Shown here: positions 1 through 64,000 of the stretch, one piece after another
How positions within the stretch are numbered: the stretch's first letter is position 1
Layout of the letters: the number at the start of each line of letters is the position of its first letter
Origin: Clostridia bacterium DTU025
Lineage (GTDB): Bacteria; Bacillota; DTU025
NCBI GenBank assembly: GCA_001513145.1
Contig: LFSP01000021.1
Span: 15,934 to 79,933, forward strand
DNA: 64,000 nucleotides
Reading direction: 5' to 3'
Position numbers and translations under genes: made by a program
Notes under the pieces: model-generated
What the model was told of the DNA's origin: nothing
What the model saw: only the letters and a program-made list of their open reading frames with translations
The model's database searches: none

Positions 1-5
1 AGCCG

Positions 6-2114
6 ATGGATTTTGGACCACTGTCGTACCTCATACCGGTTAGTGCTGTGGCCTCTCTCGCAACGGCGGGCTACCTGTCCAGCTTGATAGGCAGCAAAGA
101 CCCTGGAAACGCCAAGATGCAGAGCATCTCGGAGGCAATCAAAGAAGGAGCCTACGCCTACCTGCGACGCCAGTACAAGGGCGTTGTTTTCTTCTTTGTG
201 GCCATGTTCGCCGTCCTCCTAGTGCTTGCGTCTGCAGGTCACGTAAGCTTCTTCACGCCTTTCGCCTTCCTGAGCGGCGGCTTCTTCTCCGGCCTCGCCG
301 GCTACATAGGCATGGTCACCGCCACCAAGGCAAACGCGCGGACTGCCCAGGCGGCTGCGAAGAGCCTAAACGACGGCCTGCGCCTGGCGTTCTCATCGGG
401 CTCCGTAATGGGCCTCACAGTGGTTGGCCTGTCCATGGTGCACCTCTGCCTCTGGTACTTCGGCCTCACGTGGTACTACTCCGCCATCGACGCCATAGCT
501 GACAACACAACCATGCTGAATACCATTACCTCCGTCATGCTCACGTCGGGGATGGGGGCCAGCTCCATGGCGCTGTTCGCCAGGGTGGGCGGCGGCATCT
601 TCACCAAGGCCGCCGACGTCGGGGCCGACCTGGTGGGCAAGGTTGAGCAGGGCATACCCGAGGACGACCCTCGCAATCCCGCGGTCATCGCCGACAATGT
701 CGGCGACAACGTAGGCGACGTGGCAGGAATGGGTGCCGACCTTTACGAGTCCTACGTCGGCTCCATCATAGCCACCTCGGCCCTGGGTGCGTCCATGGGG
801 ATGGGCGTGAGGTGGGTGTCGCTACCCTTCGTGCTGGCTGCCGCAGGCGTGCTGTGTTCCATAGTTGGAAGCTTCATGGTGCGCACCGGCGAGCGCGCGC
901 AGCAGTCCCTGCTCTTGGCGGCCCTCAGGCGCGGGGTGAACACCAGCTCCATCCTGATGGTGATCCTCAGCTGGTTCTTGGTGAGGGGCATCCTTGGCCC
1001 TCAATACACCGGCATCTTCTGGGCAGTCATCTCCGGCTTGGCTGCAGGCGTGGCCATCGGCCGGGTGACTGAGTACTATACATCCGCTGACTACCAGCCC
1101 ACGCAGCTGGTGGCTCGGGCGGCCATTACCGGCCCCGCCACCGTCATCATCTCCGGCACCGCCGTTGGCATGATGAGCACCGCGCTACCCATCGTCATCG
1201 TGGGCGTCGCAGTCATCGCCAGCTACTACCTGGCAGGGGGAGCAGCCAGCGAGCTGAACGGCTTGTACGGGATAGCCATCTCGGCCGTGGGCATGCTCAG
1301 CACCTTGGGGATAACCCTGGCCACTGACGCGTATGGCCCCGTCGCCGACAACGCCGGCGGTGTCGCCGAGATGGCGGGCATGCCTCCGCACGTGCGCGAG
1401 CGCACCGACGCCCTTGACTCCCTGGGCAACACCACCGCCGCCACCGGCAAGGGCTTCGCCATCGGTTCGGCCGGCCTAACGGCTTTGGCCCTGATAGCGG
1501 CCTACCGCGACCAGATCAGCATCGTGGCGCCTGACATGAACCTGGCCGTGAGCCTGATGAACCCCGCGGTGCTGGTGGGCCTGTTCATCGGTGGGATGCT
1601 TCCATTCGTGTTCTCTGCCATGACCATGCAGGCAGTGGGGCGCGCCGCCGAGAAGATCGTCGAGGAAGTGCGCAGGCAGTTCAAGGAGATTCCCGGGCTG
1701 ATGGAGGGCAAGGCCAAGCCGGACTACGCCTCGTGCGTCGGCTTGTGCACCGCCGCTGCCCAGCGCGAGATGGTTCCCCCGGCGCTTCTGGCCATCGTGG
1801 CCCCCATAGTGGTGGGCGTTCTCCTGGGAGTGGAGGGCGTGGCCGGCCTCCTCGTGGGCACCGTGGTCACGGGTTTCCTCCTTGCAGTGATGATGGCTAA
1901 CGCCGGCGGAACATGGGACAACGCCAAGAAGTACATCGAGTCAGGGAAATACGGCGGCAAGGGTTCAACGGCTCACAAGGCCGGCGTGGTCGGCGACACC
2001 GTAGGCGACCCTTACAAAGACACGGCCGGTCCGTCGCTGAACATCCTGATCAAGCTGATATCCATGGTCTCCATCGTGTTCGCGTCGGCCATCGTCTCCT
2101 TCTCCATATTCTAG
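6..2114 (+). CDS. hppA: Membrane-bound proton/sodium-translocating pyrophosphatase (V-PPase/HppA), K+-dependent type (GNTTAA motif with Ala)
   Basis: 702-aa polytopic protein with the hallmark PPase motifs ([66 protein letters not shown]). The ATG is at nt 6 at the window edge, so the true start may lie upstream. Confidence 0.9.
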
Positions 2115-2278
2115 GCATGACGCCGTGAACATCCGCGGCGAGCGTCCTACCGGGAGCGTCAAACCGCACGAGGGAGCCGCCGGCAGGCTGGGCCGTGCAA
2201 GCCGACCCATGGACGGGTCGCTTTCGTCCAGTTTCGGCCTGCCGGTGGGGCGTTTACGCACGATCGCGGCGCGGACAG

Positions 2279-2380
2279 CGGAGCGCTTCATTGCGCTTCA
2301 CGACATCGATGATGGCACAACGCGTGTAGCGGGGAAAAGGCACAGCCGGCGCTGAGGCGCCGGCTTCCTTCTTCAATCCA
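2279..2380 (+). repeat. Copy A of a ~100-nt repeated structured intergenic element (P1 hairpin, conserved AUGGCACAACGC core, GC-rich 9-bp hairpin AGCCGGCGC-N3-GCGCCGGCU)
   Basis: About 83% identical to 34839-34940 over ~100 nt, including one C-G to U-G change that preserves P1 pairing. Lies 165 nt downstream of the hppA stop. Confidence 0.5.
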
Positions 2381-2574
2381 CTGCAGGCGGAGAGACCAGG
2401 GTGCCCCATGGATAGGTCGCGTCGAGGTCACGCCAAACCGACCCACCGGCGGGTTGTCGCCGCCGCGGCGCCCCCCTGCTCTTTGACGCTCACCATCCGC
2501 GGCGCCTAGGAGGCCTAGGAACAGGAACACGGGCGTGGAGTAAGCTCACCATGTGGGCGGCCCCACGCCCTCAT

Positions 2575-2605
2575 TTAATTGTTGACGCGTGTATGATACT
2601 ATAAT
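2575..2605 (+). promoter_or_regulatory. Candidate sigma-A promoter for gpmI (-10 TATAAT at ~2600-2605; -35 ambiguous among TTAATT/TTGTTG/TTGACG)
   Basis: Perfect TATAAT hexamer ~75 nt upstream of the gpmI start. Spacing to the candidate -35 hexamers is suboptimal. Confidence 0.3.
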
Positions 2606-2681
2606 CCTGCTGTCTGGCTGGGCCTGACGGCTGAGGCGTCTCAATGGGGGGTGCTTTTCCATTAGGATATACAAACCGGTT

Positions 2682-4196
2682 GTGCTAGTCATCATGGACG
2701 GCTGGGGCTATGCGCCGCCTTCGCCCGGCAACGCGATAGCTGCTGCACATACTCCAGTTTACGATAAGCTCCTTGCGGAATTCCCCTGGACCACGCTGCC
2801 TGCGCACGGCGAGGCCGTGGGACTGCCAGCGGGGCAGATGGGCGGTTCGGAAGTGGGCCACCTATGCCTGGGCGCAGGGCGGATCGTGTACCAGGATCTC
2901 ACCTACCTGAACAAGCTCGTCGAGGAGGGCGAGTTCCAGCGGAACCAGGTGCTGCTGGAGGCCATGAACAGGGTCGTTGCCTCGAGCAAGGCGCTGCACC
3001 TCATGGGCCTGGTGTCGCCCGGCGGGGTGCACTCGCACCAGGATCACATCTACACGCTGGTGGAGATGGCCAAGAAGGCAGGCGTCGGGCAGGTTTTCAT
3101 CCACGCCTTCCTCGACGGCAGGGACGTGCCGCCTGCCAGCGCCCTCCCGTTCATCGATGAGCTGGAGGCGAGGCTTTCCGAGATCGGCCTCGGGCGCATA
3201 GCCACCGTGAGCGGCCGTTACTACGCGATGGATCGCGACAACCGCTGGGATCGCACCAAGCGCGCATGGGATGCTATGGTGCATGGGGTTGGAGCCACCG
3301 CCACGAGCGCCAGGGCCGGCATCGAGGCGTCCTACGCCGCCGGCGTGACAGACGAGTTCGTGCTGCCCATAGTCATCGTTGACGACGACGGAGCCCCTCT
3401 CGCCACGGTGTCAGACGGCGACTCGTTGATCTTCTTCAACTTCAGGGGAGACAGGGCGCGCCAGCTAACGCAGGCCTTCAATATTGAGGAATTCGACAAG
3501 TTCGATCGGGGCCGCCGCCCGAGGGTTCACTACGTGTGCATGATGAAGTACCTCGACGCTGACATCCCCGTGGCCTTCAGCATGCCAGAGCCCCATCACG
3601 GCCTGGCCGAAACCCTCGCCCTCCACGGGCGCACCCAGCTTCACGCCGCCGAAACGGAGAAGTTCGCGCACGTGACGTTCTTCTTCAATGGGGGCCGAGA
3701 GAGGCCGTTCACTGGAGAGTACAGGGTGCTGGTGCCGTCTCCGAAAGTGGCAACCTATGACCTGATGCCCGAGATGAGCGCTGCGGGCGTGGCGGAGGAG
3801 GCCGTGAAGTGCATCCTCTCGGGCCATTTCGATTTCGCCGTGATAAACTTCGCCAACTGCGACATGGTGGGGCACACCGGCGTGTTCGATGCCGCTGTGA
3901 AGGCGGTGGAGGCTGTGGACAGGTGCGTCGGCCAGGTGTGGGATGCGGTTCGAAGCGTGGGGGGCGCGCTCCTCGTCACGGCGGATCACGGCAACGCCGA
4001 CGCCATGGTGGACCATGACACCGGCGGGCCCAGCACGGCGCACTCGCTGAACCCGGTGCCATTCATACTTGCGGGAACCGAGGCGCGCCGCCTGCGTGAC
4101 GGGGGCAACTTCGGCGACGTGGCCCCCACCATCCTCGAGCTCATGGGCATTCAGCAGCCGGCTGCCATGACGGGGGCGTCGCTCATAGCGGGGTAG
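2682..4196 (+). CDS. gpmI: 2,3-bisphosphoglycerate-independent phosphoglycerate mutase
   Basis: N-terminal KPVVLVIMDGWGY motif and length and motifs typical of iPGM (GSEVGHL, metal-binding Asp/His). GTG start at 2682. Confidence 0.92.
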   Translation: MLVIMDGWGYAPPSPGNAIAAAHTPVYDKLLAEFPWTTLPAHGEAVGLPAGQMGGSEVGHLCLGAGRIVYQDLTYLNKLVEEGEFQRNQVLLEAMNRVVASSKALHLMGLVSPGGVHSHQDHIYTLVEMAKKAGVGQVFIHAFLDGRDVPPASALPFIDELEARLSEIGLGRIATVSGRYYAMDRDNRWDRTKRAWDAMVHGVGATATSARAGIEASYAAGVTDEFVLPIVIVDDDGAPLATVSDGDSLIFFNFRGDRARQLTQAFNIEEFDKFDRGRRPRVHYVCMMKYLDADIPVAFSMPEPHHGLAETLALHGRTQLHAAETEKFAHVTFFFNGGRERPFTGEYRVLVPSPKVATYDLMPEMSAAGVAEEAVKCILSGHFDFAVINFANCDMVGHTGVFDAAVKAVEAVDRCVGQVWDAVRSVGGALLVTADHGNADAMVDHDTGGPSTAHSLNPVPFILAGTEARRLRDGGNFGDVAPTILELMGIQQPAAMTGASLIAG

Positions 4197-4570
4197 GGCG
4201 ATAGATGAAACCTGGCCGAGGCGAAGCTGTGAGCCAGCGCCTTCACCTGCAGGTAAAGCGCCGCGTTGGAGCGGCTGGGGGGCGCGTTCCTGTTCAGCGC
4301 CTCCACTGCAGGGGCCGAATCGGAGTACACTATAACGTTCCTGGCCTTGAGCTGCTTTGCGACCCGAAGCCCGTAAAGCACCGCGCCGATGCTGGCGTCG
4401 CGGTGGGCCGTTGGACCGTCCGGCACCTCGTGCTCTATCGGGGCTACCAGCTCGGCGATGACCTTTCCCGATGGACGCTGTATCGTGGTGATGGCGTTCC
4501 AGCGGGATCCGGCGGGGCCCGGCGCGTAGCACGGCACCGCTGAAGTGTAAACGCGGAAGACGTTATTCAT
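4151..4570 (-). CDS. Small RNase H-like domain protein (RVT_3 / RNase H-like fold)
   Basis: The ORF 4151..4708 is trimmed to the internal ATG (MNNVFRVYTS...), which has GGAGG 9 nt upstream. The motif NVIVYSDSAPAVEAL...AALYLQVKALAHSF resembles RNase H / RVT_3 domains. Its 3' end overlaps the gpmI 3' end by 46 nt. Confidence 0.45.
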   Translation of the reverse strand: MNNVFRVYTSAVPCYAPGPAGSRWNAITTIQRPSGKVIAELVAPIEHEVPDGPTAHRDASIGAVLYGLRVAKQLKARNVIVYSDSAPAVEALNRNAPPSRSNAALYLQVKALAHSFASARFHLSPYPAMSDAPVMAAGC

Positions 4571-4693
4571 CCTGGGCCGCCTCCTCATAATAGTAGCTGA
4601 CACCGCTAGAACGTGCATTCTCTCTAACCAGAGATTAACACGAACATACGTTCTAGTCAAGTGCCATGTGCGCTTTGCCAAGATAAGTAACCG

Positions 4694-6238
4694 ATGACAT
4701 CGGTACAAAAGGAGAAACGATACCCAGTGTCAAAGCATTTCGGTGCAGGCAATGACCCGCTGCACATCCGCCTCGACGAGTTCAGCGCTCCGCTGTTCCA
4801 GGCCCTGCTGGCCTACCAGCGCCTCGCGCCGGTAAGGTTCCACATGCCGGGCCACAAGGGCGGGCCGGGCTATCCGCTTGAGGTGGCAGAGGCGTTCCGC
4901 CGCCACATGTTCGGGATGGACGTCACCGAAACCCGTGGCCTTGACAACCTCCACGTGCCTTCCGGCGTGATCAGGGACGCGCAGGCCCTGGCCGCGCGCA
5001 CCTTCGGCGCGGACCACACGTTCTTCCTTACCAACGGCACCACCGCCGGCGTGCACGCCATGATCATGACCACGTGTAAGGAAGGGCAGAAGATCGTCAT
5101 CCCCCGCGACGCGCACCTTTCGGTGATCGGCGGCGTGATCCTGGCTGGGTTGGTGCCGGTGTTCGTGTACCCCACCATCGACCCGGAGTGGGGCATAAGC
5201 GTGGGCATCCCCCTGGAGGAGTACGAGCGGGCGCTGAAGGAGCATCCCGACGCCAAGGCCTGCCTCATCACCCGCCCCAACTACTACGGCATGGCGTGGG
5301 ACCTCAAGCCGCTGGTGAAGCTCTGTCACGATCATGGGATCCCCCTCCTTGTAGACGAGGCCCACGGAGCGCACCTGCACCTGCACGAGGATCTGCCTCT
5401 TTCCGCCGTAGACATGGGCGCCGACATGGTGGTGCAGAGCACCCACAAGACGCTGGGTTCCTTCACCGGAAGCTCCATGCTGCACCTTGTGGGCAACAGG
5501 ATACCGCCTGACCGCGTGCAGCGCATGCTGGCGATACTCCAGTCCACCAGCCCGTCGTACCTGCTGATGACTTCGCTCGACATCGCCGCCACCGTGGTGC
5601 GCATGCGCGGCCACCAGCTCATGGAGAAGGCCCTGGAGCTGTCTGCCCGGGCCCGCAAACGCCTCGCTGAGGTCGAGGGCGTCCGCGTTCTGGACCGCCC
5701 CGGCATGGACAGGCTGAAGCTCACGGTCTCCATGGTGAATAGGGGGATCGCCGGTTACGAGCTCAAGAGCAAGCTCATGGACGAGTACAACGTCAGGGTA
5801 GAGCTTGCTGACTTCGAGAACGTCGTCGCCTTCATCACCTACGCCGATACCGTTGAAACCGTGGATGCCCTGGTTGACGCCATCAAAGGCCTTTCTGAAC
5901 AGGGAGACCGGGGCGTGCGGGCCCGGGTGCACGCAGGCGACCAGGCCAGGTTCACCAGTGCGCTGTTCGCGCCGGCAGAGCGGGCGCTTCTGCCCAGACA
6001 GGCCACGCTGGCTGCGCACGAGCTCATCAAGCTGTCGCAGGCGGAGGGCAGGGTATGCGCCGAGGTGGTGGCGCCCTACCCTCCGGGCATCCCGCTGCTA
6101 TACCCTGGCGAGGTCATCGACAGCGAGCACCTGGACGTGATCGACACCGCCTTAAGCCTGGGCGCGGCGTTCCGGGGCCTGGCGGCCGGGTCAGACGGAG
6201 GCCTGGTGGTCACAGTTGTTAAGGACGTAAAGAGGTAG
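4694..6238 (+). CDS. Orn/Lys/Arg decarboxylase family PLP enzyme (B. subtilis YaaO-like)
   Basis: 514 aa with HMPGHKGG near the N-terminus and a PLP-lysine region (STHKTLGS). Sits directly upstream of tmk, as in Bacillus. The true start may be the GTG at ~4727. Confidence 0.85.
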   Translation: MTSVQKEKRYPVSKHFGAGNDPLHIRLDEFSAPLFQALLAYQRLAPVRFHMPGHKGGPGYPLEVAEAFRRHMFGMDVTETRGLDNLHVPSGVIRDAQALAARTFGADHTFFLTNGTTAGVHAMIMTTCKEGQKIVIPRDAHLSVIGGVILAGLVPVFVYPTIDPEWGISVGIPLEEYERALKEHPDAKACLITRPNYYGMAWDLKPLVKLCHDHGIPLLVDEAHGAHLHLHEDLPLSAVDMGADMVVQSTHKTLGSFTGSSMLHLVGNRIPPDRVQRMLAILQSTSPSYLLMTSLDIAATVVRMRGHQLMEKALELSARARKRLAEVEGVRVLDRPGMDRLKLTVSMVNRGIAGYELKSKLMDEYNVRVELADFENVVAFITYADTVETVDALVDAIKGLSEQGDRGVRARVHAGDQARFTSALFAPAERALLPRQATLAAHELIKLSQAEGRVCAEVVAPYPPGIPLLYPGEVIDSEHLDVIDTALSLGAAFRGLAAGSDGGLVVTVVKDVKR

Positions 6239-6244
6239 ACGGCT

Positions 6245-6991
6245 ATGCCATCTGGTTGGGGCGTTTTCATAAGCTTCGAGGGGCCTGACGGCAGCGGCAA
6301 GTCAACGCAGGTGCGAAAGCTTGCCGAGGCCCTGTCGCGCCTGGGCTACGACGTGGCCACCGCGTCGGAGCCCGGCGGCACCGCCATTGGCAGGCGCATC
6401 AGGGAGATAATACTTGACACCCGATCAGCCGGTCTGCACGGGGTGACGGAGTTCCTGCTCTTCGCAGCCGACAGGGCGCAGGATGTGCACGAGGTGATAC
6501 TCCCGGCGCTTCGGGCAGGCAGGGTCGTGCTGGCCGACAGGTTCGTCGATTCCAGCCTGGCTTACCAGGCCCACGGGCTCGGCATGGACCTAGACTCCGT
6601 GCTTTCGGCCAACAGGATAGCCACCGACGGTCTCCGCCCCGACCTCACGTTGCTTCTCGACATCGACGTCGCCGAGGGCGTGGCCCGGGCCAAGGGCAGG
6701 AGCCACGGTGACAGGATTGAGGAGCGCATGCTTGAGTTCCACCAGCGCGTGCGCGACGCCTACCACCAGATGGCCGCCGCCGAGCCGGACAGGTTCCGCG
6801 TCATCGACGTGACGGGGAAGCCCGCAGAGAGCGTGCACGAAGAGGTGCTCGCCCAGGTTCTTGACTTCCTGGCCGCGCGCGGGGTGGAGCGGCGCCGGTC
6901 TGGGCGGGTCCAGGAGGAGAGGAAAGGGGGGCCGGCCTGCCATGCCCACCATGGAGATCCTGGGGCAGCAGGAGGCCATAAAGAAGCTTGA
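6245..6991 (+). CDS. tmk: Thymidylate kinase
   Basis: ISFEGPDGSGKSTQ P-loop, DRF/LID motifs, RBS GAGG 9 nt upstream. The C-terminal ~40 aa is low-complexity and overlaps the holB start. Confidence 0.9.
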   Translation: MPSGWGVFISFEGPDGSGKSTQVRKLAEALSRLGYDVATASEPGGTAIGRRIREIILDTRSAGLHGVTEFLLFAADRAQDVHEVILPALRAGRVVLADRFVDSSLAYQAHGLGMDLDSVLSANRIATDGLRPDLTLLLDIDVAEGVARAKGRSHGDRIEERMLEFHQRVRDAYHQMAAAEPDRFRVIDVTGKPAESVHEEVLAQVLDFLAARGVERRRSGRVQEERKGGPACHAHHGDPGAAGGHKEA

Positions 6992-8123
6992 CGCCGAGCT
7001 GATCTCCGGGACGCTATCACATGCATATATGATCTGGGGCCCGCCGGGAAGCGGCCGCGCCATGCTGGCGAAGGGGCTCGCCGTGGCGGCCAACTGCACC
7101 GGCCGCGCCGACATGCCAGCCGAGAGCCTGCGGGGGCTATGGCATTGCGGAAAGTGCAGGAACTGCGCGAAGCTGCTGTCTGACGCGCACCCCGATTATG
7201 CTGTGGTGCGCCCGGAGGGCGCATCAATCGGGATCGATGAGGTAAGAGAGATGCAGTCCCGGATCTCGCTGAGGCCCGGCGAGAGCCACCTCAAGACGTG
7301 GGTGATCGAGGACGCCCACGCCATGACCGAGCCGGCCCAGAACTGCCTGCTTAAGGTGCTGGAGGAGCCTCCGGGGCACGCCCTCATCATCCTGCTGCTG
7401 GACGACGAGGACATGGTGTTGCCCACCATCGCGTCCCGGTGCCACAGCGTCCGACTTGGCACCGTCGACAGGGCGACTCTGGTGGATTGGGGCCAGCGTG
7501 AGCTGGGGCTCAGCGCGGAGCGCGCGGCGACGCTGGCGGCGCTTTCAGGGGGCCTGCCGGGCAGGATGGCCAGGCTGGCGAACGATCCGGCGTACTTCAA
7601 ACTCCGCGGCGAGATACTGTCGACCGTGCGCGGAGTGATGTGGTGCGGCGACGGAGGCAAGGCGCTTGCGGCGTCAGAGCGCCTGATGAGGATCTTCAGG
7701 AACCCAAGGGCGGAAGCGGACGCGGCCGACGGGGTCGAGGGCGCCGAAGACGATGACGCCGCAGAAAGCGCGGCAGGCAAGGAGGGCAAGGCGAGCAGGA
7801 CGGGCAAGGCAAGCAAGGCGAGCAAGGCGAGCGCCAACAGCTCCGAGGCTGCGTCCATCCGCAAGCCTCGGGGCGCCTGCGACCTTATCGCCAGTTACAT
7901 GCGGGACGCGCTGACGCTTTCGCTTGGCGGCGGCCGCGATATGCTGATCAACGCGGACCTCGCCGACGAGCTCGAGCAGGACGCCGGACGCGGTCAGCCC
8001 GAGCAGTTCAAGCGCTGGGCAGAGAGGTGTATCGACACAGGCGAGGCGGTGGACGCCAACGCCAACGTGCAGCTGGCGCTGGACGCCCTCATGCTGCAAT
8101 TCGCGCTGCCTATGCTCTGTTGA
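6942..8123 (+). CDS. holB: DNA polymerase III delta-prime subunit
   Basis: GPPGSGRAMLAKGLA P-loop, Zn module C..GKCRNC, and box motifs. Start trimmed to MPTMEILGQQ with a GGAGAGG RBS. Carries a KA-rich C-proximal repeat (GKASKASKAS). Confidence 0.85.
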   Translation: MPTMEILGQQEAIKKLDAELISGTLSHAYMIWGPPGSGRAMLAKGLAVAANCTGRADMPAESLRGLWHCGKCRNCAKLLSDAHPDYAVVRPEGASIGIDEVREMQSRISLRPGESHLKTWVIEDAHAMTEPAQNCLLKVLEEPPGHALIILLLDDEDMVLPTIASRCHSVRLGTVDRATLVDWGQRELGLSAERAATLAALSGGLPGRMARLANDPAYFKLRGEILSTVRGVMWCGDGGKALAASERLMRIFRNPRAEADAADGVEGAEDDDAAESAAGKEGKASRTGKASKASKASANSSEAASIRKPRGACDLIASYMRDALTLSLGGGRDMLINADLADELEQDAGRGQPEQFKRWAERCIDTGEAVDANANVQLALDALMLQFALPMLC

Positions 8124-8156
8124 CGCCGCTGCCCTAGTGAGAGGATGCCTTGATAC

Positions 8157-9110
8157 ATGGTCAAGATAGTTGGGGTTCGGTTCAAGAAAGCCGGAAAGAT
8201 ATATTACTTCGACCCGGGCGACCTGGAGCTCGCATCTGGCATGCACGTCATCGTGGAGACCGTCAGAGGCATCGAGCACGGCCAGGTGGTGGTGGGGCCG
8301 AAGTTCGTGCCTGAAGACGATATCGTCCAGCCGCTGAAGCAGGTCATCAGGATAGCCACGGAGGCCGACGCCAGGCAGGTGGAGGAGAACCGCCGCAAGG
8401 CTGAACGCGCCTTCGACATTGGGCTCGCTAAGATCGCGTCCCACGGCCTGCCCATGAAGCTGGTGGACGTGGAATACACATTCGACAACAGCAAGATAAT
8501 CTTCTACTTCACCGCTGACGGCCGCGTCGACTTCCGCGAGCTGGTGCGCGACCTCGCGTCGGTCTTTAGGGTGCGCATCGAGCTTAGGCAGATAGGGGTC
8601 AGGGACGAAGCAAAGATGCTGGGCGGCATCGGCCCCTGCGGACGTCCGCTCTGCTGCGCCACGTTCCTGGGTGACTTCGAGCCGGTATCCATCAAGATGG
8701 CAAAGGAGCAGAACCTGTCGCTCAATCCCACCAAGATCTCTGGGATCTGCGGCAGGCTCATGTGCTGCCTGAAGTACGAGTATTGCCCTAAGCGCGCCCC
8801 GGGAAGCGTGCCCCACAGCGAACTGCCGGAGCCCGGCACCGAAGTGATGACGGAAGATGGCTGCGGGCGGGTGCTTTCGATCGATCCCGCCACATCGTCG
8901 GTTACGGTGCAGTTCTCCGACGGCAGGACGTGCTCGTTCCCTGCTGATAGCGTCGAGCCGGTGAACGGCGGGTGCGAGGGCGCTTGCGAGGGTAGCTGTG
9001 GTGGCGCCTGTGCCGGTAGCTCCGACGATAGCTGCGATGGGGGCACCGGTGGCGGCAATGGCGCCGGTGGCGGCTGCGGTGGTGGCTGCGATGGACGCGC
9101 CGAGAGCTGA
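8157..9110 (+). CDS. ricT: PSP1-domain stage 0 sporulation / RNase Y regulator protein YaaT (RicT), with a Cys/Gly-rich C-terminal tail
   Basis: MVKIVGVRFKKAGKIYYFDPGDLEL... strongly resembles YaaT. Cys-rich region CGRPLCCATF...CGRLMCCLKYEYC plus an extended CEGACEGSCGGAC tail. Confidence 0.85.
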   Translation: MVKIVGVRFKKAGKIYYFDPGDLELASGMHVIVETVRGIEHGQVVVGPKFVPEDDIVQPLKQVIRIATEADARQVEENRRKAERAFDIGLAKIASHGLPMKLVDVEYTFDNSKIIFYFTADGRVDFRELVRDLASVFRVRIELRQIGVRDEAKMLGGIGPCGRPLCCATFLGDFEPVSIKMAKEQNLSLNPTKISGICGRLMCCLKYEYCPKRAPGSVPHSELPEPGTEVMTEDGCGRVLSIDPATSSVTVQFSDGRTCSFPADSVEPVNGGCEGACEGSCGGACAGSSDDSCDGGTGGGNGAGGGCGGGCDGRAES

Positions 9111-9891
9111 TCGAGGCGGGCTGGTGAGGCCCCACGAGCGCGTTGACGACCTGCAGCGGTCGGGGCTGGTGATAATACAGAACCCGGTGGGGTTCCGCTT
9201 CGGCATGGACGCAGTGTTCCTCGCGGAGTTCGCCACGGTGCGCGATACCGACCGCGTGATCGACCTCGGCACCGGAACCGGCGTGATCCCGCTCCTGCTC
9301 TGGGCGCGCCGCCGGCCCAGGAGCATCGTGGGCGTGGAGATATTGGAGGACGTGGCTGACATGGCCGCCCGCAGCGTCAAGCTCAACGGCCTGGAGGAGC
9401 ACATCAGCATCCTCCAGGGCGACCTGCGCGACGCCCCGGCCAGGTTCGGGCGGGAGCAGTTCGACGTGGTGACGGCGAACCCACCGTACATGAAGGCCGG
9501 CTGCGGCATCCTGCCTGGCCAGGCCAGCAGGGCCCATGACGCGCAACCAGACGGGGCCGGCGGCGCAGGTAGGGCCGAGGCCAGGCACGAGGTGCTGTGC
9601 ACCCTCGAGGACGTCATCGCCTCCGCCGCCGCCCTGCTCAAGAGCAGGGGTCGGCTGGCCATGGTGTACCGCCCCGTGCGCCTCGTTGACCTGATCTGTG
9701 CGCTGCGCGCCCGCAAGCTGGAGCCCCGTAGGATCCGGTTCGTGCACGGCCGCGCGGAGCTCGTCCCAATGATGGTGCTGGTGGAGGCGGTGAAGAACGT
9801 CAAGCCCGACTTGAAGGTTCTGCCTCCTCTTATCATATATGGCGATAACGGCGGCTACACGCCTGAGGTCGTGAGGATCTACGAGGGATGA
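9091..9891 (+). CDS. Class I SAM-dependent methyltransferase, YabB / tRNA (adenine37-N6)-methyltransferase-like
   Basis: VIDLGTGTGVIPLLLW SAM motif and NPPY motif (DVVTANPPYMKAG). Occupies the position of yabB in the Bacillus order. Start trimmed to the ATG at 9091, overlapping the ricT stop. Confidence 0.7.
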   Translation: MDAPRADRGGLVRPHERVDDLQRSGLVIIQNPVGFRFGMDAVFLAEFATVRDTDRVIDLGTGTGVIPLLLWARRRPRSIVGVEILEDVADMAARSVKLNGLEEHISILQGDLRDAPARFGREQFDVVTANPPYMKAGCGILPGQASRAHDAQPDGAGGAGRAEARHEVLCTLEDVIASAAALLKSRGRLAMVYRPVRLVDLICALRARKLEPRRIRFVHGRAELVPMMVLVEAVKNVKPDLKVLPPLIIYGDNGGYTPEVVRIYEG

Positions 9892-10763
9892 GCGACACGC
9901 TGCGCGGCACGTTATACGTGGTATCCACTCCCGTGGGCAACATGGGGGACATCACCCATCGGGCCGTTGAGGTCCTGTCGTCGGTGGACCTGGTGGCGGC
10001 CGAGGACACCCGCCACACCGGGTTGCTCCTTGCGAGGCTCGGAATCTCGGCAAAGCTGGTCTCGTGCCACGAGCACAACGAGCGTGGCCGCGCGCGCGCC
10101 ATCGTCCAGCGACTGCTGGCGGGAGAGGATGTGGCGCTGGTGTCTGACGCGGGCACGCCGGGCATATCCGACCCGGGTGAGATCGTCATCGCTGAGGCCA
10201 TCGAAGCGGGCTGCCAGGTGGTTCCGGTGCCTGGCGCCACTGCCTTCGTGCCGGCTCTGACCGTTTCAGGGTTGCCGTCTTCAAGGTTCATGTTCATAGG
10301 CTTCCTGCCGCGCAAAGCCAAAGAGCGCCGGGCCGCGCTGGAAGAGGTGGCACACCTCAGAGCAACGCTCATATTCTACGAGGCGCCACATCGGCTCGCT
10401 GCCACACTGCGGGATCTCTTTCAGGTTCTGGGAGACCGGCGGTGCGCGGTGTGCTGGGAGCTGACGAAGAAGTTCGAGCGGGTGTGGCGTGGCACCCTGG
10501 GGCAGGCCGCGGAGGCGGCAGGCGCCGACGACAGAGGCGAGATCGTGATAGTCGTAGACGGCGCGCCTGCCCAGGCGGGCCAGGCGGACCGGGCGGGCGT
10601 CGGCGGGGAGGAGGTGCTGCGGGACGCAGCAGAGCGGGCGGTGGAGCTGGCGGCAGCGGAGGGCCTGAGCCTGCGGGACGCTGCGGCGAAGGCCGCCGGC
10701 GAGCTGGGGCTGCCGATGAGGAAAGTGTATTCCGTGGCGGTTCGGGCGAAGAGGCGAAGCTGA
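9888..10763 (+). CDS. rsmI: 16S rRNA (cytidine1402-2'-O)-methyltransferase
   Basis: GTLYVVSTPVGNMGDITHRAVEVL and the tetrapyrrole-methylase-like fold motifs. Conserved position before abrB. Confidence 0.9.
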   Translation: MSDTLRGTLYVVSTPVGNMGDITHRAVEVLSSVDLVAAEDTRHTGLLLARLGISAKLVSCHEHNERGRARAIVQRLLAGEDVALVSDAGTPGISDPGEIVIAEAIEAGCQVVPVPGATAFVPALTVSGLPSSRFMFIGFLPRKAKERRAALEEVAHLRATLIFYEAPHRLAATLRDLFQVLGDRRCAVCWELTKKFERVWRGTLGQAAEAAGADDRGEIVIVVDGAPAQAGQADRAGVGGEEVLRDAAERAVELAAAEGLSLRDAAAKAAGELGLPMRKVYSVAVRAKRRS

Positions 10764-10852
10764 CGTGCCTGGGTGCGAGATCGTCGAGGGGCCGGGGGTC
10801 TGGGGGCGGCGGTGCGACGGTCACTCACTTGAGGCGCAAGAGCCTCGCTAGA

Positions 10853-10876
10853 TATAGGGACGGGAGGCGCGTGCGC
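10853..10876. terminator. GC hairpin (GGGAGGCGC-GTG-CGCCTCCC) between convergent rsmI and abrB, plus a second hairpin GTCGGG..CCCGAC at ~10893-10919
   Basis: 9-bp perfect stem. On the minus strand it follows the abrB stop. Confidence 0.4.
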
Positions 10877-10916
10877 CTCCCGTGGAATGTATTGCCTTGT
10901 CGGGAAGATAACGGGT

Positions 10917-11162
10917 TTACCCGACGCTCTTCATAAGGTCAAAGCATTCCTTGCAGATATTCTTATCTTTGAAGATGCGAATCCCATCGGCATTGCCGCA
11001 GAAGATACAGGCGGGCTCGTACTTCTTGAGGATGATCTTTTCTCCGTCGACGTAGATCTCCAACGAGTCCTTCTCTTCGATTTGCAGCGTCCGTCTGAGT
11101 TCGATGGGTATCACGACGCGCCCAAGCTCGTCCACTTTCCGGACTATACCTGTTGACTTCAT
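10917..11162 (-). CDS. abrB: Transition-state regulator AbrB (N-terminal swapped-hairpin DNA-binding domain) with a C-terminal C-x2-C...C-x2-C zinc-ribbon-like tail
   Basis: The true start MKSTGIVRKVDELGRVVIPIELRRTL... is near-identical to the B. subtilis AbrB N-domain. RBS AAAGGGGGG upstream. The C-terminus CIFCGNADGIRIFKDKNICKECFDLM differs from the canonical AbrB C-domain. Local GC (~48%) is well below the window average. Confidence 0.85.
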   Translation of the reverse strand: MKSTGIVRKVDELGRVVIPIELRRTLQIEEKDSLEIYVDGEKIILKKYEPACIFCGNADGIRIFKDKNICKECFDLMKSVG

Positions 11163-11207
11163 TTCTGCAGCCCCCCTTTTCGGTGTTGTCGTGGTGCTCT
11201 CAAACAG

Positions 11208-11236
11208 ATAATAGTAAACATGTAAACACAAGTCAA
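11208..11236 (-). promoter_or_regulatory. Sigma-A promoter for abrB (TTGACT-17-TATTAT)
   Basis: Near-consensus hexamers with 17-nt spacing, ~45 nt upstream of the abrB start. Candidate Spo0A-box-like half sites (TATCGAA / TTCGCAT) lie further upstream at ~11285-11305. Confidence 0.55.
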
Positions 11237-11316
11237 GGCTTAGGCACCCAAGTGTTCTGTATGTTCCTTATTTCTCTCTATCAAATTCGCATATTATCGA
11301 ATACCAACGGTTGGAG

Positions 11317-11967
11317 TTAAGCCTTGACCCAGGAGGTGGAGAACACCAGCGTTTGAAGGATTTGGTCAAGCGTTTTCCGGTGCTCCTCCGGACGGTGCTG
11401 CCTCTCCACCAGGGTGAACATGAGCCCGTGCACCAGGTCGGTGAGGAGCACGGCCCTGGCCTCCTCGTTGGGCAGCTGGCGGTCGATATACACCCCGCGC
11501 ACGGTGAGATCCAGGCCTTGGGCGCCGGCGACCTCTATGCCTCTGGAGTCCACCACCTCGACGCGCTGGCCTGCCGACAGGATGTTGAGGCCAAGGACGT
11601 CCAGAGGGGTGTATGTATCGGCGTCAAGGGGGAACAGGTCCACCGTCATCTCGAATTCCATGCCCTCGGGGCCGTACTTGGCTATGCAGAAACGCCTGAC
11701 GCCCCTCATGTCGTTGCGCTCGTACACCATGTATCCGGCGTCGCCAGGCAGCATGAAGGAGACCAGCCCGCCCATGGATACCCTGAGGTCCGTTCCGGCC
11801 CACCTGGCCTCCGCCAGGGTCAACCGTCCCACCACCACGGTTCTGGGCGAGTCGGTGGTCTGGGCCGAAGCCACTGAAGCCGCACCCGTCATCATCACGA
11901 ACGCGAGCACGGCGACGGCGACGGCAATCAGGTCGCGTCGTCTGGTGGAATGTGCAGCACTGGTCAT
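11317..11967 (-). CDS. Secreted hypothetical protein (signal peptide, no recognisable domain)
   Basis: N-terminal hydrophobic signal segment (LIAVAVAVLAFVMMTGAASVASAQ). Coding-like composition. Divergent from metG. Confidence 0.5.
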   Translation of the reverse strand: MTSAAHSTRRRDLIAVAVAVLAFVMMTGAASVASAQTTDSPRTVVVGRLTLAEARWAGTDLRVSMGGLVSFMLPGDAGYMVYERNDMRGVRRFCIAKYGPEGMEFEMTVDLFPLDADTYTPLDVLGLNILSAGQRVEVVDSRGIEVAGAQGLDLTVRGVYIDRQLPNEEARAVLLTDLVHGLMFTLVERQHRPEEHRKTLDQILQTLVFSTSWVKA

Positions 11968-12028
11968 TCCTTTCACCTCCACATCAAAATACCACGATGG
12001 GCCAGCCCTTTCAACAGTAAGGGATTCC

Positions 12029-12056
12029 TTGACAGTCTAGCGCAGGTAGCTATACA
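12029..12056 (+). promoter_or_regulatory. Candidate sigma-A promoter for metG (TTGACA-16-TATACA)
   Basis: Hexamers ~45 nt upstream of the metG ATG. Confidence 0.4.
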
Positions 12057-12100
12057 CTCGAGTTGACCCGTAGCAGGCGAAATACTGGGGAGGACTTCGC

Positions 12101-14101
12101 ATGAACAGGCAACCTTATTACATAACTACCCCGATCTATTACGTGAACGACCTGCCTCACCTGGGGCACGCTTACACCACCGTGGCGTGCGACGCCATGG
12201 CGAGATACAAGAGGATGCGCGGATACGACGTGTTCTTCCTCACCGGCACCGACGAGCACGGTCAGAAGATCGAGCGTAAGGCGGTGGCTGAGGGTTTCAC
12301 ACCGCAGGCCTACGTGGACAAGATCGCTGAGAGCTTCGTGCAGCTCTGGGAGACGCTGGACATCTCCAACGATGGCTTCATACGCACCACCGACCCTCGA
12401 CACGTCAAAGTGGTGCAAAGGGTGTTCCAGCAGCTCCTGGACAACGACGACATCTATAAAGGAAGCTACGAGGGGTGGTACTGCACCCCGTGCGAAGCCT
12501 TCTTCCCAGAGAGCCAGCTGGTTGACGGAAAGTGCCCGGACTGCGGCCGCGACGTGGAATGGACCCAGGAGGAAGCCTACTTCTTCCGCCTGTCGAAGTA
12601 CGGCAGGCCCCTGCTGGACCACATAGCGACACATCCGGAGTTCATAGAGCCGTCGTCCAGGCGCAATGAGATGGTGCGTTTCATCGAAGGGGGCCTTGAG
12701 GACCTGTGCGTGTCGCGCACCACCTTCACGTGGGGGATCCCGGTCCCGTTTGCGCCAGGCCATGTCGCCTACGTGTGGATAGACGCCCTCACCAACTATC
12801 TCACCGCCATAGGCTACCTGGGCGATGCGGAGATGTTCAACAAGTACTGGCCCGCGGACGTGCACGTCATGGGCAAGGAGATCGTGCGCTTCCACTCGGT
12901 GATCTGGCCGGCTATACTGATGTCCCTGGGCCTTCCCCTGCCGAAGCAGGTGTTCGGTCACGGCTGGTGGACGGTGGAAGGCGAGAAGATGTCCAAGTCC
13001 AAGGGCAACGTCATCAAGCCTGACGAATACGCCGCGGAGTTCGGCGTAGACGCGGTGCGCTACTTCATGCTGCGGGAGGTGCCGTTCGGGCAAGACGGCG
13101 ACTTCTCGAGAATGAACTTCATCTACCGCGTGAACGCGGACCTGGCGAATGACCTGGGGAACCTCTTGAGCAGGGCCACCGCCATGATAATCAAGTTCTG
13201 CGACGGCAAGGTGCCTGAGCCCGGTGTGCAGGAGGAGCCCGACAGGCTCCTTCCGGAGCTTGCAGCGGAGGTGCTGGAGGGCGCCGCTGCCGCCTACGAC
13301 AGGCTGGCGTTCAGCGACGCTTTGGCGGAAGTGTTCCGCCTGGTGGGGGCGGCTAACAAGTACATCGACGACGTTGCTCCCTGGAACCTGGCCAAAACCG
13401 AAGAGGGCAAGAGCAGGCTGGGCACTGTGCTCTACAACATCGCGGAGACTGTGCGGGTGTCGGCGGTGATGCTGGCGCCTGTGCTGACGCGGGGCCCGAG
13501 GCAGCTCTGGTACCAGCTTGGCATAGACGGCTCACCTGAGGAGGCCGGCTGGGAGGCGGCCCGCTGGGGCGGCCTGAAGCCAGGCACGCAGGTTAGGCGT
13601 GGCGACCCGGTGTACCCCAGGGTGGACGCCAAGGCGGAGGCACAGCGGCTCAAGGTAGCGGGCGGTTCGGCCAAGGCTGAAGCGGCTGCCCCGGCCAAAG
13701 TCACGGATGCTGAGCCTGCGGGACAGCCCGGACGGGGCGCGGAGGTTCAAGCGGCGCCGCCGGCCCAGGAGCAGATCACCATCGAGGACTTCGCCCGCAT
13801 AGACCTGCGGGTGGCCACGGTTCTTGAGGCTGAGGTGGTGAAGGGCTCCGACAAGCTGCTGAAGCTGCAGGTTGACCTGGGCTCCGAGCGGCGCCAGATC
13901 GTCGCTGGCATCGCAAAGCACTACGTCCCTGAGGACCTTGTGGGCAAGCAGGTGGTTGTAGTGGCCAACCTCAAGCCGGCGAAGCTGAGAGGCGAGATCT
14001 CCAACGGCATGTTGCTGGCGGCCTCCAGCGCCGGCGAGCCAGTGGTGGTGGCGGTGGTCAGCCCTGAAAAGGACCTGCCCGCCGGGAGCAAGGTGAAATA
14101 G
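12101..14101 (+). CDS. metG: Methionyl-tRNA synthetase with C-terminal tRNA-binding (EMAP/Trbp111-like) domain
   Basis: HLGHAYT (HIGH), KMSKS, Zn knuckle CPDCGRD, and a C-terminal ITIEDFARIDLRVATV...LLKLQVDLG domain. Confidence 0.95.
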   Translation: MNRQPYYITTPIYYVNDLPHLGHAYTTVACDAMARYKRMRGYDVFFLTGTDEHGQKIERKAVAEGFTPQAYVDKIAESFVQLWETLDISNDGFIRTTDPRHVKVVQRVFQQLLDNDDIYKGSYEGWYCTPCEAFFPESQLVDGKCPDCGRDVEWTQEEAYFFRLSKYGRPLLDHIATHPEFIEPSSRRNEMVRFIEGGLEDLCVSRTTFTWGIPVPFAPGHVAYVWIDALTNYLTAIGYLGDAEMFNKYWPADVHVMGKEIVRFHSVIWPAILMSLGLPLPKQVFGHGWWTVEGEKMSKSKGNVIKPDEYAAEFGVDAVRYFMLREVPFGQDGDFSRMNFIYRVNADLANDLGNLLSRATAMIIKFCDGKVPEPGVQEEPDRLLPELAAEVLEGAAAAYDRLAFSDALAEVFRLVGAANKYIDDVAPWNLAKTEEGKSRLGTVLYNIAETVRVSAVMLAPVLTRGPRQLWYQLGIDGSPEEAGWEAARWGGLKPGTQVRRGDPVYPRVDAKAEAQRLKVAGGSAKAEAAAPAKVTDAEPAGQPGRGAEVQAAPPAQEQITIEDFARIDLRVATVLEAEVVKGSDKLLKLQVDLGSERRQIVAGIAKHYVPEDLVGKQVVVVANLKPAKLRGEISNGMLLAASSAGEPVVVAVVSPEKDLPAGSKVK

Positions 14102-14103
14102 CC

Positions 14104-14904
14104 TTGCTCATCGATGCCCACTGCCATCTTGAGGACAGTTCATTCACAGAAGGCGCGAAGGCCGTGGCGGACCGGGCCCGGGCGGCAGGGGTCGTCGCCA
14201 TCATCAACCCCGGCTACGATCTGGAGTCGTCGAAGCTGGCCTTGGTGAACGCAGGGAACATCGAGGGGGTATATGCCCTGGTGGGCATCCACCCTCACGA
14301 CGCGAAGACCGCGGACGCTGCTGCGCTTGAGGAGCTGGAGCGCCTCCTGGGCGAGCCGGGAGTGGTGGGGATAGGCGAGATCGGCCTCGACTACTACAGG
14401 GACTTGTCGCCCCGGAACGACCAGATGCAGGCTTTCCGAGTCCAGATGGACATGGCGCGGAAACACGGCCTTCCCGTGCAGATACACAACAGGGACGCCC
14501 ATCGCGACACCCTTGACGTGATCCGTGAGTACGCCGGTAGCATCCCCGGCATCGTGCTGCATTGTTATTCGGGCAGCGTTGAGATGGCCAGGGAGCTTCT
14601 GAACCTGGGCTGCTTCATATCCATTGCTGGTCCGGTGACGTTCGCCAACGCCAGGAAAGCGGCGGACGTGGCGAGGTACGTGCCTCTCGACAGGATGCTG
14701 GTGGAGACGGACTCTCCATACTTGGCGCCGACACCCCACCGCGGACAGCGGAACGAGCCCGCGTACGTCAGGTACGTGGCTGAGCGGATAGCCGAGATCA
14801 AGGGGGTCAGCTTCGATGAGGTAGCGGAGGCCACTTCGGCGGTGGCCATGAGGATCTTCGGAATATCGCCTGCCGGGACGAGGGAGAATCACCCGGCAGG
14901 GTGA
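14104..14904 (+). CDS. tatD: TatD family metal-dependent DNase
   Basis: MLIDAHCHL... with conserved TatD His/Glu/Asp motifs. Located 2 nt after metG, as in Bacillus yabD. Confidence 0.9.
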   Translation: MLIDAHCHLEDSSFTEGAKAVADRARAAGVVAIINPGYDLESSKLALVNAGNIEGVYALVGIHPHDAKTADAAALEELERLLGEPGVVGIGEIGLDYYRDLSPRNDQMQAFRVQMDMARKHGLPVQIHNRDAHRDTLDVIREYAGSIPGIVLHCYSGSVEMARELLNLGCFISIAGPVTFANARKAADVARYVPLDRMLVETDSPYLAPTPHRGQRNEPAYVRYVAERIAEIKGVSFDEVAEATSAVAMRIFGISPAGTRENHPAG

Positions 14905-14931
14905 CAGGAACAATATGGCATTGAAGTGAAG

Positions 14932-14979
14932 CATCCCTCCCAGGAAACGCGCGCGCTTTCCAATGAACCGGGAGGGATG
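14932..14979 (+). promoter_or_regulatory. 5'-UTR hairpin sequestering the RBS of the downstream secreted-protein gene (CATCCCTCCC ... GGGAGGGATG, 10-bp stem, with a nested GGAAA/TTTCC hairpin)
   Basis: The RBS GGGAGGGA at 14970-14977 is perfectly complementary to 14932-14941. The start ATG is at 14984. Confidence 0.35.
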
Positions 14980-14983
14980 TTTC

Positions 14984-15499
14984 ATGTACCGGACGGCGGG
15001 GCGTTTGGGGTTGAAGGCCCTGCTCATGTGCGTTCTGTGTTTGGCCTTGGCCTTGGCGATGCCTTGCGCGGCTCAGGTCGGAAGCGTGGTGCTGAAGGGC
15101 AGCGTTCTGGGTGCAGTGCGGATAAGCGTGTCGACGACCGAGGTGCAGTGGTCGGATCTCGTCCCAGGCGAGAACTGCATGGAAAACGCGTTTCAGGTCT
15201 TCCTGCACAGCAATACCGGGTTCAATCTCAGCATCCACGCCAGCAAGAGCCATATGACCAACGGCAACGGCGACCATCTGGGAAGCCCGTTGAAGTACCG
15301 TCTTGATGATGACCTGGACTACACTGCTTTGCCGGAGCAGCCTCAGGTGGTCCGTACCTATCAGGACCTTGGCTCGTTGGGCACCCAGCTTACCGTGCAC
15401 CTGAAGCAGGAGGTAAGCTTCGACGACGAGGTAACCTCCGAGCCCAACTCGTGGTACACCACCACCATCTACTTCACCGCTGAAACCACAACTCCATAA
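14984..15499 (+). CDS. Secreted beta-rich protein, possible pilin-like (spore-coat-protein-U/Csu-like) subunit
   Basis: Signal peptide (LKALLMCVLCLALALAMPCAAQ). N-terminal alternating-hydrophobic strand VGSVVLKGSVLGAVRISV and C-terminal SWYTTTIYFTA, resembling donor-strand pilins. The fold assignment is by pattern only. Confidence 0.5.
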   Translation: MYRTAGRLGLKALLMCVLCLALALAMPCAAQVGSVVLKGSVLGAVRISVSTTEVQWSDLVPGENCMENAFQVFLHSNTGFNLSIHASKSHMTNGNGDHLGSPLKYRLDDDLDYTALPEQPQVVRTYQDLGSLGTQLTVHLKQEVSFDDEVTSEPNSWYTTTIYFTAETTTP

Positions 15500-15511
15500 C
15501 AGGTGTCGGGT

Positions 15512-15540
15512 AGGGCAGGGCGTCTTCCCTGCCCTGTGTT
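15512..15540 (+). terminator. Intercistronic hairpin (AGGGCAGGG-CGTCTTC-CCTGCCCT) between the two secreted-protein genes, possible attenuator
   Basis: 8-9 bp GC stem followed by GTGTTGG. Lies 12 nt after the stop of gene 1 and 20 nt before the RBS of gene 2. Confidence 0.35.
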
Positions 15541-15554
15541 GGAGGGAACTATCG

Positions 15555-16448
15555 ATGAGGAAGGGATGGAAGCCGGCGGCGAGGGTGCTGGCGCTTCTGT
15601 GTGCAGTGGCGTTGCTGGCAAGCTCAGGCCACGCCGAAGGCGGCGCTGTGCAGTTCGTATCGAGCCCATCATCAGGCCAGCCCAATGACGTGGAAATAAC
15701 CGTGGCGCCGTCCTTGATCCAGGCGGAGCTCGGCTCCTTCCTGTGGATAGCCCAGACGGAAGTCGGCACCATCACGGTGAGGAACACGGGGAGGCTTCCC
15801 GTGACGGTGGTGGGAGAGTTCCGCGACGCCGTCCAGGACCTGTGGGGCACCGTGGCGGCTGGGCACACCGACATGTGTTCATCTCTGCTCAGGGTGGAGC
15901 CAGCTTCGCTCATGGTCGCGCCGGGAGCAAGCGGATCGATGCGCATCAGGGCGCACCCTTCGGTGGCGCTGGAGAAGAAGTCGGGCGTCGCTGCGGTGCT
16001 TTCCGTAACCGCCAGGCCCGCATCGCGCGGGCTCAGTGCAGGCGTCGGCCTCGGTCCGGGCCTGGGCACAGCCGTGGGGACGCGGGTCTGCGTGCCTGTA
16101 CTGGTGAAGCCTGCGGGGATGCGGAGGACGGGCAGCGGGCAGACATGGCTCGCGGCCAAGGCCATCGGCTACGGGCCTGAAGGCGTGTGGCTGGACGTGA
16201 GGAACGTGGGGCCAGTGTACGCGTGGGTGTCAGGAAAGGTCGAAGTGCGGTGGGCAGAGGAGCGGGCGTCTATCCCCGTACCGCTCAGCCTGGTATTGCC
16301 TGGCTGCACGCGGAGGTTAGTACTTGAGGGATGGGCCGACCTGAGCCTTCCCGAGGGAGAGCACGAGGTCGTGGTCCGTCTGCAGGGAGAACAGCCCACG
16401 ACCTTCGCGCTGAACTTCGCTACAGAGGCATCTCCTGGCCGGCCTTGA
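15555..16448 (+). CDS. Secreted protein, probable Ig-like/beta-sandwich partner of the upstream protein (chaperone-like or adhesin tip?)
   Basis: Signal peptide (VLALLCAVALLASSGHAEG). RBS GGAGGGAA. No sortase or lipobox motif. Function not assignable from sequence. Confidence 0.5.
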   Translation: MRKGWKPAARVLALLCAVALLASSGHAEGGAVQFVSSPSSGQPNDVEITVAPSLIQAELGSFLWIAQTEVGTITVRNTGRLPVTVVGEFRDAVQDLWGTVAAGHTDMCSSLLRVEPASLMVAPGASGSMRIRAHPSVALEKKSGVAAVLSVTARPASRGLSAGVGLGPGLGTAVGTRVCVPVLVKPAGMRRTGSGQTWLAAKAIGYGPEGVWLDVRNVGPVYAWVSGKVEVRWAEERASIPVPLSLVLPGCTRRLVLEGWADLSLPEGEHEVVVRLQGEQPTTFALNFATEASPGRP

Positions 16449-17427
16449 AGGACCGCAGGGTCTTCTTTGAAAGGTCGTGCGTGGTGCGGATGCGCCTTAC
16501 CGTGCCCGTTCGCGCCCGCATTACTATCGAGTCGGTCTCTGCGCGCTGGCCGTGGAACCTGACACCTTTCAGCATGTCACCGTCGGTGATGCCCGTGGCG
16601 CAGAAGACTATGTTGTTCCCTTTGGCCAGGTCCTCAGAGCAGAAAACCTGCGACAGGCGCTCGAAGCCTGCCGCCATGGCCCTGGCCTCGTCGTCTGCGT
16701 CGCGAACCCACATCTGCGTCTGTATCTCGCCGCCCAGGCACTTGAGGGCTGCCGCCGACAGCACCGCTTCCGGAGCCCCTCCGATGCCCATGAGCAGGTC
16801 CACGCCGGTGTCTGGCAGTGCGGTGGAGATGGCGGCTGACACGTCTCCGTCCTGGATGAGCTTGATCCTGGCCCCGGCCTCGCGCACCTCCCTGATGAGC
16901 TCCTCGTGGCGGGGCCGGTTGAGGATGACGACGGTAAGGTCCTTGACCTTCTTGCCCATGGCGGCTGCGACGACGCGAAGGTTCTCGCGGGTTGGGGCGT
17001 TTATGTCTATGTAGTCGCGGGCCTGCGGGCCCACAGCCAGCTTGCGCATGTAAAACGTGGGAACGGGCATCAGCGACTGCCGCCCCGCCACCACGATAAC
17101 GGAGATCGCGTTGGGAAGCCCATTTGCCACTAGCCTTGTGCCTTCCACGGGGTCCACAGCAATGTCAACCTCATCCTTGGTGAGGCAAGTGCCGACGCGC
17201 TCGCCATTGTACAGCATGGGGGCTCGATCCTTCTCGCCTTCCCCGATGACTACTGTGCCGTTGATGTTCACGAGGGACAACATCCCGCGCATCCCATCAA
17301 CGGCAGCCTCATCCACCAGCTCGGTGTCTCCCATGCCCATGCACCTGGCCGCAAGCAGCGATGCGGTTTCGGTTACCCGGACCAGCTCCAGCATTATCTC
17401 GCGTTCTCTGTCTTCCACTGCACTCAT
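16420..17427 (-). CDS. glpX: Fructose-1,6-bisphosphatase class II
   Basis: MSAVEDREREIMLELVRVTE...GEGEKDRAPMLY...DPVEGT...GIGGAPEAV match the GlpX family. Start trimmed to the internal ATG. Confidence 0.85.
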   Translation of the reverse strand: MSAVEDREREIMLELVRVTETASLLAARCMGMGDTELVDEAAVDGMRGMLSLVNINGTVVIGEGEKDRAPMLYNGERVGTCLTKDEVDIAVDPVEGTRLVANGLPNAISVIVVAGRQSLMPVPTFYMRKLAVGPQARDYIDINAPTRENLRVVAAAMGKKVKDLTVVILNRPRHEELIREVREAGARIKLIQDGDVSAAISTALPDTGVDLLMGIGGAPEAVLSAAALKCLGGEIQTQMWVRDADDEARAMAAGFERLSQVFCSEDLAKGNNIVFCATGITDGDMLKGVRFHGQRAETDSIVMRARTGTVRRIRTTHDLSKKTLRSFKAGQEMPL

Positions 17428-17631
17428 GCAGCTCCCACTCCCTCCGGACGTTAGGCTAGTTCGAATGTATGCGCTAGTTAAGCTTTGGATTACGCGTGGG
17501 AGTAAACCAGCTGGTTCCAGCGCCAATTATACCATACGGCCGGAGCGGGCAGCGAAAGCGCCGACGCGCAGCGTCCGTTTCGCTCCTTCTTGCCCTCTGA
17601 CTTGGGGCGCGTCCGTGCTTGAGACTGCTAT

Positions 17632-17657
17632 TTGTTTCTACAAATTGTTTCTACAAA
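17632..17657 (+). promoter_or_regulatory. Perfect tandem direct repeat 2 x TTGTTTCTACAAA upstream of the DUF3798-ABC operon (candidate operator)
   Basis: A 13-nt unit repeated head-to-tail; each unit is a quasi-palindrome TTGT-N5-ACAA. Located ~100 nt upstream of the start at 17758. Confidence 0.3.
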
Positions 17658-17757
17658 GCGGCGTGCAGGAATGTGGTGACTTGTGGAGAAATGAACTCAA
17701 ACTCACTGTAGGCGCATGGACAGTGCGCCTAAGAACTGTTTAGGAGAGGTGAAACGT

Positions 17758-18870
17758 ATGTCAAGGAAGGTCGTTTTCTCCATCGCCGTGCTCACACTCC
17801 TGCTGGCTCTGACCAGCGTTTCGATGGGGCAGGCACCGTTCAAGATCGGGATCATCACCGGTACGGTGTCCCAGTCCGAGGACGAGTACCGCGGCGCTGA
17901 AGCGGCTGCTGCAAGGTATCCCGGCATGCTGATCCATCGCCTGTATCCTGATAACTTCATGCAGGAGCAGGAGACTTTCATCGCCCAGATTACCAGCCTT
18001 GCGGCTGACAAGGACGTCAAGGCCATAGTGATCAACCAGGGAGTTCCCGGCACCGTCGCAGGCATTCGTAAGGTCCGCGAGACCAGGCCCGACATGATCT
18101 TCGTCATCGGCGAGCCCCATGAGGATCCGGAGATCGTCGAGAGGGTCGCGGATATCTCCCTGATCCCGGACAATATCGCCCGCGGCAGGACCATCGTCGA
18201 AGTGGCCAAGAAGATGGGCGCGAAGAAGCTCATCCACTACTCGTTCCCGCGCCACATGAGCATGGTGGAGCTGGCGGAGAGGGCCTCCATCATGGAGCAG
18301 ACCTGTAAGGAGTTGGGGCTCGAGTTCATCTTCGTGAACGCCCCTGACCCGCTGGGCGAGGGCGGTCTGCCTGCAACGCAGCAGTTCATCCTGGAGGATG
18401 TCCCGCGCCAGGTGGCGACCCACGGCAAGGACGTCGCGTTCTTCTCCACCAACTGCGGCATGCAGGAGCCTCTGATCATCGCCACCCTGAAGGCTGGCGC
18501 GATCTTCCCTGAGCAGTGCTGCCCCAGCCCGACCCATGGCTATCCGGCGGCTCTGGGCCTCGAGATCACCGAGGAGATGAAGGGGAACTTCCCAGCCATC
18601 ATCAATGCCATCAACGAACAGATCGTCGGCAGGGGTATGGCGGGCAGGTTCGCCACCTGGCCGGTGGCCACGTCGTACCTGGTCTCCGTCGCTGGCGTGG
18701 AGATCGCCAAGATGGCTGTTGAGGGCAAGATCAACCTCAACGACATGGCCGCAGTGCAGAAGGTCATGGAGGCCGAGGCTGGCGTCGGCATCGAGATCAG
18801 CAGGCTCAGCAACAGCGGCCGGTACTACCGCTACCTGATCGGTTCCATCATCTTCGGGGTCGATCTGTAG
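17758..18870 (+). CDS. DUF3798-like periplasmic-binding-fold secreted protein (putative substrate-binding component)
   Basis: Signal peptide then a periplasmic-binding-like sequence. Immediately precedes the ATPase and two permeases of a BMP/sugar-type ABC transporter. Confidence 0.6.
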   Translation: MSRKVVFSIAVLTLLLALTSVSMGQAPFKIGIITGTVSQSEDEYRGAEAAAARYPGMLIHRLYPDNFMQEQETFIAQITSLAADKDVKAIVINQGVPGTVAGIRKVRETRPDMIFVIGEPHEDPEIVERVADISLIPDNIARGRTIVEVAKKMGAKKLIHYSFPRHMSMVELAERASIMEQTCKELGLEFIFVNAPDPLGEGGLPATQQFILEDVPRQVATHGKDVAFFSTNCGMQEPLIIATLKAGAIFPEQCCPSPTHGYPAALGLEITEEMKGNFPAIINAINEQIVGRGMAGRFATWPVATSYLVSVAGVEIAKMAVEGKINLNDMAAVQKVMEAEAGVGIEISRLSNSGRYYRYLIGSIIFGVDL

Positions 18871-18996
18871 TCGGCAGTAGGCCGTACCGCTCGTGGCATG
18901 AGCTCAGACCATAATGCATGACTGCGCGTGCGGGCGCCGGGCCTGGCTCGGCGCCCGCACGCGGTACCGTTTCATACAACCGAGAGGGGTTGCGAA

Positions 18997-20601
18997 ATGG
19001 GCAACGGCTACGTTCTGGAACTAGAGAACATCACGAAGAGCTACTTCGGCACCACGGTGCTAAAGGGGGTCAACCTGGCAGTGAAGCCAGGCGAGATCCA
19101 CGCCCTGGTGGGGGAGAATGGCGCCGGAAAGAGCACGCTCATGAACATTCTGTTCGGTATGGGCGTGATCTTCGAGACCGGCGGCTTCGAGGGCCAGATC
19201 AAGCTGGATGGCCAGGGAGTTGAGATAACCTCACCCAGGAAAGCGATGGAGCTCGGGATCGGCATGGTCCACCAGGAGTTCATGCTCCTGCCCGGCTTCT
19301 CCGTGGCGGAGAACGTGAAGCTCAACAGGGAGCCCACCCGCGACAACGTTATCGCGCGGGTGTTCGGGCCGAAGCTTCGGACCCTGGATGAGCCGATTAT
19401 GAGGCGGGATACCCGCTCCGCCATGGACAAGCTGGGACTGTCCATCGATGAGCTCGCCCTCGTCGCCACGTTGCCTGTGGGCTACATGCAGTTTGTGGAG
19501 ATTGCCCGTGAGATCGATAAGCAGCACGTCAAGGTGCTGGTGTTCGACGAACCCACGGCTGTTCTCACCGAGAGCGAGGCCGCCACGTTGCTTTCCGCCA
19601 TGAAGCAGCTGGCAGCTGAGGGCATCGCCATACTCTTCATAACCCACAGGCTCAGTGAGGTGATGGAGGTTGCCGACAACATCACCATCCTCCGCGATGG
19701 TGAGGTCGTGTCAAGGTTGGAGCGCAAGGACGCCAAGGTGGAGCGCATCGCGGAGCTGATGGTGGGGAGGAAGATTGAAAGAGCCGCCCTGCCTCCTAGG
19801 AAGCGCGAGCCTTCAGACGGCGATGTGATACTGCAGATCCGTAACCTCAGGGTGGACATGCCAGGCGAGCGCGTGCGCGGACTGGACCTCACCGTGAGGC
19901 GCGGGGAGATCCTGGGTATCGGTGGCCTGGCCGGCCACGGGAAGGTGGGCATCGCCAACGGCGTCCTGGGCTTGTATCCAGCTGAAGGTGAGGTGTTCAA
20001 GAACGGGCAGCGGATCACGCTGAACGACCCCAAGCGTGCACTGCTCTCAGGCATGGCCTTCGTGTCGGAGGACAGACGTGGCGTTGGCCTTCTGCTGGAC
20101 GAGTCGGTGGAGATGAATCTGGTGCTCACGGCCATGCAGGTGCAGAACAAGTTCCTGCGGCCAGGCGCAATACCGGGGCTGAGGCTGGAGGACCGGGCCA
20201 GCATCCGTCAGCACGCTCTTGACTTCATCAAGCGGCTGGACATCCGATGCACCGGCCCCACACAGATGGTCCGAAGGCTCTCAGGCGGAAACCAGCAGAA
20301 AGTGTGCCTGGGGAGGGCCTTCACCATGGAACCGGAGATCATGTGGGTCTCGGAACCCACGCGCGGCATCGACGTCGGGGCCAAACAGCTGGTTCTGGAT
20401 CTCCTGGTGAAGTTCAACACGGAGCACAACATGACCATAATCATGACCTCGTCGGAGCTGGCGGAGCTGCGCAAAGTGTGCGACAGGATCGCCATCGTTT
20501 ATGAGGGCAGAATTGCGGGCATCCTCTCGCCCGACGCATCTGACACCGAGTTCGGTCTGATGATGGCGGGCATGGGCGCTGCACGCAAGGAGGTGGTATG
20601 A
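18997..20601 (+). CDS. ABC transporter ATP-binding protein with duplicated NBDs (sugar/nucleoside BMP-family type)
   Basis: Two Walker A / signature / Walker B sets (GENGAGKST...LSGGNQQKV). Confidence 0.85.
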   Translation: MGNGYVLELENITKSYFGTTVLKGVNLAVKPGEIHALVGENGAGKSTLMNILFGMGVIFETGGFEGQIKLDGQGVEITSPRKAMELGIGMVHQEFMLLPGFSVAENVKLNREPTRDNVIARVFGPKLRTLDEPIMRRDTRSAMDKLGLSIDELALVATLPVGYMQFVEIAREIDKQHVKVLVFDEPTAVLTESEAATLLSAMKQLAAEGIAILFITHRLSEVMEVADNITILRDGEVVSRLERKDAKVERIAELMVGRKIERAALPPRKREPSDGDVILQIRNLRVDMPGERVRGLDLTVRRGEILGIGGLAGHGKVGIANGVLGLYPAEGEVFKNGQRITLNDPKRALLSGMAFVSEDRRGVGLLLDESVEMNLVLTAMQVQNKFLRPGAIPGLRLEDRASIRQHALDFIKRLDIRCTGPTQMVRRLSGGNQQKVCLGRAFTMEPEIMWVSEPTRGIDVGAKQLVLDLLVKFNTEHNMTIIMTSSELAELRKVCDRIAIVYEGRIAGILSPDASDTEFGLMMAGMGAARKEVV

Positions 20602-21668
20602 CGATGGCTGAAAGGGTTGAATCGCGGGTTGTGACGGTGCTCAAACAGCTCTACGCGGAGTTCGGGCTGCCCAGGCTGATCATTGCCGGCTTCCTCGTCT
20701 CGCTGTTCATCCTGGCCTTCATCCTGAAGATGAACATAGGCATGTTGGTGAGCGACTCCCTCGTCAGGGTGGGAATGAACGGCATTCTGGTTCTGTCGAT
20801 GCTGTACACCCTCGCCTGCGGAGTGGGGCTGAACTTCGGCTTGGCTGTGGGCGTCATCGCCGGCCTTGTTGGCGCCGTGACCAGCATGAACTTCGACTTG
20901 CCCGGGTTTACGGGCTTCTTTGCCGCCATAGCCATAGCGGTGCCCATAGCCGTGGCCCTGGGCTGGCTCTACGCTGAGCTCTTGGAGCGGGTGAAGGGCC
21001 AGGAAATGATGGTCGGGACTTACGTCGGATACTCCATCGTCGCGGGGATGTGCATCTTCTGGGTAGCCGCGCCGTATACGAATCCCGCCATGATATTCCC
21101 GCTGGGCGGAGCCGGCCTGCGCACCACCCTGACGCTGGACCGCACGTGGGCAAAGGTGCTCAACGACTTCCTGGCCTTCAGGATCGGAGGCCTCTCAATC
21201 CCCACAGGGCTGCTGCTGTTCTTCGCGTTGTTCTGCGTGGCGTCGTGGCTGTTCTTCCGGTCTAAGGCGGGGCACGCCATGCGCATGGTGGGCGCCAATC
21301 CGGCGTACGCCCAGTCTTCAGGCATAAATGTGAGAGGCATCAGGCGCCTGGGAGTGATCCTATCCACCGTGCTCGGAGCGATAGGGATCATCGTGTACGC
21401 CCAGAGCTACGGGTTCGTGCAGCTCTACACGGCGCCTTTGAACGTAGCGTTCCCGGCGGTGGCGTCGATCCTGATAGGCGGCGCGTCGCTGCAGAGGGCA
21501 ACGGTGGGGCACGTGGTGCTGGGAGCCATCCTGTTCCACACTCTGCTCACCATCGCGCTGCCTGTGACCCAGACAGCCCTCAGCGGAACCGACATCAGTG
21601 AGATCGCCCGGATGATCATGAGCAATGGCATGATCCTCTATGCCCTGACCCGGGCTGAAAGGAGGTAG
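20598..21668 (+). CDS. ABC transporter permease (BMP-family / branched-chain-type permease fold)
   Basis: Polytopic membrane protein. Start overlaps the ATPase stop (ATGA). Confidence 0.8.
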   Translation: MTMAERVESRVVTVLKQLYAEFGLPRLIIAGFLVSLFILAFILKMNIGMLVSDSLVRVGMNGILVLSMLYTLACGVGLNFGLAVGVIAGLVGAVTSMNFDLPGFTGFFAAIAIAVPIAVALGWLYAELLERVKGQEMMVGTYVGYSIVAGMCIFWVAAPYTNPAMIFPLGGAGLRTTLTLDRTWAKVLNDFLAFRIGGLSIPTGLLLFFALFCVASWLFFRSKAGHAMRMVGANPAYAQSSGINVRGIRRLGVILSTVLGAIGIIVYAQSYGFVQLYTAPLNVAFPAVASILIGGASLQRATVGHVVLGAILFHTLLTIALPVTQTALSGTDISEIARMIMSNGMILYALTRAERR

Positions 21669-21673
21669 CCGGC

Positions 21674-22807
21674 ATGAAAGGGAGCCCAACTGCAGCTGTG
21701 TCCACGGAGAGTAGAGCCGCAAAACTTGGACAGCTCCTGAAAAGCTGGTCCGTGCCGTTGTTCTTCCTGGCGCTTTCAGCAGCCGGCGTCATCGCCGCTA
21801 AGCTTGACCTGAACTTCCTCATCCGGGAGATCATTACGAGGTTTGGAAGGAACGCCTTCCTTGTTCTGAGCCTCATAATACCGGTCATAGCCGGCCTGGG
21901 GCTCAACTTTGGCATCGTGGTTGGGGCCATGGCGGGTCAGACGGCGTTGGTCATCATCACGCACTACGACATCAGGGGACTTGCTGGATTCGGCCTCGCG
22001 GCGCTGGTTGCGGTGCCCTTCGCAGTGCTGTTCGGCTATCTCACCGGCCTGGTGCTTAACCGCGCCAAGGGCAAGGAGATGGTGACCGGCATGATCCTGG
22101 GCTTCTTCGCCAACGGTCTTTACCAGCTGGTCTACCTGGTGCTTCTGGGCACGCTGATCCCGATGCGCAATCCCAGCATGATGCTGAGGTCGGGAGTGGG
22201 CCTGAAGAACACTGTGGACCTGTTCTGGATAAGCAACTCCCTTGACAGGGCGTTGGATCCTCTCTGGAACGGGATGATCGAGTTTGAGATAGGCGGCATG
22301 GCCGTCGGCCCGTGGCGGATTCCCGTAGGCACGTTCGTGGCCATCGCGGCGCTGTGCGTGTTCACGTCCTTCATCACCCGCACCAAGCTGGGACAGGAGA
22401 TGAGGGCCGTGGGTCAGGACCGCCACATAGCTCAGGTGGCGGGCATCAATGTGGATCGCACCCGCATAATCGCTATCATAATGTCAACGGTGCTGGGAGC
22501 GTGGGGTCAGCTGATCTTCCTGCAGAACCTGGGCACGTTCAACACCTACTCCGCTCACGAGCAGGTGGGCACCTTGTCGGTGGCTGCGCTCCTGGTGGGA
22601 GGCGCGACGACGCGCAGGGCCACCATATGGAACGCCATCGCGGGAGTGCTTCTCTTCCACACGCTGTTTGTGGTATCGCCTGCCGCGGGCCAGCGCCTGT
22701 TCGGCATCGCGCAGGTGGGTGAGTACTTCAGAAGCTTCCTCTCCTACGGGGTCATTGCGTTGGCTCTGGCGATGCACGCGTGGGAGGCGAAGTCTAAGAG
22801 GAAATAG
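21674..22807 (+). CDS. ABC transporter permease (second subunit)
   Basis: Polytopic membrane protein, paralogous to the upstream permease. Confidence 0.8.
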   Translation: MKGSPTAAVSTESRAAKLGQLLKSWSVPLFFLALSAAGVIAAKLDLNFLIREIITRFGRNAFLVLSLIIPVIAGLGLNFGIVVGAMAGQTALVIITHYDIRGLAGFGLAALVAVPFAVLFGYLTGLVLNRAKGKEMVTGMILGFFANGLYQLVYLVLLGTLIPMRNPSMMLRSGVGLKNTVDLFWISNSLDRALDPLWNGMIEFEIGGMAVGPWRIPVGTFVAIAALCVFTSFITRTKLGQEMRAVGQDRHIAQVAGINVDRTRIIAIIMSTVLGAWGQLIFLQNLGTFNTYSAHEQVGTLSVAALLVGGATTRRATIWNAIAGVLLFHTLFVVSPAAGQRLFGIAQVGEYFRSFLSYGVIALALAMHAWEAKSKRK

Positions 22808-22885
22808 TACAGGCAAGTGACAAGCCCCTGCCGCATAGGCTCAACTAGACTCGCCCCATGGGGACAGCGAAGCGGCGAGGGGGTG

Positions 22886-23302
22886 ATGTGGCAGGTGGCC
22901 CACGACGGCGACACCGGCCGCTCCGGTCGGGACTGGCGACCGCAGGAGATGGATGCCGCAGCCTACTTGGGGATCGATCTCAAGTGGCCCGAACCGGTGG
23001 AGCATGAAACCAGGTTCCTTCAGGATGCGCAGGAAGCGCAGCAAGGGGAAGGCGGTCCGGTGGAGCCGGCTGCCGTGACGTTCCGGGAGGAGCATCACTA
23101 CGAGGCTCCGCTCGCTTCCGAAGTCACTCCTGTAACGGAAGAGAAGATCGAAGCGGAAAGACCAGAGGAACCGGCAGGAACGGTGAACCAGGGGAAAACC
23201 GCTGGCGAAACCGAACCAGAACAACCCCGTCCTGACAGGAAAGAGACGAAGAAGAAACCCGAAGTCATCGTGTGGGGCAACTTCCCGAGAGCCCGCAAGT
23301 AG
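22886..23302 (+). CDS. Hypothetical acidic low-complexity protein
   Basis: E/P-rich ORF after the ABC operon. Weak evidence, may be non-coding. Confidence 0.2.
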   Translation: MWQVAHDGDTGRSGRDWRPQEMDAAAYLGIDLKWPEPVEHETRFLQDAQEAQQGEGGPVEPAAVTFREEHHYEAPLASEVTPVTEEKIEAERPEEPAGTVNQGKTAGETEPEQPRPDRKETKKKPEVIVWGNFPRARK

Positions 23303-23353
23303 AGAGGAAAGCGGGGCCGGTGGGAAGGTCACAGAGCACCCGGCAGTGCGGCA

Positions 23354-23378
23354 GGAGAGGGCCGAGGCCCTCTCTCTG
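23354..23378 (+). terminator. Hairpin GAGAGGGCC-GAG-GCCCTCTC followed by TCTGCCGCTGCTTGT
   Basis: 9-bp GC stem downstream of the ABC operon. Confidence 0.3.
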
Positions 23379-23540
23379 CCGCTGCTTGTATGTGCGGGCC
23401 AGTTGGCGCGGGCCGGCTGGGGCCGGCCGCAGGCCGATCCGGATGATGCCCCTCCGGCGGGCCCCTAGGTTACACTAATGCATAAAATCCGAGGAATTTT
23501 GCTATACATATGCACATCAAAGGCCCAGCTAAAGCCGGGT

Positions 23541-23569
23541 TTGACAACCTGAGCCGACATGTGTATTAT
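23541..23569 (+). promoter_or_regulatory. Sigma-A promoter for the yabE-like gene (TTGACA-17-TATTAT)
   Basis: Consensus -35 and near-consensus -10 in an AT-rich intergenic stretch ~50 nt upstream of the TTG start (RBS GGGAGGG). Confidence 0.5.
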
Positions 23570-23620
23570 AAAGCATAATCCGAAATCCAAGGCATTCTAG
23601 CCATACTGGGAGGGTTCCGA

Positions 23621-24463
23621 TTGAAGCCCGCAAGGGTGTCGGAGGAGCCGGGCCAACGAAGGAGAGCCGTTCTGTGGGGCGTCGCCATCTTCTGTGTGGT
23701 CGTGGCCTCTTGCGTTATGCTGGATCTCAAGTCTCGGCAGGTGATGGCGGCGACGGCCGCAGCCACCGCTGTCGCTGAGGGCGCGGTAGCTTTCGTGCCG
23801 CGGACAAGCTATATCAATAAAGTGTTTCACAGCATTGGGATGAACCTCGAGGCAGCTCCGACAGGTCCTTCGCGGGCCTCTTCGGGCTGGGTCGTGGAGA
23901 GGTCCATCGTCAAGCGACGGGTGCCCCTTCCTGCGCCCACTCAGCGTGTGAACGACCCCACGCTTGACAAGGGGCAGGTCCGCGTGCTGAAGCAGGGCGC
24001 CGACGGAGCGAAGGAGCAGATGGTTCTCATCACCAGGGACCAGGCGGGCAACCGCACCGAGACGGTGATGCGAGAGTGGGTCTCGGTGGAGCCGAAGCCC
24101 ACCATCATGGCCGTCGGCTCCAGAGAGCCCCTGAGGGTGCTGGTGACCAGCCGCGGGACCTTCACGTACCGCAAGGTGCTTGACATGGTCGCAACGGCTT
24201 ACGAGCCTGGACCGGTGTCGTGCGGCGAGCACGCCGACGGCTACACCGCCATAGGCCTCAAGGCGGAGCCGGGCATCGTGGCGGTGGATCCCAGGGTGAT
24301 CCCGCTGCGGACGAAGCTGTACGTGGAGGGTTACGGCCCTGCGATCGCCGGTGACGTGGGAGGCGCCATCAAGGGCAACAGGATCGACCTGCTCTTCAGG
24401 ACCGTCGAGGAGTGCATCCAGTACGGGCGCCGGCGGGTCAAAGTATATATCCTTGAAGACTAG
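23621..24463 (+). CDS. yabE: YabE-like cell-wall protein (membrane anchor + G5 domain + 3D domain)
   Basis: TM segment LWGVAIFCVVVASCVMLDL, G5-like NDPTLDKGQVRVLKQGADGAKE, and C-terminal 3D domain AVDPRVIPLRTKLYVEGYGPAIAGDVGGAIKGNRIDL. Position after tatD matches Bacillus. Confidence 0.75.
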   Translation: MKPARVSEEPGQRRRAVLWGVAIFCVVVASCVMLDLKSRQVMAATAAATAVAEGAVAFVPRTSYINKVFHSIGMNLEAAPTGPSRASSGWVVERSIVKRRVPLPAPTQRVNDPTLDKGQVRVLKQGADGAKEQMVLITRDQAGNRTETVMREWVSVEPKPTIMAVGSREPLRVLVTSRGTFTYRKVLDMVATAYEPGPVSCGEHADGYTAIGLKAEPGIVAVDPRVIPLRTKLYVEGYGPAIAGDVGGAIKGNRIDLLFRTVEECIQYGRRRVKVYILED

Positions 24464-24532
24464 ACTTCCGACCTATCGCAGACTATGCCCAGCTCACCCC
24501 GGTGAGTTGGGCATTTATGATATAATAACAAC

Positions 24533-25351
24533 ATGAGACGTTACGGCCAGCATTTTCTGGTATGCCAAGAAGTGCGCGATTCTATCGTTGACGCCGCCGC
24601 GCCCGGCCCCAGAGATCTCGTGCTTGAGATCGGTCCGGGCAAGGGCGCGCTCACTGCGAAGCTGGCCGAGAGGGCGGGCATGGTGGTGGCCGTCGAGATC
24701 GACGGCCACCTTGTCGAAGCTCTCCAGAAGGCGTTCGCCGGCCGCGCCGGCGTGCGCATAGTCCACGCCGACGTGCTGGAGTGCGACATAGCCCGCTTGG
24801 CTCGCGAAGCCGATTTCGAAGCCGGCCGCCGCCTGGTGGTGGCCAATCTGCCCTACTGCATCACGTCGCCGGTGCTCAGGCAGCTTCTTGCCAACTCGTT
24901 GCTGTTTGACGAGTTCGTGCTGATGGTGCAGATGGAGGTGGCCGAGCGGCTCGTCGCCGGGCCAGGCGAGAGCGGCAGGTCGGTGCTGTCGCTGATGGCG
25001 CAGTACCACACCGAGCCCAGCCTGGTCATGCGGGTGGGCCCGGAGTGCTTTCAGCCTCCGCCAGCGGTGGATTCGGCGGTGGTGAGGCTGAAGGTGAGAA
25101 AGCGGCCTGCGGTGGATGCGGACCCGCGCACGCTGTGGGCGCTGGTGGAAGCCGGTTTCAAGCACAGGCGCAAGACCATGCGCAACGCGGTGTATGCCCT
25201 GCTGCCGCCGGGGTGCGGCGCAGACTTGATCGACAGGGCCTTCCATGACGCCGATGTCGACCCGCGGCTTCGCGCCGAGCATATGTCTCTAGATCAATTC
25301 TCTGCGTTAGCCGACGCCGTGAACGCCCTGTTCGCGGCGTGCAGCCGCTGA
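24533..25351 (+). CDS. rsmA: 16S rRNA (adenine1518/1519-N6)-dimethyltransferase
   Basis: GQHFL...EIGPGKGALT and NLPYCITSP motifs. Confidence 0.92.
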   Translation: MRRYGQHFLVCQEVRDSIVDAAAPGPRDLVLEIGPGKGALTAKLAERAGMVVAVEIDGHLVEALQKAFAGRAGVRIVHADVLECDIARLAREADFEAGRRLVVANLPYCITSPVLRQLLANSLLFDEFVLMVQMEVAERLVAGPGESGRSVLSLMAQYHTEPSLVMRVGPECFQPPPAVDSAVVRLKVRKRPAVDADPRTLWALVEAGFKHRRKTMRNAVYALLPPGCGADLIDRAFHDADVDPRLRAEHMSLDQFSALADAVNALFAACSR

Positions 25352-25842
25352 AAGCCGGGGATTCTCTCATGCAGTACTTCGTGAGCCCCACGAAAGGCCG
25401 TTTGAGCCTCAACCAAGTGTTTACCGATATCATGGACTACGTGCACGAGGATCCGGAGTGCCACTACCGTCTCATAGTCGGCACCGACTCCCAGATCGGC
25501 GCGGACACGTGCTTCGTGACCGCAGTGGTGATACACCGGGTGGGCAGGGGCGCGCGGTACTATTACGCCCGCGACCATCAGCGAACGGAACGAAGCCTGA
25601 AGCAGAGGATATTCTACGAAGCCTCCAAGAGCCTGGAGCTGGCGAGCCAGCTGGCGCACAAGCTTTCGGAGAACGGCCATAGCGACCTCAACATCGAGAT
25701 CCACCTGGACGTCGGCGAGAACGGCCGCACCAAGGAGCTCATCAGGGACATCATCGGGATGATCACTGGCACCGGCTTCGAGGCGCGGATCAAGCCGGAC
25801 GCCTACGGAGCCTCCAAAGTCGCCGACAAGCACACCAGATAG
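25339..25842 (+). CDS. DUF458 / YkuK-like RNase H-fold protein
   Basis: YRLIVGTDSQ motif. Start overlaps the ksgA stop (GTG at 25339, or the ATG at 25369). Confidence 0.45.
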   Translation: MQPLKAGDSLMQYFVSPTKGRLSLNQVFTDIMDYVHEDPECHYRLIVGTDSQIGADTCFVTAVVIHRVGRGARYYYARDHQRTERSLKQRIFYEASKSLELASQLAHKLSENGHSDLNIEIHLDVGENGRTKELIRDIIGMITGTGFEARIKPDAYGASKVADKHTR

Positions 25843-25998
25843 TCCCCGCATGGTTCCCGCATAGTCCCCCGCGGCACAGCCTCCGTGCTCACGTGCGTTT
25901 TCGCATGTCCCTCGTCAGGCACCGCCTTCATATCCTGAACCGAGAACCCTGGGGCCCCGGAGCCCCTGTGCGTTTCCGGAGAGGGGGGAAGGCTCATC

Positions 25999-26940
25999 GT
26001 GGAAGCTGCAAAGATCAGGGAAGGCGACAGCGTAGTCCGCAAGTCGTACGGCAGCGACCTGATCTTTCAGGTCATGTGCGTAGACTGCGATGGCCCAGGC
26101 GAGCCCAGGGCCCGGTTGAAGGGGCTGAACGTGAGGCTCGTTGCCGACGCTCCCGTATCAGACCTGGAACTCGCAGACGAGAGGGCCGTGATAGAGCTAA
26201 GGCGCGAGACGATGAGGCAGTCGGCAGAGCTGGTGAGGGCCGCTCGCATGCGGATGCAGCAGGAGGAACAGGCCAGGAGCAAGAAGGAACGGCGGCGGTC
26301 GGTATTCGGGCTGGCCAGGGCCTTAGGCGCGGCTGCGACAGCCGACGACCGTTTTAGCCTGCCGGGCAAGGTGCTCCACATTGATGGCGACGCGGATTAC
26401 CTGCGCGACTGCATGCGTTACTATAAAGACCTTGGGGTGCCTGCCGTAGGGAAGCACATCAAGCCGGAACACCAGGCCGACGCGGTGGAGAACCTCCTCG
26501 CCGAGGTATCGCCGGACGTGTTGGTGCTCACAGGGCACGACGCCCTCAAGCGCAAGGGTTCCGATAGGGCCATGATGTCGAGCTACTGGAACTCCGAGCA
26601 CTATGTCAATGCGGTGCGCCGAGCCCGGCGTTACGAGAACGACCTGGACGGACTCGTGATCGTGGCAGGGGCATGCCAGTCATTCTACGAGGCGCTGATA
26701 GAAGCCGGCGCCAACTTCGCCAGCGCCCCGGAGAGAGTACTCATACATTGCATGGACCCCGTTCTCATAGCAGAAAGGATAGTTAACACCCCTGTAGACG
26801 AGATGGTCCTGGCAGACCAGGCGGTGGACGGGACCATCACCAAGCGCCCGGGCATGGGGGGAGTGCAGACCAGGGGGAAGATGCGGGTCAGCATTCCCCG
26901 CACAGCCCTGGGAGTGAACGGAGCCGGGCGGGCAAGGTAG
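25999..26940 (+). CDS. yabG: Sporulation-specific protease YabG
   Basis: VLHIDGDADYLRDCMRYY...PDVLVLTGHDA...VIVAGACQSF signature of YabG peptidase (U57). GTG start with a GGGGGGAAGG RBS. Confidence 0.85.
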   Translation: MEAAKIREGDSVVRKSYGSDLIFQVMCVDCDGPGEPRARLKGLNVRLVADAPVSDLELADERAVIELRRETMRQSAELVRAARMRMQQEEQARSKKERRRSVFGLARALGAAATADDRFSLPGKVLHIDGDADYLRDCMRYYKDLGVPAVGKHIKPEHQADAVENLLAEVSPDVLVLTGHDALKRKGSDRAMMSSYWNSEHYVNAVRRARRYENDLDGLVIVAGACQSFYEALIEAGANFASAPERVLIHCMDPVLIAERIVNTPVDEMVLADQAVDGTITKRPGMGGVQTRGKMRVSIPRTALGVNGAGRAR

Positions 26941-27100
26941 AGTGAGCTACCATGCCACGCCCGGGCGGTCCAACCGGGGGGCCGGCGTCGGGGTGGGGGT
27001 CTACTTCCGCTCCGAGTCAGCCCCTCATGTTATACGTGCGGAAGGCATGGACCTGTTCACGTGAGCGGTGCAGCTGGGCGTCTCCATGTGGATGAAGGAT

Positions 27101-28000
27101 CTATCGCTCTCGGATGGTTACATCGCCAAAGTCCACCCTGATGTGCAGGTCGCCCCGTGGCGAGCCGCTGCCGAGGGTGCCGGCGGCGAAGGTGCCCGCT
27201 CCCTGCTGCTCAAGGCGGGTGAGGGGCAGCTCAGAACTGATCCTGCCGGCTGACACCTGGGCGTCGATGTTCACGCACGTGGTCTCAGGCACGTCCAGGC
27301 TCACTCTTCCGGCGTTCACCCGGATGGTGTTGCTGGAGCCCAGCGTTCCGGCGAAGCTGACGTCTCCCATGGATGTGGCCAGGGAGAGCCTGCGGGGGAC
27401 TATGGCCGATGCCACCGAGATGGTGCCCATTGACGTGAAGGCGTCGATGTCCCCTTGGGTGTGGGCCATCCGGATGCTGCCGAAGCCGCTGGAGGCTTTG
27501 ATGTCGCCTTCGATGCCTGACACAGATATCAGGCCGGCGTCGGTGTGGAGCGTTACCGAGATGCCGTCGGGCACCGCCAGCTGCATGTCGACGCTTCCGC
27601 GACGGCGGCTCTGGGTGCTCTCAGAGTCGTCCGGGTGTTGCGCGTCTACGAGCGCGGTGGTCCCCTGCCGGCCTATGAGAAGCTCGAGATCGCGCACGAA
27701 CTCCACCGAGCCGTTGGCAGTGCCGCGCAGCAGGATGGACGAGCCGGGTTCGCGCACCACCGTGATGTCGCCTAGAGCGACGGACACGTCCAGCGAGTCG
27801 ATGCCGTCGAGGTCGATGGTTTCGTGAAAGGACCTGGACGCCTCAACGATGTCGCTGTGAAGATCGGGAATGTCGAAGAGCGCCTGAAGCCTCTGGTCAA
27901 GGAGGCGGGACCCCACCCGCCAGGTTCGCGCGGTGGTGCCGAAGGCGACCAGGGCGATCAGCGCTATTATGACGATGGCTCTGTACGAAAGCCTGTTCAC
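27101..28000 (-). CDS. DUF4097 (putative adhesin / LiaG-like) beta-rich secreted protein
   Basis: N-terminal TM/signal segment. Repetitive beta-strand segments (ISVSGIEGDIKA, GDVSFAGTLGS, GDLHIRVDFGDVTI) typical of DUF4097. Last gene of the GntR-ABC operon. Confidence 0.6.
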   Translation of the reverse strand: MNRLSYRAIVIIALIALVAFGTTARTWRVGSRLLDQRLQALFDIPDLHSDIVEASRSFHETIDLDGIDSLDVSVALGDITVVREPGSSILLRGTANGSVEFVRDLELLIGRQGTTALVDAQHPDDSESTQSRRRGSVDMQLAVPDGISVTLHTDAGLISVSGIEGDIKASSGFGSIRMAHTQGDIDAFTSMGTISVASAIVPRRLSLATSMGDVSFAGTLGSSNTIRVNAGRVSLDVPETTCVNIDAQVSAGRISSELPLTRLEQQGAGTFAAGTLGSGSPRGDLHIRVDFGDVTIRER

Positions 28001-28011
28001 GGTTCCACCTC

Positions 28012-28797
28012 CTATGCGTCCACTTCTCTATCGAGAAGCTTTCCAGTGACCAGTATCAGCGCCGCGGCGGCCGCCACCATCGGCCACAGGGGTATCATCG
28101 GCGCCACCACCCTCTCGATCCCTATGGCGTTGCGGGCGTACAGGACGACCGGAGGGTTCGGCATGAACGAGGCAACGTACATTGCCAGGGGGCTGTAGAG
28201 CGCGGCCAGGTATGCCAGGAGGCCATACACGGCGAAGGCGATGAGGCCGGCGATGCGCGGCACCAGGGTGCCCACTGCGAAGGAGAACGCGCCGGCTGCG
28301 ATGGTCATCGCCAGCCACGACAGCGCCGTGAGCAGTGCCGTAGCGGCGCTGACGGCGATCTCCCACGGTTTCATGTGGTAGAGAGGACTGTCCGGCGGAT
28401 GGAGCAGCGTCATCGTTCCGGGGCTGCGGGACGCCACCGCGAGGCTGCCCACGCCTGCCACCGCTGCCAGCAGGATGATGGCGGCGGTCGCTGCGGCAAC
28501 TTTAGCCGATACGACGCCTGCGCCGCTCACGGGGTAGCTTAGCAGTCGCAGTGACGTGTGGTGCTGCCATTCGCTGCGCATCATCATGTAGCCGGCAAGC
28601 AGGGCCACGGTGGCCAGCACCGGAAAGGGAATGCACGACACGGAGATGGCCAGGGCTTCGTTCATGAGGCTATCGGCCCATACAGGCGCTCTGTAGGCGA
28701 TGTAGGCGTCGGCTCCGGCGATGGCCACTGCCGCAACCAGCGTGAACCACTTGATGGCCATCCATTCCTTTCGAACCAGGTTCCACCATCTGCGCAC
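28012..28797 (-). CDS. ABC-2 type transporter permease
   Basis: Six predicted TM segments. Directly downstream of the ATPase on the minus strand. Confidence 0.6.
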   Translation of the reverse strand: MRRWWNLVRKEWMAIKWFTLVAAVAIAGADAYIAYRAPVWADSLMNEALAISVSCIPFPVLATVALLAGYMMMRSEWQHHTSLRLLSYPVSGAGVVSAKVAAATAAIILLAAVAGVGSLAVASRSPGTMTLLHPPDSPLYHMKPWEIAVSAATALLTALSWLAMTIAAGAFSFAVGTLVPRIAGLIAFAVYGLLAYLAALYSPLAMYVASFMPNPPVVLYARNAIGIERVVAPMIPLWPMVAAAAALILVTGKLLDREVDA

Positions 28798-28798
28798 T

Positions 28799-29491
28799 CT
28801 AGCACACCTCCGCGAATATCTCGTTCAGCGACTGGCCGCGCTCCTCGCGGAGCTGGTCCGCGTGGCCGGAGAGGACCACTCTGCCGCTGGAGAGGAACAC
28901 CACGTCCTCGAACAGTGCCTCTGATTCCAACACCTCGTGGGTGGAGATGATTATCGCCTGCTCTCCGGCGCGGTAACGCGATGCGATGGTCTGCAGGATC
29001 GCAGCGCGTGAAGGGGGATCGATGCCGGCCAGGGGCTCATCCATGAGGACCAGGTCGGCTGCCCGCGACATGGCCAGAGCCAGCTTGAGTTTGGCGCGCT
29101 GGCCCCGGGAGAGGGCCCCCACCTTCTTGCCCGGGTCGAGCTTGAGTTCGGCCAGCAGGGAGCGGGCGTCGTCCACGTCCATGTCGCCGAACATCGAGCT
29201 TTCGAACTCCATAGCCTGCCTCACCGTCATCCAGGCGTAGAAGTTGTCGACTTCGGGGACGTATGCGATGTGCCGCTTGTCGCAGGGCCTGAGCTGGCGG
29301 CCCATGAGCCTGACTGAACCTGAGGTGGGGCTGGCAAGGCCCGCGGCGATGCGGAGCAATGTCGACTTGCCGGCGCCATTTGGCCCCAGCAGGCCAACGA
29401 TCTTGCCTCGCGCCACGGCGAGGTCGATTCCGCGGAGGGCGTGGGCCATGTAATACCTCTTGTGTACTGAGTGGAATTCGAGGACGTTCAT
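28799..29491 (-). CDS. ABC transporter ATP-binding protein
   Basis: GLLGPNGAGKSTLL Walker A, LSRGQRAKLKLA signature, LVLMDEP Walker B. Start trimmed to MNVLEFHSV, overlapping the GntR stop (ATGA). Confidence 0.85.
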   Translation of the reverse strand: MNVLEFHSVHKRYYMAHALRGIDLAVARGKIVGLLGPNGAGKSTLLRIAAGLASPTSGSVRLMGRQLRPCDKRHIAYVPEVDNFYAWMTVRQAMEFESSMFGDMDVDDARSLLAELKLDPGKKVGALSRGQRAKLKLALAMSRAADLVLMDEPLAGIDPPSRAAILQTIASRYRAGEQAIIISTHEVLESEALFEDVVFLSSGRVVLSGHADQLREERGQSLNEIFAEVC

Positions 29492-29967
29492 ATGCTCGAG
29501 CCTCCATCTGTCGTGTCGGTCGCATCTCTGTGAGGGGCGCCGGGTGCGCGCTGGGCGCCTTGTGCGTGTGCGGCGCACGGGGCGTCAGCGGGTCGAACGG
29601 TGCTCGCCGCCGACAGCTCCTGGGCCACCAGCGCGATTATGTCATCGTATTCGTAGCGAAGGCGCCGCATCTCGTCTACGAATGACCGAACAGCACCTTC
29701 AGTCACCTGTTGCCTGACCTCCTTCACGATGTCGGGGTCGGCCACGATGAAAGTGCCCTGGCCCCTTTGGGTTTCTACCACGCCCATCCGTTCCAGTTCC
29801 ATGTAGGCGCGCTGAACAGTGTTGGGATTGACCTTTGCGGAGCTGGCCAAGTCCCTGACGGATGGCAACTTCTCGCCGGTGGTCAGCTCGCCGACGGCCA
29901 GATCCCACATGACTCCCTTCATGATCTGGACGTATATCGGAGTCGCCTCATCGAACTTGATGATCAT
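29488..29967 (-). CDS. GntR-family (YtrA subfamily) transcriptional regulator
   Basis: wHTH region PIYVQIMKGVMWDLAVGELTTGEKLPSVRDLASSAKVNPNTVQRAYMELERMGVVETQRGQGTF. Short C-domain typical of YtrA. Confidence 0.8.
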   Translation of the reverse strand: MIIKFDEATPIYVQIMKGVMWDLAVGELTTGEKLPSVRDLASSAKVNPNTVQRAYMELERMGVVETQRGQGTFIVADPDIVKEVRQQVTEGAVRSFVDEMRRLRYEYDDIIALVAQELSAASTVRPADAPCAAHAQGAQRAPGAPHRDATDTTDGGSSI

Positions 29968-30030
29968 GACCAACCCCCTTGGCGTTTTCTCCATCGTTTT
30001 CGGGTGAGGGCTGCGGTTTGGGAAGTAGGG

Positions 30031-30052
30031 GTGTACTAGTGCACTCATACAC
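30031..30052. promoter_or_regulatory. 22-bp palindromic operator GTGTACTAGTGCACTCATACAC between the -10 and the start of the GntR gene
   Basis: Inverted repeat with 9/11 matching arms. Typical architecture for YtrA-type autoregulation. Confidence 0.45.
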
Positions 30053-30064
30053 TATGTAAGCCCA

Positions 30065-30092
30065 TGATACTCACGCATGACGACGATGTCAA
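30065..30092 (-). promoter_or_regulatory. Sigma-A promoter of the GntR-ABC-DUF4097 operon (TTGACA-17-TATCAT on the minus strand)
   Basis: Consensus -35 and good -10 immediately upstream of the palindromic operator. Confidence 0.45.
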
Positions 30093-30289
30093 TACCTGAC
30101 CGAAAAGGCTCTCTGGCATTTTTCCGGTGATCAGGAGGGGCCGTTCAGAGAGATGGCCCAGCCCTGTGGTATTCGAAGGCACGTTTCGTGGAGGTATGGA
30201 TCGAACAATACCGAACTGTGTAATCACAAGCAGAGATAGACAAGCTATTGCCCAATACAGAAAATTACGTGCCATCGTTATGTTCCTGC

Positions 30290-30360
30290 TTGACACCGCC
30301 GAAAACGCTCTGGTATAATTCTCAGTTTATTTGACGGCTATCGCGATTTGTGGTAAGATA
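30290..30360 (+). promoter_or_regulatory. Tandem veg promoters: P1 TTGACA-18-TGgTATAAT and P2 TTGACG-17-TGgTAAGAT
   Basis: Two consecutive consensus -35 hexamers, each with an extended TGn -10. The ORF-track start at 30331 is the P2 -35 hexamer, not a real start codon. Confidence 0.5.
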
Positions 30361-30393
30361 AGTGAGACGAGGTTGGGAAGGAAGGTGAAGTCG

Positions 30394-30669
30394 TTGGCGG
30401 TTTCCAATGCGCTGGTACGGATTAAGCAGGACCTTGACGCCTATGTGGGAAGAACCGTAAGGCTCAAGGCGAATCAGGGCCGCAAACGTATTATGGAAGC
30501 CGAGGGAGTGCTCGAGAGGACGTATCCCAAGGTTTTCGTGGTCCGGATCGACGAGAATCCCAGAAGTGTAAAGCGCATTTCTTACAGCTACGCCGATGTC
30601 CTCACCTCTACGGTGGAAGTCAGCATCGATGAGTGCGGTAACGAAACGCGTATCGGGTGCACCGGATAG
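30394..30669 (+). CDS. veg: Veg (biofilm / sporulation-associated small protein)
   Basis: TVRLKANQGRKR...ERTYPKVFVVRIDEN...RISYSYADVLTSTVE is highly similar to B. subtilis Veg. Start trimmed to a TTG with GGAAGG 8 nt upstream. Confidence 0.8.
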   Translation: MAVSNALVRIKQDLDAYVGRTVRLKANQGRKRIMEAEGVLERTYPKVFVVRIDENPRSVKRISYSYADVLTSTVEVSIDECGNETRIGCTG

Positions 30670-30907
30670 TGTCAGGTGTTATAGCGCTTAGAGCCCCCGA
30701 CCGCTGGCAGCGGGTCGGGGGTTCTGCATTTGTCCCCTCACTCTTGTAACGCCCGGAGAATATAGATAGTCTGCGGCGCACGGCGCACGGCGCATGGCGC
30801 TCGTCGCACAGCGATGGGTAGCGGTGCGCCGCGGTACACAGTGGCCGCGCAGCGGCTGGCAGCGACTGACCGCGGTGCAGGCCGGCATCAGGCCGAGCAT
30901 TGGAGAG

Positions 30908-31951
30908 ATGGTTCACATGGAAACGAGCAGGCCGGTGTATACGTATCGCGGCTCCATACACGTACACAGCACCTATTCCGACGGCTTGGCCACCGTTGAG
31001 CAGATAGCCGGCCAGGCCGCGGAGGCCGGTGTGGACTTCGTGATCATCACCGACCACAACACGCTGAAAGGGCGCGAAGACGGCCTTGAGGGCTGGTACG
31101 GCGACGTGCTGATCCTGATCTCCGAGGAGATCACCCCGGATACCGATTCCAACCACTACCTTGCCCTGGGCGTGGGGCAGGCGATACCTCCTTTGCTGGA
31201 TCCTGCGGAGAACATCAGGGCGGTGCGGGCTGCGGGCGGGATCGGCATAGTGGCCCATCCAACCGGCGGCTACATGGTGCACGGCGAGTACAAGGAGTAC
31301 CCCTGGACCAACTGGCGGGCCGGGGAGTTCGACGGGATAGAGGTGTGGAATCACGCCTACGACATAACGGGAAAGTCGAAGAACCTGATACAGCTGGGGC
31401 TGTGGTGGCTTTTCCCGTGGCTGGCGCCAGCCGGGCCTGTGGACGAGGTGCTCAAGGTGTGGGACCACTTCGTGGCGTCGGAGGGGCGGCCCACTGTGGG
31501 GATCGCCGGCTCTGACTGCCACGGCATGCTCAGCTCGTACAGGAAGGGCCTTCGAAGCGTATGCACGTACATCGTGACGGAGGGGCCGCTTACAGGGTCG
31601 TTGAGCCACGATGCAGCGCTGGTGTATGCAGCGATCAGGCAGGGCAGATGCTACGTTGGCGCCGACAAGGTGCGGGACGCCGCCGGGTTCGAGTGCTACG
31701 TGAGTGTCGGGGATGAGAGGGTGCACATGGGAGGCGTCGCACGGCTCAGCCGGGCGCCGGTGCTGGTGGTGAAGAGCCCCGCTGAAGGCTTGATAAGGGT
31801 GATCCGCGACGGCCAGCTGGCGCTGGAGTGGAGAGGCATGGAGCTTGAGGCCAACATCAACGTCAGGGGCGCCTATCGGGTGGAAGTGGCGTTGGCCAGC
31901 GGGAAGAGAGATAAGCCGTGGATATACGGAAACCACATAAGGGTCGTATGA
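30908..31951 (+). CDS. PHP-domain metal-dependent phosphoesterase (CehA/McbA-like)
   Basis: HVHSTYSDG...FVIITDHNT...HP...SDCHG motifs of the PHP superfamily. Confidence 0.75.
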   Translation: MVHMETSRPVYTYRGSIHVHSTYSDGLATVEQIAGQAAEAGVDFVIITDHNTLKGREDGLEGWYGDVLILISEEITPDTDSNHYLALGVGQAIPPLLDPAENIRAVRAAGGIGIVAHPTGGYMVHGEYKEYPWTNWRAGEFDGIEVWNHAYDITGKSKNLIQLGLWWLFPWLAPAGPVDEVLKVWDHFVASEGRPTVGIAGSDCHGMLSSYRKGLRSVCTYIVTEGPLTGSLSHDAALVYAAIRQGRCYVGADKVRDAAGFECYVSVGDERVHMGGVARLSRAPVLVVKSPAEGLIRVIRDGQLALEWRGMELEANINVRGAYRVEVALASGKRDKPWIYGNHIRVV

Positions 31952-33132
31952 CGACAGAACGCCTTCAGATGGCCCTAACCGACCTGGGCTTCGATCCAGG
32001 CCCCGTGGACGGCGCCATGGGCCCCCTGACCCAGCTGGCGCTGGCGAGGTTCCAGCGGGCCTACCGCCTACGTGCCGACGGCTGCATGAGCCCTGAGACG
32101 TTGCGCCTGCTCCGGACGGAGCTTCCCAGATGCAGGCGGCTGGTTTGCGTTGGGCAGCACAGCAGTCTCGTGGGGCTGGCGGCGGAGGTGGGGGTCATGT
32201 CGCATGCCCTGGTGGAGGCGAACAGGCACAAGGCACGCGATCCCGTCTACCCAGATGAAAAGCTCACCGTGTACAGGCGGGCCGTGATACAGGCGCTGGT
32301 GGGCCCTGGGGACCTGCAGCTGTCGGAGGGCCGGGGCAGGTTCACCAGGGTGCTGGTGCCCTTGGGAAGGCTAGCAGGCGACGGCGGGGCTGAGCTGGAG
32401 CCGCTGGTGGGTGGGGAGGCGCTCTCAGCGGACTGGCCGGCGGGCGGGCCGGCGATGGGCGTGGTGGAGTTGGGCGGCCCCGCGCGGACGCAGAGGCTCG
32501 CGGTGGCCAGGGCGGTCATTGCGGCAGCAGCCCGCTGGGGGAGGGCTCCCCTTGCTGGCGTCGTGCTGCGCGACGTTGGGCTGGATCTTGAGGGAGCGGT
32601 GTTCATGGCGCAGCTTGCGTCGGTATTGGCGCGGATCAGGCGCCGATCCCACCTCAAGCTAGAGCTGGGGGCATGGATACAGCTTCCCGATGCCGGCAGG
32701 CACGTCGACCTCGAGGAGCTGGCGCAACACGTCGACTGGGTGATGGCTGAGCTGAGGGAGACCGCCGGCAGCTGGGAGCTTCTGAGCGATGCCGCGCGCA
32801 AGGCACCCAGGTGGAAGCTGGTGGCCGGGATCGACCTCCGTCCTTATCACATTGAAGACGGAAAGCCCGTGCGCATGGAATGGCGCGACTTCTCTGCGCT
32901 TCGAAAACGCCACGTCATGCGTGAATCGGTGGATCTTGAGACTGGGTTGAGGCAATTCGCCTACAGGTCGAAGGGGCGCGTGCGCCGGATGTTCACGGAA
33001 GATCGCGGCAGCCTCGCCAGGGTGCTGCACGAGGTTAACGCGTTGAACATGCTGGGGGTGGCTTTCATCGGCATGCCCCCTGACAGCGCGTGGGTCACCG
33101 AGGAGATGCTCAAGAAGTTCATTCCCATGTGA
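31948..33132 (+). CDS. Peptidoglycan-binding (PG_binding_1) domain protein with GH18-like TIM-barrel region carrying a degenerate catalytic motif (DVGLDLEG)
   Basis: N-terminal LTDLGFDPGPVDGAMGPLTQLALARFQ PG-binding repeat. Central D-x-G-L-D-L-E resembles the GH18 DGxDxDxE motif with one Asp missing. Start overlaps the PHP gene stop (ATGA). Confidence 0.45.
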   Translation: MTTERLQMALTDLGFDPGPVDGAMGPLTQLALARFQRAYRLRADGCMSPETLRLLRTELPRCRRLVCVGQHSSLVGLAAEVGVMSHALVEANRHKARDPVYPDEKLTVYRRAVIQALVGPGDLQLSEGRGRFTRVLVPLGRLAGDGGAELEPLVGGEALSADWPAGGPAMGVVELGGPARTQRLAVARAVIAAAARWGRAPLAGVVLRDVGLDLEGAVFMAQLASVLARIRRRSHLKLELGAWIQLPDAGRHVDLEELAQHVDWVMAELRETAGSWELLSDAARKAPRWKLVAGIDLRPYHIEDGKPVRMEWRDFSALRKRHVMRESVDLETGLRQFAYRSKGRVRRMFTEDRGSLARVLHEVNALNMLGVAFIGMPPDSAWVTEEMLKKFIPM

Positions 33133-33235
33133 CAGGCTGCATATGTAAATGGTGTGACGATTTTGTTACGCCATGCGGTAATTGTGTCACTATGCGGGGG
33201 CGGCTTGACCCGCCGACGCGGGGAGGGAGGACCAA

Positions 33236-34834
33236 TTGGGCATCGAGATTCAACGGAGGGCCCTTTCATTCACTGAAGTGTCAGGTCAGGGCATGGCTGA
33301 GGTCAACGTGCAGCGGTCGGCCGCCTTGCCTGGACAGTATCCTGCCTTGAATCAGGCGGAGGTGCAGCCGATCCTCTGGGCACATGGCACTGCCGTGGTC
33401 ACGTCGGCTGAGGCTGGCGACGGGACCGTGAAGGTGGCAGGGCACATTGTGTCGTCCATTGTGTACCTGCCTGAAGGACAGGGCGAAGCGCAGGTGGTGG
33501 AGCTTGCGGAACCGGTGTTTGAGGCCACAGTGGAGGTGCCGAACGCCAGGCCGGGCGACTGGGCGGAAGCCGTTGCCACACTGATCTACCTCAACGCCGA
33601 GCCCACGGGCTCCAAGGGGTTGATGCTTTCAGGGGCCCTGGCTGTGTCGGCCAGGACGTTGCGGGACCACTTCGTCGAGGTGGCGGAGTCGGCGGTTGCC
33701 GTGGGGCCGTCGAAGATCACCGTGAAGACCGAGGATGTGACGGTAGAGCGTCACGTGCCGTTGGAGCCCCAGGACGCGGTGTTGGAGGAGAGCCTGGGCC
33801 ACTGGCAAGTGGGCGACGAGGCCCAGCACAGGCCGTGCGCGGCATCGGCCAGCGTGAGAGTGGTTGGATGTGACGCGTCTGACGGTAAAGTGGTGGTGAG
33901 CTGCGAGGTGGCCGTGGAGGTTGCCTGCGTGCAGGGGTCAGGCAGGATCGTCGACATCCTGCGCAGGGAGCGGCTGCCGCTTTCCATCACGGTGGTGGCG
34001 CCTGAAGCCGGACGCGGGATGAGTGCCCGGGCCGATGCATGGGTTGAGCGGGCCAGCGCATCGGTGGACTCCGACGGCAACGTCCATGTGAAGGTGCACG
34101 TGGTGACGAGGCCCACACTGGTGGCGCACGAGAGGGTCAACGTGGTCACGGCCATACAGAGCGAGACCGCGGAGATCGTGGACGTCGACACCGTCTGGAT
34201 CGTGGGCGAACGGGTGGTGGCGGAAGGCTCAATGCAGATAGACATTGCCGACAGCGTCCCCGTGCACGCCATCGCCGGGGCCGGTGCCATCACGGGCATG
34301 GAGGAGATACGGTCCAGCCACGGCTATGTGGGCGTCACCGACGTGGAGGCTGGCGAAGGGGAGGCATCGCTCAGGGGAATCCTCGCCGTGAGGGTCATCG
34401 CCGAGGATATATTCGAAGACCAGGACGCGGAGTACACGTACGCCAAGGCCATGGACATTCCGGTGGAGTTCTCCGACACCGTCGAGATCCCCGACATAAC
34501 AAGCGCAGACAGGCTCGAGGTGCGCAGCGTCAGCCACGCTTTGGCGGCAGGCCGCGTTGGCGCCTCCAAGATGGAAGTGGAGGGCACGGTCAGGTTCGAT
34601 CTGGTGGCATACAGGCCAATCAGGGTTGCTGTGGTGAAGTCGGCATACACCATCACTCCGGTGCAGCTGGATCCGTACGCCTTGACCTTCTGCGTGGTTG
34701 GGCCTACCGACACTCTGGCCAGGATAGCCAGGAAGTACGGGGTTACAGCGGACGCGCTGGCTGCGGCGAACTCGCTTTCGCCCACCGATGCGTTGATTCC
34801 GGGAGAGAAGATCTACATACCGGCGGCGCGGTGA
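33236..34834 (+). CDS. LysM-domain protein with repeated beta-rich N-terminal domains (SpoVID/SipL-like spore-envelope candidate)
   Basis: C-terminal LysM (YALTFCVVGPTDTLARIARKYGVTADALAAANSL...IPGEKIYIP). TTG start with a strong GGGAGGGAGG RBS. Confidence 0.7.
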   Translation: MGIEIQRRALSFTEVSGQGMAEVNVQRSAALPGQYPALNQAEVQPILWAHGTAVVTSAEAGDGTVKVAGHIVSSIVYLPEGQGEAQVVELAEPVFEATVEVPNARPGDWAEAVATLIYLNAEPTGSKGLMLSGALAVSARTLRDHFVEVAESAVAVGPSKITVKTEDVTVERHVPLEPQDAVLEESLGHWQVGDEAQHRPCAASASVRVVGCDASDGKVVVSCEVAVEVACVQGSGRIVDILRRERLPLSITVVAPEAGRGMSARADAWVERASASVDSDGNVHVKVHVVTRPTLVAHERVNVVTAIQSETAEIVDVDTVWIVGERVVAEGSMQIDIADSVPVHAIAGAGAITGMEEIRSSHGYVGVTDVEAGEGEASLRGILAVRVIAEDIFEDQDAEYTYAKAMDIPVEFSDTVEIPDITSADRLEVRSVSHALAAGRVGASKMEVEGTVRFDLVAYRPIRVAVVKSAYTITPVQLDPYALTFCVVGPTDTLARIARKYGVTADALAAANSLSPTDALIPGEKIYIPAAR

Positions 34835-34838
34835 GCTC

Positions 34839-34940
34839 CGAGCGTTCCGTGGCGCTTCGCGATCTCGGGGATGGCACAACGCATGTAGTTGGAAAAAGGC
34901 AAAGCCGGCGCTGGGCGCCGGCTACCACCTTCAACTTGCG
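34839..34940 (+). repeat. Copy B of the ~100-nt repeated structured element (begins 5 nt after the LysM gene stop)
   Basis: About 83% identity to 2279-2380 with the same hairpins (GAGCGU..GCGCUU; AGCCGGCGC-UGG-GCGCCGGCU). Confidence 0.5.
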
Positions 34941-35096
34941 CAACCGGGCCGAGGCGGAAGCGGAGCTCTTTGCGTGTAGACGACCCGTGGCTGGGTCGTT
35001 GTGTCTGTTCGCCTCCGCCTGTCGAACTGTTTCCGTATTCTCCAACACTGCCTGCCACTTGCAGAGCAGCTACTCGCCGGTAACCACATCGAACGA

Positions 35097-35140
35097 GAGA
35101 GCCCCCGCCAAGCACAGGCAGGGGCTCTCTCGTGTTGATT
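35097..35140 (+). terminator. Hairpin GAGAGCCCC-N15-GGGGCUCUC followed by GUGUUGAUUUG
   Basis: 9-bp perfect stem in the intergenic region upstream of the helicase gene. Confidence 0.3.
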
Positions 35141-35364
35141 TGACGCTTACGCGCGCCGCTGGATAGGATGACGGTTTGACGTTGACAGGAGGAAGGAGGC
35201 GCCAGAGCGTCGTCTTTACATTACCTCCGCAAGCTGGCGGATACGCCTGCGCGCCTCGGAGCGCTTGGCGGCACGTGCTCAGGTAGCCTTCCCTTGCTGC
35301 GAAGCCCGGCCCCTCGTTTGCAGGGAATCCTACGGCTTCAGGAGAACAATACGTATGGCTATGA

Positions 35365-37950
35365 ATGAGAGTACGGAGCGGAGGGCGCGCTTTGAGGGCA
35401 TCGCGCTTCATAGACTCGCTGACATCGTCTTACGACTACAAGGGACAGATCGTCCACATAGAGACCATCCCCGCAAGGAGCGCCAGCTACGGCAGGCTCG
35501 ATCCGCCCCTTAGCGCTGCGCTGCAACGGGTGGTGGAGGGGCTTGGCGTCAGGGAGCTGTACACCCATCAGGTATCGGCTATCGAGCATGCCAGGGCAGG
35601 GCGGCACGTGGTGGTGGTGACCGGAACCGCCAGCGGGAAGACGCTGTGCTACAACATCCCTGTGGTGGAGCGCATAATGTCTGACCCCGCTGCAACGGCG
35701 CTCTACGTGTTCCCCACCAAGGCTCTTACCCAGGACCAGCAGCGGGGTCTTGCCCGCATCGCGGAGCTGGGCGGCCCTGAGCTGCGCTTGAGGTCGGGGG
35801 CGTACGACGGCGACACGCCTGACTCCACCCGCCGCAAGCTCAGGGAAGAGGCCAACGTGATCCTCACCAACCCTGACATGCTGCACCAGGGCATACTGCC
35901 GTCACATCCCGCGTGGCGCAGGTTCTTTGCGGGCCTCCGCTACGTGGTCATCGACGAGATACACGCCTATCGCGGGGTGTTCGGGTCAAACGTGGGCAAC
36001 GTCATCCGGCGCCTGAAGCGGATATGCGCGCATTACGGCTCGTCTCCCACGTTTATCTGCTGCTCGGCGACGATAGCGAATCCCGGGGAACTGGCCTCCG
36101 CCATCGTCGACGAAGAGGTGCGCGTCGTTGATAACGACGGCTCTCCCAGGGGCAGGCGGCTGTTCGTGCTGTGGAACCCGCCGCGCCTTGAGGGCAGCAT
36201 GGAGCGGCGTAGCGCCAACCGAGAGGCCGAGCGGCTCATGACGAAGCTCATCTCCGAAGGCGTGCCCACCATCACCTTCGTGAGGGCGCGGGTGGTGGCG
36301 GAGCTGATCTACAGGTACGTGGTGGAGGCCCTGCGCAGGGAAGCACCGTCGCTTGCGTCCAAGGTCAAGCCGTACAGGGGAGGGTACCTGCCCAGCGAGC
36401 GCCGGGAGATAGAGAGGCAGCTGTTTTCCGGGGAGCTCCTTGGAGTGGTCAGCACCAACGCGCTGGAGCTAGGGATAGACATCGGATCCCTCGATGCCAG
36501 CCTCATAGTGGGCTATCCCGGCACCGTGGCGTCAGTCTGGCAGCAGGCGGGGAGGGCAGGCAGAAGCACCGAGGAGAGCCTGTCTGTTTTCGTCGCGCAC
36601 GATCTGCCCATCGACCAGTACCTCATGAGGCATCCTGAATACTTCTTCGGCCAGTCTCCAGAGAACGCCATAGTGAACCCGGGCAACCCGTATATACTCG
36701 TGGGGCACCTAAGGGCGGCCGCGGCGGAGATACCCATCTCCGCCAGGGAGCTGGAGGGGTTCGGGCAGTACGCGGCGGCGCTGGTGCAGATCCTAGAGGA
36801 GCGAGGGGACCTGCTACGCAGCAGGGTTGGGTGGAGGTTCACGGGCCGGGGATTCCCCGCAGCCGACGTCAAGCTGCGAAACATGGCCGACAACACCTAC
36901 ACCATCATTGACACGTCCTCGCCCGGGGGAAACAGGGTTATCGGGACCATCGACGAAGTGTCAGCTTTCGAGCAGGTGCATCCTGAGGCCGTGTATATGC
37001 ACGACGGTGAGACCTACCTGGTGTCGGACTTGAACCTCAAGGAGCGCACGGCCTACGTGCACAAGGCGGATCTGGACTACTTCACGCAGTCCATCACGGA
37101 GACGCGGGTGAAGGCGGACCAGGCGGAGCAGGCCCGTAAGTGGCGGCAGAGCCGGGTGGAGTTCGGCGACGTGACGGTAACCAGCCTCACGTTCATGTTC
37201 CGGAAGATCAAGTTCTACGAGCGCGACAGCATCGGCTTCGGCAAGGTGGACCTGCCGCAGCACGAGCTTGCCACTACGGCTGCATGGATCGAGCTGCCGC
37301 ATTCAGCTGCGGTGCGAGCTGCGGAATACGGGCGAATAGCTTCGGAAGGGCTCATTGGCATAGGTAACGCCGCGTCGGCGGTGATCCCGCTGTTTGCCAT
37401 GTGCGACCCGTCGGACATCGGCACTGTCGTGGATTCTGCCAACACCGGAGTGCCGACGCTGTTCATCTACGACAGGCATCCCGGGGGCGTGGGATATGCG
37501 CAGAAGAGCTACAACATGATCGAAGAGGTGATGCAGGCCTGCCTCAACCTCATCGAACGGTGCCCGTGCACATCTGGGTGCCCGTCGTGCGTGGGCTCCC
37601 CGATACCTCCTTACGCACAGCAAGATCCCGACACGACGCCGCGCGGCCGCATTCCCGATAAGGAGACAGCGCTGATCATCCTGCACGAGATGTTGGAGCG
37701 GGAGCCGTATGTGCCCCGCACCCCCGCAAGGAGCTGGGGACGGATGCCGGATTACGACGCTGGCTTGGATCCGAACTCCGGATGGGGGGGCCACGCCGAC
37801 GGGAACGGCCCCGGGGAGAACGGGGCCGCCGGATTCGGAGCGGCAGGGTCACGTGCGCCGGAGGCTCCGGACGACCGCGATGTACGCATAAAGGTCGTCC
37901 CGTTGCCGGAGGGAGTGGAGCGCAGGATTAGAAAAATGATACAAAGGTGA
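35365..37950 (+). CDS. mrfA: MrfA/YprA-like DEAD/DEAH-box helicase with C-terminal DUF1998 (Zn-Cys4) domain
   Basis: Helicase motifs TGTASGKTLCY (I), DEIH (II), SAT-like CSAT, HRGG-like GRAGR (VI). C-terminal CPCTSGCPSCVGSP Cys4 cluster characteristic of DUF1998. Extra Gly-rich C-terminal tail. Confidence 0.8.
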   Translation: MRVRSGGRALRASRFIDSLTSSYDYKGQIVHIETIPARSASYGRLDPPLSAALQRVVEGLGVRELYTHQVSAIEHARAGRHVVVVTGTASGKTLCYNIPVVERIMSDPAATALYVFPTKALTQDQQRGLARIAELGGPELRLRSGAYDGDTPDSTRRKLREEANVILTNPDMLHQGILPSHPAWRRFFAGLRYVVIDEIHAYRGVFGSNVGNVIRRLKRICAHYGSSPTFICCSATIANPGELASAIVDEEVRVVDNDGSPRGRRLFVLWNPPRLEGSMERRSANREAERLMTKLISEGVPTITFVRARVVAELIYRYVVEALRREAPSLASKVKPYRGGYLPSERREIERQLFSGELLGVVSTNALELGIDIGSLDASLIVGYPGTVASVWQQAGRAGRSTEESLSVFVAHDLPIDQYLMRHPEYFFGQSPENAIVNPGNPYILVGHLRAAAAEIPISARELEGFGQYAAALVQILEERGDLLRSRVGWRFTGRGFPAADVKLRNMADNTYTIIDTSSPGGNRVIGTIDEVSAFEQVHPEAVYMHDGETYLVSDLNLKERTAYVHKADLDYFTQSITETRVKADQAEQARKWRQSRVEFGDVTVTSLTFMFRKIKFYERDSIGFGKVDLPQHELATTAAWIELPHSAAVRAAEYGRIASEGLIGIGNAASAVIPLFAMCDPSDIGTVVDSANTGVPTLFIYDRHPGGVGYAQKSYNMIEEVMQACLNLIERCPCTSGCPSCVGSPIPPYAQQDPDTTPRGRIPDKETALIILHEMLEREPYVPRTPARSWGRMPDYDAGLDPNSGWGGHADGNGPGENGAAGFGAAGSRAPEAPDDRDVRIKVVPLPEGVERRIRKMIQR

Positions 37951-38051
37951 CACAGGCAAGATATCGTTGACAACTGGTCCGACGCGATGTATACTCATGC
38001 AACAGAAACCAATAAGTAAACTATTGCGAATACATCGAGAGGGGACGCGTT

Positions 38052-38795
38052 GTGATGAAGAAGACTCTTGCCATTGTTTGTGTGTTATTGACTGTCGCTG
38101 TCATGCTTTCGGGAGTGGCGGGCGCCGCGAATCCAGTTGTCAAAGTGGCCACCAGCGCTGACTTCCCGCCCTTCGAATACCAGGATGAGAAGACCGGCGA
38201 ATTCCTGGGATTCGATATCGACCTCATGATGGCCCTGGGCAAGCAGATGGGCATGGATGTGCAGTTCATCAACACTGCATGGGACGGCCTGATCCCCGGT
38301 CTGCTCACCGGCAACTATGACTGCATCATCTCGGCGATGACCATCACCGAGGAGAGGGCGAAGGCGGTTAACTTTTCAGATCCGTACTTCAACGCAGGAC
38401 AGGTCATCGTCACGCTGAAGACGAATGAGTCCATCAAGAGCGTCGACGATCTGGTCGGAAAGACCGTGTCAGTCCAGATAGGCACCACCGGCGACCTTGC
38501 TGCGTCCGAGCTCAAGGGCGTTACCGTGAAGCGCTTCAACCTCGCCCCTGACGCCATTCAGGAGGTCAGGAACGGGGCGGCCGACGCCTGCATCATTGAC
38601 CTGGCGGTGGCGGCTGAGATAGCAGCCGAGTACGGCGACATCAAGTTCGGCGAGCCCTTCACCGAGGAGCTGTACGGCATCGCCCTGGCGAAGAACAACA
38701 CCGCCCTGTTGGCCAAGGTCAACGAGGCGCTGGCGGCGCTGAAGGCGTCAGGCGAGTACGACGAGATCTTCGATAAGTGGTTTGGCGCCAAGTAG
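38052..38795 (+). CDS. Polar amino-acid ABC transporter substrate-binding protein
   Basis: Signal peptide plus SBP_bac_3 motifs (VKVATSADFPPFEY...WDGLIPGLLTGNYDCIISAMTIT). Confidence 0.85.
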   Translation: MMKKTLAIVCVLLTVAVMLSGVAGAANPVVKVATSADFPPFEYQDEKTGEFLGFDIDLMMALGKQMGMDVQFINTAWDGLIPGLLTGNYDCIISAMTITEERAKAVNFSDPYFNAGQVIVTLKTNESIKSVDDLVGKTVSVQIGTTGDLAASELKGVTVKRFNLAPDAIQEVRNGAADACIIDLAVAAEIAAEYGDIKFGEPFTEELYGIALAKNNTALLAKVNEALAALKASGEYDEIFDKWFGAK

Positions 38796-38896
38796 AGGGC
38801 TGAACCCCTTGGCATGCGGTGCCGCAGTCTGGCCCGGAGCCGGACTGCGGCGTCAGCACGCCCCGATATCATGTTTGCATGTATGGAGGAGTACGA

Positions 38897-39556
38897 GTGA
38901 ACCTTGACTTCTCGATAATCCCGGGGGTCATGCCTGCTCTGCTCGCCGGCGCGAGGCTAACGGTGGAGTTGGCGACCATAGCCGTGGCAATAGGCCTGGT
39001 GATCGGGTCATTCGTTGGGATCGCTAGGGTGGGCCATGTTCGCATCGTGAGGCTGCTGGCCGGCGCGTATGTGGATTTCATAAGAGGGACTCCGCTGCTG
39101 GTGCAGCTGTTTCTTGTGTACTTCGGCTTGCCGTCTCTCATCGGCAGGCCGGTTCCGCCCTTTGTGGCCGCGATAGCGGCGATGGGCATCAACAGCGGCG
39201 CATACGTTGCCGAAATTGTCAGGGCGGGGATTCAGGCCATCGACAGGGGGCAGACGGAAGCCGCGAGGTCGCTTGGCCTCACCGCCGCGCAGACCATGAG
39301 ATACGTGATATTCCCCCAGGCGATACGGCGGATCATCCCTCCCCTGGGCAACGAGTTCATCGCCCTCCTGAAGGACTCGTCGCTGGTGTCGGTGATAGCC
39401 CTGGAGGAGCTGCTTCGGAAAGGGCAGGTGGTGATCACCAGGACGTTCCGTCCGTTCGAGGTGTACACGGTTATCGCCATCCTGTACCTCATCATGACCC
39501 TGGCCATCTCCAAGCTGGTGAGCTGGTCTGAGAGGAAGCTGAAGATAGTTGATTGA
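38897..39556 (+). CDS. Polar amino-acid ABC transporter permease (His/Gln/Arg family)
   Basis: EAA loop ([22 protein letters not shown]). Start trimmed to a GTG after a GGAGGAG RBS. Confidence 0.85.
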
Positions 39557-40271
39557 GACGAAAGGCCTGAAGAAGTCCTTTGGCAAGCTAGAGGTGCTCA
39601 AGGGAATCGACGCGAAAATCGAGCCCCATGAAGTGGTGGTGGTGATAGGCCCGTCTGGTTCGGGCAAGAGCACCTTCCTTCGCTGTCTCAACCTCCTCGA
39701 GAGGCCCACAGCGGGCGAGATATACTTCGCGGGCAAGTGCATAACGGCGCCGCACACCAACGTGAACGAGGTCAGGCGCGAGATGGGCATGGTGTTCCAG
39801 CAGTTCAACCTCTTCCCGCATCTCACGGTGCTGGAGAACATCACGTTGGGTCCGATCAAGGTGAGGCGGATGCCTCTGGAGGACGCCCGCAAGGTCGCCA
39901 GGGAGCTTCTGAAGAAAGTGGGCATCAGCGAGAAGGAGTCGGCCTACCCGGCGGAGCTTTCAGGAGGCCAGCAGCAGCGGGTGGCTATCGCAAGGGCGCT
40001 AGCGATGAAGCCTGCGGCGATGCTCTTCGACGAGCCCACGTCGGCGCTGGACCCTGAGATGATCGGCGAGGTCCTCGAGGTCATGAAGAGTCTGGCGCGG
40101 GAGGGCATGACCATGGTGGTGGTCACCCACGAGATGGGTTTCGCACGGGAAGTCGGGCACCGCGTGCTGTTCATGGACGACGGGCGCATCGTGGAGGAGG
40201 GCCCGCCGTTGAAGCTGCTTACATCGCCGAAAAATCCCAGGACTGCATCGTTCCTCAGCAAGGTGCTGTAA
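39549..40271 (+). CDS. Polar amino-acid ABC transporter ATP-binding protein (GlnQ-like)
   Basis: [35 protein letters not shown]. Confidence 0.9.
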
Positions 40272-40351
40272 GGTTAGGGCGCCCTGAGACCAGGGCCCCA
40301 GGCATACGACGCCTCCCGCTCCCAATAAGGATTAGGGCGGGAGGCGGTTGC

Positions 40352-41086
40352 ATGTACGCGGGTCTGAATGGTCTGAAGGGGCTTAAGGGGGTCATGGGTT
40401 CCGAGCGTTTCAAGGGCTTGAAGACCGTACTGGGCTCCAAGCGCACGAGAGTCCTGGTGGTGGCGGCTGTGGGCCTGGTGTTGGTGGGGGTTGCGGCGGC
40501 GGTCTGCCTCGAGCTTCCGGCGGGGCAGGCGCTGCCAGCCCGCCTGCGGGAGCTGGCGAGGTCATGGCTGAGGGGGCTTGCGCGGGATGGCCCCGACGGG
40601 GAGCAGTTCGTGCCTACAAAGCCGGTGCCGACGCCGCCTCCGGTGGCGCCTTCGCCGGGCTACAGGCGGCCTGACCTGCCCGGGGAGGGGGCTGCCGGGT
40701 TGGAGGCGGATGAAGGGCGTGTTGTGGTGCTGTGCTTCGTCAGCACCACGTCAGGGCCCAGCGTCGCGCAGCTTCCGGCGTTGGGAAGGCTAGCCGACAC
40801 GTACCCTGGCATACGCGTGCTTCTCGTGGCGGTGGGGGAGAAGCCCGAGGGTCTTGCGGAGTGGCTAAGCGCGAGGCAGGTCCATCCCGATGTCGCGGCT
40901 CGGGCGGTGGCGGACCCTGGGGGAGCCGAAGCCCAGCGATGGAAGGTGACGGCCGCTCCCACCACCTTCGTGATAAGGGCAGACGACATCGTTGATTGGC
41001 TGCGGGTTGGAGTGGCAAGCTACGATGAGCTGGCCGAGGCGGTCAGGCGCGCCGACGCCGGGCCCGAGGCTGGCGCTTGCGACTGA
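40352..41086 (+). CDS. Membrane-anchored redoxin/TlpA-fold protein lacking the CXXC active site (SGPS in its place)
   Basis: TM anchor. Thioredoxin-fold pattern VVVLCFVSTTSGPSVAQLP, where TlpA/ResA have W-C-x-x-C. Pro-rich linker. Confidence 0.45.
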   Translation: MYAGLNGLKGLKGVMGSERFKGLKTVLGSKRTRVLVVAAVGLVLVGVAAAVCLELPAGQALPARLRELARSWLRGLARDGPDGEQFVPTKPVPTPPPVAPSPGYRRPDLPGEGAAGLEADEGRVVVLCFVSTTSGPSVAQLPALGRLADTYPGIRVLLVAVGEKPEGLAEWLSARQVHPDVAARAVADPGGAEAQRWKVTAAPTTFVIRADDIVDWLRVGVASYDELAEAVRRADAGPEAGACD

Positions 41087-41969
41087 CGGGGAACTGCGAT
41101 GCGAAAAGCCAAGGCGCCCCTGCCGTGACCCACAGGGCGATGATCAGGTACCTCAGCATGTGGAAGACGGGACCTGCCGGGAAGACTGCCTTCAGCCCGT
41201 ACCGGAGCGCCATCACACCGGCTAGGCCCACGAGGACCTTGTACACTTGAACCGCAAACGGTGCCGCTTCCTGGAAGCGTACGCGGGTGCGCTCGATGTG
41301 GCGGCCGATGAACGCTCCGGCGAGGAAGCCCAGGATGTTGGCGAGGCCGTCTGCCAGCCCTGGTCTGAGGGAGGCGGCTGCCAAGAGCCCGGAAGGGATG
41401 GCTATGGATGCCGTGATCGCCCAGGGGGCGCTCACTGTCTTCCTGTTGCTGAAAAAACCATCCACAAGCAGGTACGCGGCGGCCACCACCAGGCCCAGTG
41501 CGCCCCCTACGAGGACGTCGGTGGGGGAGTGCACGGTGGCGTAAACCCTGGTGAAGCCCACAATAGCTATGAGAGAGGCCGCAAGCCACGCGGCCCATCG
41601 CCTTCGGGCGTGAAGGGCGAGGTAGCCCCAGAAGGTGGCGGTGGTCTGGGCGTGGCCGCTGGGGAACGACCAGCCGGTGCCGGTGGTGAGGAGGAAGTCG
41701 GGCGCGCCGAGATGGGGGTAGAGCACGTACGGCCTGGGGATCTGGAAGACGTCCTTCAGCGCGATGTTGATCCCTCCGGAGATCACCGTGACAATGCCCA
41801 GGCTGAGGCCGAGAGTCTTGTTGAGGCACCAGTACACGATGGGCACCGCCGTTATGAAGAACTCCGTCGAGCCCAGGTCGGTCAGCAGGCGCACGATGCG
41901 GTCCAGCGCAGGGGAGGAAATGCTCCGCAGAGCTTCGAAGATCTCCGGGCCCCACACCATGTATACCAC
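41043..41969 (-). CDS. PAP2-family lipid phosphatase (undecaprenyl-PP / PG-phosphate phosphatase-like)
   Basis: K-x6-RP (KDVFQIPRP), SFPSGHA, and YATVHSPTDV motifs. Its 3' end overlaps the redoxin-like gene by 44 nt. Confidence 0.75.
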   Translation of the reverse strand: MVYMVWGPEIFEALRSISSPALDRIVRLLTDLGSTEFFITAVPIVYWCLNKTLGLSLGIVTVISGGINIALKDVFQIPRPYVLYPHLGAPDFLLTTGTGWSFPSGHAQTTATFWGYLALHARRRWAAWLAASLIAIVGFTRVYATVHSPTDVLVGGALGLVVAAAYLLVDGFFSNRKTVSAPWAITASIAIPSGLLAAASLRPGLADGLANILGFLAGAFIGRHIERTRVRFQEAAPFAVQVYKVLVGLAGVMALRYGLKAVFPAGPVFHMLRYLIIALWVTAGAPWLFASQFPVSRKRQPRARRRRA

Positions 41970-42169
41970 CTCCAGAATCCGGTCGATGCCAGTAGTTCTA
42001 CTTCCGCACGCAGGTATCCTTTACCCACGGCCTGGCAGACGATTTGCGGGCCCGATTGCGATGCGATTCAGCACGTTCGCGCAGTTTGTGCTACAATTAA
42101 TGAAACCCGAGCCGCGACTTCACAGCGCCGTGCCGGCTGGAATCCATGGGCGACCGAAGGGGGACAAGC

Positions 42170-43141
42170 CACGTGATCTTCAGCATCGGCGACATCATGG
42201 TGGACGCCTACTTCCGCCTTCCGAGCCTGCTCACGCCGAGAACGGATACGGTGGGCAGGGTCGACTTGGTGCCTGGAGGATCGGCGGCCAACTTCGCCGT
42301 GTGGGTGGCACGTCAGGGCGCGCCTGCGGCGTTCATCGGCCGGGTCGGAAACGATTTCCTGGCCGAGGCGCTGCGCGCGGACCTTGCGGCCGAAGGCGTG
42401 CGCGCGTACCTGGCTCGCGACGAGGAGCTAGGGACGGGCAGGGTCGGCGTGGTGGTCTCGGAAGGCGGCGAGCGGGACATGATCTGTGACAGGCGGGCCA
42501 ACACGAGGCTGTGCATGGCGGACATCCCTGAAGACGATCTGAGGGAGCTAGGCACCTGGCTTCACGTTTCGGGGTACGCCCTGTTCGAGGAGGAGCCCAG
42601 GGAGGCGGCCCGCAGGGCCATGGACATCGCGCTAGAGGCCGGTATCCCCGTGTCAGTGGATCCGGCGTCGTATGGCTTCATCCGCGACATCGGGGTGGAC
42701 AGGTTTCTCCGGCTGTGCCGCGGAGCGCAGGTGTTCCTGCCGAACCGTGACGAGGCGATGGCGCTCACCGACATGTCGGATCCAGACGACATGCTGCTGG
42801 CGCTGGCCGACGTCTTCCCCGTGGTGGCGCTGAAACTGGGGGCCGACGGCAGCGCGGGCCTGGATCGGACTGGCCTCGGCTGCTACGGCGGCTGCTCCAC
42901 CGGCCACTCCCGAGGGCGCTTCGGGAGCCATTCCGCGGGTCGCTCCGTGGGTCGCTCCTACGGGGGATCCATCGTGCACGCCAGCCCCGTGCAGGTGGAG
43001 GCTGTTGACACCAACGGCGCCGGCGATGCCTTCGACGCGGGGTTCGTGGTGGAGTACTCCTCTGGAGGAGGTCTCGAAGCGGCCCTGATGCGCGGCAACG
43101 CCATGGGGGCCCGCGTGGCGGCAATGCACGGGGCAAGGTAG
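42170..43141 (+). CDS. PfkB-family carbohydrate/nucleoside kinase with a Gly/Ser/Arg-rich insertion
   Basis: GG motif (VPGGSAANFA) and DTNGAGDAF signature. A ~35-aa insertion (GLGCYGGCSTGHSRGRFGSHSAGRSVGRSYGGS) is encoded by short tandem DNA repeats. Confidence 0.75.
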   Translation, partial: HVIFSIGDIMVDAYFRLPSLLTPRTDTVGRVDLVPGGSAANFAVWVARQGAPAAFIGRVGNDFLAEALRADLAAEGVRAYLARDEELGTGRVGVVVSEGGERDMICDRRANTRLCMADIPEDDLRELGTWLHVSGYALFEEEPREAARRAMDIALEAGIPVSVDPASYGFIRDIGVDRFLRLCRGAQVFLPNRDEAMALTDMSDPDDMLLALADVFPVVALKLGADGSAGLDRTGLGCYGGCSTGHSRGRFGSHSAGRSVGRSYGGSIVHASPVQVEAVDTNGAGDAFDAGFVVEYSSGGGLEAALMRGNAMGARVAAMHGAR

Positions 43142-43186
43142 GGCCCGGCTGGCCGGTTGCCCGTCGCACGGTTACCCGGTTGGCGG

Positions 43187-43624
43187 TCACTTCGCCAGGA
43201 GTATCCGCCCGCCTACCGCGATCAGGATGATGCCGGCGATCTTTATCGGGCTGAACCTGATCGGCTCTGCGCCGAACCAGCCTAGGTGGTCGATGACTGC
43301 GGCGAAGCCGAGCTGGCCCAGGATGATGCCGGTGGTGGCGTTGACTGCCCCGGCTCTCTCGATGGCGTGCGCCACAGCCGCTGTGATGGCAGGCCCCACA
43401 AGGCCACCAGTGTATGCCCACCATGGGGCCTTGGCCAGGTTGCGCAGAGCGAGGTTGCCTGTGGTGCCGCTGAGCGTCATGTAGACGGCCGACACCACGG
43501 TGCCAGCGGCCATGACGATGAACGTGGCAACGCTCAGGCTGATGGCGGAGGATGCCGCGGCGTTCACAGCGCCTTGAAATGCCATGGCCACGCCGCTGAG
43601 GGCCGCTATGATAGTGGCGTACAT
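43187..43624 (-). CDS. Small DMT-superfamily membrane protein (DUF606/YdcZ-like)
   Basis: ~146 aa with 4-5 TM helices. Start trimmed to MYATIIAALSG. The longer N-terminus in the ORF track is less likely. Confidence 0.5.
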   Translation of the reverse strand: MYATIIAALSGVAMAFQGAVNAAASSAISLSVATFIVMAAGTVVSAVYMTLSGTTGNLALRNLAKAPWWAYTGGLVGPAITAAVAHAIERAGAVNATTGIILGQLGFAAVIDHLGWFGAEPIRFSPIKIAGIILIAVGGRILLAK

Positions 43625-43849
43625 CGTGTCCCCGCTTTCCTGTTTTCCAGTGATTCCCGTACAACGCCGAGCCGCTCTCTTCAGTATTCCCAGCGCGCCG
43701 GCATCGGTTGCGGCGATGGAGCGGAAGGAGTTGCCGCTCTCGGGTAGAATACTCATCCTGTTCAGTACCATTGGGAAGCAGAATGGGAGTTCATGTCGCT
43801 CTCCCGAGCTTCTCGAAAAATGTAGACCACAATGAGGAGGTAATGTGGA

Positions 43850-45460
43850 ATGCGCAGATTTGCGGCGATACTGGCCAGCGCGCTAGTGGTGATGATGCTG
43901 GCTACCACCGGCATAGTCGCCTAGGAGAGGCTCGCCCGCAACCAGAGGCTGAGCTACAACGTGGGTGCGGAGCCGGCAACCCTTGACCCCGCACTGTCCA
44001 CTGGTGTCCCGGAGGCCATCGTTGAGCTGAGCTGCTTCGAGGGTCTCACCAGGATGGACGCCAACAACATCCCCCAGCCTGCGATCGCAGAGAGCTGGAC
44101 CATCAGCGATGATGGGCTTGTGTACACTTTCAAGCTTCGCCAGGCTAAGTGGAACAATGGCGAACCTGTGACCGCTCATGACTTCGAGTGGTCGTGGAAG
44201 CGCGCTCTCGACCCCGAGACCGCTGCGGAGTACGCGTACCAGCTGTACTACATCAAGAACGGTGAAGCTTACAACACCGGAGCGATCACCGATCCCGACC
44301 TCGTAGGGGTCAAGGCCCTTGACGATTACACTCTCCAGGTGACGCTGGAACAGCCCACCACCTATTTCCTGCAGCTGTGCGCGTTCCCGACCCTCATGCC
44401 GGTCTACCGCAAGGTCGTGGAGGCCGACCCTGAGGCCTGGTTCTACAACGTCAACAACTACATCGGCAACGGCCCGTTCAAGATCGTGCGTTGGGAGCAC
44501 AACTCCAAGATCGATCTCGTGCCCAACGAGCATTACTGGAACAGGGACGCCATCAAGCTCACGAACCTCACCTTCTACCTCATCGAGGATACCCAGACCG
44601 CTCTGTCGATGTTCGATACGGGCGAGCTCGACATGTTCGATTCGCCGCCTGCCACCGAGATCGAGGGCCTGAAGCAGCGCGGCGTGCTCTTAATCAACGA
44701 CTACCTCGGCACCTACTACTACATGTTCAACGTCACCGCCGAGCCCCTCGATGACGTGCGCGTGCGCAAGGCGCTGACGATGGCCATCGACCGCCAGGAG
44801 CTCATCGACCGCGTGGTCCGCGGCGGCCAGCTGCCTGCCTACGCCTATGTGCCGTTCGGAATGCCGGGCGGAACCGTTGGCAGCGACTTCCGTGAGGAGG
44901 GCGGCGACCTCTACAAGGAGGACTTGGAGGAGGCCAAGAAGCTTCTGGCTGAGGCCGGCTACCCCGACGGCAAAGGCTTCCCGACCCTGGCGATCCTCTA
45001 CAACACCAGCGAGAACCACAAGAAGATCGCCGAAGCCATCCAGGAGATGTGGAAGAAGAACCTGGGCATCGACGTCAGGCTGACGAACCAGGAGTGGCAG
45101 GTCTACCTCGACTCCCGTGACGCCCTGGATTACCAGGTGGCGCGCGCGGGCTGGATCGGCGACTACGTGGATCCCATGACGTTCCTGGATATGTGGATGA
45201 CTGACAGCGGCAATAACGACTCCGGCTGGGGCAACCCCAGGTTCGACGAGCTCATCGTTGCCGCTCGCAGCAACATGGACCCCGCCGCACGCGCCAAGCA
45301 GCTGCATGAGGCGGAGAAGATCCTGATCGCCGACGAGATGGTGGTCATGCCGATCTACTTCTACACCAACCTGAACGTGGTCCAGCCGTGGGTGCGTGGC
45401 GTTGAGTTCTCGCCGCTCGGCTTCATCAACTTCGTCAACGCCTACGTGCTCGAGAGATAA
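43850..45460 (+). pseudogene. oppA: Oligopeptide ABC transporter substrate-binding protein OppA, interrupted by an in-frame TAG between the signal peptide and the mature domain
   Basis: ATG at 43850 with a GAGGAGG RBS encodes MRRFAAILASALVVMMLATTGIVA, then a TAG at ~43922-43924. The same frame continues ERLARNQRLSYNVGAEPATLDPAL..., the conserved OppA mature N-terminus. The ORF track restarts at the GTG at 43961. Confidence 0.5.
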
Positions 45461-45566
45461 GCCCTGAATCTCGTTTAGGTTCTTGACAGACGGAATCCAG
45501 TGTCCGGGGGCATGTGCGGGCAGCCGTCGCATGCCCCCGGTTCTAGCGTGACGGGAGCTGATACGC

Positions 45567-46496
45567 TTGGGATCCTACATCCTTAAGAGGCTCGTGTCAG
45601 GTGTACTCGTGGTGTTGATAGTCGCCACCGCGACCTTCATGTTGATGAGGTCGATCCCCGGTGGGCCGTTCCGCAGGGAGAAGGCGCTTCCTGCTGCGAT
45701 CCAGAGGAACATTGAAGCCAGGTACAAACTGAACGATCCGTTGTGGAAACAATATCTCGACTATATGAAGAACATGCTGCGGGGGGATTTCGGCCCGTCC
45801 TTCAAGTACATCGGCCGGTCGGTGAACAGCATCATCGAAGACGGGTTCCCGGTGAGCGCCGTGTTGGGCGGCGTCACGATAATCTTCTCCCTGGTGGTGG
45901 GCATACCAGCTGGGATCATCTCCGCCCTGAACCAGAACAAATGGCAGGACAACCTGGCCATGGGCATCGCGATAGTCGGCGTGTCGGTGCCTAGCTTCGT
46001 CATGGCCACCTTGCTGATGTACGTGTTTGCGGTCAAGCTGCGCTGGTTCCCTGCGGCGATGTGGGGGACTCCAAGGCACGTGGTCCTGCCGATGCTGGCG
46101 CTGAGCGCGTTCCCTACAGCGTTCTTTGCGCGCTTGATGCGTTCCAGCACCCTTGACGTGCTCTCGCAGGACTACATCCGCACCGCCCGTTCCAAGGGGC
46201 TTTCGTGGGCGGCAGTAGTCTACAAGCATGTGCTGAAGAACTCGGTGCTGCCGATCATCACGTACCTCGGGCCGCAGGCTGCGGCGATCCTCACAGGCAG
46301 CTTCGTGGTGGAAAGCATCTTTGCCATACCGGGCTTGGGCCGGTATTACGTTACCAGCATCTATAACAGGGACTACACCACCATCATGGGTGTGACCATC
46401 TTCTACTGCATCATCCTAGTGGCGCTGAACCTCCTGGTGGACATCGCCTACAGCTGGCTGGATCCCAGGATAAAGCTGACCGAGGCAAAGGAGTGA
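45567..46496 (+). CDS. oppB: Oligopeptide ABC transporter permease
   Basis: BPD_transp_1 permease with EAA-like loop, 309 aa. Confidence 0.9.
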   Translation: MGSYILKRLVSGVLVVLIVATATFMLMRSIPGGPFRREKALPAAIQRNIEARYKLNDPLWKQYLDYMKNMLRGDFGPSFKYIGRSVNSIIEDGFPVSAVLGGVTIIFSLVVGIPAGIISALNQNKWQDNLAMGIAIVGVSVPSFVMATLLMYVFAVKLRWFPAAMWGTPRHVVLPMLALSAFPTAFFARLMRSSTLDVLSQDYIRTARSKGLSWAAVVYKHVLKNSVLPIITYLGPQAAAILTGSFVVESIFAIPGLGRYYVTSIYNRDYTTIMGVTIFYCIILVALNLLVDIAYSWLDPRIKLTEAKE

Positions 46497-47416
46497 TCGC
46501 AGTGGAGTACTCACCAGAGCTGTTCCAACAGGTACCGAAGGACATCGCCAGCGCCGAGGCTATCGTGCGGCCGTCCGTGACTTACTGGCAGGACGCGTGG
46601 CGCCGACTGAAGCAGAACAAGATGGCCATGGTGGGCCTGTGGACCATAGCGGCGATCCTGCTCATAGCCATTTTTGGCCCGATGGTTTCACCGTACAGCT
46701 ACTCTGACCAAGACCTGGCCTCTCAGAACCAGGGGCCCAGCCGCGCGCACTGGCTTGGCACGGACGACTTAGGCCGCGACATGCTGACCCGTCTCATGTA
46801 CGGCGCGAGGATATCGCTGACGGTGGGCATCATGGCCAGCGTGCTGAACCTGACGGTGGGCGTGATATACGGCGGCATCTCCGGCTATTACGGCGGCCGC
46901 GTCGACAACATCATGATGCGCATCGTCGAGATCCTGACGGCCATACCGATGCTGCTGTACGTGATCCTGCTGATGGTCATCCTCGAGCCTGGTCTGCAGA
47001 ACATCCTGATCGCCCTGGGCGTGGTGTACTGGCTGAGCATGGCCAGGATCGTGAGGGGGCAGGTGCTGAGCCTCAAGGAGCAGGACTTCGTGCTCGCGGC
47101 GCGCACCATCGGCGCCAGCGACTGGCGGATAATTCTGAAACACTTGGTGCCCAACGCCATGGGCCCCATCATCGTCACGGCTACGCTGAACATCCCGTCG
47201 GCCATCTTCACTGAGGCGTTCCTCAGCTTCATCGGCCTGGGCGTTAGCGCCCCGATGGCCAGCTGGGGCGCGCTGGCGTCAGATGCGCTTCAGGGGTTCC
47301 GCACATACCCGTGGCAGCTGTTCTACCCGGCTATAGCGATCAGCATAACTATGTTCGCGTTCAACTTCCTCGGCGACGGCCTGAGGGATGCGCTTGACCC
47401 CAAGCAGCGCAAATGA
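46493..47416 (+). CDS. oppC: Oligopeptide ABC transporter permease
   Basis: OppC-type N-terminal region and permease core. Start overlaps the oppB stop. Confidence 0.9.
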   Translation: MIAVEYSPELFQQVPKDIASAEAIVRPSVTYWQDAWRRLKQNKMAMVGLWTIAAILLIAIFGPMVSPYSYSDQDLASQNQGPSRAHWLGTDDLGRDMLTRLMYGARISLTVGIMASVLNLTVGVIYGGISGYYGGRVDNIMMRIVEILTAIPMLLYVILLMVILEPGLQNILIALGVVYWLSMARIVRGQVLSLKEQDFVLAARTIGASDWRIILKHLVPNAMGPIIVTATLNIPSAIFTEAFLSFIGLGVSAPMASWGALASDALQGFRTYPWQLFYPAIAISITMFAFNFLGDGLRDALDPKQRK

Positions 47417-48456
47417 TGGGCAACGCACACAAGGGGGAATATTCGTTGGACAGACTGCTTGAAGTCACCAACCTTCATACGTCGTTCCGCACCTACGCCG
47501 GGGTGGTGCAGGCCGTCAGAGGGGTTAGCTTCCATGTGAACAGAGGAGAGGCCGTGGCCCTCGTGGGAGAGTCGGGATGCGGCAAGAGCGTCACCGCCTT
47601 GTCCATAATGCAGCTGGTGCCGCCGCCCGGAAAGGTGACGGAGGGGTGCATAGCTTTCGACGGCAAGGATCTTACGGCCATGACCGAGCGGGAGATGCAG
47701 CACGTCAGGGGAAACGAAATCGGCATGATATTCCAGGACCCTATGACCTCGCTGAACCCGGTGCTCTCCATCAAGACGCAGATCGTTGAGTCGCTTCGGC
47801 TGCACCAGAACCTAAGGGGCGAGGCTGCCACCCATCGGGCGTTGGAGCTTCTGCGCATGGTGGGGATCCCTTCGCCCGAGCGCAGGCTTGCGGCGTACCC
47901 GCACCAGTTCAGCGGCGGGATGAGGCAGCGCGTGATGATAGCCATGGCGCTGGCGTGCAGCCCGAAGCTCCTGATCGCTGACGAACCCACCACGGCCCTT
48001 GACGTGACCATCCAGGCGCAGATAATCGAGCTCATGAAGGAGCTCAAGGAGAAGCTGGGCATGTCCATCATCCTGATCACCCACGACCTGGGCGTGGTGG
48101 CAGGCCTAGCGCAGCGCGTGGTGGTGATGTACGCAGGCAAAGTGGCGGAGCAGGGAACGGTGGACGAGATATACAAGAGCCCACAGCACCCGTACACCTG
48201 GGGGCTACTGAAGTCCGTGCCCAGGCTGGACGCCACTCGCAAGGACAAGCTCGTGCCGATATACGGCCAGCCGCCTGACCTCATCAGTCCGCCGCAGGGC
48301 TGTCCGTTCGCTCCGCGATGCGACTGGGCGATGAACATCTGCAAGACGGCACAGCCCGAGTTCACGACGCTCAGCGACACCCACCAGGTGGCGTGCTGGC
48401 TGCAGCATTCGATGGCTCCGGCCAATCCCAGAGTGAAGAGAGGGGGCGCAGCGTGA
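47413..48456 (+). CDS. oppD: Oligopeptide ABC transporter ATP-binding protein
   Basis: [35 protein letters not shown], and the C-terminal oligopeptide-type extension. Confidence 0.9.
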
Positions 48457-49427
48457 TGGCACCACTTATAGAAGTCAAGAACCTGAAGAAGTACTTCGTA
48501 GTCGCCAGGACCAGGCTGGGTGCCCCCAAGAGCTGGCTGAAGGCCGTCGACGACGTGAGCTTCACCATCGACCGCGGCGAGACCCTGGGCCTCGTGGGCG
48601 AGTCGGGCTGCGGCAAGACCACTGTGGGGCGCACCATCTGCCGACTTTACGAGCCCACAGGCGGCGAGGTGTTATTCGACGGGCAGCCCGTCTTCAAGCT
48701 CGACCGCCGCGAGATGCTGGCGATGAGGCGCAAGATGCAGATGATATTCCAGGACCCTTACGCCTCCCTCAACCCGAGAATGACAGTGGGCGACATCGTG
48801 GGCGAGCCCATTGACATACACCGTTTGGCCTCCAGCAAGGCCGAGCGCGACGAGATGGTGCACGAGCTCCTGCACACTGTGGGGCTCAGCCCGGAGCACG
48901 CCGCCAGGTTCCCGCACGAGTTCAGCGGAGGCCAGCGCCAGAGGATCGGAGTGGCCAGGGCGCTCGCGGTGAACCCCAGCTTCATCATATGCGATGAGCC
49001 CATCTCCGCCCTGGACGTGTCAATCCAGGCGCAGATCATCAACATGCTGGAGGAGCTCCAGGAGAAGCGCGGGCTCTCGTACCTGTTCATCGCTCACGAC
49101 CTTTCCATGGTGAAGCACACCAGCCGGCGCGTGGCCGTGATGTACCTGGGCAAGATCGTGGAGCTAGCGGAAAGCGTGGAGCTGTACCGCAATCCGCTGC
49201 ACCCGTACACCAAGGCCCTGCTTTCGGCCATCCCCATCCCGGATCCGGATGTGGAGCGCACCAGGCACCGCATAATCCTGGAGGGAGACGTGCCCAGCCC
49301 CATCGATCCGCCTGCCGGGTGCCGGTTCAGGGGCAGGTGCAGCTACGCCATGCCGGTGTGCGCGGAGCAAGAGCCACCCATGCGGGACGTGGGCGACGGC
49401 CACCACGTAGCGTGTCACCTCATATAG
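48456..49427 (+). CDS. oppF: Oligopeptide ABC transporter ATP-binding protein
   Basis: [35 protein letters not shown]. Start trimmed to [10 protein letters not shown] (TGATG overlap with oppD). Confidence 0.9.
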
Positions 49428-49605
49428 CCGTTGATGTAGGCCCTCACGTGGCCACGGGCCACACGAGTTGCAGATGGCGGCCTGGCGCGCTGGCACCGGC
49501 TGGCACCGCCGGGCCGCCCTTCATATGTGCCGCCGTTTGGGATACAATTCCGATGTGAACTAGTCCAGTATGCGAAGCATACATCGTATGGAGAGATGTG
49601 TCGGT

Positions 49606-50877
49606 ATGCGTTTGGTCTTGAATCGTGTGGGGACTGCCATCGTACTCATCGCACTGATCGTAACTTCAACTGCTCTATCACCCGTAGCGTCCGTGGCTTC
49701 CGCGGCGTCCTCGGCTTTCGCAGCGTCCGTAGTTGCCGCGGCGCCGGCCCAAAGCACGGCCCAGGCGCTCTTCGCCGGAATGCCAGTCGCACCAGCGCCT
49801 TCAGTGGCAGCGCGCTCCGCGATACTGGCCGAGGCCGAAACCGGGCAGATACTCTACGAGCTTAACGCCGACGAGCGTGCGGCTCCCGCGTCCATCACCA
49901 AGATCATGACCATGCTCCTGGTGATGGAGCACGTCGAGGCGGGTAAGATATCCCTGGATGACCAGGTCATCGTGAGCCGAAAGGCGTCGCAGATGGGAGG
50001 GTCCCAGGTCTACCTGAAGGAGAAAGAGGTCGTGTCGGTGAACGACCTCATGGCGGCGACTGCCATCCGCTCCGCCAACGACGCCAGTTACGCGCTGGCG
50101 GAGCACGTGGCCGGCTCCGCCGAGGCGTTCGTGAGGCTCATGAACCAGCGCGCCCGCGAGCTTGGCATGACCAGCACCAACTTCGAGAACCCCGAAGGCC
50201 TCGACGACCCTAACCACTACACGACGGCACGGGACATCCTCATCATGGCGCGCGAGCTCGTTCGCCATGAGAAGGTGCTCCAATGGACCAACACCTGGAT
50301 CGGCTCGATGCGGGGCGGCACCTATGAGCTTTTCAACACCAACAGGCTCATCCGCGACTACCCCGGTGCCGATGGCCTTAAGACCGGCCACACCAGCCAG
50401 GCCGGCTACTGCCTGGCCGGCACCGCCGTGCGCGACGGCGTGCGCTTGATCGCCGTGGTGTTGGGCACCGCCAGCGAGACCGAACGCACCAGGCAGACCG
50501 CTCGGCTCCTGGACTACGGTTTCGATAACTTCGAGAAGGTGTGGTTCGCCAAGGCCGGCGCCGACATCGGCACCGTGAAGGTTCCCACCGCCGTCACCGT
50601 GGACGTGCCCGTGCAGGCTGCCTCCGACGTGGTGGCGATGGTGCCTAAGGGCGCGGCAGAGCAGGTGAAGCTGGAGCTCAGGCCCGTCGATCCCGCCCCC
50701 GCGGCGCCGGTATCCCAAGGCCAGCCACTGGGCACCGTAGCCGCCGTGGCTCCCAGCGGCGACGATCTGGCCGAGGCCCCCGCCCTTGCGGCCGCGCAAG
50801 TGAGGCGCGCGAACATCTTCGTTAGGGTTTTCAGGGCCATCGTAAACTTTTTCAGAGCGCTGTTCAGGAGGGGCTAG
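49606..50877 (+). CDS. dacB: D-alanyl-D-alanine carboxypeptidase (S11 family, DacB/DacF-like)
   Basis: SITKIMT (SxxK), SANDA (SxN) and KTGHT motifs, signal peptide. Start at the third in-frame ATG, which has a GGAGAG RBS. Confidence 0.85.
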   Translation: MRLVLNRVGTAIVLIALIVTSTALSPVASVASAASSAFAASVVAAAPAQSTAQALFAGMPVAPAPSVAARSAILAEAETGQILYELNADERAAPASITKIMTMLLVMEHVEAGKISLDDQVIVSRKASQMGGSQVYLKEKEVVSVNDLMAATAIRSANDASYALAEHVAGSAEAFVRLMNQRARELGMTSTNFENPEGLDDPNHYTTARDILIMARELVRHEKVLQWTNTWIGSMRGGTYELFNTNRLIRDYPGADGLKTGHTSQAGYCLAGTAVRDGVRLIAVVLGTASETERTRQTARLLDYGFDNFEKVWFAKAGADIGTVKVPTAVTVDVPVQAASDVVAMVPKGAAEQVKLELRPVDPAPAAPVSQGQPLGTVAAVAPSGDDLAEAPALAAAQVRRANIFVRVFRAIVNFFRALFRRG

Positions 50878-50881
50878 CCCA

Positions 50882-51994
50882 TTGACCTCCGTGAAGACCA
50901 AAGCCTGGGCCAAACTCAACCTCGTCCTCCACATCGTAGGGAAGAGGCCGGACGGCCGCCACAATATTGAGACGGTGATGCACGCCATCGACCTTGCCGA
51001 CGACGTCGAGGTGACGCTGGAGCCTGGGTCCGGGCGCATACACGTGCGCGTCACCTCAAACGACCCGGATCTGGCTGCATCCGTGCCTTCCGACCACCGC
51101 AACATTGCGCACAAGGCGGTGGGAGCGTTCTTCGCTGCGCTAGAGGGGGCCGGAGGCGACGCGTCAAGGCCGCCTGCACCAGCCAGCTCAGCGCTGGCCT
51201 CCTGGGACGTGCAGGTGTACATACACAAGCGGATACCGGTGGAGTCCGGCCTCGGCGGGGGCAGCGCCGACGCCGCGGCCGTGCTGCACGCCCTCAACCT
51301 GCTGCTGGATGCGCCCCTGAACCCCGACAGGCTCATGGACGTCGCCGCAGGCGTCGGAAGCGACGTGCCCTTTTTCCTGCATTCCACGCAGCCCGACGCC
51401 ACCGGAGCCGCCTTCGCCGCAGGCGCCGGCGAGGCGCTGGAGCCCCTGCCCAGCCTGTCTGGGGTGGGCTTCGTCGTGGCGGTACCGGATTTCGGCCTGT
51501 CTACAAGGGATATGTATGACCTGTGGGACGCCCAGCCTGAGCCGGCCGGAGGAGCAAGGCATCGCGGCGACGTGGCGCAAAGCGACGCCGTGGATAGCCC
51601 CGCAGCGAGACCGGAGCCTGGATCTTTCGGCGCGAGCTCTGCTTGCCCTGCTGGCCCCGCCATCCCAGCCAGCCCAGCCAGGGCGCTGGCGGAGGCGCTG
51701 CGCCAGGGCAAGAGCCTGGACGACCTCGCTTCATTGATGAGTAACGACTTCCACCGGCTTGCGGTGGCCAACGACGCGAGGCTCGGGGCTCTGGCCTACC
51801 TCCTGGTGAAGCAGGGCGCCCTGTGCGCGCAGCTGACCGGCAGCGGCTCGGCCGTGTTCGGAATGTTCCGTTCCCGAGAGGAGGCGGCGCGCACGGCGTG
51901 GAGCAGTCCGGTGCGGGAGCGCGCGCTGCAGGCGGCCGGGGCGAGGCTGCTGGCCGTGGAGGTGGCCCCGGTTGGCGCCCGGCAACGCTCGTAG
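50882..51994 (+). CDS. ispE: 4-diphosphocytidyl-2-C-methyl-D-erythritol kinase with a ~80-aa Ala/Pro-rich insertion
   Basis: AKLNLVLHIVGKRPDGRHNIETV and PVESGLGGGSADAAAV GHMP-kinase motifs. The insertion is around residues 210-290. Confidence 0.85.
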   Translation: MTSVKTKAWAKLNLVLHIVGKRPDGRHNIETVMHAIDLADDVEVTLEPGSGRIHVRVTSNDPDLAASVPSDHRNIAHKAVGAFFAALEGAGGDASRPPAPASSALASWDVQVYIHKRIPVESGLGGGSADAAAVLHALNLLLDAPLNPDRLMDVAAGVGSDVPFFLHSTQPDATGAAFAAGAGEALEPLPSLSGVGFVVAVPDFGLSTRDMYDLWDAQPEPAGGARHRGDVAQSDAVDSPAARPEPGSFGASSACPAGPAIPASPARALAEALRQGKSLDDLASLMSNDFHRLAVANDARLGALAYLLVKQGALCAQLTGSGSAVFGMFRSREEAARTAWSSPVRERALQAAGARLLAVEVAPVGARQRS

Positions 51995-52017
51995 GGAAGC
52001 GTATGGAGGCAGTGACC

Positions 52018-52812
52018 ATGGAACACGGGGAACGCAAAGTTGATGCGGTGATCATGGCCGGCGCCGACAACCGCGGCCGGCTTGCTGAAGTCTCGGACTC
52101 GCCCTACGAGGCGACCATCGACATAAACGGCAGGGCCATGCTGGGCTGGGTGCTCCAAGGAGCGCTAAGCGCCGCACACGTGGGCCGGATCGTCATCGTT
52201 GGCCCGGTGGAGGCCCTGGCTCCGGTGGTGGAGGCAGAAGGTGCAGACGGCCGCGTGATCCTGGTGGAGCGGCGCGGCAGCATCTTCGACAACCTCCTGG
52301 CCGGCCTGGAGCAGCTTCACGACAGCGACCGCACGCTGGCGATGTCGGCCGATATACCCTTCATCACCGGGGAGGCCCTGGATCGTTTCATCCAGCGCTG
52401 CTGGAGCCTGCCAGCTCAGGTCCACTACCCCCTCATCCCGAAGCACGTGAACGAGGCGAGGTTCCCCGGTGTGAGCCGCACGTACATCAAGCTCGCCGAC
52501 GGGCTGGTGACCGGCGGCAACGTCTTCATGGTGGACCCACAGTTCGTCAGGAGCAACGAGGCCCTTATCCGCAAGGTCCTTGAGCTCCGAAAGAAGCCCC
52601 TGGCGCTCGCATCCATGCTAGGCGTTGGCCTGATATTCAAGTACATCACGGGACGTCTCAGGATCGTCGACGTGGAGAACAAGGCCAGATCCTGGCTGGG
52701 CCTGGAGGGAAGGGGCGTGATCATCGACTCCCCCGAGATCGGTGTGGACGTCGACAAGCCCAGCGACTACATGCTTGCGCTGTCAGTCCTGAAGAAGGAG
52801 GCTACAGCCTGA
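52018..52812 (+). CDS. MobA-like nucleotidyltransferase family protein
   Basis: AVIMAGADNRG NTP-transferase motif. Start trimmed to MEHGERK after a GGAGG RBS. Occupies the purR position of the Bacillus order. Confidence 0.6.
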   Translation: MEHGERKVDAVIMAGADNRGRLAEVSDSPYEATIDINGRAMLGWVLQGALSAAHVGRIVIVGPVEALAPVVEAEGADGRVILVERRGSIFDNLLAGLEQLHDSDRTLAMSADIPFITGEALDRFIQRCWSLPAQVHYPLIPKHVNEARFPGVSRTYIKLADGLVTGGNVFMVDPQFVRSNEALIRKVLELRKKPLALASMLGVGLIFKYITGRLRIVDVENKARSWLGLEGRGVIIDSPEIGVDVDKPSDYMLALSVLKKEATA

Positions 52813-53195
52813 TGAAGAAGGCCATCGCAACTTCCGAAGCCCCCGCAGCCGTGGGGCCGTATTCCCAGGGGATCGTTTCGGGCGGGTTCGTTTTCGTGTC
52901 GGGGCAGCTGCCCCTGGACCCTGCCACAGGGCAGTTCGTGGAAGGCGGCATCGAGGAGCAGACCGCTAGGGTCATCGAGAACCTTCAGGCGGTGCTCAAG
53001 GCCGCCGGAGCCGACCTTGACTCGGTGGTGAAAGTCACGGTGTTCCTTGCGGACATGAACGACTTCGCTGCCATGAACAAGGTGTACACCTCTTTCTTTG
53101 GCTCGGTGCCTCCGGCGAGGTCCGCTGTTCAGGTGGCCAGGCTGCCGAAGGATGCCAGAATAGAGATGGAGGCCATCGCCTGCCTGAGCAGGTAG
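52812..53195 (+). CDS. ridA: RidA/YjgF family reactive-intermediate deaminase (YabJ)
   Basis: 127 aa with the AP.AVGPYSQ...GQLP motifs. Conserved position before spoVG. Confidence 0.9.
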   Translation: MKKAIATSEAPAAVGPYSQGIVSGGFVFVSGQLPLDPATGQFVEGGIEEQTARVIENLQAVLKAAGADLDSVVKVTVFLADMNDFAAMNKVYTSFFGSVPPARSAVQVARLPKDARIEMEAIACLSR

Positions 53196-53242
53196 CCAGC
53201 AACTTACATGCGTCCTCGACGCAGCAACCCCCCTGCGTTCCA

Positions 53243-53267
53243 GAGGATTTTCCTTTTCAGCGTGGAA
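53243..53267 (+). promoter_or_regulatory. Sigma-H-type promoter upstream of spoVG (AGAGGATTT -N- GTGGAATAG)
   Basis: Matches RnAGGAwWW -11/12- RnnGAATww, with 17 nt between AGGA and GAAT. B. subtilis spoVG is the classic sigma-H gene. Confidence 0.5.
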
Positions 53268-53316
53268 TAGGTAATCCACACATACCAGCATATTCGCGCT
53301 GAAGGGTGGCTACCAG

Positions 53317-53619
53317 TTGATAGTCACGAACGTGAAGGTTCGCGCAGTGGACGTGTCCGGAAGGATGAAAGCGCTGGCCACCATCACCCTTGACGGCGCC
53401 TTCGTCGTTCACGATCTCAGGGTGATCCAAGGAGATAAAGGGCTGTTCGTCGCCATGCCCAGCAGGCGGGGCGCCGACGGCAAGTTCCGCGACGTGGCCC
53501 ACCCCATCACTCAGGAACTCAGGGACACGATCGAGGCAGCGGTTCTCCAGGCGTACACGGCTGAACACGAGCACGAGCAGCAGCACGAGCAGCAGCACGA
53601 GCATCAGCAGGGCGCTTAA
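53317..53619 (+). CDS. spoVG: Septation/sporulation protein SpoVG
   Basis: [39 protein letters not shown]... is near-identical to SpoVG. C-terminal HEQQ repeat. Confidence 0.92.
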
Positions 53620-53693
53620 GCGGCTAATGGCCATCCGTCCAGCGCCTGCCTGGCGTCGCCTTGGACCATGCCGCTGCGCGCCCCGAGGCCAGG

Positions 53694-53722
53694 TTGCCGG
53701 CGGTGGCGGCGTATGCTAAAAT
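53694..53722 (+). promoter_or_regulatory. Candidate sigma-A promoter for tRNA-Gln (TTGCCG-17-TAAAAT)
   Basis: The -10 ends ~14 nt before the tRNA 5' end. Confidence 0.4.
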
Positions 53723-53735
53723 TATGGGCGCACAC

Positions 53736-53810
53736 TGGGGCGTCGCCAAGCGGTAAGGCACGGGACTTTGGATCCTGCATTCGGAGGTTCGAATCCTCCC
53801 GCCCCAGCCA
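53736..53810 (+). tRNA. tRNA-Gln (anticodon UUG)
   Basis: Cloverleaf folded by hand: 7-bp acceptor stem with U1-A72 and G73 (tRNA-Gln identity), D-arm GCCA/AGGC, anticodon stem CGGGA/UCCUG with loop CUUUGGA, T-arm GGAGG-TTCGAAT-CCTCC, encoded CCA. Confidence 0.85.
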
Positions 53811-53887
53811 TTCCATATCTATTGGCCAGGTTGCTGCCGGGCACGCTACTCGTAGGCGGCGCAGCGTCATCAACCAACGCGCGAAAA

Positions 53888-53931
53888 ACCATGAAAAAGC
53901 TGAGGCAGGAGGCGGAATGTCCGCCTCCTGC
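53888..53931 (-). terminator. Rho-independent terminator for the minus-strand SASP gene (GCAGGAGGCGGA-ACAU-UCCGCCUCCUGC then CUCAGCUUUUUCAUGGUUUUUCG)
   Basis: 11-12 bp GC stem with a U-rich tail on the minus strand, ~35 nt downstream of the SASP stop. On the plus strand it lies ~95 nt after the tRNA. Confidence 0.55.
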
Positions 53932-53963
53932 AAGTAGGCAGCGAAGTTGGCTTCAGCTTCGGC

Positions 53964-54341
53964 TTAGCTCGGCTGGACCGTGGGCACCGTGGTTGCCGTG
54001 GTTGCCGTGGTTCCTGTCTTCAGGTCATGGCTGGGATCCAGGTGCCATCCGGGCGGGCGATGCAAGTGCGAGGCTGCCGCAGCGCCGACCACCTCGTGGA
54101 AGCCCCGGCTGACTCCTGCTGACATCGATGCTATGAGGCTTGCCTCCGCCGCTTCGATCATCTTCCGCACCATGTTGCCGCCGAGGGTTCCGCAGTCACG
54201 CGAGCTCACGTTGCCCCAGTAGTCACCCTGAACCAGATGCGTGGGAGTCCCGATCTCCTGGGCAGTCTCCCACTTCATGCGTTCAAGGGCCCGCGCAAGT
54301 TCCGGCGACCGGCTTCGCCGCCTGTTCGTGTTCGACGGCAT
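53964..54341 (-). CDS. Alpha/beta-type small acid-soluble spore protein with an unusual ~50-aa C-terminal extension
   Basis: Start trimmed to MPSNTNRRRSR (RBS GGAGGTGA). Both SASP signatures are present: KWETAQEIG and RDCGTLGGNMVRKMI. The C-terminal tail includes TTATTATT, encoded by 3 x GTGGTTGCC. Confidence 0.7.
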   Translation of the reverse strand: MPSNTNRRRSRSPELARALERMKWETAQEIGTPTHLVQGDYWGNVSSRDCGTLGGNMVRKMIEAAEASLIASMSAGVSRGFHEVVGAAAASHLHRPPGWHLDPSHDLKTGTTATTATTVPTVQPS

Positions 54342-54446
54342 TCTTTCACCTCCATCGCGCTGGTGTTTGGAGTTTGTCCGGCGCCAGCCGAGGTATGCTG
54401 GCTTGTGACAGGGCGAGTTTGAGGGCTCTGCCACGGCGCCGAAAAG

Positions 54447-54475
54447 TTGACTATACTGCATCGATGCGATATGCT
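54447..54475 (+). promoter_or_regulatory. Candidate sigma-A promoter for glmU (TTGACT-17-TATGCT)
   Basis: About 50 nt upstream of the glmU ATG. Confidence 0.4.
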
Positions 54476-54523
54476 CAAGCTGCCTAACATGCCCTAGCAA
54501 TCAAGGGGTGGAGTGACAATATC

Positions 54524-55876
54524 ATGCAGCCGTTCTTGGGGGTCCTGCTCGCGGCCGGGCAGGGCAAGAGGATGAAGTCGCAGATCCCCAAGGCGCTTCA
54601 TCAAGTGGCAGGCGAGCCGATGATCGACCATGCCATGAACAACCTGCTCAAAGCCGGCGCAGCTCGGATCATCGTCGTGGTGGGGCACGGCGGCGACCAG
54701 CTCGTTGAGCATATCGGGGATCGCGCGGAAGCCGTGTGGCAGAGGGAACAGCTGGGCAGCGGGCACGCCACCATGCAGGCGATCCCGGCTCTCGAGGGCT
54801 TCCATGGCGCCGTAGTGGTGGCGCCGGCGGACGTGCCAGCCCTTCGCAGCTCTACCATTGAGAGACTTGTGCATCAACATGCTGCCGGCGGCTACGCGGC
54901 AACGGTGCTCACCATGGTGCTTGACGATCCCGCCCATTACGGACGAGTGGTCAGAAACTCCCACGGCGACGTGGCTGCGATAGTGGAGTACCGGGACGCG
55001 TCGGAGCACATCCGCGCCATCCGCGAAGTGAACACCGGCGTGTACTGTTTCAACTGCCCTGACCTGCTCAAGGAGCTTCCGGGGCTGACCAACGACAACG
55101 ACCAGGGCGAGTACTACCTCACCGACGTCATCGAGATGCTGGTAAGGCACGGCCGCCCGGTGGGCGCCGTCGTCCTCGACGATCCCGCCGAAGGGCTGGG
55201 CATCAACTCCAGGGAGGAGCTTGCCCAGGTGGGGCAGGTGCTCAGGTTCAGGAAGCACAGGGACCTGATGCAAGACGGTGTCACCATAGTTGACCCAGCT
55301 ACAACATACATCGATATGGGCGTGGAGATAGGGCGTGACACTGTGATCGAGCCGTTCACCGTTCTTTGCGGCAGAACCGTGATCGGCAGAGGATGCCATG
55401 TCGGGCCCTATGTTTGCGTACGCGACGCTGCCATGGGCGATGGATGCGTCATAGGCCCGTTCTCGTACATCCGCCCCGGCACACGGCTGGCCGACAAGGT
55501 GAAGGTTGGCGACTTCGTAGAGGTGAAGAACAGCACTGTGGGCCAGGGCACGAAGATCCCCCACCTGAGCTACGTGGGCGATGCGGATCTTGGCAGTGGC
55601 ATCAACGTAGGAGCCGGAACCATCACGTGCAACTACGACGGTGAGCGTAAGCACAGAACGATAATAGAAGACGGAGCTTTCATCGGAGCCAACAGCAACC
55701 TGGTGGCGCCCGTAAGGGTCGGCCGAGAGGCTTACATAGCCACCGGGTCTACCATCACAGACCACGTACCAGCAGGAGCGCTGGGCATTGCCCGCGCTCG
55801 GCAGCAGAACAAGGAGGGGTGGGTCGAACGCCGCAAGCAGAGCAGGCAGACCCAGGCCTCCAGGGAGGACAATTAG
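54524..55876 (+). CDS. glmU: Bifunctional UDP-N-acetylglucosamine pyrophosphorylase / glucosamine-1-phosphate N-acetyltransferase
   Basis: [12 protein letters not shown]-terminal NTP-transferase motif and C-terminal left-handed beta-helix hexapeptide repeats. Confidence 0.95.
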
Positions 55877-55880
55877 CCAA

Positions 55881-56828
55881 ATGCTTTCATGCCACAGAAA
55901 GCTCAAGATCTTCGCCTGCAACTCCAATCCGGGGCTGGCGGACGAGGTCGCCGCAGTTCTCGACACCAACCTGGTGAAGGCCAGCGTGGGGAGGTTCAGT
56001 GACGGCGAGATACGGGTGCAGATCCACGAGAGCATCAGGGGCGCCGACGTGTTCGTGATACAGTCCCTGTGCCGGCCGGTGCACGACAACATCATGGAGC
56101 TGCTCATCGTCATCGACGCGCTGAACCGGGCTTCAGCCAGGTCCATCACGGCGGTGCTTCCGTACTACGCTTACGCCCGCCAGGACCGCAAGTCGCAGCC
56201 GAGGGAGCCCATCGCGTCGAAGCTTCTAGCCAACCTCATCACGGCGGCGGGCGCCTCGCGGGTTCTCACCATCGACCTGCACGCCCCGCAGATTCAGGGC
56301 TTCTTCGACATCCCGGTGGACCACCTGAAGGCAGCTCCCATCCTGTCTCAACACCTGGAGACCAGGGGCCTACGAGGTTGCGTCATAGTCTCCCCCGACG
56401 TCGGTGGCGTGGCGCGGGCGCGCGTCCTGGCGGAGCACCTCGATGCCAGTCTTGCCATCGTAGACAAACGCCGGCCCAAGCCCAACGTGGCTGAAGTGAT
56501 GAACGTCATCGGCGACGTCAAGGGCAAACCCTGCGTCCTCGTGGACGACCTGGTGGACACCGCGGGAACCATATGCCAGGCGGCGCAGGCGCTGATCGAC
56601 CGCGGTGCGACCTCGGTGAGGGCGTGCTGTACACATGGCGTCCTGTCGGGCCCGGCCATCGAGAGGCTGAAGGCGTCCCCCATCGAGGAGCTGGTGATCA
56701 CCAACACCATCCCCGTGACCGCTCATGACAACATCGACAAGATAACCGTGCTTTCCGTGGCGCCTCTCTTCGCTGAGGCGATCAGGCGAATCTACGAGGA
56801 GCTGTCGGTGAGCATCCTGTTCGAGTAA
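55881..56828 (+). CDS. prs: Ribose-phosphate pyrophosphokinase
   Basis: [19 protein letters not shown]-terminus and PRPP-binding DLVDTAGT. Start trimmed to [11 protein letters not shown]. Confidence 0.9.
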
Positions 56829-56829
56829 G

Positions 56830-57405
56830 ATGTACATCGTTGCTGGCCTGGGCAATCCCGGATCTAGGTACGAGACCACCCGCCATAACGTGGGCTTTAT
56901 GACCCTCGACCGTCTGGCCCGCGAGCTGGGGGTGGCTTTTCGTCGTGCCCCGATGCGCGGAGCGCCTGCCATGGCCGCCAGGGCCAGGCGCGACGGGATT
57001 GACGCGGTGTTGCTCAAGCCCCATACTTACATGAACCTCAGCGGGCTGGCGGTGCGCGCCGCGGCATCATATTACGGCGTCGGGCCGGAGTCCATAATAG
57101 TGGTGTACGACGACCTCGATCTCGAGGTGGGCCGCATCCGCATCCGGGCTCGCGGCAGCTCCGGCGGCCACAGGGGCATGAGGTCCGTCATCGACGAGAT
57201 GGGCACCGAGGAGATAGTGCGCGTTAGGATAGGAATCGGCAGGCCGCCGCCGTGGGAGGACTCCGCCGACTACGTCCTCAGCTCCTTCGTGCCTGAGGAG
57301 CTGCCGCTGATGTCCGACGCGATTACAAATGCCGCGAAGGCCATACTATGTATTATGGCCGAGGGCGTTGAGGCGGCGCAGACCGAGTTCAACAGGATCA
57401 GCTGA
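56830..57405 (+). CDS. pth: Peptidyl-tRNA hydrolase
   Basis: MYIVAGLGNPGSRYETTRHNVGF...GHRGMRS motifs. Confidence 0.92.
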   Translation: MYIVAGLGNPGSRYETTRHNVGFMTLDRLARELGVAFRRAPMRGAPAMAARARRDGIDAVLLKPHTYMNLSGLAVRAAASYYGVGPESIIVVYDDLDLEVGRIRIRARGSSGGHRGMRSVIDEMGTEEIVRVRIGIGRPPPWEDSADYVLSSFVPEELPLMSDAITNAAKAILCIMAEGVEAAQTEFNRIS

Positions 57406-57495
57406 TAGGGTTTGAAGTGGTGGCCCTAAGGGTCTGCACCCCCGTGCGCAGCCCTTGGGCTTGCCTTGTTATGCCCATTTCCCGGAGGTACGCAT

Positions 57496-60400
57496 TTGAT
57501 CGGAATTACCCGTCTGCTCATGAACTCAAACGCTTTCGCTCAGGTGCTGGCCGCAGCGCAGCACGGGCATGGCCGCGCCCCCGTGCGCGTCTCAGGCGTG
57601 ATCGGGTCCGCAAAGGCACTCTACCTGGCGGGCCTGATGGAGCACGGCCAGAGGCAGGTATTCGTCGTCACCTACAGCCAGCAGGAGGCGGAGGCCCTTG
57701 CCTCCGACATCGAAGCCTTCGCCGGCGCGCGCAAGGCTTTCGTGTTCCCTCCGGTGGACCTCCTTCCCTACGAGCACACCAGGATCAGCGGCGATCTCGC
57801 CTCATCCCGGGCGAAGGCCATGGCGGCCCTCGTGGGTGGGCAGCCGTGCGCAGTGATCGCGCCGGTGAGGGCCCTGAGCAGGCGCACCGTGCCTCCTGAG
57901 GTCTACAGGAGCCGTCGCTTCCAGCTGCAGGCCGGCAAGGTGATGGACCAGGACGAGCTCCTCAGGCAGCTGGCGGACGCAGGCTACGAGATGCTTCCCA
58001 AGGTGGATGCCCAGGGCCAGGCCGCGATGCGCGGCGGCATCGTCGACATATTCCCCTTCGACCTCGACGAGCCCGTGCGGGTGGAGTTTTGGGGCGACGA
58101 GATCGAGTCCATCCGCTCCTTCGACCCGGCGACGCAGCGGTCGACTGTGGGCAGAGAGTCGGTCACCATTGGCCCCGCCAGGGAGTTCCTCTACGACCGC
58201 GCCGCCCTGGAGCGCGCCCTTTCTGCCATAGAGGCCGAGCTTGCCAGGGTGAAAGCCAGCGCCCGCAGGAAAGCCGAACCCGGCTCCAGCCCCGACCGCA
58301 GCCCCGGAACCACCGGCCGCGGCCGCTCCGGCATCGACCAGCTCTCGGAGAGGGTGGCCGAGCACCTGGAGGCCTTGAGGGAGCGTGGCTACTTCGACAA
58401 CGACGAGCAGTACCTCCCCTTCTTCTATCCCGACGTCAGCACCATCCTGGACTGGGCCAACGACGCCGTGGTGGTCATCGACGAGCCGGAACGAGTGCGC
58501 GAATCCGCCCGCGGGGCCGAGGCCGACGTCAGAGAGACCTACGCCAGCCTCCTCGAAGCCGGCCTGGTGCTGCCCACCGGGGCGGAACTTTACATCGGTG
58601 CCGACCATCTAATAGGTAGACTGGAGGCGCGGCATCAGCTCAGCCTCTCGCTGCTGTCCAGAGGCGATTCCGATCACGCCATAATGGCTCCGGTGTCAAG
58701 CCCCGAGCTGTTCGCCGGCAGGTTCGACGACCTGGTCCATGAGATAAGGAAGTACCGCAAGCGTCGGTACCGCGTGGTATGCGCGGTCTCCACCCCTGAC
58801 AGGCGCGACCGGCTGGTCAACTCCCTGAGCGTGCAGGGGGTCGTGGTCCAGTCTCCAATATCGGTGATTGACCCCCCGGAAGATGGCACCGTGACGGCGG
58901 TGGTGGCCGAGGCGACGTCGGGCCTTCTCTACCCCGACATCAGGCTGCTCCTGCTCACCGATGCGGAAGTCTATGGCAGGCCAAAGAGGCGCCGACGCCC
59001 CGCCGCCGTCGACGAGGCGGCCCGCATCTCTTCCTACACCGACCTGCACGTCGGCGATTACGTCGTGCACGTCAACCACGGGGTAGGGCGCTACGCTGGT
59101 GTGCACACCCTTGAGGTCAGCGGCGTGCAGCGCGACTACCTGCTGGTGGAGTACGCCGGCGAGGACAAGGTGTACGTGCCCACCGACCAGGTGGCGCTCC
59201 TGCAGAAGTACATCGGCGTGGACGACATTGCGCCTCGCCTCAACAAGCTCGGCGGCGCCGAGTGGGCCAAGGCCAAGCTCCGAGCCAGGGAATCGGTGCG
59301 CGACATGGCGGAGGGCCTCATCCAGCTCTACGCGGCCAGGGAGAGCATCACCGGCTATGCTTTCTCGGCTGACACCGTATGGCAGCACGAGTTCGAGGAC
59401 GCATTCCCGTACGAGGAAACCCCTGACCAGTGGCGGGCCATCAACGAGGTCAAGCGCGACATGGAGCGGTCCCGACCCATGGACAGGCTGCTCTGCGGCG
59501 ACGTGGGCTTCGGCAAGACAGAGGTGGCCCTGCGCGCCGCGTTCAAGGCCACGGCCGACAGCAAGCAGGTGGCGGTGCTGGTTCCCACCACCATCCTGGC
59601 GCAGCAGCACTACATGACGTTCACCGATCGGTTCAAGGGCTTCCCCATCAAGGTAGCGATGCTTTCCAGGTTCCAGTCAGACGCCGAGCAGCGCGCGGTG
59701 GTGGAGGGCCTGAAGGACGGTACCGTTGACGTCGTCATCGGCACCCATCGGCTGCTTTCGCAGGATGTACAGTTCAGAGACCTTGGCCTCCTCGTCGTAG
59801 ACGAGGAGCAGCGCTTCGGCGTGGCCCAGAAGGAGAGGCTGAAGGAGCTCAGGAAGGAGGTCGACGTGCTCACCCTAACCGCGACGCCCATACCGCGCAC
59901 GTTGCATATGGCCATGGTGGGCGTGAGGGATATGAGCCTGATAGAGACGCCGCCTGAGAACCGCTTCCCCATTCGCACATACGTGGTGGAGCATAATGAT
60001 ACCCTCATTCGGGAGGCGATACTGAGGGAGATAGACAGGGGCGGCCAGGTGTACTTCGTCCACAATCGGGTGCACGACATCGACGAGGTGACCGCGGCCC
60101 TGATGAAGCTGGTGCCAGAGGCGGAGTTCGGGGTGGCCCACGGGCAGATGCCGGAGGAGCGCCTCGAGAGGGTGATGTTGCAGTTTCTCCAACACGAGTT
60201 TGATGTGCTAGTATGTACTAGTATAATAGAGTCTGGTATTGATATGCCCAACGTCAACACTATCATCATCAACAACTCTGACAGCTTCGGCCTGGCACAG
60301 CTGTACCAGTTGCGCGGGAGAGTCGGCCGCACGAATAGGGTAGCCTATTGCTATCTGTTGTTCAGAAAGGGCAGGATGCTCACGGAGACCGCCGAACGCA

Positions 60401-61065
60401 GGCTGGCGGCTATCAAGGAGTTCACCAGCCTCGGATCCGGCTACAAGATAGCCATGCGCGACCTGGAGATCCGCGGGGCAGGGAACCTGCTGGGCCCGGA
60501 GCAACATGGGCATATTGCAGCCGTGGGATTCGAGATGTACTGCAGGCTCCTGGAAGAGGCCATAAAGGAACTCAAAGGCGAGCCTAAGGCACCCGAACCT
60601 CCGCCGATGCTGATAGACCTACCCGTCGACGCATATGTGCCCGACGCTTACGTCCCCGACTCGAGCCAGAAGATAGAGGTGTACAAGAAGATCAACGCGG
60701 TGGACGGCCCGGAACGCGCCGCCGAGCTGGCCAAGGAGCTGGCCGACAGGTTCGGTCCGCCGCCGGCTCCGGTGGAGAACTTGCTCATCATCGCTGCGAT
60801 GAAGCCAGTCGCTGGCGAGCTGGGCGTCGTCAGCATAGTGGCTCAGCGCAATGAGGTGGTCATCAGGTTCGCGGAAGGGGTACGTCACACGGGGACGAAC
60901 CTAATGAGGATAGTCCGGTCCCTCAAGGGGAGAGTCACTCTTGGCGCAGGCAGGGCACTCACCTTCAAGATTCGCACCCAAGGGCTGTCGGAGAAAGAGT
61001 TGCTGAACATACTGGTGTACGTGATCACGGAGATGAACGAGGCTTGCGAGGCTGCAAGCCAGTAA
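57496..61065 (+). CDS. mfd: Transcription-repair coupling factor
   Basis: UvrB-homology N-domain, RNAP-interacting domain, GDVGFGKTEVALRAAF Walker A, DEEQRFG, and the TRG / C-terminal D7 domain. Start trimmed to the TTG after a GGAGG RBS. Confidence 0.92.
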   Translation: MIGITRLLMNSNAFAQVLAAAQHGHGRAPVRVSGVIGSAKALYLAGLMEHGQRQVFVVTYSQQEAEALASDIEAFAGARKAFVFPPVDLLPYEHTRISGDLASSRAKAMAALVGGQPCAVIAPVRALSRRTVPPEVYRSRRFQLQAGKVMDQDELLRQLADAGYEMLPKVDAQGQAAMRGGIVDIFPFDLDEPVRVEFWGDEIESIRSFDPATQRSTVGRESVTIGPAREFLYDRAALERALSAIEAELARVKASARRKAEPGSSPDRSPGTTGRGRSGIDQLSERVAEHLEALRERGYFDNDEQYLPFFYPDVSTILDWANDAVVVIDEPERVRESARGAEADVRETYASLLEAGLVLPTGAELYIGADHLIGRLEARHQLSLSLLSRGDSDHAIMAPVSSPELFAGRFDDLVHEIRKYRKRRYRVVCAVSTPDRRDRLVNSLSVQGVVVQSPISVIDPPEDGTVTAVVAEATSGLLYPDIRLLLLTDAEVYGRPKRRRRPAAVDEAARISSYTDLHVGDYVVHVNHGVGRYAGVHTLEVSGVQRDYLLVEYAGEDKVYVPTDQVALLQKYIGVDDIAPRLNKLGGAEWAKAKLRARESVRDMAEGLIQLYAARESITGYAFSADTVWQHEFEDAFPYEETPDQWRAINEVKRDMERSRPMDRLLCGDVGFGKTEVALRAAFKATADSKQVAVLVPTTILAQQHYMTFTDRFKGFPIKVAMLSRFQSDAEQRAVVEGLKDGTVDVVIGTHRLLSQDVQFRDLGLLVVDEEQRFGVAQKERLKELRKEVDVLTLTATPIPRTLHMAMVGVRDMSLIETPPENRFPIRTYVVEHNDTLIREAILREIDRGGQVYFVHNRVHDIDEVTAALMKLVPEAEFGVAHGQMPEERLERVMLQFLQHEFDVLVCTSIIESGIDMPNVNTIIINNSDSFGLAQLYQLRGRVGRTNRVAYCYLLFRKGRMLTETAERRLAAIKEFTSLGSGYKIAMRDLEIRGAGNLLGPEQHGHIAAVGFEMYCRLLEEAIKELKGEPKAPEPPPMLIDLPVDAYVPDAYVPDSSQKIEVYKKINAVDGPERAAELAKELADRFGPPPAPVENLLIIAAMKPVAGELGVVSIVAQRNEVVIRFAEGVRHTGTNLMRIVRSLKGRVTLGAGRALTFKIRTQGLSEKELLNILVYVITEMNEACEAASQ

Positions 61066-61084
61066 GCGCAGGAGGAGAGTTGAG

Positions 61085-61639
61085 ATGAGACCGACGGGGA
61101 TCGTCAGGAGAATCGACGAACTAGGCAGGATAGTGGTGCCCAAGGAGCTCAGGAGAACCCTCCGGATTCGCGAAGGCGATTCGGTAGAGATCTACGTAGA
61201 CGAGAACGGGAACATCGTGCTGAGGAAGTATTCGCCGGTGGGGCAGCTCAAGGCCATGTCCCACGACATGGCGGAGGCGTTGGCCGAGTCGTCCGGGCTG
61301 GTGGCCCTCATTTGCGACAAGGACGTGGTGCTGGCTTCGGCCGGGCCTGGCGCTCCTGACCTCTCAGACAGGGCCATCGGCAGGGCAGTGGAGAAGTCCA
61401 TGAGCGAGCGGCAGGTGCTCCTGGTCCACTTCAGCGGAGGCGGCGAGGCGTCGTCCATCGTGGACCCCGGCGACGACGGGTTCGTCATCGTGTCGGCGGC
61501 CATCGCCCCCATCATCGTGGACGGCGAGGCAGTTGGCGCAGTGGTGGTGGGGACCACGTCCAACGTCACCACCGTGGGCGAGCTCGAGGAAGACCTGGTC
61601 GTCACCGCCGCGGGATACTTCGCCAGGCAGGTGGGATAA
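61085..61639 (+). CDS. spoVT: Stage V sporulation protein T (AbrB-N domain + GAF)
   Basis: MRPTGIVRRIDELGRIVVPKELRRTLRIREGDSVEIYVDENGNIVLRKY is near-identical to the SpoVT N-domain, followed by a GAF-like domain. RBS GGAGGAG. Confidence 0.9.
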   Translation: MRPTGIVRRIDELGRIVVPKELRRTLRIREGDSVEIYVDENGNIVLRKYSPVGQLKAMSHDMAEALAESSGLVALICDKDVVLASAGPGAPDLSDRAIGRAVEKSMSERQVLLVHFSGGGEASSIVDPGDDGFVIVSAAIAPIIVDGEAVGAVVVGTTSNVTTVGELEEDLVVTAAGYFARQVG

Positions 61640-61657
61640 CGGGGAGACGCAGGTCTT

Positions 61658-62431
61658 ATGGAACGGCTGCTTAGAATCATGGCCAAACTCAGGTCGCCTG
61701 AGGGATGCCCGTGGGACCGGCAGCAGACCCACGAGTCTCTCAGGCCCTACGTTATCGAAGAGGCGTACGAGGTGGTGGAGGCCGTCGATAGCGGCTGCCG
61801 CGCCAAGCTCGCCGAGGAGCTGGGAGACCTGCTCTTGCAGGTTGTCTTCCACGCCCAGATAGCGTCGGAGCACGGCGACTTCACTCTTGACGACGTGGTG
61901 GCCGCCATCTGCGAGAAGCTCGAGCGCAGGCACCCCCACATCTTCGGAAACGTCAGGGCTGACAACGCTGAGCAGGTGCTGCACAATTGGGAGCGAATCA
62001 AGCAGGCAGAGCGCCAGTCCGAAACGGGCAAGCGTTCGTCGCTCCTTGACGGCGTGCCCAAGTACCTGCCGGCGCTGATGTACGCCTACAAGGTCCAGGA
62101 TAAGGCCGCCCGGGTGGGGTTCGACTGGCCCAACGCCGATGAGGCGGCGCCGAAGATCTGGGAGGAGGCGGACGAGCTGAAGGAGGCCATGGCCTCCGGC
62201 GATGAGGAGCGCATCGCCGACGAGCTGGGCGATCTCCTGTTCGCGGTGGTGAACGTGGCGCGCCTGCTCAAGGTGCACCCGGAGGAAGCCCTCAGGCGCA
62301 CCAGCGACAAATTCGCCGAGAGGTTCAAGTTCATCGAGGCAAGGGCAGACGAGATGGGCACCACCCTGGAGGATATGACGCTTTCCGAGATGGACGAGGC
62401 CTGGAACGAGGCCAAGCGTTCGGGCCTGTAG
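61658..62431 (+). CDS. mazG: Nucleoside triphosphate pyrophosphohydrolase MazG (tandem MazG domains)
   Basis: LRSPEGCPWDRQQTHESL...EEAYEV and EELGDLLFAVVNVARL motifs in two repeats. Confidence 0.9.
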   Translation: MERLLRIMAKLRSPEGCPWDRQQTHESLRPYVIEEAYEVVEAVDSGCRAKLAEELGDLLLQVVFHAQIASEHGDFTLDDVVAAICEKLERRHPHIFGNVRADNAEQVLHNWERIKQAERQSETGKRSSLLDGVPKYLPALMYAYKVQDKAARVGFDWPNADEAAPKIWEEADELKEAMASGDEERIADELGDLLFAVVNVARLLKVHPEEALRRTSDKFAERFKFIEARADEMGTTLEDMTLSEMDEAWNEAKRSGL

Positions 62432-62530
62432 TGGGGCTGCAGTAGGGCTTGGCATCGAGCAACGCGGACGGGCATACACATCCTTAGAGGCAGCGCACTG
62501 ACGTGCCATATCTCATAAGGAGTGTTGCCC

Positions 62531-62845
62531 ATGGCCGCGAGAATCGCTCCCGAACCTGGAGACGAGACCAGGCGGAAGAGGCCTGGCATGCAGCACAAGC
62601 TGGTCATCGTAGACAGGGAGAACATGAACGTCGAGGGCATCCTCAACGTGGAAAGCTTCGACGACGAGCAGATCGTGCTGGAGACAAACGCGGGGCTCCT
62701 CACGCTTTTCGGGCAGGGCCTTCACATCCGCCACCTCAACCTTGAGGAGGGCGTCGTCGAGATCGACGGCTACGTGGAGGCCTGCGACTACGAGGACGAG
62801 AGCCGCAAACGCGCGAAGGGCCTGTTCGCCCGCCTGCTCAGGTAA
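62531..62845 (+). CDS. yabP: Sporulation protein YabP
   Basis: HKLVIVDRENMNVEGILNVESFDDEQIVLETNAGLLTLFGQGLHIRHLNLEEGVVEIDG matches the YabP family. ATG at 62531 with GGAG 8 nt upstream. Confidence 0.75.
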   Translation: MAARIAPEPGDETRRKRPGMQHKLVIVDRENMNVEGILNVESFDDEQIVLETNAGLLTLFGQGLHIRHLNLEEGVVEIDGYVEACDYEDESRKRAKGLFARLLR

Positions 62846-62883
62846 GGCTCGGGTAAGGATTCATGTAGGGGGAATGTGTTTCG

Positions 62884-63888
62884 GTGCAACGTCCCCGGCA
62901 GTCGGCTTCAGCATCCATAGTCCGCGCGCGGGCGCGCCGGCAGCGGCAGTTGCGGCCAAACGTGCCGACGCTTGCCTTTCGCCTGGTTATCGCCATCCTG
63001 TCGGTGTTCATCAGCCCGGCGGTGCTCTTGGTCTCCCTTTTCAGGCCGCGCATGAAGACTGGCCGTCGCTGGCTCATCGCCGCCCTGGCCTTCACCATGA
63101 TCCTGGCAGGCGCGGCGTGGTCGGCCGCGATGTGGCTCGACCGCACCCTCGCAGACTCCCTCAGCGTGCTCGCCGACTACGAGACCGCCAGGGTAGAGGT
63201 GCGAGACATGCCCTTTTACCAGGTGCTGAACGCCGAGAGCCTTCGCAATGGCGTCGACCCGTCGCTGGTGGCCGCCATCGTTCAGCACGGCAGCGGGTTC
63301 CGGGCCGACTTCATGTCGAGGCGCGGCGCCCGCGGGCTCATGCAGATAACCCCGTCCACGTGGGCCGAGTTCATGCCGTCGGCTGTATGCAGGGGCGACC
63401 ACGCGCCTCCCGCCTGTTCTGGAGACTGCATCTTCTCGCCGGCCGCCAACCTCAGAGTGGGGACGGCGTACCTGCGTTACCTCGTGGACCAGCACGGCGG
63501 CGACATGATGGCGGCGCTCAGGGCATACAATTCAGAGACGCCCGCCGCCTCAGCGCTCTCCCAGACTTACGCCGAAACCACGGCCCAGGCCTGGACCACG
63601 ATCCGAGGCCAGAACACCCAGCCCAGGGTGGACGCAGCGCTGACCGCGATGAGGCTGCGGTCGTACATGTCGTGGGGCGTAATCGCGATGCTCTGCTTGA
63701 TCCTGGCGTGGTCTGTCGTGCGATTGCCCGACCCGAGGCGGGATGATGATGGAGCTTCTGACCATGGGGATATCGGCCCTGTGGGGAATAGCGTTGGCCA
63801 CCGCGGTGCAGCTTACGTGGCAAGCGAATCGGACGAGGCGCACGAAGCAGACGAAGTGGTGCCGCAGCCTGATATCGGCCAGCCTTGA
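62884..63888 (+). CDS. Membrane-anchored lytic transglycosylase (SLT domain)
   Basis: SLT motifs VDPSLVAAIVQHGSGF...GARGLMQITPSTW...AYLRYL. Two N-terminal TM segments. Start codon uncertain. Confidence 0.65.
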   Translation: MQRPRQSASASIVRARARRQRQLRPNVPTLAFRLVIAILSVFISPAVLLVSLFRPRMKTGRRWLIAALAFTMILAGAAWSAAMWLDRTLADSLSVLADYETARVEVRDMPFYQVLNAESLRNGVDPSLVAAIVQHGSGFRADFMSRRGARGLMQITPSTWAEFMPSAVCRGDHAPPACSGDCIFSPAANLRVGTAYLRYLVDQHGGDMMAALRAYNSETPAASALSQTYAETTAQAWTTIRGQNTQPRVDAALTAMRLRSYMSWGVIAMLCLILAWSVVRLPDPRRDDDGASDHGDIGPVGNSVGHRGAAYVASESDEAHEADEVVPQPDIGQP

Positions 63889-64000
63889 CCTGTTCGTGCC
63901 GGTGGCGGCGGGCACGGCGGTGTTCTACACCCTGTATAAGGTGAACTCCGGCCAGGTCAGGGCCTACGTGCTTCTGGGCCTGGGGGTGGGCTGGGCCGTG

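Follow-up and report, generated by a model that had tools for sequence, protein, structure and literature searches.

The window, meaning the whole 64,000-nucleotide stretch of DNA that was analyzed, belongs to an uncultured Bacillota lineage recovered from anaerobic-digester assemblies and has a G+C content of 63.3%. Identical proteins are found in three NCBI MAGs and on many metagenome contigs. The genes follow the origin-proximal order of spore-forming Firmicutes: tmk, holB, a yaaT-like gene, an abrB-like gene, metG, ksgA, yabG and veg, and then an ispE-like gene, glmU, prs, pth, mfd, spoVT and mazG. The sole Rfam or ARAGORN match in the window is a tRNA-Gln gene (anticodon TTG) at 53736-53810. 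Two intergenic regions of the window contain related DNA. One lies between hppA (stop at 2114) and gpmI (2682), and the other between a LysM gene (stop at 34834) and a DEAD/MZB helicase gene; the copies found there are referred to as A and B, respectively.

When the repeat was compared with the whole window by blastn, positions 2281-2376 (copy A) aligned with 34840-34934 (copy B) at 81.25% identity over 96 nt (E = 6.5e-21), and a longer alignment joined 2266-2376 to 34823-34934 at 79.6% over 113 nt. This pair is the longest non-coding direct repeat of the window (family D8), and blastn returned no third copy within it. The first-pass annotation had noticed the similarity and put it at ~83% over ~100 nt, slightly above the 81% that blastn gives. 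The sequence it described at 2279-2380 and 34839-34940 is present, but these limits capture only the core of a larger element that covers ~2141-2493 and ~34826-35030. Its list of parts is borne out in both copies: a hairpin of GAGCGC with GCGCUU in which a C-to-U change leaves a wobble pair, the AUGGCACAACGC block followed by an A-run, a 9-bp hairpin (AGCCGGCGC/GCGCCGGCU) at 2344-2365 in copy A and 34903-34923 in copy B, and a U-tract on the minus strand. The distances given for the repeat were likewise correct, with copy A placed 165 nt past the hppA stop and ~300 nt ahead of gpmI, and copy B placed 5 nt after the LysM stop.

A pattern scan of metagenomes returned 93 loci, one of which (L129) carried a true further copy. 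This copy, designated C, lies between two convergent genes, lplA and Fe-ADH, and is identical in six other assemblies. It aligns with 2177-2376 of copy A over 201 nt (72.6% identity, E = 2e-26) and with 34848-35001 of copy B over 156 nt (75%, E = 4e-23). The tetranucleotide correlation between L129 and pieces of the window is 0.92-0.93, compared with 0.93 among the window pieces themselves and 0.77-0.88 for known relatives. Because this signature is like the window's own, copy C probably comes from the same or a very close species. Three distinct copies are known in all, at three unrelated loci, and one true match among 93 scan loci suggests fewer copies than would be expected of a mobile repeat. 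Scanning genome collections with GATGGCACAACGCNTGTAG gave 13 chance matches only, and the source species was not among them. Copies A and B fit both scan patterns exactly, yet neither the species-representative nor the metagenome collection returned a match from the source species, for which NCBI MAGs and JGI contigs exist. Possible reasons are that the representative genome is without these contigs or that each collection is a subset.

Anatomy of the element

The full extent of the element, ~340 nt, was revealed by copy C. Copies A and C correspond part for part, in the same order and with equal spacings, over nearly the whole intergenic region, and the 100-nt repeat forms the conserved middle of this gene-less, hairpin-rich palindromic element. 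Reading from its start, the element consists of an outer inverted repeat (GAGCGTCAAACC...), two CGACC-loop-GGGTCG hairpins and ~45 variable nt; then of a centre made up of the 19-mer GATGGCACAACGCRTGTAG, an A-run, the 9-bp GC hairpin with its T-run, CTTCAA and a spacer; and finally of two hairpins in the inverted orientation and the outer inverted repeat. Each arm has two hairpins, and the spacer between the inverted hairpin pairs comes to ~155 nt.

Copy A is full-length and lies at 2141-2493 on the plus strand (~353 nt), as judged from its collinearity with copy C, its fold and its size, which corresponds to the extra DNA relative to the locus L041 described below. The left arm of its outer inverted repeat (27 nt, 2154-2180) is 81% complementary to the right arm at 2465-2491, and the terminal 10 nt of these arms, GAGCGTCAAA and TTTGACGCTC, are perfectly complementary. 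Inward of this left arm are a hairpin unit at 2203-2220 (CGACCCATGGACGGGTCG) and a second, partly decayed unit at 2235-2252 (CGGCCTGCCGGTGGGGCG), the latter within an inner inverted repeat that pairs 2238-2273 with 2418-2453 (72%). The conserved core at 2266-2376, which includes the repeat as first annotated, carries the 19-nt motif at 2311-2329 (GATGGCACAACGCGTGTAG; the same in copy C, with a single G-to-A difference in copy B) and the GC hairpin. On the right follow a decayed hairpin unit at 2402-2419 (TGCCCCATGGATAGGTCG) and a further unit at 2439-2456 (CGACCCACCGGCGGGTTG). Copy C (~340 nt) has the same nested arrangement, with 13915-13936 pairing with 14166-14187 (86%) and 13948-13973 with 14129-14154 (81%). 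Both copies therefore have nested, long-range terminal inverted repeats that flank the core, as MITEs do, and both are below the ~500 nt that bounds MITE sizes. The inverted orientation of the arms is real, since the flanks beyond the hairpin stems are complementary too. Folded end to end, copy A gives -185.9 kcal/mol (z = -5.3) and copy C gives -144.5 kcal/mol (z = -3.7).

Copy B (34826-35030, plus strand) is truncated at its 5' end. It starts in the last LysM codons and is without the left arm. Its 19-nt motif (GATGGCACAACGCATGTAG) is at 34870-34888, its GC hairpin at 34903-34923, and a right-arm hairpin unit (CGACCCGTGGCTGGGTCG) at 34981-34998, with GTGTAG just before it. When ~105 kb of sampled DNA was searched with a hairpin-unit HMM, such units turned up nowhere but next to the three cores and, as a single weak match, in L001. 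This match is a lone, degenerate hairpin (GACCCACCGGTGTGTC; L001 2232-2252, nhmmer E = 0.55) that resembles CGACC..GGGTCG and is intergenic and without a core. Between its genes for a peptidase M28 and an HTH_6/SIS regulator, L001 also has ~5 tandem copies of the 11-nt unit CGGCTACGGTT (2406-2463; ~7.6 kb upstream of position 1 of the window).

No ORF is common to the copies, substitutions among them are without codon periodicity, and no transposase gene was found in the ~105 kb sampled, window included. A protein-coding or small-peptide reading was rejected on these grounds: mismatches in the A/B alignment fall in the three phases as 7/2/5 (hand count), third positions in the core are invariant, and the frames break. 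A MAQRV/M mini-ORF has no Shine-Dalgarno sequence ahead of it, and a type I toxin was rejected for want of a small hydrophobic ORF. An origin from a plasmid, phage or virus was rejected too, as the respective collections contain no similar sequence, and a literature string search for the motif returned only unrelated primer or viral matches.

Probable insertion sites and their counterparts in relatives

Both loci of the window were compared with their orthologues. At the first, hppA orthologues of 83, 77 and 75% identity keep the hppA-gpmI synteny and the promoter TGTGATACTATAAT and are without the element. From the hppA stop, the -10 box is 479 nt away in the window and 119 nt away in the nearest relative, L041; if 2141-2504 (364 nt, comprising copy A and one of its direct repeats) is deleted from the window, 115 nt remain. 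By this arithmetic, the length of copy A would account for the extra hppA-gpmI DNA. The direct repeat in question is the 11-nt CATCCGCGGCG, found at 2130-2140 on the left and 2494-2504 on the right. It is the longest direct repeat between the flanks, was equalled or bettered in 2 of 2000 shuffles, and is a candidate target-site duplication, placed 13 nt outside the left inverted repeat. Further downstream, and outside the element, a hairpin at 2531-2570 is the probable native hppA terminator; it stands directly ahead of the gpmI promoter (TGATACTATAAT, 2594-2605) and fixes the insertion site of copy A to between the hppA stop and this terminator. The gpmI promoter, with its extended -10 element, and the start of the leader (2583-2660) are conserved in L041, L043 and L044, the relatives with 75-83% hppA identity.

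At the second locus, LysM orthologues from four relatives (75, 75, 63 and 44% identity) are likewise without the element. The LysM-helicase arrangement is kept in L031, L033 and L037, the relatives for which the downstream flank was recovered. There, the LysM stop is ~140-150 nt from the called helicase start, and a plain terminator hairpin is followed by TTTGCAGGGAATC. From the LysM stop to TTTGCAGGGAATC the distance is 482 nt in the window, compared with ~60 nt in L031 and L033. Copy B takes up one part of this interval, and the ~285 nt between its end and TTTGCAGGGAATC (35031-35316) are further lineage-specific DNA that the relatives are without. Within this DNA are a hairpin with a 14-bp stem and one mismatch at 35095-35131, followed by GTGTTGATTT, and a promoter-like site, TTGACG-18-TAGGAT, at 35140-35169. 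The segment TTTGCAGGGAATC...GGAGAACAATAC itself (35317-35352), immediately 5' of the helicase gene, is conserved in L031, L033 and L037, whose remaining intergenic sequence is unalignable around it; this segment may be a promoter or leader.

Searches with blastn and a core HMM detected no core in the relatives, and both loci were empty, with short spacers, in every syntenic relative found, as expected of MITE insertion sites. Flanking direct repeats were seen at copy A only and not at copies B and C; copies A and C both have CATCCG on their left. Strain-level comparisons were uninformative: the copies are identical at all 17 strain-level loci, or at 23 when the 6 for copy C are included.

The 32.5 kb between copies A and B are housekeeping DNA and hence not an island. 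A reading of the two copies as att sites or direct repeats of such an island was rejected, as the intervening genes (tmk, holB, yaaT, metG, ksgA, yabG and veg among them) are syntenic in relatives. We also discarded a TR/VR pair of a DGR, because by inspection only 4-5 of the ~17 mismatches involve A in either copy and both copies are non-coding. The one nearby gene that might have suggested a DGR reverse transcriptase (PF13456, RVT_3; 4151-4708, minus strand) is RNase-H-like and occurs also in relatives without the element; it is antisense to gpmI and overlaps its 3' end, an arrangement that the relatives retain.

The first-pass annotation had left three options side by side, namely a 3'-UTR-derived small RNA, a binding site for an RNA-binding protein, and a small mobile MITE-like repeat. 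It is the last of these that gained ground, through the inverted repeats, the lack of an ORF, the direct repeat at copy A, the empty sites and the third locus. With moderate confidence, we favor a low-copy, lineage-restricted, MITE-like palindromic element, non-autonomous and mobile or a relic of such an element, that inserted into 3' UTRs. Its copies would have landed in intergenic DNA shortly 3' of a stop codon and in one orientation with respect to the gene that ends there, copy A after the hppA stop and ahead of the native terminator, and copy B against the LysM stop, where the left arm would have been lost. Each copy would then lie within a 3' UTR and hence be co-transcribed.

Conservation of the centre and competing explanations

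Conservation is uneven along the element. In the three copies, 32 of the 34 columns in the core motif and stems are invariant, compared with 37 of the 69 elsewhere (Fisher p = 1.7e-5). The 19-nt motif is invariant in 18 of 19 columns, whereas neighboring columns are invariant in only ~50%, and the ~60 nt 5' of the GC hairpin are conserved as well. A centre better conserved than the arms is the opposite of what is typical for an active MITE.

The first-pass annotation had described the repeat as a structured element, but a reading as a conserved structured RNA found no support. The 5' hairpin it described is shared by copies A and B and broken in copy C, where 3 of 6 pairs are lost, and only the GC hairpin is robust. 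Moreover, covariation was absent from either strand, with no pair changed on both sides among copies A, B and C, a comparison of three sequences that has low power. It had matched the repeat to no riboswitch or leader family, and the known Rfam family that would have counted against its reading did not turn up in Rfam 15 either. At gathering thresholds, the window yielded only the tRNA and L129 yielded nothing, and E-value scans of A, B and C gave noise, the best being Thr_leader at 17.1 bits (threshold 55), which matched the terminator hairpin only; a known RNA family was thus rejected in both modes. On the minus strand, a second hairpin holding the 19-mer was considered and dropped, since its energy is unexceptional (z = -0.3 to -2.0), even though pairing is kept in 31 of 33 cells.

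The GC hairpin (AGCCGGCGC/GCGCCGGCT at 2344-2365 and 34903-34923) has an invariant 9-bp stem with 8 G-C pairs and a loop of 3-4 nt, and it stands between an A-run and a T-run. The suggestion that it could act as a bidirectional terminator is a reasonable one. The minus-strand pattern is present in copies A, B and C, while the plus-strand pattern is present in A and not in B and C; copy A is thus terminator-like on both strands and copy B on the minus strand only. The U-tracts are interrupted, and the plus-strand ones of B and C are poor. At copy C, the GC hairpin is the first site with a terminator pattern downstream of the minus-strand Fe-ADH gene; at copies A and B, there is no minus-strand gene upstream. 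Judged by its sequence pattern, the GC hairpin is a probable terminator that would work best for minus-strand transcripts. In the MITE-like scenario it would stop or stabilize transcripts, most clearly those of the minus strand, and such a role would explain why the centre has stayed intact as the arms decayed.

Alternatively, the core could be a module for a small RNA, released from the upstream 3' UTR by cleavage or ending at the GC hairpin, in which the 19-nt motif is a seed or protein-binding site and the arms are incidental or a vehicle. All three copies are downstream of a gene and co-oriented with it, the invariant 19-mer is apparently single-stranded and stands 14 nt ahead of a strong hairpin, and the core is intact even in the truncated copy B, all of which would suit such a module. 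We nevertheless consider it unlikely, because no conserved promoter was found upstream of the core in any of the three copies, the opposite strand has the better U-tract, and the element is missing from relatives that retain the neighboring genes; the failure to match Rfam, the loss of the 5' hairpin in copy C and the lack of a covarying pair count against it as well. A version that combines mobility with function is about equally doubtful. Here, the element would be a vehicle that spreads a module useful to the host (the 19-nt motif plus the GC hairpin), acting as a 3'-UTR regulatory site or small RNA behind hppA, the SipL-like LysM sporulation gene and lplA, with selection keeping the module even in the truncated copy. 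The 19-nt motif may bind a protein or a complementary RNA.

Two promoter- or RNA-level readings of the core were tried and rejected. A sigma-54 promoter has TTGC and a GC at -12 in its consensus, whereas the core has TGGCAC-N5 followed by GTGT or ATGT and is missing the -12 GC; a start at that site would also transcribe the hairpin alone. A CsrA-type sponge was set aside since the hairpin loops have no GGA in common.

A further rival concerns the way in which the element would have moved. Transfer as single-stranded DNA by an HUH/Y1 transposase, which would make it REPIN-like (RAYT) or a PATE-like derivative of IS200/IS605, would fit arms built of short GC-rich palindromes inverted around a spacer. 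GTGTAG or GTGTAA abuts one hairpin on its 5' side in copies B and C, a GTAG is present in the core, and the missing flanking duplications at B and C would be expected too. Against this, copy A has its 11-nt direct repeat, and HUH elements make none; the spacer is far longer than that of REPINs; the hairpin units next to the cores, plus the weak solitary one, are not the tens or hundreds that such a system would leave; and a Y1 transposase was not found in the ~105 kb sampled. This origin appears to us a shade less probable than a small RNA.

It is improbable, though somewhat less far-fetched than the protein-site reading below, that old duplications left the copies behind as inert relics, whose intact centre reflects slow decay of the GC stem or gene conversion rather than function. 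The identity of 23 out of 23 strain-level loci, which gives no population signal of selection, and the decay of several hairpin units in copy A agree with inertness. However, the 19-nt motif is not a stem and yet is far better conserved than its surroundings, and recent conversion is made less likely by the equal distances among the three copies (75-78%). Least probable is a double-stranded DNA site, formed by the motif and/or the GC palindrome, for a nucleoid, segregation or regulatory protein of the host: conservation at the sequence level without covariation, the low copy number and the origin-proximal position of the window (by gene order) would accord with one, but the motif is without dyad symmetry, its ACGCGT palindrome is lost in copy B, it bears by inspection no resemblance to sigma-54 sites, cre, Rex sites or DnaA boxes, and relatives do without it.

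Returning to the MITE-like element, a practical consequence is that the repeat pair should not be filed as a new riboswitch or small RNA class, as it is the middle of a palindromic insertion that is missing in relatives. For annotation, it can be used as a lineage-specific repeat of an uncultured, high-GC, spore-former-like Bacillota from digesters. The insertion would lengthen 3' UTRs and place a strong hairpin behind housekeeping and sporulation genes. The one feature that merits experiments is the 19-nt motif, sharply conserved in an element that is otherwise decaying; it could exemplify how a mobile element supplies a module for transcript ends or binding that can be used again.

Relation to known systems

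Small RNAs derived from 3' UTRs, such as CpxQ, SroC and DapZ, share with the element a conserved single-stranded stretch just 5' of a terminator hairpin at an mRNA end. They differ in that the element is absent at orthologous loci and has its better terminator on the other strand. Bidirectional intrinsic (Rho-independent) terminators are comparable in having a GC stem between an A-run and a T-run, and copy C lies between convergent genes. Unlike a plain terminator, the element has interrupted U-tracts, shows the plus-strand pattern in copy A only, and is conserved over ~60 nt upstream.

REPINs consist of two REP palindromes inverted around a short spacer; they are ~100 nt long, are present in tens to hundreds of copies and flank a RAYT gene (PMC3337134, PMC3116915). 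The element resembles them in its short GC-rich palindromes inverted around a spacer, in its intergenic position behind genes and in the GTAG-like tetranucleotide by one hairpin. Unlike REPINs, it has a spacer of ~155 nt with a conserved core of its own and hairpin units only beside cores, the REPIN copy number of tens to hundreds per genome was not reached in ~105 kb, and no RAYT gene was found in the sampled DNA.

The closest likeness is to the MITEs and intergenic palindromic repeats of bacteria, which include ERIC/IRU, the Correia elements of Neisseria, RUP and BOX of pneumococci and bcr1 of Bacillus cereus. The element is unlike these in having three known copies, a centre conserved above its ends, no known parent insertion sequence and no sequence similarity in plasmid, phage and viral collections or literature strings, and its 11-nt direct repeat exceeds most target duplications in length and is offset from the inverted repeat. 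It is like them in being 100-400 nt long and without an ORF, with imperfect terminal inverted repeats and a fold into a single long hairpin. As with these repeats, it is found in transcribed intergenic DNA by gene ends, the orthologous sites in relatives are empty, one copy has a flanking direct repeat, and its internal hairpins can influence transcript ends.

Follow-up and report, generated by a model that had tools for sequence, protein, structure and literature searches.

What is a pair of secreted proteins doing behind a run of housekeeping genes, and how might such a pair be expressed there? In the window analyzed here, a stretch of 64,000 nucleotides from Clostridia bacterium DTU025, metG (12101-14101) and tatD (14104-14904) are followed on the plus strand by gene 1 (14984-15499, 171 aa) and gene 2 (15555-16448, 297 aa), both encoding secreted proteins. 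Downstream, glpX lies on the minus strand (16420-17526), convergent with gene 2, and the two 3' ends overlap by 29 nt (16420-16448), an arrangement that recurs in the orthologous loci. An earlier note on this DNA had described two adjacent genes for signal-peptide proteins devoid of recognizable enzymatic motifs, and both points hold: the two ORFs are present, a direct reading of each N terminus reveals a basic n-region, a hydrophobic core and an AxA-like site, and no significant match to Pfam or NCBIfam was found for gene 1, gene 2 or 35 relatives of gene 1.

We read the locus as a lineage-specific bicistronic operon that would provide, by beta-strand complementation, a secreted two-protein surface module whose expression is controlled as proposed below, and we give this reading an even chance of being right. 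Gene 1 would supply a small acidic beta-sandwich subunit whose N terminus is a free strand in which hydrophobic residues alternate. The PapD-like product of gene 2, with its two Ig domains, would bind and stabilize this subunit after Sec export through a conserved G1-like strand, V-x-V-x-V-L-V-K-P, situated behind a flexible loop. The complex might then be kept on the wall, or the subunits might be handed on to join head to tail; physical binding and polymerization of the two products are steps that we infer.

A conserved gene pair in an endospore former

The order of the surrounding genes is Bacillus-like, with tmk-holB-yaaT-...-rsmI-abrB-metG-tatD on one side of the pair and, further downstream, yabE-like-ksgA-yabG, spoVG-glmU-prs and mfd. 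The order in Bacillus is metS-yabD-yabE, and the pair is not known from the tatD-yabE junction there. In the window, by comparison, tatD and the yabE-like G5+3D gene (23621-24463) are separated by gene 1, gene 2, glpX and an ABC transporter. Because the window encodes YabG as well as a SipL/SpoVID-like protein, its host is an endospore-forming member of the Bacillota, and public copies of both proteins are labeled as coming from Bacillota or Clostridia MAGs. Horizontal acquisition of the pair was considered and rejected, as its GC content of 58-69% runs on continuously into the flanking DNA.

The conservation of the pair is well established. The order metG-tatD-gene 1-gene 2-glpX occurs in at least five full-length lineages, and the linkage of tatD to gene 1 extends to eight, down to about 25% protein identity. 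Five relatives of gene 2 were found at 48-96% identity, and every contig with such a relative also encodes an orthologue of gene 1, 171 aa long and 37-44% identical, in the same gene order. A word-indexed search with gene 1 returned near-identical copies only, and a profile search run exhaustively over 1.84 billion representatives yielded 39 matches, of which about 30 are full-length proteins of 150-190 aa. The closer of these lie downstream of tatD (lineages L013, L014, L016 and L019), in L013 and L014 with a gene 2 homologue directly after gene 1. In a different genomic context, that of L020, a gene 1-like protein is followed by a signal-peptide protein with the N-terminal motif of gene 2, so the pairing must be older than its location behind tatD. 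The retention of the pair after metG-tatD and its reappearance in L020 bear out the suggestion that the two genes form a conserved secreted module, and all syntenic loci contain one gene 1 and one gene 2. Its known carriers are few, uncultured spore-forming Bacillota: a gene 2 relative is present in 1 of 185,579 species-representative genomes (UBA1393), a metagenome scan added two short contigs, and several of the distant gene 1 relatives sit on contigs too short for their context to be informative. Three long proteins among the profile matches (P0031, P0036 and P0048), which are cadherin-like, TamB or similar and match only in part, were treated as spurious.

Folds of the two proteins and the WxL/WxLIP comparison

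The mature gene 2 product has a predicted mass of about 28 kDa and a pI of 7.9. Its AF2 model consists of two beta-sandwich domains, Ig-like and spanning about residues 46-155 and 176-290, which together form a cleft, the arrangement that defines the PapD fold. The highest-ranking structural matches are CsuC (12.1), CupB2 (11.9), SafB (11.4) and FimC (11.3), with YadV, EcpB, CfaA, PapD and FaeE further down; all of them are chaperones of chaperone-usher systems, and single-domain MSP/ASH proteins also appear among the matches. The Ig-like character ascribed to gene 2 earlier thus stands, and its top match is the chaperone of the very Csu system that had been named for gene 1. In line with the model, an identical copy of gene 2 carries the JGI label 'P pilus assembly chaperone PapD'.

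On the sequence level the relationship is more distant. Pfam PapD_N and PapD_C give no gene 2 match even at E <= 10, which speaks against PapD family membership by sequence, and DUF916 and DUF3324 are not matched in Pfam either; choice-of-anchor D (E 0.008) and the ASH domain appear below threshold. When gene 2 was compared by hhalign, profile to profile, with a set of six chaperones from E. coli K-12, 115 collinear columns aligned at a probability of 26% (P 7e-4), compared with about 1% and P 0.04-0.09 in two cross-controls. The alignment places VAAVLSVTARP of gene 2 on the chaperone F1 strand, its Gly-rich loop on the F1-G1 loop, RVxVxVLVKP on the G1 strand together with the (K/R)P hinge, and VRNxGPxYAW on the N-x-x-P-x-Y motif (NPTPYY) of domain 2; in gene 2 itself, a Gly/Ala-rich loop leads into the conserved strand V-x-V-x-V-L-V-K-P. 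Two conserved chaperone residues, by which the subunit is anchored at its C terminus, have no counterpart in this alignment: Lys112 faces P181, a Thr in the orthologues, and gene 2 does not align in the Arg8 region (TRxIY). The invariant R177 of gene 2 pairs with the Arg of SRIK instead of K112. The gene 2 sequence has no C-terminal transmembrane helix, and we rejected the possibility of a lipoprotein: the signal peptide does contain a Cys, but neither in the window nor in most orthologues does this residue sit in a lipobox.

Gene 1, whose ATG lies 7 nt after GGGAGGG, gives a mature product of about 141 aa and 15.5 kDa with a pI of 4.6. The first approximately 11 mature residues are alternating hydrophobics, and the C-terminal strand YTTTIxFTA is conserved. 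The model is a beta-sandwich in which the N-terminal strand (residues 31-41) is unmodeled. Foldseek returned no match at E <= 0.001; the best target-normalized TM-score, 0.49, belongs to CsuA/B (E 0.023, probability 0.98), a weak fold match. Against a profile of fourteen E. coli K-12 pilins, hhalign gives 72% probability and P 3.4e-5 over only 32 N-terminal columns, in which the mature N terminus aligns with the N-terminal extension and A strand of FimA-type pilins. SCPU, WxL, TasA, DUF4402 and Fimbrial domains are absent or score above E 0.1 in gene 1, gene 2 and the 35 gene 1 relatives; the SCPU domain (PF05229) in particular is matched neither by gene 1 at E <= 10 nor by any of the relatives at E <= 1, and a profile search of PDB sequences gave nothing for gene 2 and noise for gene 1. 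The earlier assignment of gene 1 to donor-strand-exchange pilins of the SCPU/Csu type therefore has to be split. Membership of the SCPU family by sequence falls away. A role as a donor-strand pilin is plausible, if tentatively so: the CsuA/B match and the FimA-like N terminus hint at it, against which stand the lack of a Foldseek match at E <= 0.001 and the moderate confidence of the model, as both gene 1 and gene 2 were predicted at pLDDT 62 from five-sequence alignments.

But does the pair have to be a pilus system at all? The WxL/WxLIP systems of Gram-positive bacteria, absent from the earlier interpretation, are an equally close known analogue. In a complex of this type, gene 1 would resemble the small WxL proteins in being a surface protein made up of its domain only, and gene 2, soluble and WxLIP-like, would insert a strand into it and hold it on the peptidoglycan; no fibre would be formed. 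The clusters of Enterococcus, Listeria and Lactiplantibacillus share with the present locus their Bacillota hosts (here a spore former, with YabG and SipL) and a small domain-only secreted protein adjoining a partner with two Ig domains, and strand insertion from DUF916 into WxL has been predicted for them (PMC10599100). The distant relatives of gene 1 strengthen the likeness. At the distant locus L026, a gene 1-like small protein lies beside a protein of 337 aa that carries a C-terminal hydrophobic segment in addition to two Ig-like regions; the same locus encodes a protein of 890 aa, which has an ASH/WxLIP_PGBD-like domain (E 0.05) at its N terminus as well as transmembrane segments and ends in a domain resembling gene 1 (hhalign 65%, P 6e-5). 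This architecture, with the gene 1 relative as C-terminal domain of a large surface protein, follows the logic of a WxL/WxLIP cluster, and many distant relatives have SN..W-x-L at the position of the first WxL motif. The signature features of these systems are nonetheless missing from the pair itself: none of the 35 gene 1 family members matches Pfam WxL (PF13731), the places of the W-x-L motifs are taken in gene 1 by FNL and IYF, gene 2 has neither a DUF916 or DUF3324 match nor a membrane anchor at its C terminus, and there is a single copy of gene 1 where the definition of a WxL cluster requires two WxL proteins (PMC10599100). Taking both sides together, we regard a non-polymerizing wall complex of this kind as possible, though on the unlikely side.

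The module that we favor, built by strand complementation, thus stands near chaperone-usher pairs in its fold and near WxL/WxLIP clusters in its host and cluster logic, and belongs to neither by sequence. Going by the predictions, the pair is probably related to known pairs for surface-protein assembly, as a new form that has no usher.

A conserved leader helix and a candidate sigma-H promoter

How would such a module be expressed behind metG and tatD? The leader of gene 1 folds into a helix of 16 bp whose 5', anti-Shine-Dalgarno (anti-SD) arm, GTGAAGCATCCCTCCC at 14926-14941, pairs with the 3' arm GGGAGGGATGTTTCAT at 14970-14985, both on the plus strand. The 3' arm runs from the SD (14970-14977) through the spacer to the second base of the start codon, so the helix covers the SD and part of the AUG. 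Its loop contains an inner hairpin (14943-14961, plus strand) with two compensatory pairs, and in most lineages an outer helix is added, in which a conserved ATATGG pairs with the start-codon region. The fold has a minimum free energy of -33.3 kcal/mol (z -3.31), and none of 200 shuffles was as stable. The helix recurs in eight of eight lineages, at protein identities that go down to about 25%. As L013 and L016 were misregistered in their 3' arms when whole leaders were aligned with MAFFT, covariation was counted on an alignment of the arms only, anchored on the SD: 90% of the cells in 14 pairs are paired, compared with 53-68% in slid controls, and four pairs show compensatory changes; the observed score was attained in 1 of 500 shuffles. 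The leader helix is an RBS-sequestering, anti-SD element conserved with compensatory changes. The hairpin proposed earlier, in which CATCCCTCCC at 14932-14941 pairs with GGGAGGGATG at 14970-14979, is the core of this helix; its sequestering character is upheld by the z-score and the covariation, and its length is to be revised from 10 to 16 bp.

Overlapping the start of the 5' arm is the -10-like element of a sigma-H-type promoter-like motif (14904-14933, plus strand; ACAGGAACA, a 12-nt spacer and AGTGAAGCA); a sigma-70 promoter scan found none. The sigma-H consensus in the B. subtilis literature reads RNAGGAWWW-N11-12-RNNGAATWW, to which the motif conforms at 12 of 15 positions in the window and at 12-14 in the orthologues. 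spoVG, a classic sigma-H target, serves as an internal control: 49 nt upstream of it lies the best match to the consensus in the 64-kb window, with 14 of 15 positions. Matches of 12 of 15 arise by chance about 0.24 times per kb and strand, so the motif of the window is not significant in isolation, and it is its conservation at a fixed position that argues for a promoter. AGGAA is kept upstream of the helix in all eight lineages and is followed further on by GAAT, except for GAAG in the window and GAAA in L016. Counted from the A of AGGA, GAAT lies 21-22 nt away in eight of eight lineages, even where the arm sequences differ, a spacing that matches the mapped SigH promoters of C. difficile (PMC7438776). 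We infer from these sequence features that the tatD-gene 1 spacer may contain a functional sigma-H-type promoter. Mapped SigH start sites lie about 8-10 nt past GAAT (PMC7438776); a transcript from this promoter would therefore start at the 3' end of the anti-SD arm.

Such a promoter would turn on expression of the operon as the cells pass into stationary phase or sporulation. Its transcripts would lack the anti-SD arm and be translated, whereas read-through transcripts from metG-tatD would carry the arm, have their SD and AUG occluded and remain silent. We prefer this insulation model, which would also account for the selection on RNA pairing upstream of the putative start. The closest parallel is the fold-back inhibition by which, as Davis, Simons and Kleckner reportedly described in 1985, the transposase genes of IS10 and IS50 are shielded from outside transcription: there, too, sequence 5' of the gene's own start pairs with the RBS, and only read-through transcripts are silent. 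What differs here is that a chromosomal gene behind housekeeping genes would be protected and that the candidate promoter is of the sigma-H type.

An alternative is that the helix acts on every transcript as a regulated switch, either an RNA thermometer or the target of a trans factor, and that the conservation of AGGAA and GAAT reflects RNA pairing or a protein-binding site instead of a promoter. Covariation implies an RNA with its 5' arm under selection, as a switch would demand, yet a helix of -33 kcal/mol with 16 bp and a GC-rich core is far more stable than RNA thermometers, which melt at 37-42 C, and positions 14000-17000 contain no covariance-model match to Rfam 15 at E <= 1. The pairing of ATATGG in the supposed promoter spacer, unexpected for a pure spacer, and the off-consensus GAAG of the window's -10 element also speak for a switch; the AGGA-to-GAAT spacing, kept despite changed arm sequences, and the presence of the same motif class at spoVG in the same window speak for a promoter. 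On balance, we consider a switch unlikely and retain insulation from read-through as the working model. Against a promoter, the conservation of GGAAT could reflect pairing alone.

Gene order, the intercistronic hairpin and wider context

A second structure separates the two cistrons (15492-15544, plus strand), with a core GC hairpin at 15513-15534 (GGGCAGGG/CCCTGCCC). In its outer stem, present in the window and in L001, CUCCA from the last sense codons of gene 1 pairs with a UGGAG that overlaps the SD of gene 2. For the 76-nt intercistronic region the folding energy is -30.3 kcal/mol (z -2.2), a value matched by 5 of 200 shuffles, and GC-rich hairpins of unrelated sequence occupy the same position in five of six lineages checked. 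None of these hairpins is followed by a U-tract; in the window UGUGUUGG comes next, and the hairpin there went unflagged in the terminator scan. Of the intercistronic attenuator described earlier, the positionally conserved GC hairpin thus remains, and the attenuator role is unproven for want of a U-tract. The hairpin could be a partial terminator, a 3'-end stabilizer or a coupling element, and would favor production of more subunit than partner.

The order of subunit, hairpin and chaperone is typical of pilus operons, which brings up a further reading, a true archaic (Csu/SCPU) chaperone-usher pilus in a diderm member of the Bacillota whose usher and tip subunits would be encoded at other genomic loci. 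We consider it very unlikely: CsuA/B as best gene 1 target by TM-score, the FimA-like N terminus and the gene order are in its favor, but no usher was found among the scanned ORFs of the window or in any syntenic locus, where it would be expected to be adjacent, as chaperone-usher operons normally keep it, and the case is further weakened by the lack of SCPU or PapD sequence matches, by the absence from gene 1 of the cysteines conserved in SCPU proteins and by the lack of any outer-membrane marker in 64 kb. The likeness to chaperone-usher pili such as the Csu system of Acinetobacter baumannii (CsuA/B, CsuC) is one of parts: a small secreted beta-sandwich subunit with a predicted N-terminal alternating-hydrophobic strand, a partner with two Ig domains whose best structural matches include CsuC, CupB2, SafB, FimC and PapD, and a stem-loop between their genes. 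The differences are the missing usher nearby, the missing PapD and SCPU matches, the lack of a conserved K112 equivalent, a single subunit gene with no tip adhesin, and a spore-forming Bacillota host. TasA-type fibres and the archaeal TasA-like donor-strand fibres (AbpA bundling pili, Saci_0406 threads, TLP) differ in having no PapD-like partner, and the present locus has neither a Peptidase_M73/TasA match nor a SipW- or TapA-like neighbor.

Why would a strand-complementation module in a spore former matter? PapD-type chaperones are textbook parts of Gram-negative pilus assembly, and their handling of subunits is a drug target. If our reading is true, an usher-less pair in spore-forming Bacillota would mean that assembly by strand complementation exists outside the chaperone-usher pathway, and, taken together with the WxL-like clusters of the distant relatives, would offer a testable evolutionary link between chaperone-usher and WxL/WxLIP systems. 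The most far-reaching form of this idea is an usher-independent donor-strand assembly in endospore-forming Bacillota, in which a PapD-like chaperone, as sporulation begins, would pass a pilin-like subunit on into fibres or into a surface layer; it would be an evolutionary bridge between chaperone-usher pili and WxL/WxLIP clusters, gated by a promoter that lies within the module's own anti-SD helix. As a whole, we think this improbable. The leader, if it works as proposed, would be a clean chromosomal case of read-through protection by a promoter inside an anti-SD helix, a possibility worth recalling when genes wedged into housekeeping operons are annotated.

The boundary to the housekeeping genes carries one more structure. 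Within the final codons of tatD, a hairpin can be read from the sequence at 14870-14899 on the plus strand (CTGCCGGG / CCCGGCAG), which is possibly a partial terminator or processing site that would uncouple gene 1 from metG-tatD, and the orthologous loci have counterparts at the same site.

Motifs resembling the sigma-H consensus

The best match to the sigma-H consensus of B. subtilis in the entire window, at 14 of 15 positions, lies on the forward strand at 53242-53270 (AGAGGATTT, an 11-nt spacer and GTGGAATAG), 49 nt ahead of spoVG (53317-53619), whose product is confirmed as SpoVG by Pfam. This arrangement suggests that a Bacillus-like sigma-H motif is used by the host lineage. Another sigma-H-like motif on the same strand (17664-17692; GCAGGAATG, an 11-nt spacer and GGAGAAATG) precedes the operon encoding a DUF3798 binding protein and an ABC transporter, and AGGA-N17/18-GAAK matches occur at the equivalent place in orthologous loci of relatives (L001, position 6635; L002, 3341; L003, 2206; L009, 10617; L014, 10607). 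Also on the forward strand, at about 17630-17657 between glpX and the DUF3798 gene, two copies of TTGTTTCTACAAA form a tandem direct repeat, which may be a binding site for a regulator. A second strong sigma-H-like match (43724-43752, forward strand; 13 of 15 positions) contains an exact AGGA-N17-GAAT; about 210 nt further downstream lies an Opp-like SBP_bac_5 gene (43961-45460).

Boundaries of gene 2

At the junction of the two secreted-protein genes, CUCCA (15492-15496), formed by the final sense codons of gene 1 and directly followed by its UAA stop, pairs with UGGAG (15540-15544), which overlaps the Shine-Dalgarno (SD) sequence of gene 2; therefore, ribosomes terminating on gene 1 could unmask gene 2. 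A similar pairing is found in L001, and the codon for the C-terminal Pro of gene 1 shows no variation. At its other end, gene 2 converges with glpX, sharing 29 nt (16420-16448), an overlap retained across all orthologous loci. The conservation of the C-terminal ASPxRP of gene 2 may thus reflect a dual-coding constraint.

A WxL-cluster-like locus and an ORF near metG

In the distant locus L026, an 890-aa protein (11891-14563, reverse strand) has an ASH/WxLIP_PGBD-like Ig domain at its N-terminus and a gene 1-like domain at its C-terminus, as well as transmembrane segments. Next to it are encoded a small protein resembling gene 1 and a 337-aa Ig-like protein whose C-terminal end carries a hydrophobic segment. 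The composition of the locus is reminiscent of Gram-positive WxL surface clusters, and no Pfam WxL match occurs in it. Within the window, a 221-aa ORF without any Pfam match (11317-11982, reverse strand) lies between an abrB-like gene and metG, and a similar unannotated gene of 220-236 aa occupies the equivalent place in L001, L009-L012 and L014.

Follow-up and report, generated by a model that had tools for sequence, protein, structure and literature searches.

A sipL locus with a conserved, apparently catalytically dead GH18-like gene in an uncultured, high-GC lineage of endospore-forming Bacillota

Three co-directional plus-strand genes between veg and the gene for an MrfA/YprA-type helicase make up the sipL locus of an uncultured, high-GC (63%), endospore-forming Bacillota lineage. 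As a sipL locus it is ordinary; what is new is the conserved pseudo-enzyme that accompanies sipL. It probably encodes a SipL adaptor (gene 3), a glycan-binding or scaffold protein built on a dead GH18 barrel (gene 2), and a PHP enzyme that is a passenger (gene 1), with functions assigned from homology, synteny and footprints. The gene upstream of sipL appears to be previously undescribed, and its domains predict a chitinase-like, catalytically dead, cell-wall-binding product. The three genes lie where a preliminary description of this DNA had placed them, in the order yabG - veg - [PHP - dead-GH18] - sipL:

25999..26940, + strand: yabG (Peptidase_U57), sporulation protease, context (Pfam E 1.5e-98)
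30373..30669, + strand: veg, context
30917..31951, + strand: gene 1, PHP-fold CehA/McbA-family metallohydrolase, 344 aa (Pfam PHP, NCBIfam NF038032)
31948..33132, + strand: gene 2, PG_binding_1 + LysM + GH18-like pseudo-glycosidase, 394 aa
33236..34834, + strand: gene 3, SipL-family coat morphogenetic protein, 532 aa, TTG start (Pfam SipL/SPOCS + LysM)

The host is taken to be a spore former because the window (the whole 64-kb stretch analysed) encodes an alpha/beta SASP, SpoVG, SpoVT, YabP and YabG. The last of these marks the conserved yabG-veg-sipL neighbourhood. In related loci L020 and L021, yabG adjoins veg, and there, as in other loci, yabG, veg, the PHP gene, gene 2 and the SipL-like gene are contiguous. 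In the window, veg has a perfect sigma-A promoter (30290-30319) and a terminator hairpin (30690-30725). More than 10 independent contigs carry protein-level orthologues of all three genes in this order, indicating that these are not artefactual reading frames of high-GC DNA. Wherever a locus has enough sequence, the dead-GH18 gene lies immediately upstream of a SipL-like gene, an adjacency that spans 30-63% GC and extends down to 23% SipL identity. In C. difficile, yabG (CD3569), veg (CD3568) and sipL (CD3567) carry consecutive locus tags (PMC3789822, PMC10117727). There, no gene lies between veg and sipL, whereas here the PHP and dead-GH18 genes are inserted; thus the dead-GH18 partner is not needed by every SipL. 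The earlier remark that Bacillus has nothing comparable here is fair, but C. difficile, a clostridium, does have a counterpart, CD3569-CD3568-CD3567.

Gene 3 had been likened to SpoVID/SipL for its coat-protein architecture, with domain searches named as one means of overturning the idea. Those searches returned three SPOCS stretches and a LysM domain:

33362..33601, + strand: SPOCS/DUF3794 repeat 1, residues 43-122
33836..34066, + strand: SPOCS/DUF3794 repeat 2, residues ~201-277
34301..34525, + strand: SPOCS/DUF3794 repeat 3, residues ~356-430
34694..34822, + strand: C-terminal LysM, residues 487-529 (Pfam E 1.9e-12)

Scanned whole, the protein matches Pfam PF12673 (SipL/SPOCS) at 64.6 bits over three stretches (cut-off 23.6), and its LysM at E 6.7e-11. 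Scanned separately, the three segments score 27.5, 21.5 and 26.1 bits; the second, taken alone, is just below the cut-off but is still among the three stretches of the whole-protein scan. C. difficile SipL has been described as '3 DUF3794 + LysM' (PMC6436350). The two proteins are also alike in length (~520-530 aa), in lacking a signal peptide and in lying beside veg and yabG, a likeness drawn from published architecture and position. A -10-like box of mother-cell type lies upstream of gene 3. SpoVID of Bacillus subtilis, the SpoIVA-bound coat encasement adaptor, likewise joins a SPOCS domain to a C-terminal LysM, but it has one N-terminal SPOCS and a different middle region where gene 3 has three repeats. 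The SpoVID model TIGR02907 reaches 16.8 bits against a cut-off of 169.85, in the LysM region only, so the SpoVID half of the earlier comparison is rejected and the SipL half kept. By homology, gene 3 is a SipL-type coat morphogenetic adaptor.

Orthologues in the same position are 75-23% identical to this SipL, the most distant of those fetched being from L013 (26%) and L030 (23%). Published work describes SipL conservation as confined to the clostridia (PMC6436350), whereas the present host belongs to an uncultured 63%-GC Bacillota lineage. One difference from C. difficile falls within the LysM domain. There, the aromatic residue Trp475 is required for full SpoIVA binding, W475A being ~100-fold defective (PMC6436350). 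The equivalent position after the LysM D-T-L, mapped by inference from the residue numbers in that paper, is Ala495 in the window and Ala, Pro, Thr or Gly in relatives; L030 has DTLW. Since Trp is replaced by Ala here, the predicted SpoIVA contact may differ from that of C. difficile SipL. The window itself contains no SpoIVA gene. In L019, the SipL-like gene is followed by spoIIR.

Turning to gene 1, the preliminary description had started this reading frame at 30908. A GGAGAG site ends at 30907, leaving a spacing of 0 nt to that start and of 9 nt to the ATG at 30917. On this spacing the latter is more likely, and it is also backed by one gene caller and by orthologue alignment. The protein matches Pfam PHP at 29.6 bits and passes the CehA/McbA metallohydrolase model NF038032 (101.4 bits, cut-off 80). 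The metal ligands of the fold (HxH, DH, E, H, H and DxH) do not vary among the full-length orthologues aligned; in the L007 copy, the sequence is broken by a frame break and by masked bases. Judged by homology, gene 1 is an intact PHP/CehA-McbA metallohydrolase. It shares its metal-binding motifs with PHP-family phosphoesterases (TM0559, 2anu; 3e0f) and with NF038032, but we know of no characterised member in a sporulation operon.

How closely this enzyme is tied to its neighbours is a separate question. Its stop codon overlaps the start of gene 2 by four bases (ATGA), with an equivalent GTGA overlap in L016, so that in this lineage genes 1 and 2 would be co-transcribed and translationally coupled. 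The PHP-gene 2-sipL order is kept through all high-GC relatives. These overlaps, the conserved order and the intact metal ligands would suit a single envelope module, in which the PHP enzyme serves the gene 2 protein by processing a phosphorylated precursor or polymer of the envelope. We consider this unlikely. The PHP gene is missing from the 30%-GC relative L013, where gene 2 directly follows the promoter motif described below, and in L030 a Nal1-like protease takes its place behind the same motif. Moreover, the nearest solved relatives of the PHP protein are not wall enzymes but phosphoesterases that act on nucleotides or RNA. Since other lineages lack the PHP gene or have another gene in its place, the PHP enzyme is better described as an exchangeable passenger, connected to the spore envelope by position only, and its earlier listing as a spore-envelope gene is not sustained.

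For gene 2, the most likely start is ATG 31948, within the ATGA overlap, with GTG 31918 a possible alternative. Its family is rare, with 18 matches among 1.84 billion representative proteins. The following features were located:

31960..32112, + strand: PG_binding_1 domain, residues 5-55 (Pfam E 5.5e-13)
32134..32280, + strand: LysM-like domain, residues ~63-111 (family Pfam and AF2 model)
32335..33129, + strand: GH18-like (beta/alpha)8 barrel with alpha+beta insertion, residues ~130-394
32569..32577, + strand: R208-D209-V210 codons, homologous to the GH18 catalytic D-x-E (profile alignment)

The PG_binding_1 domain had been recognised before, but as a repeat; it is present in a single copy, followed by a LysM that had been missed. 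Pfam LysM is found in 8 of 11 family members, the window protein not among them, and at E 4.2e-7 in the L030 homologue; the AF2 model of the window protein has a beta-alpha-alpha-beta unit at residues 63-116. The barrel, correctly noted in the preliminary description as GH18-like, is homologous to GH18. Pfam PF00704 (Glyco_hydro_18) gives no match in the window protein or in any of 11 members scanned, and the L030 homologue reaches 25.0 bits, under the 29.6 cut-off. By hhalign, gene 2 scores 97.95% against a Pfam-verified GH18 protein, and the L030 homologue gives 99.8% against the gene 2 family. Best or near-best structural matches are the GH18 spore proteins SleL (4s3k, 4s3j) and YdhD (3cz8) from Bacillus. 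Like gene 2, SleL/YaaH and YdhD have N-terminal peptidoglycan-binding modules and a GH18 barrel with an insertion domain, and lack a signal peptide. Sequence identity to them is 13-14%, and SleL differs in having two LysM domains, an intact D-x-E and N-acetylglucosaminidase activity, where gene 2 has PG_binding_1, one LysM and R-D-V. With one LysM and its catalytic residues lost, gene 2 is not classed with the SleL/YaaH cortex-fragment-lytic enzymes.

The loss of the active site is seen across the family. The profile alignment pairs the GH18 D-x-E with R208-D209-V210, where predicted strand 204-209 ends. In the column of the catalytic Glu, none of the 19 family members (0/19) has Glu, the residue being V, A, G, S, P or R instead, and the neighbouring Asp is often lost as well. 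The MxYD motif is degenerate, reading AELR in the window protein. A degenerate active site had thus been rightly suspected, but the motif then equated with DGxDxDxE, DVGLDLE (D209-E215), lies five residues out of register with the GH18 D-x-E. Could it nonetheless supply a relocated acid, such as E215, making gene 2 an active SleL/YaaH-type germination enzyme that degrades cortex fragments? The cortex-lytic structural matches fit such a role, as does an acidic cluster right after strand beta-4 in many high-GC members (GLDLEG, DLEADA, DIEDQD, GLGDDE). But E215 is itself unconserved, its column holding D, Q, N, Y or G in relatives, which, together with the lost Glu column and the degenerate MxYD, makes an active enzyme quite improbable. 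To our knowledge, no GH18 enzyme has its acid five residues downstream of the canonical Glu position.

Given the lost catalytic Asp-x-Glu, the gene 2 product is most likely a glycan binder or a scaffold, without hydrolytic activity, located where cortex and coat meet. The fold matches of gene 2 include YKL-40/CHI3L1, Ym1/2, narbonin, XIP-I and the tamarind chitinase-like lectin. These chitinase-like lectins and pseudo-chitinases share a GH18 fold without the catalytic Glu, and they bind rather than hydrolyse. They differ in being secreted eukaryotic proteins of unrelated biology, without PG_binding_1 or LysM.

The preliminary description had also proposed a scan for upstream sigma-E and sigma-K promoters. 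Mother-cell-type motifs are present, and they are conserved across distant lineages:

30738..30768, + strand: TCAC-N16-GAATATAGATA, sigma-K-like putative promoter motif (AC at -35, [A/C]ATATA at -10)
33118..33147, + strand: TTCAT-N17-CATATGTA, sigma-E-like putative promoter motif before sipL
33198..33214, + strand: GGGCGG-CTTGA-CCCGCC hairpin in the sipL leader, immediately before the GGGAGGGAGG ribosome-binding site

The first motif lies just past the veg terminator, upstream of the PHP gene. TCAC-N16-GAATATA occurs once in the window (0/100 shuffles) and once, in the same relative place, in 17 loci, including low-GC L012-L015; L030 has AC-N16-GAATATA ahead of a different first gene. Compared with the sigma-K consensus of PMC3789822, the -10-like box begins with A where the canonical letter is C. 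The lineage's own yabG promoter region, which has a CATATCCT box without a clear AC, offers no usable sigma-K reference. The second motif straddles the end of gene 2, whose final codons contain the -35-like part and whose stop codon precedes the -10-like GCATATGTA. TTCAT-N17-CATAT is found once per locus, at a fixed relative position, in 19 loci. The GCATATGTA box, or GCATATRT, is conserved before sipL in every lineage including L030, with TTCAT 17 nt upstream in most lineages, though not in L030. TTCAT has T or C where sigma-E promoters carry the last A of ATA. The 30%-GC relatives keep a rare Phe codon, TTC, in the -35-like element (TTC accounts for 4/48 Phe codons in L013 and 3/21 in L012). 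The leader hairpin is conserved in all high-GC relatives and absent from low-GC L013; it forms in predicted folds, the L008 leader having a z of -3.06. In C. difficile, sipL depends on sigma-E (PMC3789822). We infer that the two motifs are mother-cell promoter-like sites, of the sigma-K type for gene 1 and of the sigma-E type for sipL.

All three products lack hydrophobic and signal segments, which fits synthesis in the cytoplasm; the known LysM-bearing coat proteins made in the mother cell are alike in this. That the block is not sporulation-specific, with genes 2 and 3 encoding vegetative wall LysM/PG-binding proteins and the motifs acting as operator or RNA elements, is a very improbable reading: the promoter assignment does go by consensus resemblance to which both motifs conform imperfectly, and LysM and PG_binding_1 occur widely among wall enzymes of vegetative cells, but the Sec route to the vegetative wall is closed to proteins with neither signal peptide nor membrane segment, the SPOCS family (PF12673) is defined on SipL/SpoVID-type spore proteins, the locus is syntenic with C. 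difficile sipL (PMC3789822, PMC10117727), and sporulation genes surround it, with spoIIR after the SipL-like gene in L019.

In the sporulation reading that we favour, a sigma-E-like promoter of its own would drive SipL synthesis in the mother cell and, by analogy with C. difficile, the LysM end of SipL would dock on the SpoIVA basement layer that surrounds the forespore. Recruitment of later coat proteins would then fall to the SPOCS repeats. The SleL/YaaH-like gene 2 protein, keeping its PG_binding_1 and LysM glycan-binding modules and its GH18 barrel, would work together with SipL at the cortex/coat interface. It is conceivable, although we regard it as rather doubtful, that gene 2 encodes a dedicated SipL partner, which tethers the SpoIVA-SipL basement layer to cortex or outer-forespore peptidoglycan and has been lost in C. 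difficile. If so, SipL-type spore formers would have in the dead-GH18 protein a morphogenetic component that had gone unrecognised, and the final codons of its gene would hold part of the sipL promoter.

Here, we find that the three-gene block between veg and the helicase gene most plausibly constitutes a sipL locus. The product of its third gene (532 aa) matches the Pfam model 'SipL, SPOCS domain' at 64.6 bits, in three stretches, and LysM with an E value of 6.7e-11. A piecewise scan places the domains in this protein as follows:

Residues 43-122: SPOCS (DUF3794) repeat
Residues ~201-277: SPOCS repeat
Residues ~356-430: SPOCS repeat
Residues 487-529: LysM domain

C. difficile SipL likewise consists of three DUF3794 domains and a C-terminal LysM; through this LysM it binds SpoIVA, and coat localisation requires the domain (Touchette et al., PMC6436350). 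Of the SpoVID/SipL architecture proposed in the preliminary description, the SipL half therefore stands; identity with SpoVID is rejected, as the equivalog model gives 16.8 bits versus 169.85. Chromosomal position agrees. In C. difficile, CD3569 is a YabG-like protease and CD3567 is sipL (PMC3789822), with Veg, CD3568, between them (PMC10117727). In the window, veg is preceded by yabG (Peptidase_U57, E 1.5e-98), so that gene 3 matches the C. difficile yabG-veg-sipL slot, and in the related loci L020 and L021 the order yabG-veg-PHP-PGB-SipL-helicase is uninterrupted (PGB, gene 2). The window itself has an insert between yabG and veg (27101-30048, minus strand) encoding a GntR regulator, an ABC ATPase, an ABC-2 permease and a 299-aa protein; yabG and veg are adjacent in L020/L021.

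One difference concerns Trp475 of C. difficile SipL, an aromatic residue that follows the LysM sequence 'GDTL' and corresponds by position to Ala495 in gene 3. Replacing this Trp by Ala (W475A) in C. difficile causes a defect of about 100-fold (PMC6436350). Close relatives of the window have Ala, Pro or Thr at this position, and the distant locus L030 has DTLW. Even when a profile was used, word-indexed homologue searches with genes 2 and 3 returned the close lineage only, with no named clostridial SipL among the matches. A 612-aa SipL-like gene (three SPOCS and LysM) is also seen in L019 (183-2639), directly followed by spoIIR.

Because the window has a GC content of 63%, spurious ORFs are abundant on both strands. 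The three plus-strand ORFs were nevertheless correctly called as genes, given their domain matches and orthologues in the same order. Near-identical or identical copies of the locus are present in several public assemblies, and more than 10 further contigs carry protein-level orthologues with order kept. The flanking genes also proved to be as described, namely veg (PF06257) and an MrfA/YprA-type DEAH helicase (DEAD, Helicase_C, WHD_HRQ1 and MZB). The veg and block features are:

30290-30319: veg sigma-A promoter, a perfect TTGACA-18-TATAAT with TG
30690-30725: veg terminator hairpin, 13 bp
30917-31951, plus strand: gene 1, PHP (CehA/McbA) metallohydrolase
31948-33132, plus strand: gene 2, PG_binding_1, LysM and GH18-like barrel
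33236-34834, plus strand: gene 3, sipL

A second sigma-A-like site spans 30331-30359, which puts the start of the 112-aa veg ORF (30331) inside promoter sequence; gene callers start a 98-aa Veg at 30373. For the PHP gene, ATG 30917 is a likelier start than the previously proposed 30908: a GGAGAG site ends at 30907, and PHP orthologues start shortly ahead of a conserved YRG-IHVHS motif. For gene 2, the most probable start is ATG 31948, where ATGA overlaps the PHP stop codon. An equivalent GTGA overlap in L016 adds to the indication that the two genes are translationally coupled. A longer start at GTG 31918 is possible; the residues it would add show conservation only over the stretch that also encodes the conserved PHP C-terminus in the other frame. 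Gene 3 starts at TTG 33236, preceded by a strong GGGAGGGAGG ribosome-binding site.

Wherever a locus has enough sequence, the gene 2 homologue, which encodes a dead GH18 protein, lies directly upstream of the SipL-like gene. The loci with this pair are:

L007, L022: close relatives of the window
L008, L009, L011, L020, L023-L025, L027: SipL 44% identity
L010, L026: pair present
L016, L017: pair present
L013-L015: 30%-GC contigs, SipL 26% identical
L012: downstream sequence begins MGIQLE
L030, L032: SipL 23% identical

A metagenome scan seeded on the PG_binding_1 motif gave 80 loci, mostly unrelated, with about 10 informative. The conserved unit is thus the dead-GH18 and sipL pair, not a trio with PHP. 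Gene 1 matches Pfam PHP and scores 101.4 bits with the domain model for CehA/McbA metallohydrolases of NCBIfam (cut-off 80). The enzyme looks active, with every metal ligand conserved, and its closest relatives of known structure are nucleotide or RNA phosphoesterases. The PHP gene is confined to high-GC groups and is missing from L013. In L030, its slot is occupied by a Nal1-like trypsin-fold serine protease (534-1556), behind an AC-N16-GAATATA motif, suggesting that the first slot of the operon is exchangeable. A small ORF of about 120 aa (1570-1930) lies between this protease and the dead-GH18 gene. A functional unit of all three genes, PHP included, would accord with the coupled starts, but is less likely given this distribution; co-transcription, and nothing else, links PHP to the envelope.

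Sequence-only searches of gene 2 against PDB and Pfam matched the PG_binding_1 part alone (E 5.5e-13), and the link to GH18 came only via exhaustive profile search, hhalign and fold search. The family is very small, with 18 matches at E ≤0.001 among 1.84 billion representative proteins in the exhaustive profile search. The matches include P0027, a genuine GH18 protein (Pfam Glyco_hydro_18, E 4.9e-24), to which an 11-member family profile aligns with 97.95% probability (E 3.2e-13, 259 columns). An AlphaFold2 model built with 11 diverse sequences is confident, with pLDDT 86.1 and pTM 0.87; an earlier run with only four close homologues (pLDDT 49.5) was discarded. Best Foldseek matches in the PDB are the cortex-lytic spore enzyme SleL (from B. 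megaterium and B. cereus), bacterial chitinases and YdhD of B. subtilis. A LysM separates PG_binding_1 from the barrel; Pfam detects it in 8 of 11 members, and it is modelled as beta-alpha-alpha-beta at residues 63-116. The L030 homologue, with PG_binding_1, LysM and a sub-threshold Pfam Glyco_hydro_18 match, in which 'DFR' replaces 'DFE', matches the family profile at 99.8% and, as judged from sequence, bridges the gene 2 family to GH18.

The preliminary description placed a degenerate active site at DVGLDLE (209-215). That motif is five residues out of register, and its Glu is not conserved. GH18 'GINIDFE' instead aligns opposite 'GVVLRDV', so that R208-D209-V210, where predicted strand 204-209 ends, take the place of the catalytic D-x-E. 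In the 19 family members, the residue in the catalytic Glu column is V, A, G, S, P or R (Glu in 0/19), and the MxYD motif is degenerate as well, so that the degeneracy itself now stands on firmer ground. Gene 2 might still encode a lytic enzyme that is active through a relocated acid, as its SleL-like fold would allow, but the loss of both motifs makes this less likely. Neither signal peptide nor membrane segment was found in the three products, which fits synthesis in the mother-cell cytoplasm; SleL/YaaH, SafA, SpoVID and SipL are likewise made there.

Two promoter-like motifs hold fixed positions across lineages of very different base composition (30% to 63% GC). Motif 1, TCAC-N16-GAATATAG, follows the veg terminator ahead of the block's first gene. 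It occurs once in the window (0/100 shuffles) and once per locus in 17 loci, including AT-rich L012-L015; L018 has the canonical GCATATAG, and in L030 AC-N16-GAATATATAG precedes the protease gene. Motif 2, GCATAT[G/A]T, lies directly 3′ of the gene 2 stop codon, with TTCAT 17 nt upstream, within the last gene 2 codons. This motif is found a single time in each of 19 loci; L030 also has the box, as GCATATGTA. The Phe codon within TTCAT is the rare TTC in AT-rich relatives (4/48 Phe codons in L013, 3/21 in L012), which argues for constraint on the nucleotide sequence itself. This -35-like TTCAT overlaps the codons of the conserved residues K-F-I-[I/P] at the C-terminus of the dead-GH18 protein (window 33115-33132; L013 2447-2461; L012 1460-1477), suggesting dual coding and promoter constraint.

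In C. difficile, sigma-E and sigma-K promoters have similar -10 boxes, e.g. CATATTAT and CATATAAT, and a sigma-E promoter maps upstream of sipL (Saujet et al., PMC3789822). From these parallels we infer that the sipL-proximal motif looks sigma-E-like and the upstream motif sigma-K-like. The suggested scan for such promoters thus yielded conserved, resembling motifs rather than exact consensus: both deviate, the upstream one having A rather than C as the first base of its -10-like box and the sipL-proximal one T or C where ATA ends in A. A sigma-70 scan accounted for veg and for neither of the block's two transcription units. Reading the GAATATAG motif as a sigma-G, sigma-F, sigma-H or sigma-A site was rejected on inspection, since upstream or downstream sequence at the required spacing is not conserved. 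The yabG promoter region, sought as a sigma-K reference, has a conserved CATATCCT box and no clear AC at -35.

Other features of the leaders and of the sipL-helicase gap are:

33198-33214: hairpin GGGCGG/CCCGCC between -10-like box and ribosome-binding site, conserved in high-GC lineages
34923-34903, minus strand: strong terminator, sipL-helicase gap
35093-35133: hairpin with 17-bp stem, same gap
35140-35169: sigma-A-like site, same gap

The sipL leader has a ~40-nt insertion relative to L007 (33157-33197), with an extra 11-bp hairpin, that seems to duplicate part of what follows the -10-like box. The PHP leader contains a GC-rich stretch of ~100 nt (30773-30880) with tandem GGCGCAC-type copies, several 11-12-nt inverted repeats and no Rfam match; relatives lack it and have leaders of ~45 nt. 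The sipL-helicase gap (34835-35364) is 530 nt, versus ~150 nt in relatives, and could contain an unannotated small gene or RNA. Rfam found one tRNA in the whole window, and nothing in the leaders or this gap. The helicase (35365-37950; TIGR03817 775 bits, cut-off 874) comes directly after sipL in close relatives of the window and in the 44%-identity group; L016 has ~4.7 kb with other genes, among them a phosphate-regulation module, between the two. No link between helicase and sporulation is evident.

The window comes from an endospore former, as its clear sporulation genes attest:

53317-53619: SpoVG
53964-54320, minus strand: alpha/beta-type SASP, sspF-like position
61085-61639: SpoVT
62522-62845: YabP

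Gene order follows the Bacillus origin-proximal order, from metG through yabE-like, ksgA, yabG and veg, and on through ispE, yabJ, spoVG, SASP, glmU, prs, mfd, spoVT, mazG and yabP. Peptidoglycan-binding modules would also suit a wall module unrelated to sporulation, which is less likely for a block containing sipL. Most likely, SipL would assemble on SpoIVA and recruit coat layers, while the dead-GH18 protein would act at the cortex/coat interface by binding either glycan or a different coat protein. This partner would be a SleL-like protein that kept its peptidoglycan-binding modules and barrel, with hydrolysis made impossible. Either sipL acquired it upstream, or C. difficile lost it.

SipL itself is already known; it has been described as clostridia-specific (PMC6436350), with its origin placed at an intermediate clostridial branch (PMC6878958). 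Its presence at the corresponding chromosomal position of an uncultured, unclassified high-GC Bacillota lineage extends a family studied almost only in C. difficile. We know of no description, from a partial literature search, of the PG_binding_1-LysM-dead-GH18 family, of its invariable position next to sipL or of the two promoter footprints. The footprints are ready sigma-E/sigma-K-type motifs for predicting mother-cell regulons in unculturable lineages. Gene 2 would exemplify a spore hydrolase fold turned binding protein. In the non-C. difficile relatives examined, sipL always occurs with a dead SleL-like protein bearing two peptidoglycan-binding modules, a testable candidate for the connection between the SipL coat and the cortex.

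Follow-up and report, generated by a model that had tools for sequence, protein, structure and literature searches.

The oligopeptide-binding protein OppA of Bacillus subtilis (Spo0KA) is a lipoprotein. Spontaneous loss-of-function mutants in opp are selected by toxic peptides, and mutants of the spo0K locus are known as well. In Escherichia coli, near-cognate decoding of UAG inserts glutamine, and amber mutations of the lacI gene are said, after Coulondre and Miller, to arise at CAG codons within CCAGG sequences that are hot spots for 5-methylcytosine deamination. The gene described here is an oppA homologue interrupted by a single in-frame amber codon. It lies in a 64-kb stretch of DNA, which is referred to below as the window. 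The host, a Bacillota species of biogas and anaerobic-digester reactors, is uncultured, high in GC and spore-forming.

A sequence-only reading of the window had described a GAGGAGG ribosome binding site, an ATG at 43850, 24 signal-peptide codons, a TAG and then the mature domain in the same frame. The segment was re-read and re-translated, and this layout proved correct:

43834 to 43840, plus strand: Shine-Dalgarno sequence GAGGAGG of oppA, with a 9-nt spacer to the ATG at 43850 (direct read)
43850 to 43921, plus strand: oppA codons 1 to 24, signal peptide MRRFAAILASALVVMMLATTGIVA
43922 to 43924, plus strand: amber TAG at codon 25; the majority allele has CAG (Gln25)
43925 to 45460, plus strand: remainder of oppA, codons 26 to 536 plus TAA, with a complete SBP_bac_5 peptide-binding domain; same as the intact allele P0122
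43961 to 43963, plus strand: GTG (Val38), first in-frame restart after the TAG, chosen by gene callers for a 499-aa product (P0121, P0126)

A TAA triplet lies in frame four codons 5′ of the ATG, leaving position 43850 as the sole possible start in the oppA frame. Past the TAG, direct translation yields an unbroken frame of 511 further codons (ERLARNQRLSYNVGAEPATLDPAL...); the same segment, also read as ERLARNQRLSYNVGAEPATLDP..., continues in the frame of the signal peptide to the TAA at 45458-45460. The possibility that the signal-peptide ORF belongs to a different frame was re-examined, and the translation shows one frame throughout. The Shine-Dalgarno sequence is kept as AGGAGG in the closest other species, while the only similar motif near the GTG at 43961 is an AGAGG 12 nt upstream. 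The product restarting at this GTG, which had been proposed from the sequence to lack an export signal, is indeed the first available in frame and 499 residues long, and is predicted to carry no such signal.

PF00496 (SBP_bac_5) is recorded over the whole mature protein for P0001, the match found in the protein search described below, and for all relatives. The best relative of solved structure is the OppA of PDB entry 8ARE (E=2.6e-128, residues 33-532); further structure matches are DppE (8AY0) and OppA of Salmonella (1B05, 3.1e-108). Domain content, similarity to solved OppA proteins and operon context together place the protein among the OppA/DppA-type binding proteins (SBP_bac_5, cluster C). 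The closest NCBIfam model is that of OppA, with a score of 408.6 bits, below the equivalog cut-off of 947 (PRK15104), and by these sequence comparisons the protein is OppA-like but no equivalog of the enterobacterial protein. Its residues 24-134 match residues 5-115 of the mature OppA from Salmonella (1B05) in register. This alignment puts the TAG within a few residues of the predicted junction between signal peptide and mature protein, in agreement with the initial proposal that the stop falls between the two. Cleavage is predicted between IVA and Q in the window protein; in relatives, the signal peptides share these n-, h- and c-regions and end in FAA or AFA. No cysteine was found in residues 1-60, nor any match to the lipobox [LVI][ASTVI][GAS]C. 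Because the lipobox cysteine is missing, the signal is predicted to be of the SPase I type and not a Bacillus-like lipoprotein signal. The link of Bacillus Spo0K with sporulation and competence would extend to this gene by resemblance only.

The genes next to oppA are as follows:

43187 to 43771, minus strand: divergent DMT/YdcZ-family gene; it contains a T/C polymorphism at 43750 (I8V), 100 nt before the oppA start codon
45567 to 46496, plus strand: oppB permease, intact; one protein variant on 119 contigs
46493 to 47416, plus strand: oppC permease, intact; one protein variant on 140 contigs
47413 to 48456, plus strand: oppD ATPase, intact
48456 to 49427, plus strand: oppF ATPase, intact and Pfam-supported, itself ending in TAG

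Next to oppA are thus genes for two permeases of the BPD_transp_1 type and for two ABC ATPases that carry oligo_HPY C-terminal domains, and the gene tables bear out the earlier statement that oppBCDF is whole. No second oppA paralogue that could serve as gene-conversion donor or functional backup was found in the 64-kb window. A search of Rfam returned only the tRNA of the window (see below) and, near the TAG, no leader RNA, attenuator or readthrough element; a scan for promoters and terminators gave nothing convincing.

The protein search returned P0001, a match of 536 amino acids that is 100% identical over its full length and has Q at the position of the window's stop. The 90% protein cluster of this OppA comprises 21 sequences, among them the following forms:

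P0122: Gln25 form, its other 535 residues all being those of the window protein; 34 contigs in the cluster listing, or 56 index blocks
P0123: A40S form; 28 contigs
P0124: A40T form; 26 contigs
P0125: N73S form; 9 contigs
P0128: A40S plus N73S form; 3 contigs
P0001: P54S form; 3 contigs
P0129: M-to-T change near residue 338; 2 contigs
P0121 and P0126: 499-aa GTG-start product called on the amber allele; 7 and 2 contigs, respectively (contigs read)

At the nucleotide level, the amber allele is accompanied by a second, silent change, and the resulting haplotype (43915A with 43922T) is present in six public assemblies besides the window:

43915, plus strand: synonymous marker of the amber haplotype, Ile22 ATA (ATC in all CAG contigs)
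L083: amber contig from ERZ2847898
L084: amber contig from SRR3166092
L085: amber contig from SRR2016852
L086: amber contig from SRR15838745
L111 and L112: amber contigs from JGI 3300038957 and JGI 3300038956, respectively

The amber contigs read GGC ATA GTC GCC TAG GAG and the 25 others GGC ATC GTC GCC CAG GAG. Linkage between the two positions is perfect in 31 of 31 contigs, all 25 CAG contigs carrying 43915C. Sequence identity between these contigs and the window is 99.6-100% across 2-21 kb. An additional synonymous change, at 49136, occurs in four of the five amber sequences covering it (four public contigs and the window), with the proviso that metagenome contigs may be chimeric strain consensus sequences, whose haplotype phasing is uncertain beyond a few hundred bases. 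From these comparisons the amber codon marks a sub-lineage within one near-clonal species, obtained through three assembly pipelines. As expected of a premature-stop allele, CAG occupies the site in 25 of the 31 near-identical contigs, and orthologues from seven other species (proteins 70-77% identical) have sense codons there (CCG, GCA or GCG, for Pro or Ala).

Both alleles can be recovered from a single sample. Run SRR3166092, which belongs to PRJNA283612/SRP058235 from the DTU biogas-upgrading reactors (PMC5985405), yields TAG in a Logan contig and CAG in a MEGAHIT contig (L087). In the UBA metagenome-assembled genome GCA_002385365.1, a run of N lies exactly over the equivalent of window positions 43915-43967, which is where a mixed population would break the assembly graph. 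The same run of N produced a 468-aa form of the protein (P0130), which was accordingly discarded as a separate mutation. Overall, the amber allele is found in roughly 5-8% of assemblies; it is a minority, segregating allele and not a fixed pseudogene. Two scans of the JGI metagenome contig collection gave zero matches, even for an invariant 42-mer, indicating that this collection does not hold the species. The species was not found among GTDB representative genomes either, the best match being only 77% identical.

Several points were seen directly: the codon and its frame, the repeated occurrence of the stop together with a linked marker, the intact Gln25 allele, sense codons at this site in orthologues, and TAG serving as a terminator elsewhere (see below). 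On these grounds, the TAG is very probably a real, heritable and segregating Gln25-to-amber loss-of-function allele of oppA. A C-to-T transition would have turned the CAG of Gln25 into TAG. Ribosomes starting at the ATG at 43850 would then terminate after the 24-residue signal peptide, and any re-initiation at the GTG at 43961 would give a product devoid of export signal and unable to reach the transporter. Cells carrying the amber allele would lack this OppA, save for trace near-cognate readthrough, which would yield a very small amount of wild-type protein. Since only the signal peptide or an unexported restart product would be made, we infer that this OppA is functionally lost; the loss may be neutral, deleterious or advantageous.

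Position 43922 is the second C of a CCAGG, the classical context for deamination of 5-methylcytosine; the other C-to-T change in the gene, P54S, affects the second C of a CCCGG (a CCNGG). A Dcm-type hot spot was considered for this reason. The context matches, yet the window bears no compositional footprint of such an activity (observed/expected ratios of 0.98 for CCWGG and 0.92 for CTWGG). As CCWGG is not depleted, an origin by methylcytosine deamination remains a resemblance only. The locus does not look phase-variable: the change is a single substitution in non-repetitive sequence, with no repeat or invertible element.

In the amber contigs, no further differences were detected in oppA or in oppBCDF, a comparison of little power at a divergence of about 1e-4. 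The secondary decay that would mark an old pseudogene (further stops, frameshifts, loss of the operon) was not seen. The mutation may thus be young or tolerated, the divergence of about 1e-4 saying nothing on the time spent inactive. The allele is spread over several reactors or projects, which argues that it is not strongly counter-selected. Such spread fits redundancy or advantage; suppression of the stop would also fit.

Around the locus the species is extremely uniform, yet polymorphism is concentrated in a hot spot at the oppA 5′ end, a feature more unusual than the stop itself. The other polymorphic codons of this region, and the predominant forms of proteins encoded elsewhere in the window, are as follows:

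43967 to 44068, plus strand: other polymorphic oppA codons, namely A40S/A40T (43967 G>T/A), P54S (44009 C>T) and N73S (codon 44066-44068)
TlpA-like protein: dominant sequence on 136 contigs
PAP2 protein: dominant sequence on 133 contigs
PfkB protein: dominant sequence on 120 contigs, plus 25 with a different start call
Helicase: dominant sequence on 85 contigs, plus 15 with a different start or gene call

Eight or more protein variants of OppA reach an appreciable frequency (34, 28, 26, 9, about 6-9, 3, 3 and 2 contigs), the commonest holding only about 31% of the contigs; the split of variants differs sharply from that of OppB (Fisher p = 1.5e-34). The helicase, TlpA, PAP2, PfkB and OppD proteins have one dominant sequence each, once differences in start-codon calls are set aside. 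Common second forms occur for the SBP_bac_3 protein (104 and 40 contigs) and for the DMT gene product (124 and 56, the I8V polymorphism listed above).

These data raise the possibility, which we hold to be rather unlikely, that the amber is one of several independently arisen OppA alleles under selection, either as an adaptive null or within a diversifying series. Possible drivers would be avoidance of a toxic peptide taken up through Opp, altered peptide specificity and a "signal-blind" behaviour towards signalling peptides that are imported. The richness of OppA in variants, set against the single variants of OppB and OppC, would fit such an origin, as would the position of the changes: five of the six variable OppA codons fall within the first 73 of 536 (p = 2.5e-4), and over 14,035 bases contig L080 shows just three mismatches to the window, each of them lying no more than 95 bp from the 5′ end of oppA (p = 1.3e-4). 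Codon 40 is tri-allelic (A, S, T), and P54 adjoins the residues aligned to Glu32 and Val34 of Salmonella OppA; in models of OppA with a tripeptide, obtained by docking and simulation, the main chain of these two residues forms hydrogen bonds with the ligand (PMC6305025). However, a local mutational hot spot, as might exist in a highly transcribed 5′ end by a divergent promoter, would produce the same clustering, and the contig counts are not independent, many of them deriving from time series of the same reactors. An excess of non-synonymous changes was tried as proof of selection and dismissed, six non-synonymous against one synonymous change being not significantly above the neutral expectation of 78% (p = 0.51). 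Selection on OppA and a local hot spot of mutation account for the overall pattern equally well. In its fullest form, the proposal is one of ongoing selection on oppA in a reactor bacterium that is near-clonal and widely distributed, with the amber as an adaptive knock-out alongside A40S, A40T, P54S and N73S in the ligand-facing N-terminal part of the protein, amid 20 kb of essentially invariant flanks; we regard it as a tentative idea with the balance of likelihood well against it. It would refine the reading of the TAG as a segregating loss-of-function allele and not replace it. If true, a peptide imported by Opp, be it a toxin, a signal or a nutrient, would shape competition between strains in digesters.

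Far less probable is that the UAG is decoded, by a suppressor tRNA, by pyrrolysine machinery or through context-dependent readthrough, and that full-length OppA is made and exported; we consider this very unlikely. The persistence of the allele in several samples, with the operon showing no further decay, would agree with such decoding, as would the location of the affected residue at or next to the very N-terminus of the mature protein, where almost any amino acid would be tolerated. Insertion of glutamine at the UAG would even restore wild-type OppA. Against this, the TAG is not conserved, the majority allele being CAG, and the sequence following the TAG is identical in the CAG allele, indicating that no element evolved there for readthrough. 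An in-frame UAG conserved among orthologues, the mark of a pyrrolysine gene, was not found; to our knowledge, OppA is not among the methylamine methyltransferase families in which bacterial pyrrolysine occurs, which also counts against a decoded UAG. Neither a pyrrolysine tRNA nor any other tRNA with a CUA anticodon was detected by ARAGORN in the 64-kb window, where the sole tRNA is a tRNA-Gln(UUG), unchanged in sequence in the CAG contigs covering it.

The use of TAG in the window likewise speaks against a reassigned code. TAG terminates about 20 of 53 likely coding ORFs (approximately 38%), and the ten TAG-ended ORFs that were checked are all real genes with Pfam domains, including metG, the neighbouring pfkB and oppF. 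In several of them (methionyl-tRNA synthetase, a 3D-domain protein) the domain extends to the C-terminus. The metG gene (12074-14101), which had been cited as an example of a genuine TAG stop, ends in TAG right after a tRNA_bind domain that is complete to the final residue. Efficient suppression would lengthen many such proteins, among them OppF from the same operon. Two other pairs of ORFs sharing a frame, at 6238/6239 and 61639/61640, were inspected and set aside as ordinary adjacent genes with ATG starts of their own.

That the TAG is a sequencing, assembly or consensus artefact of the source genome is hardly credible: the window does differ from the majority allele at a single base, a MAG consensus can carry errors and one contig (L097, 4.6x coverage) exemplifies an error-ridden assembly of the oppA locus, but the errors of L097 are indels scattered over all genes and not the C-to-T substitution, and the two-base haplotype recurs in six other assemblies from the Logan, ENA/SPAdes and JGI pipelines and from different accession series, so that this explanation is already effectively refuted. 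The apparent frameshift "allele" P0133/P0134 comes from L097, where some 15 indels split many neighbouring genes, and was rejected. Of the three explanations offered in the sequence-only reading, then, nonsense mutation stands, the CAG allele P0122 being its wild-type counterpart, whereas error is countered by the recurrence of the stop with the 43915 marker in six assemblies, and readthrough by the non-conservation of the codon and the common use of TAG as a terminator.

The stop belongs to the most ordinary category, that of nonsense alleles. It should be annotated as a strain-specific nonsense allele of an OppA-type protein and not as a 499-aa protein with a GTG start, an error to be polished away or a site of recoding. 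The locus also illustrates how mixtures of strains leave traces in metagenome-assembled genomes: here, a single run whose two alleles were recovered by different assemblers, and a gap in a scaffold that coincides exactly with the variable sites. The biological stakes are modest: an organism abundant in digesters has a minority lineage in which one peptide-binding protein is probably lost. The protein-changing variants of oppA could serve for tracking strains or for studying peptide-mediated interactions in reactors.

Compared with OppA of B. subtilis (Spo0KA; PDB 8ARE/8ARN), the window protein shares the SBP_bac_5 domain and the oppABCDF gene order. It differs in its signal, predicted to be of the SPase I type and without a lipobox cysteine, and in the interruption of the amber allele at codon 25. 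With the bacterial and archaeal methylamine methyltransferase genes that encode pyrrolysine, oppA has in common an in-frame UAG in an otherwise intact gene; its UAG, however, is not conserved even within the species, the gene family is a different one and TAG is a frequent terminator in this DNA. The lacI ambers of E. coli at CCAGG offer the same C-to-T change at the second C, converting CAG to TAG as in oppA, but the organism considered here shows neither depletion of CCWGG nor enrichment of CTWGG. Lastly, the oppA amber comes from reactor communities with no known selective agent, in contrast to opp and spo0K mutants, and selection is here a conjecture; it is like them in being, as it would appear, a null mutation that affects the gene of the binding protein, leaves the rest of the opp operon intact, and arises and persists within a population.

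The 5′ portion of oppA (codons 22-73, window positions 43915-44068) is a hot spot of polymorphism in a species that is otherwise near-clonal. The variants comprise the amber codon (Q25*) together with A40S, A40T, P54S and N73S; the number of public contigs carrying each ranges from several to dozens. By comparison, the OppB and OppC permeases encoded downstream were each represented by one protein variant, among 119 and 140 contigs respectively. Both C>T substitutions in oppA, at positions 43922 and 44009, affect the second C of a CCNGG sequence (CCAGG and CCCGG, respectively), the classical context for deamination of 5-methylcytosine. Four of the five flanking G>A singletons lie at CpG. Motif depletion was looked for within the window and none was found, the observed/expected ratio for CCWGG being 0.98.

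A common T/C polymorphism was also observed at position 43750, 100 nt upstream from the oppA ATG, where it causes an I8V change in the divergently transcribed gene of the DMT/YdcZ family (124 contigs with one protein allele vs 56 with the other). This polymorphism is seen together with all of the oppA allele classes, a pattern suggestive of recombination, of mutation that has recurred or of consensus assemblies that are chimeric. Elsewhere in the window, the 3′ end of spoVG (53530-53619) contains a 12-nt repeat, CAGCAGCACGAG, coding for a QQHE unit, whose copy number varies (as in the MEGAHIT contig of run SRR3166092 and in the contig from JGI 3300038957) and makes the His/Glu/Gln-rich C-terminal tail of SpoVG four residues longer in some contigs.

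In the scaffold from UBA MAG GCA_002385365.1, positions 9649-9914 are a run of N, equivalent to window positions 43915-43967 and coinciding exactly with the three polymorphic oppA sites; this run accounts for the truncated, 468-aa OppA in the deposited annotation. The same scaffold has a second run of N near window position 39366, flanked by a 45-nt duplication. In ERZ2647865 (NODE_395, 4.6x coverage) the assembled locus has some 15 indels of one base each, which break up oppA, oppD, oppF, pfkB, the GHMP kinase gene and others, and the resulting gene fragments stand in protein databases as though they were genuine variants. Window positions 49157-49160, 35123-35125 and 39782 are exact end or start points for a large number of Logan contigs assembled independently from separate runs. 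These recurrent break points in the assembly graph could be caused by a nearby strain variant or by a k-mer common to a paralogue elsewhere in the genome.

The signal peptides of the window OppA (43850-43924) and of its closest relatives (P0002-P0009 and P0011) are of the SPase I type, ending in IVA, FAA or AFA, and lack a lipobox cysteine. A relative at 63% identity (P0010) does carry such a motif (...VVGC). Signals of the SPase I type devoid of lipobox cysteine are unusual among the binding proteins of monoderm Bacillota. The OppA signals would fit a diderm Bacillota lineage with a periplasm-like compartment.
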